Below, in pieces: positions 1 through 21,954 of a DNA stretch of 21,954 nucleotides (the stretch's first letter is position 1; each line of letters begins with the position of its first letter). The position numbers and the translations under genes were made by a program. Origin of the DNA: Candidatus Thorarchaeota archaeon (lineage in GTDB: Archaea > Asgardarchaeota > Thorarchaeia > Thorarchaeales > Thorarchaeaceae); assembly GCA_019057475.1 (NCBI GenBank), contig DXJO01000047.1, positions 1 through 21,954 of the forward strand. The letters are read 5' to 3'. The notes beneath the pieces are model-generated. The model worked only from the letters and a program-made list of their open reading frames with translations, was not told where the DNA came from and made no database searches.

Positions 1-160
1 ATGTTCACAGAATGTTCACAGAATGTTCACACCGACTTAACACGTTAACAGGAAGTTCACAGAATGTTCACAGAATGTTCACAGAATGTTCACACCGACT
101 TAACATGTTAACATATTGACTTAACATACTTAACATGTTAACTTAACATGGCTCACAGAA
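1..160. repeat. Tandem 11-bp repeat array (ATGTTCACAGA) with a 63-bp higher-order period and TTAACATGTTAA palindromes
   Basis: ATGTTCACAGA at 1, 12, 64 and 75; variants at 23, 53 and 86. Block ATGTTCACACCGACTTAACAYGTTAACA at 23 and 86. Palindrome TTAACATGTTAA at 100-111 and 130-141, with TTAACACGTTAA at 37-48. Confidence 0.95.
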
Positions 161-355
161 ACACACGTAGAGAGCAAATTACGCCTATCTAAAAGTGTTA
201 AGTTTTTGCATTAACATGGATAGGCACATCGGTGATTTCAGCGCTATAAGACACAAAAACACAGTTCTGTGTGAAACCCTAGAGAATAGAGGTTGTTGGG
301 AAAATTAGGTTTCTGGGGTTAAATAAACCTTTTTGGTAACCTGATGTGTCAAAAG

Positions 356-425
356 GGTTATGCACCCTAATCTATCGGGCGTGAGAATCCCATTAAGGCG
401 GATAAGATGACCACGGTGCATAACC
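356..425. repeat. 11-bp perfect inverted repeat enclosing 48 bp
   Basis: GGTTATGCACC (356-366) and GGTGCATAACC (415-425). Inner ATCTATC/GATAAGAT can extend the stem with one bulge. Confidence 0.8.
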
Positions 426-517
426 TCTAAGGATACCTAAGAGAGTCTTGACAGATATAAGACATGAGAACTAAGAGTTTTGCAACCCCTAGTAAAAGAA
501 GGTGCCAGAGAGATTTT

Positions 518-636
518 GAATATAAGTGAAAATATAGGCAAAATATAAGTTGAATAGGGGCAAGTAAGAGGAGCTAGAGCAGTTCTGACTATGCAGTGAA
601 AATATAAACAGAATATAAGTAAAATATAAGTTGAAT
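518..636. repeat. AT-rich short direct repeats (AATATAAGT-like) in two blocks
   Basis: AGTGAAAATATA...AAAATATAAGTTGAAT occurs at 525-555 and 595-636. ATATAAGT at 520, 543, 613 and 624. Confidence 0.8.
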
Positions 637-647
637 CGAGAAGTTGA

Positions 648-737
648 ACTTACAAACCCATTGAAGGCGGACTGCGAGATTCACACAGTCAATCAGAATA
701 ATGGGAGTATAAGTGGTTAAAGGGAGGGTTTGTAAGT
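648..737 (+). ncRNA. Candidate structured RNA or ssDNA hairpin, unit 1 of a tandem pair
   Basis: Outer arms ACTTACAAACCC (648-659) and GGGTTTGTAAGT (726-737). Inner stems CCCATTG/TAATGGG (657-663/699-705) and GACTG/CAGTC (670-674/686-690). Covaries with unit 2. The repeat is certain; RNA status and strand are inferred. Confidence 0.5.
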
Positions 738-760
738 AGTGTGTGCGTTTAGCCAAATCA

Positions 761-853
761 GACTTCCGAACCCTTTGATGGCCGACTGCGAGAATCACAC
801 AGTTAACCAGAATAAAGGGAAGTATAAGTGAATAACGGGAGGGTTCGGAAGTC
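761..853 (+). ncRNA. Candidate structured RNA or ssDNA hairpin, unit 2 of a tandem pair
   Basis: Outer arms GACTTCCGAACCC (761-773) and GGGTTCGGAAGTC (841-853). Inner stems CCCTTTG/TAAAGGG (771-777/813-819) and GACTG/CAGTT. 76 of 91 aligned columns are identical to unit 1 by manual alignment. Confidence 0.5.
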
Positions 854-864
854 AATCTACAAGT

Positions 865-1431
865 TTATGGACCAAACGTATAGTCCTTCAGTCCGCCTCC
901 CCAATACATGTGACGGAAGAGACTTTCCAATGTGCTGAATGCCACTGCCTCATTCGGTAATAGCCACCCTCTCTTCTTCAATGTCTTGTTCAGACTATAC
1001 CACACCATAATTTGCAGTCTCAAGATTTCTCGCTCCCACTGTTCCATTTCAATCCACATGATTTGTTTGGCAATGAAAATCTTCATCCACATCTTCTCGG
1101 CAAGGTAAAACGCACGAGCATCGGCCATAGTCCATGTTCCTATTTGTGGTTTGATACCCCCAACAGATGTCATGTGTATCGGTTTCGAAGGGCGCAGTGT
1201 TGTTGATTTCTTATCAGTGCCTCTCTCCAATTCTGAACTGGGACTCTCATCACGGACAGTGTCATCATCATCAGGCATCTCTCTCTTGTTCTCTCTCATC
1301 ATACGAAGAAGTGATGCACCGTGATGTGACAGACCCGCTCCCGATTTCTCGACCTTCTGTAAGGCACCTATCACTCTGTTCTCAAGGACACGTCTTTTCG
1401 TATCTCCAATTATCCCTTCTCTCCTCAGCAT
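865..1431 (-). CDS. Hypothetical protein of the element (start uncertain: 1473, 1431 or later)
   Basis: Long ORF co-oriented with the integrase. The ATG at 1431 follows GGAG. Acidic/Ser-rich linker and Trp/Met-rich C-terminal region. No family recognised. Confidence 0.55.
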   Translation of the reverse strand: MLRREGIIGDTKRRVLENRVIGALQKVEKSGAGLSHHGASLLRMMRENKREMPDDDDTVRDESPSSELERGTDKKSTTLRPSKPIHMTSVGGIKPQIGTWTMADARAFYLAEKMWMKIFIAKQIMWIEMEQWEREILRLQIMVWYSLNKTLKKRGWLLPNEAVAFSTLESLFRHMYWGGGLKDYTFGP

Positions 1432-1663
1432 TTCTCCAAACCTTAAGCCTGTAACCCTTGTACTCTCTGACACCGGGGATTCTCAATCTCCCTGATGGGG
1501 TGTCCTTATAGCAGCTAGTGCCATTCAACTCTACGACAAGTTCAGGATGGACCGTGCTGAGATACTCGGCCATCTGCTTGATAGAAACCCGCTTCTCAAA
1601 CTCCCAGTTGTCATATGCGTATACCATTCGTGCTCTGATGTCTTGGATTTGTTCTTCGTTCAT
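1382..1663 (-). CDS. Small hypothetical protein, 93 aa (MNEEQIQDIRAR...)
   Basis: ATG at 1663 lies 1 nt after the integrase stop (TAG-A-ATG), typical of translational coupling. No family recognised. Confidence 0.6.
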   Translation of the reverse strand: MNEEQIQDIRARMVYAYDNWEFEKRVSIKQMAEYLSTVHPELVVELNGTSCYKDTPSGRLRIPGVREYKGYRLKVWRNAEERRDNWRYEKTCP

Positions 1664-1664
1664 T

Positions 1665-2936
1665 CTACTTGGTCGCCTCCTTCTTCTTCCGCTTCTTGAT
1701 CTTGGGTCTCTTGGCTTTCTCTTCCTCTTCAATCTGTTCTTCTAGTTCTCTCAGGACTCGCTCTTGTTCTTCCTTTGATGGTTCTTTGAAACTTTCAACT
1801 TTCAACCATTCCTGAGAAATCTTGCCGTTGGCTACTTCCCGAATGAGCATCGCAAGTCGTGCGACTTCATCCTTCAACGACTCAACTTCTCCGTTACGAA
1901 TATCCAGTTCGGATTTCGTGACGACCTTGGTATTCAACAGAAGAACACTCTGCCCCTTCAGATAGGCGTCAGACAGGTCTTGCTCGCTGAATCTCAGATA
2001 TTCTCTCGATAAGTAAGAAGAGTGCCCAATCAAGGATTCGACGAGGTCTTGAGTCAGCACTGCGCCCATTCGCGTTCGGAACCACTTGCGAAGCACATGG
2101 GGGTGTAGTGTGTAACGCTCGGTGCGCTCGTCCTTCTCCAAGAGTCCTGCCTTTCTCACTGCGACCTTCCAGATAATATAGGCCGTGGTTCCACTGAAAG
2201 GAAACAACCTCATGTCATTCTCTGGACGTGCATATTCTGAAGGTGTCTTCCTCGCGACTCTGTCAAGATACTCGTCGCGCACTGATAACCATGCCCTGAT
2301 ATTGCGCTTCACTTCTTCAGTCATAAATCCCAGTCTGGCTTTGCCGGTCTTAGTGGTCTCGGCACGGAATCTGACGTGGGGTGCAAGAGACTCGTGGTCT
2401 AGGATTACATCCTTAACGCGGAGTTGCATCGCTTCACCTATCCGGCAACCGCTTGCCGCCAGTAGGCCAAAGAGTGCGCGTCCTTGAGGGGTCATAAATC
2501 CAAACACAACTCTCAGCTCAATGTTGGAAGGCAGGTAGTCTTGGTGCACTGCGGCAACCGTCTTGAACCTCCGGTTCTTCAATTTCGCGAACCACCGCTT
2601 CGGGATTGTTACATCTTGGTCTTCGAGAAAAATCTTGATGGTCTGCACTCTTGACCAGATTGACTTCGGTGGAGCTAGTGTTCCATTCTTCCTAGTCTCA
2701 ATGCGGTCAATGAAGGTGGTTATGTCATCCTTGATATCTTCTAAGGACTTCTCGCCACTCTGACAAGCATTAAGATATTGTTCGGACTTCTCGACAAGGT
2801 CAGCCTCAGAATGGACATCGAAGAATCCATTGAGCCCCCATGTGTAGACTTTGCGCGTGTTCGTGTTCTTGAACTCGTTTAACCATTTCTCGACTCGTGA
2901 CTTGGTCATCGTCACAGTCGTGTCTTTATTCGACAT
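1665..2936 (-). CDS. Tyrosine recombinase/integrase, 423 aa, with C-terminal coiled coil and basic tail
   Basis: Catalytic set present: SGCRIGE (R), TKTGK (K), HVLR (HxxR), LIGH (H), SREY (Y). AGGAG SD precedes the ATG at 2936. Confidence 0.93.
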   Translation of the reverse strand: MSNKDTTVTMTKSRVEKWLNEFKNTNTRKVYTWGLNGFFDVHSEADLVEKSEQYLNACQSGEKSLEDIKDDITTFIDRIETRKNGTLAPPKSIWSRVQTIKIFLEDQDVTIPKRWFAKLKNRRFKTVAAVHQDYLPSNIELRVVFGFMTPQGRALFGLLAASGCRIGEAMQLRVKDVILDHESLAPHVRFRAETTKTGKARLGFMTEEVKRNIRAWLSVRDEYLDRVARKTPSEYARPENDMRLFPFSGTTAYIIWKVAVRKAGLLEKDERTERYTLHPHVLRKWFRTRMGAVLTQDLVESLIGHSSYLSREYLRFSEQDLSDAYLKGQSVLLLNTKVVTKSELDIRNGEVESLKDEVARLAMLIREVANGKISQEWLKVESFKEPSKEEQERVLRELEEQIEEEEKAKRPKIKKRKKKEATK

Positions 2937-2972
2937 TAGGAATTCTCCTTTGTAAAAAAATAGATGTGGAAG

Positions 2973-2990
2973 CATATAAGGTTAGTTATT
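2973..2990 (-). promoter_or_regulatory. Putative TATA box and upstream A-rich element of the integrase operon
   Basis: Minus strand reads AATAACTAAC-CTTATATG, ~37-44 bp before the ATG, leaving room for the SD. Confidence 0.45.
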
Positions 2991-3037
2991 GCATTCAAAG
3001 TAGGGGTGTAGAACTGTATTGCCTGTTTTAAGGTCCG

Positions 3038-3793
3038 TCAGATTGGAGTTGCCTCGGACCAGAGAGAATCAAAGTATGCCCGGGCCATCGCGGCGAATAC
3101 TACGTGCGACGAATAGATGCCCAAGAATGACTCGTTTCCTTCACTTCCTGCCAGCATGATGAGCGTTTGTTGTTCGTCCACTATAAGGCCGGCACCAAAC
3201 ACGCGATCCCTGGTTCTAATTTCGACCTGACTAGGCATTGGTGGCCCAAGTGATTCTGCCCCGCGTGAAGTTAAAACTTGAACACTGGATGCTTTGACGT
3301 GCAGCACGCGTTCGATGATAGCAGTGAGGTCTTCCATACCCATGTCCAGACTGGGAACGGAGAGTTTCACTTCATCTCGTGCTGATTCGAGCATTTCAAG
3401 CGCCTTGGCAAGAATCGCGGCCCGCCCATGCATGAGCCAAACATCTCTCGAAGATGCTTGAACCTCGCGTTCGAATCGAGGCTGAAGCTCATTCACGACT
3501 ATGCTACTAGCGGTTTCAATCTTGTCCTCCCATGCCATTCTTACCAGTCGTGCAACTTCAGTTGGTGCCTTAGCAACGTATATCGTAGGCCGTCCTCTCT
3601 GAACCTGAATGAATGCCTTTTCCTCTAGCCGACCGAGAACATCATAGATTCGTGAATACGGTACCTTTGATCTGGAGCTGACATCAGATGCGGATATCTG
3701 GCCGCCCTCAACAAGCGCAAGATAGGCAGCAGTTTCATACTCTGTAAGTCCTAGCTCCTTTAGCGCCTTGATTGTTGCTTCGCTTGCTGACAT
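3038..3793 (-). CDS. trmB: TrmB-family transcriptional regulator
   Basis: LKELGLTEYETAAYLAL...ASDVSSRSKVPYSRIYDVLGRLEEK is a TrmB HTH; C-terminal PLD-like effector domain (LIVD). Start is ATG 3793 or GTG 3802. Confidence 0.88.
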   Translation of the reverse strand: MSASEATIKALKELGLTEYETAAYLALVEGGQISASDVSSRSKVPYSRIYDVLGRLEEKAFIQVQRGRPTIYVAKAPTEVARLVRMAWEDKIETASSIVVNELQPRFEREVQASSRDVWLMHGRAAILAKALEMLESARDEVKLSVPSLDMGMEDLTAIIERVLHVKASSVQVLTSRGAESLGPPMPSQVEIRTRDRVFGAGLIVDEQQTLIMLAGSEGNESFLGIYSSHVVFAAMARAYFDSLWSEATPI

Positions 3794-3841
3794 GAATGTC
3801 ACCTAGGCGGACGGACGTACTGCTACTGGACTTAAGACTTG

Positions 3842-4405
3842 TCAAAGGCGTTTCGTATACCAGTTGAGGAACTTGCGAAAAGCCTTCGTGCGATGCGAGA
3901 TGTTCACTTTCTCCGACAGACTCAGTTGTGCATAAGTCCGGGTTTCGCCCTGTGGCACAAATATCGGGTCATAGCCGAAACCTGTCTCACCTGCGGGGAC
4001 CCGTGCGATATTTCCAGGCATGACACCAACAAAAGTTTGAATGGTATCACCATCGGCATAGCCCACTGCAGTAACGAATTTGGCAGTTCTCTCATCGATG
4101 TTATTCATCAACCGAAGAATCCCTGTGTTCCCGATTGCCTTCAATACATAGGCCGAATAGGTGCCTGGAAAGCCATTGAGGGCATCGACAAAGAGTCCAG
4201 TGTCGTCCAAAACCACGGGGCGCTTCAAGGCATCGTAAGCAGTGATTGCTGCTTCATGAGCCACTGCTTCCACGTCATCTGCCCTAATCTCAAACTTCTC
4301 CAAAGATGTCGTTTCAAATGAAACATCGAATCTCTCGAATAGAGGTCTCAACTCCGTGAGCTTGTGCTGATTCTGTGTCATTAGCACGAGCTTATCCCTT
4401 GACAA
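3842..4405 (-). CDS. rdgB: Non-canonical purine NTP pyrophosphatase (RdgB/HAM1)
   Basis: Motifs TQNQHK, DDTGL, LNGFPG, GFGYDPIF and SHR. Confidence 0.95.
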   Translation of the reverse strand: MSRDKLVLMTQNQHKLTELRPLFERFDVSFETTSLEKFEIRADDVEAVAHEAAITAYDALKRPVVLDDTGLFVDALNGFPGTYSAYVLKAIGNTGILRLMNNIDERTAKFVTAVGYADGDTIQTFVGVMPGNIARVPAGETGFGYDPIFVPQGETRTYAQLSLSEKVNISHRTKAFRKFLNWYTKRL

Positions 4406-5516
4406 AGGCTAGAACCTCCTTCAACACCTTGTAGGATGATCGCGTCTTTTCAAGGTCAAACATTCCTGTTGCGTTCCACATGCAAATATGCTGCAATCCT
4501 TCTCGAGCATAGTCCTCAAGATTCTTGATAATGGCCTCTGCATCACCAAAGACGTAGAACTCCCTCAGTACCTCATCTGGAACCTCAGCAATAGCCTTTA
4601 GCGTGGTTTCTCTATCATATCGCATGGGAACGTAGTCCCTCAGAGAGTAGAAGTCATCGCCAAATGGGTGCTTGTAGCCCAGACGACTCCACTCACTAGA
4701 GGGGTAGAGAAGAGCAAACGCTCTGGCGAGAGGTGTGTTCATCATCCGTTCGCACTCGGAAACGTCCTCATCCAAGATGTACCAATTCCATAGAGCTGCT
4801 GTGAACTCCCCGGTCTGATTCAGTTTCTTCCGATGGTGCTCAATCTCCCTCAATTTCTCACCATAAGCTCTAGGTTGAAGCAGCGTGGGAATCCATCCAT
4901 TCCCAAACTCTGCAGTTATCCTCAACATCTTCGGTCCATGTGCTGCAATCCAGATAGGAGGCGGCTTTCCTTCCACTGCCGGTCTGAGTGACATCACAGC
5001 GTTTCTCAGCCTCCAAAATTTCCCATCGTAGTTGAACGGTTCATGAGTATCCCAGATTGTTGTAATTATCTCCAAGGCTTCCCTCAGTTTCCCAACTTGA
5101 CCGGAGTATCTCAACCCGTATGGTTCTACGTTCTCAACCTCCCCAGCTCCGATGCCCATGATTGCCCTTCCTCGACTTATGTGGTCTAAAGTCAGAAAGG
5201 TCTGTGCAAGCAGAACTGGGTGTCTGCGTAGTGGCTCAGTGACCGCGGAAAGCAGTTGCACTCGTTCAGTCACAACAGCACAGGCTGCCATTATGCTGGC
5301 CATCTCATAGTAGGTATGTGGTGACTGTTGGATAAGAGCAAGGGGAGTCACATCGGGGGTCCAAATCCCTTCAGGAATGAAACCCGCGAAGTGGTCTGGA
5401 AACGCCATACTGTCATATCCCAGAGAGTCTATGGTCCGGGCATTCCTGACAACATTATCATAGGGCGGCAAGAAAGGACCCGGTGCTCCAATCGCCAGGT
5501 CATGGATGTCAGTCAT
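4392..5516 (-). CDS. LLM-class (luciferase-like) flavin/F420-dependent oxidoreductase
   Basis: Motifs GYDS..FPDH, RHPVLLAQ..TLDHISRGR..GIGAG and PPIWIAAHGPKML...GNGW. Confidence 0.92.
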   Translation of the reverse strand: MTDIHDLAIGAPGPFLPPYDNVVRNARTIDSLGYDSMAFPDHFAGFIPEGIWTPDVTPLALIQQSPHTYYEMASIMAACAVVTERVQLLSAVTEPLRRHPVLLAQTFLTLDHISRGRAIMGIGAGEVENVEPYGLRYSGQVGKLREALEIITTIWDTHEPFNYDGKFWRLRNAVMSLRPAVEGKPPPIWIAAHGPKMLRITAEFGNGWIPTLLQPRAYGEKLREIEHHRKKLNQTGEFTAALWNWYILDEDVSECERMMNTPLARAFALLYPSSEWSRLGYKHPFGDDFYSLRDYVPMRYDRETTLKAIAEVPDEVLREFYVFGDAEAIIKNLEDYAREGLQHICMWNATGMFDLEKTRSSYKVLKEVLAFVKG

Positions 5517-6698
5517 CTACTCACACGTCTCTGCAAAGTGGATGAGTGCTTTCTTCACTTTCTCGAAGTCATCAAGTCTAAGAAACTCGTCAATGCCATG
5601 GAAATTGCCGTCCTCAGCAATAGTCCCGTAACAAGCAGTAGGAATTCCTACTGCAGTAAAGAAGTGTCCGTCATTTCCACCTAGGTCTGCAGAGATAGGT
5701 ATGTCGGGACTTACAGCCTCTTGGACTGCCGCATGAAACACCTTGATGTACTTGTTCTCAGGATCAGAACCCCAGCCGTGAACCGTCATTTTAATCTCGA
5801 GGCTTGCATCAACACCTGTTTCCTCCTTGGCCATTTCCAAGAACTTCTCGAGGTCCTTGGCTACTTCCTTCGGGTCTTCTTCTGGGATGCATCTGCAATC
5901 AAATGAGATTTCAGCCTTTCCGGGAATGACATTTGTCTTGCTACCAGCTTGGTACATGGTCATACTGAATCTACCCCATAGGGTAGCATGGGGACTACCA
6001 GGAGGCGCAGGCAGTTTCGATTCTACTTTTCTTCGCACATCGACATAGTCCAACATGCGGTCAAGTAGCGGAATCGAGAGATGGATAGCATTGTTGAACG
6101 CAAATGGGTATCCAGCATGGCCCTGAGTTCCATGGACTGTGATTGTTCCAGCCACGACACCGCTGGCCCCAACGCTTACGTACGTGGGCCCTGAGTCAAT
6201 AACTAGCCCGAGGTCCCCGCGTATCTTAGGTGGACCGTTCATGAGGTATTCGATGCCCCACGAGCCGCCAATCTCTTCATTAGGTGAAATCAGTATCTTC
6301 CAGTTCACCTTTGAGTTCCCTTTCTTGATGAGTTCCTTAGCTGCACTCACACAAGCCACAACATTGCCCTTATTGTCAGTCACACCTCGACCGTACGCCT
6401 TGTCCTTCTCAACGGTCAGTTTGAAAGGTGGCCGAGTCCATGCCTCGACGTCTCCAGCAGGCACAACATCATAGTGCGTGCATAGCAAAACTGTGACCTT
6501 AGATCCTACATCCATGGTAGCTACAACGTTCGGTTGCGGCTTGCCATCGTGCTTAGAGTCGAAGGTTTCGACCTTGAGACCTGCCTCCTCGCAGTATCTC
6601 ATTATTACCTCAGCACATTCTGTGTAGTTCTTCTTCTCATCACTATTGGTGTCCAATTCAATGATATCTCGGAGAAAACTCTCTTCCCATTTGTCCAT
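5517..6698 (-). CDS. M20-family metallopeptidase/deacylase (ArgE/DapE-like)
   Basis: Motifs HYDVVP, YGRG..DNKG, NEEIG, GHA, GGND and HGIDE. Stop abuts the LLM start. Start is 6698 or 6704. Confidence 0.92.
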   Translation of the reverse strand: MDKWEESFLRDIIELDTNSDEKKNYTECAEVIMRYCEEAGLKVETFDSKHDGKPQPNVVATMDVGSKVTVLLCTHYDVVPAGDVEAWTRPPFKLTVEKDKAYGRGVTDNKGNVVACVSAAKELIKKGNSKVNWKILISPNEEIGGSWGIEYLMNGPPKIRGDLGLVIDSGPTYVSVGASGVVAGTITVHGTQGHAGYPFAFNNAIHLSIPLLDRMLDYVDVRRKVESKLPAPPGSPHATLWGRFSMTMYQAGSKTNVIPGKAEISFDCRCIPEEDPKEVAKDLEKFLEMAKEETGVDASLEIKMTVHGWGSDPENKYIKVFHAAVQEAVSPDIPISADLGGNDGHFFTAVGIPTACYGTIAEDGNFHGIDEFLRLDDFEKVKKALIHFAETCE

Positions 6699-6757
6699 TC
6701 GCATTCATCTCACGTCTAGGCACTAGTCGGATATGAGAACAAGCCCTCATATTTGTG

Positions 6758-7564
6758 TTACTTCTGACACGTTTGGCAATAATTCGTTTTGAATCGATTC
6801 GCTGTGACTTCTGAGATACGTCCACCACACAACGGGCAGACTCCACCGCCTCGATTATGGACCATCATGAAGTCCCGTTTCTCAAGGGCAATCTCATCAA
6901 GGGACCGTTTTTCTAGGACCCCCTTGAATTTCATCAGTACGTTGCGCATAGCATTGTAGAGCTGTTCTACTTCTTCGTTACTCAAACTCGATTTCCTTCG
7001 GAAAGGAAGTATTCCGGCGTAAAGAAGAATCTCATCAGCGTAGGCATTGCCAATGCCCTTGACGAACTTCTGGTTCCGCAGAATGTTCTTGATCTGCCCA
7101 CGACGACGCTTCAGGTGTTGCTTGAATTCAGCCAATTTCAGTTCAGGGTCTAGGGCTGAAGGACCGCGGTTATTGAACTCTGCTACTTGCGAGTAATTGC
7201 CCCCCTTCACCAGATAGACCCTACTCATCTGCTTCCTGTCTGTATACCTCAGAGTCCGATTCTCGGAGTGCAATTGAAAGATGTCCATCTTGGATGGCCG
7301 CTTGGTTTTTTCCATCAACCAGAACCGACCAGCAAGCATCGGATTCACAACTATCTCGCACCCGTTTTCAAGAGATATCAACAAAAATTTGCCATCCGCT
7401 CGGACTGCCTCATAGACTTTGCCTGTCAATTCATCTTCGAAGTGTGTAACCTCGATGCCGTGAAGTACTAGATGATTGTGGACTACTGCCTTCTGGATGG
7501 TTTTGCCTTGCAGCAACAAATTGAGTCTGCTGGCAATCACATCCAACTCAGGCAACTCTGGCAG
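6758..7564 (-). CDS. mutM: Fpg/Nei-family DNA glycosylase/AP lyase, probable CTG start
   Basis: Starting at CTG 7564 gives canonical MPELPE. H2TH motif GIGNAYADEIL, C-terminal zinc finger CPLC...CQTCQ, and SD GAGGTGA 6 nt upstream. Confidence 0.9.
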   Translation of the reverse strand: MPELPELDVIASRLNLLLQGKTIQKAVVHNHLVLHGIEVTHFEDELTGKVYEAVRADGKFLLISLENGCEIVVNPMLAGRFWLMEKTKRPSKMDIFQLHSENRTLRYTDRKQMSRVYLVKGGNYSQVAEFNNRGPSALDPELKLAEFKQHLKRRRGQIKNILRNQKFVKGIGNAYADEILLYAGILPFRRKSSLSNEEVEQLYNAMRNVLMKFKGVLEKRSLDEIALEKRDFMMVHNRGGGVCPLCGGRISEVTANRFKTNYCQTCQK

Positions 7565-7645
7565 CTCTGTTCACCTCAGCGGCAAGATACTATGCAGGAT
7601 TACATGCAAGCAGAACTTAAGGCTGATTGTGCTGCTCTTGCCTTC

Positions 7646-8242
7646 ATGCCAGAACCTGTTGTATTTCACATTCAAAAGGGCCGTCTTGTCAAGATGCACG
7701 ATCCTGGTGCTTTTGGACGAGGCGACTGCTATCTTGTTGATGCGGGTCCAAAGATTTACCTCTGGATTGGACCAAAGTCAACTGCTGATGAAAAATTCCT
7801 AACGGCCGCATCTGCGGTTATGAAAGACACTGCACGCAAAGGTCACGCAGACATAGATCGTATTGAAGGCGGTAACGAGCCAGAGTCATTCAAGAGTCTC
7901 TTCGATGACTTCCGCCTGACCGATGAGGACACTGCAGGCATTCTCAGGAAGGTCCAGATGGAAACCCATGAACACAAATTATGGCGTGTTCACCGAGAAG
8001 GCGACGAAACATACTTTGCAGAAGTATCTAGAGAGAAGCCGTCTTTGAGAAGTGATGATGTTTTCATTTTGGACGCTTGGGATACATTCTTTGTTTGGCG
8101 CGGAAAGGAAGCCAGTTCAAGGGAGAAGTTCGATGCTACTATACTTGCGCGACGCTACGATGCAGAACGTGTAGGCGTGCAAGAGATTGAACTAATCGAG
8201 GAAGGAAGCGAACCAGATGAATTCTTGAAGTTGTTGGACTGA
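7646..8242 (+). CDS. Two-domain gelsolin-family actin regulator (Asgard 2DGel-like), 198 aa
   Basis: Two gelsolin repeats: GDCYLVD...IYLWIG..S..DEK...EGGNEPESF and SDDVFILD...FFVWRG...REK...EEGSEPDEF. Linker ILRKV. CTTAAG 24 nt before the ATG at 7646. Confidence 0.9.
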   Translation: MPEPVVFHIQKGRLVKMHDPGAFGRGDCYLVDAGPKIYLWIGPKSTADEKFLTAASAVMKDTARKGHADIDRIEGGNEPESFKSLFDDFRLTDEDTAGILRKVQMETHEHKLWRVHREGDETYFAEVSREKPSLRSDDVFILDAWDTFFVWRGKEASSREKFDATILARRYDAERVGVQEIELIEEGSEPDEFLKLLD

Positions 8243-8248
8243 GAGATA

Positions 8249-9688
8249 CTACACAAGCCTGTAGTGCTCCGGACGCGGCTCATACAGAACACCAGCATTC
8301 TTCATTTGTTCCAGCTCTTTAACTGCAATGTGATGTTCTAGGCCAGCTTCTGCTGCAATCTCGTCAAGAGAGGGCCCAAGCGAGCTTGGCATTCCAGTAT
8401 CAAGCTTCTTGAGCGCCTTCAGTATCTTCGTATTGAAGCGATGTAACGGTCGATCCTTCCCCCAGTCGCGTTCCGCCTCAGTCTTCAGCTGAGTGAGTTC
8501 GAGGTATTCTTTGAGCGCGGGCTCAAGTACTCGGTCCCACGACCGCTTCAAATCGCTTGCAGTCACTTTGTCTTTCCAAGATGCTCTAGCTGATGAACGC
8601 GCCAACCGGACCGTGCTTAGGGGCCTACCTAACGAGTCAGCATCGAGAATACTTCCTCGTGACATTGCTGCATCTTCAAGGCCAAAGCTCTCCTTGAGGA
8701 CCTCCAATCTAGAGAGCACGTGCTTTGTGCTAGCCTCAATTGAGCGCTTAGCCACTTTTGGAGTCAATAACTGATAGGTGACTGCTGCTTTGATTATTGG
8801 TAGTCTTAGGCTCGAGGCTGCTTTCCGTTCAACCCAGAAATCCTCTGATGTGAGTGCCAAGGGCACGTCCGGAAGAAAGCCTGTTTCGCTATCAGTAAGA
8901 GCACTCAGAGATACCTCTCTGAAGCCAGATGGATCGATTCTCTTGACGCAGAGCGTTTCCATTCTGGATTTGTTCGGAGACCCCACATCCATTCGCCAAA
9001 GCCTTGGAGTCACCACACTGACCCCCCTCACGCTTCTATGTTTTGCAGCCTTACCACGAAATGTTGGTGGAAGCACATCACGTATGAAGCCAAGCAGTTG
9101 TCTGACCTGCCTTTGCGAAGCTATCGCCTGAATCCCTGCAGTGAGTCCACCGATGCTCTCCTCGAAGGGCGGACTCGATATGAACAGTTGAGCAAAGACT
9201 CGTTTGCTGGCTTCAGCCATTCCGACCTGCTCAAAGAGCATACCCGATAGCTCCTTGAGAGATATTGGATGTTTGATCTCCGATAGGAACTTTTCAGGCA
9301 GCTTTTGCACCGCATCAGCAGTGATTGCTCTGACAATCTCTTGCGAGCGCTCTAGTATGCGAGGAACGGCAACGCTTCTGCCAGTGACTTCGATGAACGC
9401 TCCATCGAGCGGCAGGTCTTGGTCCCGACGAAAGTAGACAAACATCCCCTCCAAGAGCCACGGACTGGGAGTGAGAAGAATGAGCGAGCTATCCCTTGTG
9501 TGGTGAACAAATCCACGAACTTTCAATGTCCGTCCGCTTAGGCGCTCTTGGAATCCTCTGTGAAGCTCAAGCTCCCATGCGGCAAGCTCTGATCCGAACT
9601 GCCTATCGAATACATCCGTCGTCGCGACTGCGTCACCCAGCCTATCGCCGCGGAATCCATGGCGTTGGTAGAGATCTTCTGGTTCCAT
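8249..9688 (-). CDS. Degenerate MCM-like protein (OB-like N-terminus, no visible Walker motifs, MCM lid, C-terminal winged helix)
   Basis: RPLSTVRLARSSARASWKDKVTASDL resembles the MCM lid (RxLESLIRLxEAxARxxxxxxVxxxDV). LEQMKNAGVLYEPRPEHYRLV resembles the archaeal MCM C-terminus. No GDPGxxKS or IDEFDKM. Confidence 0.6.
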   Translation of the reverse strand: MEPEDLYQRHGFRGDRLGDAVATTDVFDRQFGSELAAWELELHRGFQERLSGRTLKVRGFVHHTRDSSLILLTPSPWLLEGMFVYFRRDQDLPLDGAFIEVTGRSVAVPRILERSQEIVRAITADAVQKLPEKFLSEIKHPISLKELSGMLFEQVGMAEASKRVFAQLFISSPPFEESIGGLTAGIQAIASQRQVRQLLGFIRDVLPPTFRGKAAKHRSVRGVSVVTPRLWRMDVGSPNKSRMETLCVKRIDPSGFREVSLSALTDSETGFLPDVPLALTSEDFWVERKAASSLRLPIIKAAVTYQLLTPKVAKRSIEASTKHVLSRLEVLKESFGLEDAAMSRGSILDADSLGRPLSTVRLARSSARASWKDKVTASDLKRSWDRVLEPALKEYLELTQLKTEAERDWGKDRPLHRFNTKILKALKKLDTGMPSSLGPSLDEIAAEAGLEHHIAVKELEQMKNAGVLYEPRPEHYRLV

Positions 9689-9703
9689 CTCTCATCAATC
9701 CAG

Positions 9704-10678
9704 TCATCCCTTGCCGGCTTTTCCGGCTTTCAGATATTCCCGGTATGCACGGGGGTAGAGATTCCCTAATTCCTCTGTCGATGGCAGCCGTTTCGCGTAT
9801 GGTCTGTACATCTGTCCGGGCTCTATTTTCCCCGTTTCACTATCGATTATTGGTTTCAACTGCTGGTTGACCTCGAACCCAACGAAGTGTCGCCAGTTCC
9901 CCTTGGCTGCTACTGCGGTGGTTCCGTTACCCATGAAGGGGTCTAGAACGACATCACCTGGACGGGACGAGAAATCGATGCATCTGCTTACAACTTCCAG
10001 AGGAAGCTTTGTGCTATTCTTATCTTGGCCAGCCCGGTACTGACGCTTGATTCTCCATACGTCTTCAGGATAATGTTCAAACTTGTTGAAGAAGTACTCA
10101 CGGGGGTCCTTGGCGAACAGTAACACGTGGTAGTGACTGGTGACGAACCGCTTCTTTGTGAAGACTCCAAACGGATAGTGCCAGATGATGTGGTTAAGTA
10201 GAACTAATCCAGCCTCTCTGGCGCCTCTTAGTACGAACTCCAGGTTGTTCCAGCCACTGAAGATGTACGCTGAAGCATGTTGCTTCATGACTCGCGGTAA
10301 CTCACTGATCCAACCAACCGTGAAGTCTTCATAACTTCCCTGCGCTTCCTTATAGCCCTCAATGACAAAGGATTCATCACGATTGTAGGCACCGCTCTTG
10401 CCATTGAAGTCTATTCCAAAGGGAGGGTCAGCAATGACCAGGTCGATTGAACCTTCAGGAAGTTGCTGCATTCCTTTGACACACTCTTCGAATAGTACAG
10501 TATCGAGAGCTATCCCTCCCATCAAGTGAGCCTTCTTCTCGAATATCTTGCGGGCCTCACCTGCAGTCCAGTCATGGTCAGGCCTGAAGTAGAACTCGGC
10601 CAGATGAGGAATATACCTCCTTGAGCGACGCTTGGTTCCACCCTTCTTATCAGATGCATCGTCAGAGTCTGTTGTCAT
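9704..10678 (-). CDS. Beta-class amino (N6-A/N4-C) DNA methyltransferase, apparently orphan
   Basis: Catalytic DLVIADPPF precedes SAM-binding VLDPFMGNGTT. No restriction endonuclease adjacent. Confidence 0.92.
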   Translation of the reverse strand: MTTDSDDASDKKGGTKRRSRRYIPHLAEFYFRPDHDWTAGEARKIFEKKAHLMGGIALDTVLFEECVKGMQQLPEGSIDLVIADPPFGIDFNGKSGAYNRDESFVIEGYKEAQGSYEDFTVGWISELPRVMKQHASAYIFSGWNNLEFVLRGAREAGLVLLNHIIWHYPFGVFTKKRFVTSHYHVLLFAKDPREYFFNKFEHYPEDVWRIKRQYRAGQDKNSTKLPLEVVSRCIDFSSRPGDVVLDPFMGNGTTAVAAKGNWRHFVGFEVNQQLKPIIDSETGKIEPGQMYRPYAKRLPSTEELGNLYPRAYREYLKAGKAGKG

Positions 10679-10758
10679 ACATCAAGTCATCCATACTTGG
10701 CGCTTCATCCACTTAAGCGATATGGAGGAGGTCGGAAGACCAATAGGTGGAAATCCGT

Positions 10759-11859
10759 CTACAGCAGGTCTGAGGGGTCAACGCCTCGGGAGATTGCCTT
10801 CTGCGTCATCCAGTCCATGAATGATTCGACCGGTTTCTTCATCTCCTTGGCTTTCAGCGACTTCAGTTCCAATGCGCCTTCGGGACAAGTTATGACGCAG
10901 ACTCCACATCCTACACAGAGATTGGAATTGACAACACTGATGTCTTCGGGGATGCTCAGCGCATCAAACTGGCATCGTTCAATGCAAGTGCCGCATCCGC
11001 TGCATAGCTCAGCATCCACATTGACAATGAAGTTTGCTTTCACAAAGGCGTGAGGTGTTCCGGATAGTGAAACTCCTCTGAGCACATTGCAGCAACAAGT
11101 ACAACAATTGCAAATGTAGTTGTTACCGCTTTGGATGTTCATAGTGCAATGAACCAGGCCAGCTTCCTCAGCCTGATGTAGTATCTTCAGAGACTCCTCC
11201 ATCGTTATGGACTGAGTCAACTCGTCTTCGTCAAAGGCATTTTCTTTCTTGGGAGCAAGGATTAAGCAAACTGATTTTGGGTACTTGCAGGGGTTGTCCA
11301 ACAACTCCTGTTGTTTCTTGCAGATGCACTCGCGGAGACCCCAAGACTTGGAGTTCCTGATAATCTCCTCAGCCACGTCGTAAGGATGGATTTCAAGCTC
11401 AGTCTTAACCGCCTTATTGATTGGTATCACTCTGAATACGGCAGGTTCAGTGCTGAAGAGCTCGCCCCCGCGCCCCTTCACGAAGTAGTCTTCGGCGAGC
11501 TGGGCAAACTCCTTATCCATGCGACCTAATTGTTCCTCATAAATTCCGACTGCAAACGGGATCAGCGCATATCTTCGGCCCGTACTCGAGTTCCATGCGC
11601 GAATCTGTCCCTTCTCGTGCATCGTTTCAAGCATGCTCTCCATTCCTTCGATATGTAGCTCAAGCCGATCCGCCATCTCTTCTACTGTTTCCCCTCGCAG
11701 CTTCATCCGACTAGCAAGGTCTGCCTCCTCTGGTGTGAATATCCATCGAAGGACCTTGAGATGGGTTCCATCCTCCACGCTTGCATAGCTATTCGGGACC
11801 TTGTTGAGAACCTCAGCAAGTCGTTCGTAAGCGTCATCAATGTCTTCAGTCGTCGTCAC
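10759..11859 (-). CDS. 4Fe-4S dicluster protein with N-terminal HTH-like region
   Basis: CSGCGTCIERC and CVGCGVCVITCP, plus CICK and ICNCCTCCC. GGAGG SD precedes GTG 11859. Confidence 0.88.
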   Translation of the reverse strand: MTTTEDIDDAYERLAEVLNKVPNSYASVEDGTHLKVLRWIFTPEEADLASRMKLRGETVEEMADRLELHIEGMESMLETMHEKGQIRAWNSSTGRRYALIPFAVGIYEEQLGRMDKEFAQLAEDYFVKGRGGELFSTEPAVFRVIPINKAVKTELEIHPYDVAEEIIRNSKSWGLRECICKKQQELLDNPCKYPKSVCLILAPKKENAFDEDELTQSITMEESLKILHQAEEAGLVHCTMNIQSGNNYICNCCTCCCNVLRGVSLSGTPHAFVKANFIVNVDAELCSGCGTCIERCQFDALSIPEDISVVNSNLCVGCGVCVITCPEGALELKSLKAKEMKKPVESFMDWMTQKAISRGVDPSDLL

Positions 11860-12040
11860 TGGAGCCTCCTGTATTCCATAGGGCCTTAAGCACCAGTGAA
11901 GACGCACACCGGGCATAAAGTGTTACGTTCCGACGTAGACCAAGTCCCCTTGTGGTCAACGCGCAGTCAATTCCATAGTACGCTTGATTGTAGGAGCTTT
12001 TTTAATGACTCACACAGACCTAGGCTTGGGTGACCATACG

Positions 12041-12274
12041 ATGGCAGGGGTCAAGAAAGCAGCGGGACTCTACTTCGAATCAATTGACCAAGATGAGGCT
12101 GAGAATGAGTTTCTCAAGGCGCTGGAAATCGAAGATCTTCCTAACTATACTGCTGCATGGGTGGAAGATCGGGTTCTGATTCTCTATATGAAAAAATGGT
12201 TCGGACTCAAGTTCCCCAGCCAGGACAAGGCAGAGGAAGTCTTCAGACAGGTGGTCAGCGAGGGGCGCAGCTGA
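12041..12274 (+). CDS. Small hypothetical protein, 77 aa
   Basis: GGTGA SD before ATG 12041, TTTTTAAT upstream, and the ORF fills the intergenic gap. Confidence 0.65.
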   Translation: MAGVKKAAGLYFESIDQDEAENEFLKALEIEDLPNYTAAWVEDRVLILYMKKWFGLKFPSQDKAEEVFRQVVSEGRS

Positions 12275-12299
12275 AGAAAGGATTGACTCCTTGAGAGTC

Positions 12300-13439
12300 C
12301 TATAATGTCGCTTCGTACTCGATAAGCCCGATGATTGGAACAAATCCTAGCGATTGGTAGAGTTCTAGACCGCCGCGATTGGTTTCCGGTGTACCAACCC
12401 ATGAATACTGACAACCATGTTCCAGGAACAGCTGGTTAATCTGATTGACCAAAAGGGAGGCGACACCGATCCTCCGGAAATTCGGGGATACGCCAAGTTC
12501 TCCTATTATGCCAAAAGGCGGTCGATACTTGAATTCAGGTATCCATCCTATCAGCAGACCTGCTGGTTCTCCGTCTACTACAGCAATCCTCCAGAAGTTC
12601 GCAGGAGAGTGGCCGAACTTCCCGTTTTTGATTGCTTGTTGAATCTGAAGACTTTGATCATAATCTGTGACTGTAGAGTAGAAACCATGAACAGCCCTAT
12701 CCTCGGGGGTAGACGCAAAAGCTGTTACTATGAGCTCACTGAGTTCTTCCAATGTGAAGTCATCAAGTGTCTTGACTACTATGACCTCAGGTGTGGGCTG
12801 CGGTATCGACAAACCCAGGTCTAGCAGCAGCATCACACTCATGGGTCCACTCTTCTTGAACCCAAAGCTATCGTACAGTTGGGCGTGCCATGCTATGAGC
12901 TCTGGACGGTCAAGCGGATATCTCAGCCTGCATCTTACCCTCTCGACCCCTCTGTCCTTCAGAAACGAAAAGCCGAATCTCATGAGTGCATCTGCAACAC
13001 CGCTGCCCCGCTCGAAGAGAGGCACTCCTGGTTCCCATCTCCTGATCCAGCCCGTTTTGTCATCTGACGTGATGCCCAAGACTCCCACGATTTCGTCATC
13101 ATCATCCAGCCGTGCAACTAGGAAGGTGTTCTCAGGTTTGTCGAACTCTTCCTGTATCTCTTCTAGTTCTTCATCCGAGTGATAGTCAAACGGACCACGG
13201 TCCTCAATCCAGTGGACATGACTCATGCACGCCAACCAAGCTTCCTCATAGTCTTCGAAGGACTCTGCGGGCTCCACGAGAATCTCTATTTCACCCATAT
13301 CGTTCCTACTTGGCAAGGCGGATGTATAAACAGTTGCCTTCTTACCGTTCATTGTCACCTGGACAAACTTTGACAGGGAGTCTTTGTCCTCCCAAGAGCG
13401 GCACTGGGAACGTACTCCTTGAGGTAATTCCCCTGTCAT
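12300..13439 (-). CDS. Tandem two-domain GNAT acetyltransferase
   Basis: Two acetyl-CoA motif A copies (ERGSGVA and FRRIGVA) and LYxSxGF motifs. TATA CTTATATAC upstream. Confidence 0.85.
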   Translation of the reverse strand: MTGELPQGVRSQCRSWEDKDSLSKFVQVTMNGKKATVYTSALPSRNDMGEIEILVEPAESFEDYEEAWLACMSHVHWIEDRGPFDYHSDEELEEIQEEFDKPENTFLVARLDDDDEIVGVLGITSDDKTGWIRRWEPGVPLFERGSGVADALMRFGFSFLKDRGVERVRCRLRYPLDRPELIAWHAQLYDSFGFKKSGPMSVMLLLDLGLSIPQPTPEVIVVKTLDDFTLEELSELIVTAFASTPEDRAVHGFYSTVTDYDQSLQIQQAIKNGKFGHSPANFWRIAVVDGEPAGLLIGWIPEFKYRPPFGIIGELGVSPNFRRIGVASLLVNQINQLFLEHGCQYSWVGTPETNRGGLELYQSLGFVPIIGLIEYEATL

Positions 13440-13659
13440 ATAACCTCAAGAACTAGTTTCACGACTTGAGTATATAAGACCATATTCAAAAATGTCCAGT
13501 ATTGTCCAAGTTTGGGGCAGCTGTCTGCAATCCTAGGTCCAACATATACCTAGCGCATTTTTGCCAGAAGACATAATCTTGAAATGCTGAAGCTAGTAAT
13601 TCAAGGGCTGAGCATTAAATCAGTCAAAACAAGGCTCAAGCCACCGTGACGGAGCGTCG

Positions 13660-14235
13660 TCAAGAGCCCATAATTCGCTCATGTATATAAGAGTAGGCGC
13701 CGCCTTTTTCCTCGTCAAGATGGGAATCCAAGACCTCTTTGATTTTGACGAATCCATTTTTCTCATAGAAACGATGGTTACGTGTAGCCCACTCAGGAGT
13801 GCCAAGCTCCCATCGTTTTCCAGGGAATGCTGAGAATATGTACTGCATCGCCTGGGAACCAATGCCATGATTCTGCCAGTCAGGATCCACAAAGATAGTT
13901 CCCAGGACATTGTTGCCAGGGTTCCCCACATCACTACCGAGAAACACAATGAAGGCACCCACCGGCTCTTCTCTCTCGTCAGTGGTAACTAGGATTTTGT
14001 AGAGATGACCAGGTGGATACTGACCATCGCCTTTGATTCCCCATGTCATCAAGAAACTGCCATCATCATAGCCCGGTGGACCGGCGCCATCTGGATTGCC
14101 CTTGAATCGAATGGCATCATCATCAAAGGCCTTCTTCATTGCTTTCGTAAGTTCTTGGATATCTTCCTCTGCAGCTTTAGCCACGCGCACTGTGAATGGC
14201 TTATCCTCGTCATGTTTTTCGTTCATGAATTTCAA
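13660..14235 (-). CDS. GNAT acetyltransferase
   Basis: Motifs FVDPDWQNHGIG and NHRFYEKNGF. Confidence 0.88.
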   Translation of the reverse strand: MKFMNEKHDEDKPFTVRVAKAAEEDIQELTKAMKKAFDDDAIRFKGNPDGAGPPGYDDGSFLMTWGIKGDGQYPPGHLYKILVTTDEREEPVGAFIVFLGSDVGNPGNNVLGTIFVDPDWQNHGIGSQAMQYIFSAFPGKRWELGTPEWATRNHRFYEKNGFVKIKEVLDSHLDEEKGGAYSYIHERIMGS

Positions 14236-14505
14236 TCACTCCATAAGGGGTATTCAGATAGAGAGAACTGGAACAACGCTTATTATTCCGCGGTAGCCAG
14301 TTGTTTCGTTATCCGGCTGAATCTGCACATAAACTGACTTATCCCTAACGGTTTGGTTAGGGAAAGTACGCTGCATTCCTAATCATATCCATTGGTCAGT
14401 ACAAGGAGCTATCAAGATGCCGCCTGAGAGTAGCCAATACGGCAGGATACTTGACTGCGTTCGTTGCATGACGCTGACATCACTGGAACGTAGAAACCAA
14501 GAAAT

Positions 14506-14601
14506 GAGATTCTAAGGGAGGGCCTTACAGCCCATCTTCAGAAACTAGTTGCGCTTAGATGCATCTGAAGTTGACCTCCGCTCTTGTTTCATTGGACTCC
14601 T
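14506..14601 (-). pseudogene. Decayed duplicate of the actin 3' end (last 15 codons) and its terminator hairpin
   Basis: Aligns with 16524-16616 (offset 2015 in the coding part). Reads ESNETRAEVNFRCI* versus actin [14 protein letters not shown]. 53 of 62 columns are identical across 14506-14567. Confidence 0.85.
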
Positions 14602-14711
14602 AAAATGATGGTCATGTGTGGCATCTACCAATGAACCCATGCACGACAAATGTAAAACAGCTAGGAAACTTAATAGTAATAGGCGTGCTGTTAAGTACGG
14701 GCGGGTAAACC

Positions 14712-15896
14712 TTGAGAATCTGTAGCAAGTGTGGCAGAAGCAATAGTGTGACAAGAAAGTATTGCGTGCGTTGCGGAGCTTCTCTTATTCAACCGATTAA
14801 AAAGGAAGAGCCGAAGGAGATAGCGCGCATTCCCGAGTCAGGGCAAGCTACAACCAGAGAAACAATGCCGAATGCTGGAACGCACAAGGAACCCCCAACT
14901 CCTAAGCCAGAGGAAATCGTCACAGGTAGCAAACTGGTTAAACCGAGCACGATTCAACACAACAGGATGAGGACGGCTGAACGTCATGTGAGGAAGACTG
15001 AGCTCGAGAAGGCAAAGGAGGCGTTTCATCGAGCGGATCAAGCAGGCATAGAGGAGGGCGATGGGGGAATCATTGAACCTAGAATGCTTAGGGCTAGCGA
15101 GGTGCGTGAGCTCATGGCTAGCATGGCGAATTTGCAAGATGAAACCATGACTCAAGAGCCTGAGTTGACGATCCAACCAGAATCGCCCCCTCAGAGAGCA
15201 TCAGAAACCGGATTCTCGCCTATTGTCACTCCCCAGCCCATTGAAGGGGATATAACGAGCACCGAGCATATACTTGTAGATCAGCCAGCACCCGTTTCGA
15301 AACTCCCCCCCAAAGCTGAGTCCAGAATGGAACCGCTGAGAGGTGAAGCCAAAATCTCACCGAAGCCCCCTCCCCGAGCTATGCCAGCCCTGCAAGCCAA
15401 GGTACCTATTGCGGAAGTTGCATCACCGTCAGTTGCTCCGGAACCAGTCATCGAAGCTGCAGTCAATGTGCAGACCCAAGAAGTAGGGAACAGAACTGGG
15501 TCACCAATGACAAGAATACACGACCCGGAGTATCTCAATGATGCCAAACTAGGGCCAATGCTGCTTGATCATAAGATTATCCAGAACAAACTGAAGCAAA
15601 TCGAGTCCGAGCTTGATGGTGTCCGCTTGCAGCAAGATGCGGAGGTCCAAAAGTATCACAATGCGGCTGAAACTAAGAGGATACATTATGAGAGTTTGAA
15701 AGAGCAACTCGGTCATGCAAAGCAGGAACTGGTAGATGCAGGCAAGGAATACTACAAGTCCGAGAATCGCAGGAAGAAGGAAGTTGGCGGTAGGGAGAAG
15801 GAACTCAAGAAGCTTCACAAGAGCATCAGCAAGTCAGAGGCCGCGATAGACAAACGTGTCCGTGAGCTAGACAGCCAGAAAGAGAAATCCGCTTGA
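14712..15896 (+). CDS. Zinc-ribbon protein with Pro-rich low-complexity middle and C-terminal coiled coil
   Basis: CSKC...CVRC at the N-terminus, a P/E/S-rich linker and a charged heptad C-terminus. TTG start. Confidence 0.8.
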   Translation: MRICSKCGRSNSVTRKYCVRCGASLIQPIKKEEPKEIARIPESGQATTRETMPNAGTHKEPPTPKPEEIVTGSKLVKPSTIQHNRMRTAERHVRKTELEKAKEAFHRADQAGIEEGDGGIIEPRMLRASEVRELMASMANLQDETMTQEPELTIQPESPPQRASETGFSPIVTPQPIEGDITSTEHILVDQPAPVSKLPPKAESRMEPLRGEAKISPKPPPRAMPALQAKVPIAEVASPSVAPEPVIEAAVNVQTQEVGNRTGSPMTRIHDPEYLNDAKLGPMLLDHKIIQNKLKQIESELDGVRLQQDAEVQKYHNAAETKRIHYESLKEQLGHAKQELVDAGKEYYKSENRRKKEVGGREKELKKLHKSISKSEAAIDKRVRELDSQKEKSA

Positions 15897-15977
15897 TGCG
15901 AGAAGAATGAGCATCTCCCAGCAGAAAAGCAGGAAAAGAAAGAGAATTTGAAGGTGGACTTAGAACAATATCTGATT

Positions 15978-16460
15978 CTAGATACAATCGAACTCAAGAC
16001 GGAGCATCAAGTCGTTGAAGCCCTTTTTCCGCCAGAATTCAATTGATTCCGGATTCCTCAAAGCCACTGTCACGTGAGCCTTGTGGACTTCCTGCTGTTT
16101 CAACCAGTCGAGAGCCATATGCCATAAGCGGGTCCCAATACCATGACGACGTACACTCGGCTTCACGAAAAGGCCATCAATGAAACCCATTCGGCGAGGA
16201 ACATGAATTGGTGGCCGCTCATGAACCTGCGCACTGATGAATCCAACGATGTCATCACTTGACTGAGCGACACCAACGTAGGAGTTCTCTGACTGAAGCT
16301 GTTTTGCATAGTACTCCTTTGTCGGTTGAGTGACATCCGGAGCATACTGGAAACGCGGCTCAAGCCTAGCATGAAAGCGAGCGGACTCAATCCATAACTC
16401 TACAATGGACTCGAGATCATCAATACTTCCAGATCTGAAGCTGAAACTGTTTCCTGTCAT
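15978..16460 (-). CDS. GNAT acetyltransferase
   Basis: Motifs FVKPSVRRHGIG and NPESIEFWRKKGF. Start is ATG 16460 or GTG 16469. Confidence 0.88.
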   Translation of the reverse strand: MTGNSFSFRSGSIDDLESIVELWIESARFHARLEPRFQYAPDVTQPTKEYYAKQLQSENSYVGVAQSSDDIVGFISAQVHERPPIHVPRRMGFIDGLFVKPSVRRHGIGTRLWHMALDWLKQQEVHKAHVTVALRNPESIEFWRKKGFNDLMLRLEFDCI

Positions 16461-16513
16461 AATGACCACAACAGGAGGGCTCAGAACACTCCTATATTCT
16501 TTGGTTATAGGTC

Positions 16514-16555
16514 AGAAAAAGAAGAGATTCGAAGGGGGCTTTGCAGCCCACCTTC
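16514..16555 (-). terminator. Hairpin with GNRA loop plus U-rich tract after actin
   Basis: GAAGG-T-GGGCT[GCAA]AGCCC-CCTTC followed by TCTCTTCTTTTTCT, 14 nt after the actin stop. Confidence 0.7.
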
Positions 16556-16569
16556 AGAAACTAATTGCA

Positions 16570-17709
16570 CTAGATGCATCTGTGGATGACTTCAGGGCCT
16601 GCCTCATCGAACTCCTTGCGGCTGACCCACATCTTCTGGAAAGTCTTCAGTGAAGCAAGGATGCTTCCACCAATCCAGACTGAGTATTGCCTCTCAGGAG
16701 GAGCAATGATGCGAACCTCGACGTTCTCTGGGACTAGCTCGGTGATCTCCTTGTGGAGCCTCTCCTTGAGTCCTGGGAACATGGTGGAGCCACCTGACAA
16801 CACAATGTTCGCGTACAGGTCACGTCTCAAGTCGACGTCACATGCCTTGATTGAGCCAAAGATGTGTTCGTCGAGTGGCTTCGTGTCCAAGCCAATGGCG
16901 CTCGGGTTGAAGAACAACTCGGGAGCCTGGAAGCGCTCTGCACCAATGGTGATTACATCACCGTCTGGGAGCATGTATGGCTTGTCAACGCCTGCCTTGT
17001 CTGCAACTGTCCTCTCACGTTCAGGGTCGAGGGCAACGTAGCAGAGTTTCTCCTTGATGTCTCGAACAATCTCCTTCTCTGCACCGCTGACAAAGGTGTA
17101 ACCTCTTTGTCTGAGCAATCTGCGCAGATACTCGGTGACGTCGCGGCCTGCAAGATCGATTCTCGCGATGGCATGTGAGATAGCAAAGCCCTCGTAGATT
17201 GGGACTATGTGTGTCACACCATCACCAGAGTCGATGACCAGACCAGTTGTCCGACCTGATGCGTATAGTGATAGCACTGCCTGTGTTGCGACATACACTG
17301 CGGGTACTCCGAAGTTGTCGAACATGACAGATGCCATTCGTTCTCTGTTTTCTCTGGGGTTGAATGGCGCCTCGGTAAGAAGCACTGGGTTCTCGCTGGG
17401 GTCTATCTTGAGATCGTTATAGAATGTGTAACTCCATATCTTCTCGATAGCATCCCAGTCATCGATCACACCATGCTCGATTGGGTATACCAAACGTAGA
17501 ACACCACGCAGGTTGATAGCCTCTTCACCAATGTAGTAATCGCGCGTGTAGTGGTCGACGTCTGTCATAATCGACTCGTATCGCGGATAACCAATTAGTG
17601 TGGGCCAAACACTTCGTGGCTGATCTTCGCCGGCATAACCATTCTTACTGAGACCTGTGCCATTATCAATGACAACAGGTTTCGCGCCAAGAAATTCGTC
17701 TTCAGCCAT
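16570..17709 (-). CDS. Eukaryote-like Asgard actin (Lokiactin-type), 379 aa
   Basis: Motifs [63 protein letters not shown] and [26 protein letters not shown] before ATG 17709. Confidence 0.98.
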
Positions 17710-17732
17710 TTTGTCGGTCCTCATTATTGTTT

Positions 17733-17807
17733 ATCTAGAATCTAGATTCCCGCGCAAAGTTATCCGAACTCTGTGCTGGCAGGAATTGCGTTTTTTTTCT
17801 ATTTAAG
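17733..17807 (-). promoter_or_regulatory. Putative actin promoter and structured 5' leader
   Basis: TATA-like CTTAAATA (17807-17800), hairpin GCACAGAGTT[CGGAT]AACTTTGCGC (17776-17752) and palindrome ATCTAGA-A-TCTAGAT (17733-17747). Confidence 0.45.
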
Positions 17808-18070
17808 CCTTGTTTGGTTGGGTTCGAAAAACAGTCCGATTAGTTTGAGAACTATTTATTCTATATAGATAATGTGTTTCATAGTAAAAACGCCCGAAAA
17901 TGCCCAAAACTGCATTGTAGGCTTTCGAGGGCGGAAAGTAGTACATGGGGCGATTTCATAGGACTATCCTGTTTCATCAAAGGATTACAAGATATATCAT
18001 CAGGATAATGCACACATCAACCAATATAATATATATAGGTCATATCGATAAAGGCTCATAGTGAATAGTC

Positions 18071-18880
18071 ATGTTCTGGCCATCTGGTGACGACATCATC
18101 CGCAAAGAGATAGAAGGAGTGCGTGCTCGCAGGATAATTCTAGACCAACTTGAGGGAGGTCCACGAACCGGGAGCGAATTGAGAGAGAGCATCAGAAAGG
18201 ATATGGCTGCGCGGCAAGTCGGCTCAAAAGGCAAGAAGGTAAGCCCAAAGAAAGTCAAGGTCACGGACCCAAAGCTCTACTTCAACACACAACACCTTGA
18301 GGACGCAGGAATCATCCGTAGCTGGAGGGAGTCACAGCAGCGTGTATTCAGTCTTGAACCGAAAGCAGTACACCCCGTTAGAAGAGCACTTGGTATCTCA
18401 AAGCCCAAGGTATTCCTCACGTCGTTGGCACTGCCTGAAGACGCTCGGCTGTTGGTTGCATGGCTTTCTACAGAGGCAAGTCCTGACATCAAGCTCCTCC
18501 GGTTAGTTGTAGAACAACAGCGCTTTGCCAGAGGGGTTTCCAAGAACCTTGAGAAACACATTCCAGACAATGCACCTCGGCAGTGGGAGAACAGATGGCT
18601 TGAACTGCCTATCGAGATTGCGGGGGACAATGAAGGAGGTTTCCGAGGGAATCTCACGTCCACATACACCGAGATAGAGAAGGTAGTTCTGGAAGACATA
18701 CCAGAGGGTGACATTCTTGTGGATCTGTCTTCAGGCCCGCCTACAATCGTGCTTGCATTGAGTCTTCTGGCTATGGAGTACTCACTGCCCGCAATTCATG
18801 TGCAGAGATACGAGGGGGAGAAGACTACAATCACATCAGTCCTGCCCAGGAGGGAAGCAACACGAGTGCAAGCGCCCTAA
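18071..18880 (+). CDS. N-terminal winged-helix regulator fused to a C-terminal CARF-like Rossmann domain
   Basis: RRIILDQLEGGPRTGSEL...LYFNTQHLEDAGII is an ArsR-like wHTH. KVFLTSL and ILVDLSSGPPTIVLALSLLA resemble CARF strand 1 and the D(L/I)(S/T)GG motif. Confidence 0.65.
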   Translation: MFWPSGDDIIRKEIEGVRARRIILDQLEGGPRTGSELRESIRKDMAARQVGSKGKKVSPKKVKVTDPKLYFNTQHLEDAGIIRSWRESQQRVFSLEPKAVHPVRRALGISKPKVFLTSLALPEDARLLVAWLSTEASPDIKLLRLVVEQQRFARGVSKNLEKHIPDNAPRQWENRWLELPIEIAGDNEGGFRGNLTSTYTEIEKVVLEDIPEGDILVDLSSGPPTIVLALSLLAMEYSLPAIHVQRYEGEKTTITSVLPRREATRVQAP

Positions 18881-18930
18881 ATCTCGAACGAGTCCATATT
18901 GAGAAGAAGATAGCTTCACTGCTAACTGAA

Positions 18931-19521
18931 GTGAAGAGGGTTAAGGAGAATGTGCCCTCTCAGAATACACGTCTTCTTGGAAAGATGAAGCGTTGGGTCA
19001 AACAGTTGACCAGCATACTGTCCCTAATAGACCGGGTCAAAGATTCACTAACACCGAAACTCGAGAAAGTTCTGGAAGTGTCCCTACACAAGAACGAGCT
19101 ACTCCTAGTTGCGATGTTCCAGCCAAGCACGAAGAACCTGTTTCTTGAGATGATAGATGAGTTCCCATCCAAGCAGGAAGAACTGAAGCATCTTGTGGCT
19201 CTTAGCGAAATGGCGGAGGCACTGGCACTAGTGGGAGATGCGGCAATCTCATTGGCTGCATTGCACCACGTCTGGCAGCCGAAATCGGTTGATGTGGGCG
19301 TATTGACCCAGAAGAGATCGGACATTGTCAACAACGAACATATGGCTGAACTCTGCGACAACTGGGACCTCTATGAACATCGCATCCACTTCGACCCCCA
19401 CGCTGTGAGCAAGTCAGAGATGGAGCATGACAAGGGTACGCTGCTTGAGGCAATCTACGGAATCGTCTACATTGAACATGGGTTGGAAAAGATCAAAGAA
19501 CTGATTCGTTATCTTGTCTGA
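18931..19521 (+). CDS. Ribonuclease III catalytic-domain protein lacking a dsRBD (start 18931 or 18985)
   Basis: EALALVGDA matches the ERLEFLGD signature. RSDIVNNEHMA and GTLLEAIYG match the second acidic motif. Confidence 0.8.
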   Translation: MKRVKENVPSQNTRLLGKMKRWVKQLTSILSLIDRVKDSLTPKLEKVLEVSLHKNELLLVAMFQPSTKNLFLEMIDEFPSKQEELKHLVALSEMAEALALVGDAAISLAALHHVWQPKSVDVGVLTQKRSDIVNNEHMAELCDNWDLYEHRIHFDPHAVSKSEMEHDKGTLLEAIYGIVYIEHGLEKIKELIRYLV

Positions 19522-19542
19522 TGTGGTTCTGCGAAATACGAC

Positions 19543-21054
19543 CTAGGTCTCGGTCATATCATATTCGTCTTCGCGATACGCCACATGTTCCTTCACGGGA
19601 AAGAGCTGGTCAAACTTCTTGTGTACCTTGACCGCTATCTCTGGGCTTGCATATACTCTGACCGAAGGAATCGTGCTTTCCTGTCGACTCAATGTTTGCA
19701 TCAGGGACTTGCCTTCCTGAGTGTCCTCAAGTTTGACAATATCGAGACCCATCGCCTCACCACCAGCAAGAAGGGGTAATTTCCCCAAGGTGTTAGCTCC
19801 AAACTCAGGATAGACGACATCGATGATAGCAGCCCCAGGTTCTTCATCCAATTCCTCTTCGGCGTCAAGCAGTACCTGTATTTCATCAAGCATCTTCAAG
19901 AACCGGGATTTGGCTTCGTCCTCAAAGAACGCTATTGGTCTTGACAGAACCACCTTGAACAGGCGGCGATACCTAATTCTGGCTGCGTATTCGCGTACGA
20001 ATTCTGTTTCAGACTCAAGAAGCCACCTGTAGAGATCGGCATCAGTCATCCGTGTGAACAACCCAATGCACTCGTTCTCTGAGAGCTTCTCCTCCCTAAT
20101 CCGAAAGTACGTCGCCTTGGAAACCATGGCCTCAGCCAATCGCACTGCATGGTGCAGATACAGGTCGGAGAACATCCAGTTTCGACTCAAGACTAGTGAT
20201 TCCAGAGAGCGGAAAGCCTTGAGCATGTAGCCGCGTATGTATCGACCTTTCTTGTCCTTCACAACTCTATTCGTGAGCATGACACGTTCAGCAGGAAAGA
20301 CGCCCAGCTGTACGCCGCTGAAATGGGCGTCGCGGATGAGGTAGTCTGTCTTGTCTATGTCAAAGGGATTGTCAAGGAATTCCGAGAGCAACGCCAGAAC
20401 TGGGTCCTTTGACCTACGTCTCAGAACATCCACCACTGTTTGTGGCTCAATGTCATTCCGAATCAAAACATCGGTCAATCCGCTATGAAGAATCAATGAT
20501 TCTCCGAGATCAAGATGGTCTAAATCATGGGCTCCCTTCAGGGCAAACTCAATTGTGTGAGAGGTTGGGGGGTGACCCACGTCGTGAAGCAAAGCCGTGA
20601 TTCTGAATATCTTCTGTTGATAGTCATCCAAAAGCCGTGATAGTGGAACGAAGCACACGTGCTCTAGGTCATCGCAGTAGTTCACGACTCGAATCGACTT
20701 CTGAGCAAGGAAGTTCGTGCCTAAGCAATGTTGAAACCTTGTGTGAGTTGCGCCGGGATAGACAATATGAGCCGGACCTAGTTGCATCACAAACCTCAGC
20801 CGGAGCATCTCCCAAGTAGAAATCACGTCAAGTTCCCAAGGCTCCAAAAGAATGGCTCCGTGTACAGGATCTTGAATTGCCTTCTGACGTGTATGTTTCT
20901 CACCCTTCGAAAGCAGAGCTTCGTGATTTGCGACCAGCTGCATTACCCTACTCCAACCTGAGCCTCCAGCTGCCTTCAATGAGGCCAATTCAGCCTCACG
21001 CATTCCTGTGATGCGCACTAATTTGATGAGTTCGATGTTGGAGTCATTTGACAC
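19543..21054 (-). CDS. HD-domain phosphohydrolase, SAMHD1/dNTP triphosphohydrolase-like
   Basis: Motifs DPVHG, RLR...QLG, YPGATHTRFQHCLG, ALLHDVGH.P.SH and DIDKTDYLIRD. Confidence 0.92.
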   Translation of the reverse strand: MSNDSNIELIKLVRITGMREAELASLKAAGGSGWSRVMQLVANHEALLSKGEKHTRQKAIQDPVHGAILLEPWELDVISTWEMLRLRFVMQLGPAHIVYPGATHTRFQHCLGTNFLAQKSIRVVNYCDDLEHVCFVPLSRLLDDYQQKIFRITALLHDVGHPPTSHTIEFALKGAHDLDHLDLGESLILHSGLTDVLIRNDIEPQTVVDVLRRRSKDPVLALLSEFLDNPFDIDKTDYLIRDAHFSGVQLGVFPAERVMLTNRVVKDKKGRYIRGYMLKAFRSLESLVLSRNWMFSDLYLHHAVRLAEAMVSKATYFRIREEKLSENECIGLFTRMTDADLYRWLLESETEFVREYAARIRYRRLFKVVLSRPIAFFEDEAKSRFLKMLDEIQVLLDAEEELDEEPGAAIIDVVYPEFGANTLGKLPLLAGGEAMGLDIVKLEDTQEGKSLMQTLSRQESTIPSVRVYASPEIAVKVHKKFDQLFPVKEHVAYREDEYDMTET

Positions 21055-21136
21055 TTGGATCCGCCCCTAGGCGGTTTCTGGTTAAGCCGCTATTTAAGCG
21101 ATGGCTAGGGCGTAGCCTGCGGCGAGCGTTGCTGAC

Positions 21137-21688
21137 CTACAGGTCATCATGTGCTCCTAACAGCTTCACTCTCTCACGGACGCGGTTGTATTCTAATGTG
21201 CTCCCAGTTTTCATGGCACGACAGTATCTATCGGGGTTGCAGTATCCCCAGTTACGCATGGCTCTACACGATGGGGCGCTTCTCGCCTTGTAGAAGGGCG
21301 CATCTATCAAGTTCGCCTTTACAAGGAACTTGGTCACGTTCTTGATACTCTTCTTCGCGAATGCAAGTCTGATGCAGGGCGGCGACCGCTCCACGGTCTT
21401 CCAGCGAATCATCTTGAAGAGATCGTACCAGAGCAGACATTTCTTTGCCATGTAGAGAAAGTCGCACTTGGGGCAAAGACCATTGTAGATGGAGATTTGA
21501 CAGATATTATCTCTGCTCTCCTGATCCAACCCCGGATATCGTAGGAGATGGAATTTGATCTGGGCGAAACGTTCCGGGGTGAACGAACCAAACTCTTGGA
21601 TGAATGCATGTAGTTCTCCTGCTACCTCTTCTGCTGGGGCATTCCAATTCTTCGGCTCTAGAACAGGTGGATGGTCTTGCTTCCGCAT
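21137..21688 (-). CDS. Protein with a primase large-subunit C-terminal Fe-S-like Cys motif set (start uncertain)
   Basis: PPCI and PSCRAMRNWGYCNPDRYC match the PriL/p58C pattern PPC...PSC..M...G.C....C. Extra CPKC. CTTAAG 33 nt before ATG 21688. Confidence 0.6.
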   Translation of the reverse strand: MRKQDHPPVLEPKNWNAPAEEVAGELHAFIQEFGSFTPERFAQIKFHLLRYPGLDQESRDNICQISIYNGLCPKCDFLYMAKKCLLWYDLFKMIRWKTVERSPPCIRLAFAKKSIKNVTKFLVKANLIDAPFYKARSAPSCRAMRNWGYCNPDRYCRAMKTGSTLEYNRVRERVKLLGAHDDL

Positions 21689-21954
21689 AGATGCTTCGGA
21701 CAATTGTTTGACAGAGCACTTCTTAAGTTCACCACTCGACACGATTGGCTTCATTAGTGAGCGGTTCGATATTCTCTTAGCTGTCCACTGGAACAACTCT
21801 TAAATTGGTCAAGCTAAGTTCAAACAGCCCAATCACTGCAATGTAAAGAGGACTCCATAGAATGCCCAAGCTCGAGATAATCGCAGAGATTCCATTCAAG
21901 GAGGTCATCACTGGTTTAGAACTCACAGACCTCACTGGCGATGGCAAAGATAGC

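Follow-up and report, generated by a model that had tools for sequence, protein, structure and literature searches.

A narrow family of stem-loop units in the non-coding tracts of an Asgard integrative element

Two similar units of about 90 nt stand in tandem near one end of a contig of a Candidatus Thorarchaeota archaeon, next to the operon of a tyrosine integrase, and they raise the question of what such hairpins do for the element that carries them. Hardly anything has been described of the signals by which Asgard mobile elements replicate and process their DNA. As sites of priming or cutting, the units would provide a compact in vitro system (primase-helicase, nuclease, RHH protein, att sites and 70-90-nt substrates) from which an Asgard replicon or integration vector might be developed; as RNAs, they would represent an undescribed RNA family. 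The stretch of DNA that we analysed (the window, 21,954 nt) is a whole contig, C27, from a genome with actin and gelsolin genes. The window also holds the 3' end of the actin gene as a diverged direct repeat (14520-14601 and 16536-16616), whose copies are 2 kb apart with two genes between them.

A longer assembly that covers both contigs joins contig C4 to the left end of the window, so that the non-coding tract has a length of about 1.3 kb and is bounded by a small RHH-like gene remnant on one side and by the stop of an integrase/orfB/orfA operon on the other. Read on the + strand, it comprises tandem short repeats of the TTCACA/TTAACA class (1-220), which run on into C4 up to the RHH gene remnant; a short-type unit (356-425) with perfect 11-bp arms, the motifs GAGAATC and TAAGATG and a fold z of -3.8; a leader with repeats (477-565), homologous to the leader upstream of a unit in locus L062; and an array of ~11-bp direct repeats carrying TATAAG (521-637), the last copy of which lies 23 nt before unit u1. 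This unit (648-737) has perfect 12-bp arms around a conserved interior, and u2 (about 761-853) has perfect 14-bp arms around the same interior. The stump of a third unit (~855-862) ends where the orfA 3' end joins, and in other strains a full unit continues at this position (loose ends at 862 in X2 and X3). The operon lies on the - strand, its orfA stop (865-867) 11-12 bp from the end of u2. It consists of orfA (865-1473), which encodes an orphan protein of 188 aa as called with 26-31% identity to genes of the related elements C51 and L028; orfB (1382-1663, 93 aa), with a weak HTH match below the cut-off; and the integrase gene (1665-2936, 423 aa, PF00589). Several fragments of related elements, namely integrase 3' ends, ParB, primases and tracts, are found on C4, C11, C17, C20, C24, C28 and C51 of the source genome.

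Recounting the differences between u1 and u2 confirmed 14 substitutions and one indel, including three double changes (columns 5/87, 7/85 and 13/55) and two G-C/G-U swaps on the + strand (columns 43 and 46), with the remaining changes unpaired. Random placement of 14 substitutions yields at least three compensatory pairs and no broken pair with P ~1e-5, and the outer stem alone, which was not fitted, gives P ~2e-4 under random placement. Both units were far more stable than shuffles (z -3.1 to -5.4), and they folded equally on the + and - strands. One of the double changes had been assigned to a nested stem (CCCATTG/TAATGGG versus CCCTTTG/TAAAGGG). The double change is present, but the nested stem conflicts with the outer one: its CCC is also used by the outer stem, for the final three pairs there, and the stems as drawn cannot form at the same time. 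Moreover, the nested stem has a pairing probability of 0.00-0.10 in ensembles, and four of its seven pairs are broken in a third copy, the homolog at L062:7330-7420. Since comparable pairings can be drawn in the u-type units of L061 and C51, it may form as an alternative state. The leader at 477-565, which the original prediction had tentatively offered as a weaker third copy, is not a unit: it folds weakly (z -1.0/-1.9) and does not align significantly to u1 and u2 locally (110/500 and 36/500 shuffles); its global alignment (3/500 and 1/500 shuffles) arises via shared TATAAG motifs. Two family members that had gone unlisted are the unit at 356-425 and the stump at ~855-862.

How far does the family extend? 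We found 12 long-armed hairpins in non-coding tracts of the source genome and homologs in other sediment metagenomes, where further copies were reached by following the RHH gene. Perfect inverted arms of at least 11 bp occur 55 times genome-wide, and 11 of these cases cluster on C27, C4, C17, C20 and C51 in related non-coding tracts that together span 5.5 kb, or 0.17% of the genome. The units form three subtypes: u-type (in this genome u1, u2 and a decayed copy at C51:7297-7371), C17-type (three copies) and short-type (window 356-425 and five others). Outside the genome, L062:7330-7420 is a u-type copy (model R1, E 2e-12), L061:4714-4783 is a u-type homolog (0/500 shuffles), and short units occur in L034, L061, L063 and L062. 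The arms of the L062 u-type unit share 10 of 11 positions with C17-type arms, the L061 unit combines C17-type arms with a u-type interior, and the short type resembles u1 more weakly (4/500 shuffles). Units measure 65-93 bp, with arms of 10-16 bp and arm-to-arm spacers of 43-67 nt. Contigs of four other studies contain many diverged copies with differing flanks, variable spacers and module deletions at short repeats; tandem copies occur in other strains, and the spacers between units run from ~2 to 30+ nt. Every homolog seen has a single orientation, all units facing the same way relative to the operon. In one sediment copy (L062:6753-6840), tandem duplication has given two GATAATC and three TAAGTCG motifs in the interior, while the 12-bp arms are still perfect.

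Searches with BLAST and the models R1, R2 and R3 did not find the family in 86 other genomes of the class or in 150 sampled genomes of the phylum, many of them incomplete, the R2 scan giving two weak matches. DNA patterns matched viral, metagenome and GTDB collections at chance-looking sites alone (L043-L050), no viral contig was hit in integrase and primase scans, and Atlas searches scored 0.8 or less throughout. The original prediction had recognised no known RNA family, and Rfam 15 likewise gave no match on the units at E<=5 and none in the sister tracts at E<=1. We conclude that the units are a real, undescribed and narrow family of stem-loops in an Asgard integrative element, of limited generality, since the other Asgard GTDB genomes searched yielded no copy.

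The original prediction held that selection acts on the fold. Outer-arm pairing is indeed kept across homologs: in five aligned u-type homologs, 6 of the 11 pairs of the outer stem (11-12 bp) change on both sides, against 0/500 shuffles and far lower values in slid controls, although this is not a formal probability because the sequences are few and related. One arm position shows four pair types when C17-type units are included. Template switching could, however, produce the same result unselected, and the pattern does not tell RNA from DNA. The arms are almost pure Watson-Crick (132 pairs versus 2 internal G-T, a ratio biased by how arms were picked), and in the homologous units of C51 and L028 the fold is no longer significant (z -0.35 and +0.56).

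Inside the arms, sequence is better kept than pairing. The motifs GGC.GACTGCGA, CACAC, GTATAAG and TAA.GGGAG recur, while the inner helices break or shift register between copies, which argues that the 3'-side bulge, previously suggested to be a variable specificity loop, is instead a conserved motif: GTATAAG and a purine-rich tail are kept in u1, u2, the L062 u-type unit and a metagenome variant. The bulge matched no target, its longest genome matches of 12-14 nt being at chance level. We also discarded guide-RNA arrays (CRISPR, bridge-RNA or TIGR-like) in view of the conserved bulge, the irregular spacers between units and the chance-level genome matches. Eight copies of TATAAG, all on one strand, are present in the tract, some within hairpins and some outside them, compared with a background of 0.067/kb. 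As the equivalent repeats in L061 read GGGAGGTRAAAT, these repeats are not simply TATA boxes. The tRNA leaders of the genome carry (C/T)TTA(A/T)-type boxes, no useful TATA consensus came out of crude ORF starts across the genome, and a sigma-70 promoter scan has no bearing on an archaeal host.

Related elements, pieced together from C51, L028, L061 and L034 with no single contig holding every part intact, reveal a common gene order: integrase, primase-helicase (D5-type or AEP), small genes, an orfA homolog, a 61-aa gene, a u-type unit with repeats and a conserved leader, a PD-(D/E)XK-like gene, a short-type tract and a convergent RHH gene. Units thus lie on either side of the putative nuclease gene, whose assignment reflects a PD-(D/E)XK-like motif (model pLDDT 62; weak fold matches, HincII E>0.7, VIA Z<=6.1). 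The primase-helicase is D5_N plus DUF5906 in L028 and L029 and AEP-TOTE in C51, and D5 homologs are present on C17, C24 and C51. In the window, the three-gene module has no primase-helicase; the nuclease gene is missing and the two tracts are fused, as in L062. L034, the most intact relative, has a short-type unit alone, with imperfect arms and z -1.4/-2.1. Beside its repeat tract, it encodes a 709-aa protein (L034:12529-14658) that joins a Walker A/B ATPase to a PD-(D/E)XK-like part at the C-terminus; a Zot-like lead is weak (score 0.76), the predicted fold of the ATPase part has a pLDDT of 38, and membrane and secreted Ig-like genes lie nearby. These genes raise the possibility that the L034 element is virus-like or conjugative. 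Ahead of the nuclease gene, the conserved leader contains several GCCCA motifs (L011:7300-7460 for C51, and the L028 equivalent); GCCCA is a mark of strand breaks in some pleolipoviruses.

Taken together, direct repeats in one orientation, a neighbouring RHH gene, a primase-helicase and long stems whose arms can vary make up the ingredients of known origins, and we therefore favour, at a probability of roughly 45%, the reading that the units may be cis-acting DNA stem-loop sites in a replication or processing tract of Asgard integrative elements, comparable to the origins of pRN1 or RSF1010. Element proteins would bind the direct repeats and interior motifs, the duplex would open, and the arms would snap back into a hairpin or cruciform whose held-open interior could serve as a start point of priming, in the manner of pRN1 and RSF1010 origins, or of nuclease cutting. 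The copy in the window would then represent a derivative in which the nuclease gene was lost, the two tracts fused and u1 and u2 arose by local tandem duplication. We count for this reading the outer-stem covariation, the clustering of arms in tracts and their Watson-Crick purity, the equal fold on both strands, the one-strand TATAAG repeats, the register-shifting inner helices and the primase-helicases of the relatives. Against it stand one-sided changes that are mostly G-U on the + strand and fit RNA too, a tract kilobases from the primase gene (~5 kb in L034, 2-3.5 kb in C51), the lost fold in C51 and L028, the weak unit of L034 and a nuclease assignment drawn from motifs, with weak fold matches; against an origin in particular, GC skew along a relative is dominated by coding bias. 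By eye, host ORB-like boxes near orc1/cdc6 showed no resemblance to the units. Non-coding DNA ahead of the replication genes is conserved at a second place (L028:2240-2579 and L029:2555-2857), which could be a rival candidate origin or promoter. Hairpins at L029:6542-6604 and L028:4210-4262 have differing arms and an identical 31-nt spacer and stop immediately short of a small gene located ahead of the primase; their 3' arm contains a Shine-Dalgarno-like sequence, which suggests translational control of the replication operon.

Among known systems, the units would most plausibly work like a stem-loop origin of the pRN1/RSF1010 type. The origin of pRN1 requires a 100-nt stem-loop that is conserved in structure rather than sequence, lies 54 bp behind its gene and works when moved, and this family of Sulfolobus plasmids encodes the RHH repressor orf56 and the prim-pol/SF3 helicase ORF904 (PMC4234260). 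Likewise, the Asgard elements are archaeal, combine an RHH gene with a primase-helicase of prim-pol/SF3 type (in L028/L029 and C51) and have long stem-loops, with GTG/CAC in the interior as in pRN1. Structure may be kept more than arm sequence in these stem-loops, to judge from the covarying outer stem; in two homologs, however, the fold is gone, and the interior conserves its sequence. In contrast to the single pRN1 stem-loop, directly downstream of the rep gene and without iterons, the Asgard units are several, of three subtypes, set among repeat arrays and placed beside a putative nuclease gene. The oriV of RSF1010 combines iterons with the hairpins ssiA and ssiB, which are primed by RepB' (summarised in PMC4234260). 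The Asgard tracts similarly combine direct-repeat arrays with hairpins, and the element family includes an AEP-type primase. While ssiA and ssiB are ~40 nt long and face opposite ways, the Asgard units are 65-93 nt long and all face one way. Compared by description, the small Asgard integrative element Yucahu-i (PMC11529989) likewise has a tyrosine integrase, an att core of ~10-11 bp, small DNA-binding proteins and a nuclease, but a search of the paper for the words 'hairpin' and 'inverted repeat' returned neither. Aloposons of Heimdallarchaeum, also Asgard integrative elements, have tandem genes for 3000-6000 aa and a tRNA integration site (PMC8813620), whereas the loci that we read have no giant ORF and the att site no tRNA target.

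The units could alternatively be small structured RNAs transcribed from the + strand, antisense to the integrase operon, with the closing stem presenting a conserved protein-binding interior. The fixed orientation, a TATA-like motif 21-23 nt upstream (in three strains, TATAAG ahead of the first unit) and a modest excess of G-U on the + strand make this reading plausible, though we hold it to be somewhat unlikely. The + strand reads G-U both at the sole u-type outer-stem wobble and at four one-sided changes farther in, and it gives C17-type units a much better fold; tandem units with variable spacers occur in other strains. However, the strand bias comes from few sites (~1 in 16 by chance for four), the inner helices do not keep their register and the nested stem is disrupted, the upstream motif, missing ahead of most short-type units, does not resemble a TATA box in L061, and no T-tract follows the units on +. 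Besides the empty Rfam comparison, complementarity to element leaders, att or the genome did not exceed chance: 3 of 120 pairing tests of unit interiors against primase leaders, att and the integrase leader fell below z -2, as expected by chance. By eye, no H/ACA, C/D-box or SECIS motifs were seen. A role for such RNAs in regulating or neutralising an element protein, such as the nuclease, as an antitoxin-like or copy-control RNA, is, jointly with the small-RNA reading, likewise on the doubtful side. That they are a new class of structured RNAs, antisense on both sides of the PD-(D/E)XK-like nuclease gene and amplified into arrays, which would serve this nuclease as RNA partner or antitoxin, seems to us quite improbable.

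The paired arms might also be a by-product of a hot spot of slippage and template switching that makes inverted arms uniform and multiplies modules, with the interior motifs alone under selection as duplex DNA, either protein-binding sites or promoters. In the course of template switching, arms of 7-16 bp separated by up to 70 nt become homogenised (PMC8604942), and the arms of the units fall in this range. The tracts are mosaics of tandem duplications and of deletions at short repeats; the nearly pure Watson-Crick arms and the decayed folds in the C51 and L028 u-type units fit as well. Yet spacers of 43-67 nt lie at the long, less favoured end (PMC8604942), the arms stay at 10-16 bp and anchored on an ACCC/GGGT core across subtypes with no random extension, and a T-G wobble persists inside the L062 stem. 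We regard this explanation as unlikely.

Do the units serve the integrase itself? They were proposed to be folded single-stranded recombination sites analogous to attC, or invertible promoter cassettes, and for either we see very little likelihood. The neighbouring tyrosine integrase, the attC-like size range, the tandem imperfect hairpins with variable spacers, the single genes flanked by units in C17 and L061 and AAC/GTT within the arms would fit. However, the arms lack the R''/R' consensus ends of attC (RYYYAAC ... GTTRRRY), the integrase homologs of 88% and 79% identity have no unit beside their gene, and the integrase uses an ordinary att core. The 10-bp attL core GTATTGCCTG lies at 3016-3025, just downstream of the stop of host trmB; position 3016 of the window is where allelic variants from other metagenomes connect to it, the core is repeated at G000:C11:18230 with the flank of these variants (attR), and L029, the 79%-identical relative, carries the two element-side arms joined as an attP-type junction. 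Together, attL, attR, the empty site and the attP-type junction show that the element integrates behind trmB in the usual site-specific manner. From this core it is 2.2 kb into the element to the units, which do not contain it. Invertible cassettes find no support in view of the uniform orientation of all homologs seen, the recurrence outside units of the promoter-like motif that they enclose, and its L061 version, which is not TATA-like; no inversion joints were listed in four contig sets, in which contigs show presence, not absence. Miniature inverted-repeat transposable elements, finally, are extremely improbable: the size of 65-93 bp, terminal inverted repeats of 10-16 bp and several copies per genome agree, but the flanks show no target-site duplication, copies are confined to element tracts and arms differ between copies. 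The element between attL and attR is spread over contigs that are not joined. The integrase-side att arm contains ACACCCC (window 3002-3013), which recurs three to four times in several tracts (L061:2473-2880; L012, L011); these repeats are possibly sites for one element protein.

Follow-up and report, generated by a model that had tools for sequence, protein, structure and literature searches.

The actin gene described here is followed, across a 2-kb interval, by a decayed second copy of its own 3' end, which raises the question of how the end of a gene comes to be repeated around accessory genes. The stretch of DNA analysed (the window; 21,954 nt) corresponds to contig C27 in the 3.34-Mb genome of a Thorarchaeote (G000), where actin is a single-copy gene according to BLASTN against the genome. 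The initial annotation, made from the sequence alone, had reported the repeat and read it as an old insertion into actin or the remnant of a tandem paralog, and most of its sequence details were reproduced. Positions 14497-14601 copy the actin end at 16514-16616 with 77% identity over 110 nt (BLASTN, E 1.35e-14 against the genome), and the score of 90 was reached by 0/1000 shuffles, whose maximum was 27. The coding decay is as counted earlier (21/33 nt identical over 11 codons, then AGA TGC ATC, with TAA replacing TAG); the in-frame TAG upstream in the copy and the GNRA loops of both hairpins are present on reading the sequence, and the palindrome AGATGCATCT occurs in both copies (14557-14566 and 16572-16581). 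A domain search confirmed the GNAT (PF00583) and Zn-ribbon genes between the copies. After the stop, our alignment gives 50/56 identical positions. The features of the locus are given below; we call the displaced gene ends stumps and number their edges relative to the first nucleotide of the actin stop codon.

16570..17709, minus strand: Thorarchaeota actin gene, 379 aa, the anchor (PF00022, E 7e-132; cluster members are named Thorarchaeota actin)
16514..16616, minus strand: resident actin tail, comprising the last 15 codons, stop, spacer, hairpin and T-run
16531..16555, minus strand: terminator-like hairpin, then T-run (family-wide conservation with paired stem changes; function predicted)
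15978..16460, minus strand: cassette 1, GNAT acetyltransferase gene (PF00583), absent in G002, G003, G004, G005, L132, L134, L136 and L139
15932..15995, minus strand: stump 1, degenerate; GAGTTCGAT..TGTATCTAG forms the last codons of the GNAT gene (EFDCI*), and the hairpin 3' arm and T-run are retained
14712..15896, plus strand: cassette 2, uncharacterized Zn-ribbon / low-complexity / coiled-coil gene of family F6, near actin in many genera
14497..14601, minus strand: stump 2, the repeat flagged in the initial annotation: an old actin tail that begins 44 nt ahead of the stop and extends to the T-run
14513..14539, minus strand: hairpin of stump 2, lower stem broken
13660..14226, minus strand: GNAT gene behind stump 2, variable within the genus
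12300..13439, minus strand: double GNAT gene (F9), with which the conserved distal block of the genus begins

The order is thus actin, GNAT, stump 1, F6 Zn-ribbon gene, stump 2, GNAT, GNAT, and the 2-kb interval consists of two units, split by a third, more decayed stump between the GNAT and the Zn-ribbon gene. The GNAT end, GAG TTC GAT TGT ATC TAG, equals the actin end GAG TTC GAT ... TGC ATC TAG minus 27 nt, and GNAT homologues of other genera have endings different from that of cassette 1. The hairpin 3' arm and T-run of stump 1 (15932-15957) lead into the same spacer that is found after actin at empty sites. Two genes start divergently on either side of stump 2, and therefore no gene terminates on it. 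An assembly error across the duplicated GNAT was considered for the window and rejected, as a separate assembly, possibly from the same reads, follows the same path and reproduces the order. In the surroundings, a two-domain gelsolin gene is found 8 kb downstream of actin (7472-8242), genus-conserved winged-helix and RNase III-domain genes diverge from actin (18071-19521), and the intergenic DNA upstream of the double GNAT gene (13400-13530) is a dispersed repeat that recurs on C9, C42 and C39.

Relatives of this genome carry both states of the site, so that the empty sites and variable cargo that the insertion reading called for were found. Ahead of F6 the site is empty in G002, G003, L132, L134 and L139 and filled in G001, G004, G005, G006, L133, L136, L140 and the window, and all of them, several independent insertions included, have one common spacer before F6; therefore it is the copy further downstream that represents the old, displaced end. 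The stumps at these filled sites have left edges of -33, -41, -39, -29 and about -42. In contigs of two other samples the hairpin is joined to F6 without the GNAT, and in G021 and G024 actin adjoins the conserved distal block without cargo. Orthologues of stump 2 are present in G002 and G004; in G005 it is cut, and in G001 and L132 it has been deleted. Neither tree nor match pointed to a donor of F6: the tree was alignable for this genus only and the Atlas gave no match. For 61 family genomes 2.5 kb or more of sequence is available downstream of actin, and 26 of them have one to four stumps around variable cargo in a strict self-search, and a profile search found more stumps than this. The units mostly span 0.3-3.5 kb with 1-4 genes in either orientation, and include HepT/MNT pairs (the pair in three genera), DUF433/DUF5615 pairs, GNATs, a deaminase (in two genera), TPR proteins and beta-lactamase-fold proteins. 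Right edges fall at the T-run. Left edges of young copies range from -70 to -21, some others start at 0, and the longest actin stumps start at -63, just behind AAGAT. Within arrays the copy nearer to actin scores higher in 21/28 pairs (p 0.013; pairs not independent), a polarity that fails across genomes (rank correlation -0.03).

The genome itself holds another actin-tail copy, on contig C43, as the initial annotation had proposed looking for. C43:1-361 (L147) is a young actin stump with its edge at -49, followed by a second GNAT about 93% identical, and more than 17 kb of accessory genes lie in front of the stump at chromosomal depth. In the likely source run, depths for the window and C43 paths are 43.8 and 41.2 and only one actin was assembled, so both paths are probably present in the same cells. 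In the same run, one GNAT copy follows the window as far as 16051 and then continues into DNA that the assembly lacks.

Full or divergent second actins were also seen, and they bear on the idea that stump 2 is what remains of a deleted tandem paralog. In G063 (L042:2332-3453) a divergent second actin, 44% identical, is present, and in two Loki-type contigs (L178 and L184) the whole actin gene is duplicated, with 83-93% DNA and about 100% protein identity, the second actin lying 1 kb downstream. The G063 paralog nevertheless ends in a -63 stump, in which 19/20 final residues are identical to those of the resident actin, with a decayed third piece behind it, and second actins occur in just one of about 70 Thorarchaeota loci. 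Furthermore, the window holds no longer remnant, relatives carry up to four stumps with different edges as well as empty sites, and genes other than actin behave likewise, so that this explanation is largely rejected and we regard it as very improbable. The same pattern extends to Loki-type contigs: L178, L184, L190 and L175 carry either a full second actin allele or a small RHH-like gene pair set among three long stumps, with edges at -110 to -123 in L190, and 39/43 non-Thor loci are without actin stumps. In L127 (G038:C1:534612-535773) the actin of another Asgard family appears in two overlapping matches near its 3' end (frameshift or intron).

The displacement pattern is general in Thorarchaeota and not confined to actin. 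An acyl-CoA dehydrogenase gene (acd) of the same genome is accompanied by about 14 copies of its tail over 33 kb (G000:C26:100850-135000; L142, L143), with further copies on C51, C28, C22 and C8; most of these stumps start at -63 +/- 3, again just behind AAGAT, and the acd end has matches in 58/85 relatives, often several times. A genome-wide self-comparison of G000 gave orphan gene ends in 12 entries (10 distinct) for the 3'/downstream side, 8 for the 5'/upstream side and 4 on the wrong side, which places 18/22 on the outward side (p 0.004). An aminopeptidase gene is one more case. The mirror-image 5' stumps, clear for at least five genes, an AspRS-like gene among them, consist of promoter region and first codons.

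The changes between the copies indicate where their sequences diverged. When each copy is compared with its own resident gene, the difference is 24.8% at third codon positions against 8.5% at first and second ones (p 4e-31; kin not independent), and the excess at third positions implies that most changes arose while both were working alleles. In addition, near-identical strains show a mosaic pattern in the last 85 bases of actin: L138 and L141 share every base in the first 1000 nt of the gene, whereas 15 differences, none of which alters the protein, fall between -85 and -22. This implies crossing over both upstream of -85 and in the region of -36 to -22. This patch is carried by five loci. 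These observations weigh on the possibility that arbitrary foreign DNA, sharing no homology with the site, entered close to the hairpin, where the DNA had broken or a fork had stalled, and that the target duplicated 60-130 bp of itself. The diversity of the cargo (HepT/MNT, DUF433/DUF5615, GNATs, deaminase, beta-lactamase fold) agrees with such an event, repeat lengths do cluster near 90-140 nt, and in the first donor new genes must somehow have come to adjoin actin. A self-made copy should however begin identical to the resident and decay evenly, yet divergence at third positions is three times that at first and second ones, and the resident tails are mosaic; we hold this account to be improbable. 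The exchange has a wider meaning, since lineages trade the C-terminal coding end of a eukaryote-like actin, and a divergent actin can receive it, as in G063.

The best reading of the locus, and in our opinion a probable one, is homology-anchored insertion from relatives with target duplication. The incoming DNA would be the actin sequence of a related Thorarchaeote together with its downstream gene or genes; its actin part would pair with the very conserved recipient actin, with a crossover inside the gene, and its far end would be joined illegitimately to the recipient slightly inside the old tail, possibly at 5-8 nt of microhomology. The product would be an intact actin with the donor tail, then the cargo, the old-tail stump and the old neighbours. 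Repeated rounds would build polar arrays, recombination between tails could loop out cassettes or convert short patches, and stumps would later decay or be deleted. The variable edges, the donor alleles, the 5' mirror arrays and the many anchors fit such insertion with an illegitimate far joint, the mechanism proposed for the T6SS arrays of V. cholerae (PMC5361080). The data themselves show displacement of the old end, empty and filled sites, variable edges, replaced alleles, polarity, many anchors and no linked recombinase. We infer that RadA-type host recombination does the work, together with a route of DNA entry, microhomology joining and the loss of longer duplications. Two marks of homology-facilitated illegitimate recombination (HFIR), an anchor replaced by the donor allele and a variable illegitimate far junction, are seen here. 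For the most part, HFIR deletes target DNA instead of duplicating it. It has been found to be rare in tested bacteria (PMC5361080). These properties count against the homology-anchored reading, as do further points: microhomology of 7-8 nt was seen at only two junctions, where its direction is ambiguous; in the G000 genome no ComEC was found and DprA falls below the cut-off; MAGs lose mobile elements; the polarity fails across genomes; and the tight acd edge (-63 +/- 3) and the -63 edge of actin, both behind AAGAT, look site-specific.

Site-specificity of this kind is what would be expected if a tyrosine or serine recombinase of a virus, plasmid or ICE acted in trans, the cassettes being CIME-like islets and the stumps left-eroded attR sites. 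The geometry does resemble the accretion of ICEs, IMEs and CIMEs at gene 3' ends (PMC5704250), and direct repeats that restore the target gene are present, together with the tight acd edge. G000 has eight tyrosine-recombinase matches, two of them directly behind the 3' ends of protein genes; contig C28 starts with an integrase piece and holds acd stumps, and the accessory DNA ahead of the young C43 stump could likewise be read as part of an element. Against this, no recombinase or remnant was found inside any actin array (the C43 block lacks its far end in the assembly), PF00589, PF07508 and TIGR02249 gave none by actin in 86 genomes, and a profile of G000's own integrases gave none in the fetched Thorarchaeota actin loci. 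A fixed crossover core is lacking for actin: young stumps with 94-98% identity start at different positions, edges run from -70 to 0, and the foreign patch begins at -85, outside nearly all stumps. The 5' mirror stumps and the many unrelated anchors would each need an enzyme of their own, the TrmB-linked and ABC-linked integrases have no attR copy in the assembly, and viral contigs were rejected as carriers of the tail (one chance match only). An enzyme in trans therefore seems unlikely to us, and from the original proposal of an integrative element the insertion at the actin 3' end with a displaced old end survives, while a classical element is not supported, since no recombinase is nearby, the edge is not fixed and the anchors are many and unrelated, 5' ends included. 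The integrase gene of the window itself (1665-2975), directly behind TrmB and 13.6 kb from actin, belongs to another element; positions 1-2975 are the edge of this separate integrated element, with 11-nt tandem repeats (1-150) and 114-nt-spaced repeats (525-852), and it continues in L235.

Arrays formed by displacement are known, and the Asgard form is a variant with housekeeping anchors. The closest parallel among the systems compared, the T6SS immunity arrays of V. cholerae (PMC5361080), shares a conserved and mosaic anchor, proximal insertion, outward displacement of the old end and absence of an integrase; rhs C-terminal displacement is cited there likewise. The actin locus differs in its housekeeping anchor with an unchanged protein end, its unrelated accessory cargo, its stumps of ~100 nt, the many loci and both gene ends affected, and its archaeal host. 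Insertion with long target duplication (Furuta 2010, PMC2853133) also yields cargo that has no mobility genes and is flanked by direct repeats, which are long and variable and may overlap a gene 3' end, and our locus shows a repeat of >30 bp, an insert of <20 kb, no mobility gene and an empty site in a relative. That process concerns single restriction-modification insertions in bacteria, mostly in naturally competent species, and no archaeal case passed the screen (PMC2853133), whereas here repeated arrays stand at fixed genes and the cargo is a GNAT and a Zn-ribbon gene. ICE/IME/CIME accretion (PMC5704250) similarly yields tandem units at a gene end, bounded by copies of that end and many without a recombinase, but the actin arrays have no integrase or transfer remnant and no fixed core, and 5'-end arrays exist too. 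Integrons resemble the actin arrays in their polar build from units of 1-3 genes, in which GNATs and toxin-antitoxin pairs are frequent; every unit closes with a hairpin repeat, and the newest cassette lies next to the insertion site here as well, judging by the 21/28 pairs. They differ in that here the tail of the host gene itself serves as the repeat (coding sequence of actin together with the hairpin 3' of it, not attC), genes lie in both orientations and IntI (TIGR02249) is over the cut-off in 0/86 genomes.

Our literature search found no report of arrays of this kind for Thorarchaeota or Asgard archaea. It is a tentative, somewhat doubtful suggestion that Thorarchaeota and some other Asgard archaea possess a dedicated integrase-free capture system, which would use host enzymes to insert at gene ends with a duplication of ~120 bp and an edge about -63, build superintegron-sized arrays and trade cassettes between genera, with actin as one hub. 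The actin arrays themselves show how an Asgard lineage acquires accessory genes without carrying an integrase and keeps, at a locus found in every genome, a countable record of their order and age. The actin tails also offer a family-wide handle for junction sequencing to separate homology-guided from site-specific insertion.

Regarding the hairpin, the resident one and its T-run are conserved across the family with paired stem changes, and it is most likely actin's predicted terminator. The natural stem (GAAGG-n-GGGC-loop-GCCC-CCTTC plus T-run) is longer than first described; stump 2 keeps the loop and upper stem, as had been noted, while the lower half is broken and its folding energy is -15.8 against -19.4 kcal/mol for the resident. 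The U-G closing pair and GTAA loop of the copy also occur in resident actin ends of relatives. The palindrome AGATGCATCT is lost outside this genus and was rejected as a core site, not being conserved. The better retention of hairpin than codons had been taken as a sign of selection on the displaced copy, which our data do not support: over all copies, the departure from the resident amounts to 18% of sites in stems and 14% in codons overall, copies fold more weakly (-17.7 vs -20.5 kcal/mol), and 2/3 stump 2 orthologues are broken, the upper stem being affected in both G002 and G004, the latter of which retains the codons. The contrast in the single copy (50/56 vs 32/44) gives p 0.04 for a comparison chosen after the fact.

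Lastly, actin genes of some relatives are interrupted by 30-nt bulge-helix-bulge inserts, at codon 358/359 in L023, L024, L026, L028, L029 and L088 and at codons 10 and 95 in L161. Excision by the usual rule restores the frame, and the central helix has paired changes in G027. The commonest insert adjoins the left edge of the longest stumps; an intron that protects the site was rejected, with stumps still present in 2/6 intron-bearing genomes. ARAGORN finds only 24 tRNA genes in the 96%-complete G000, a low count that suggests many interrupted tRNAs.
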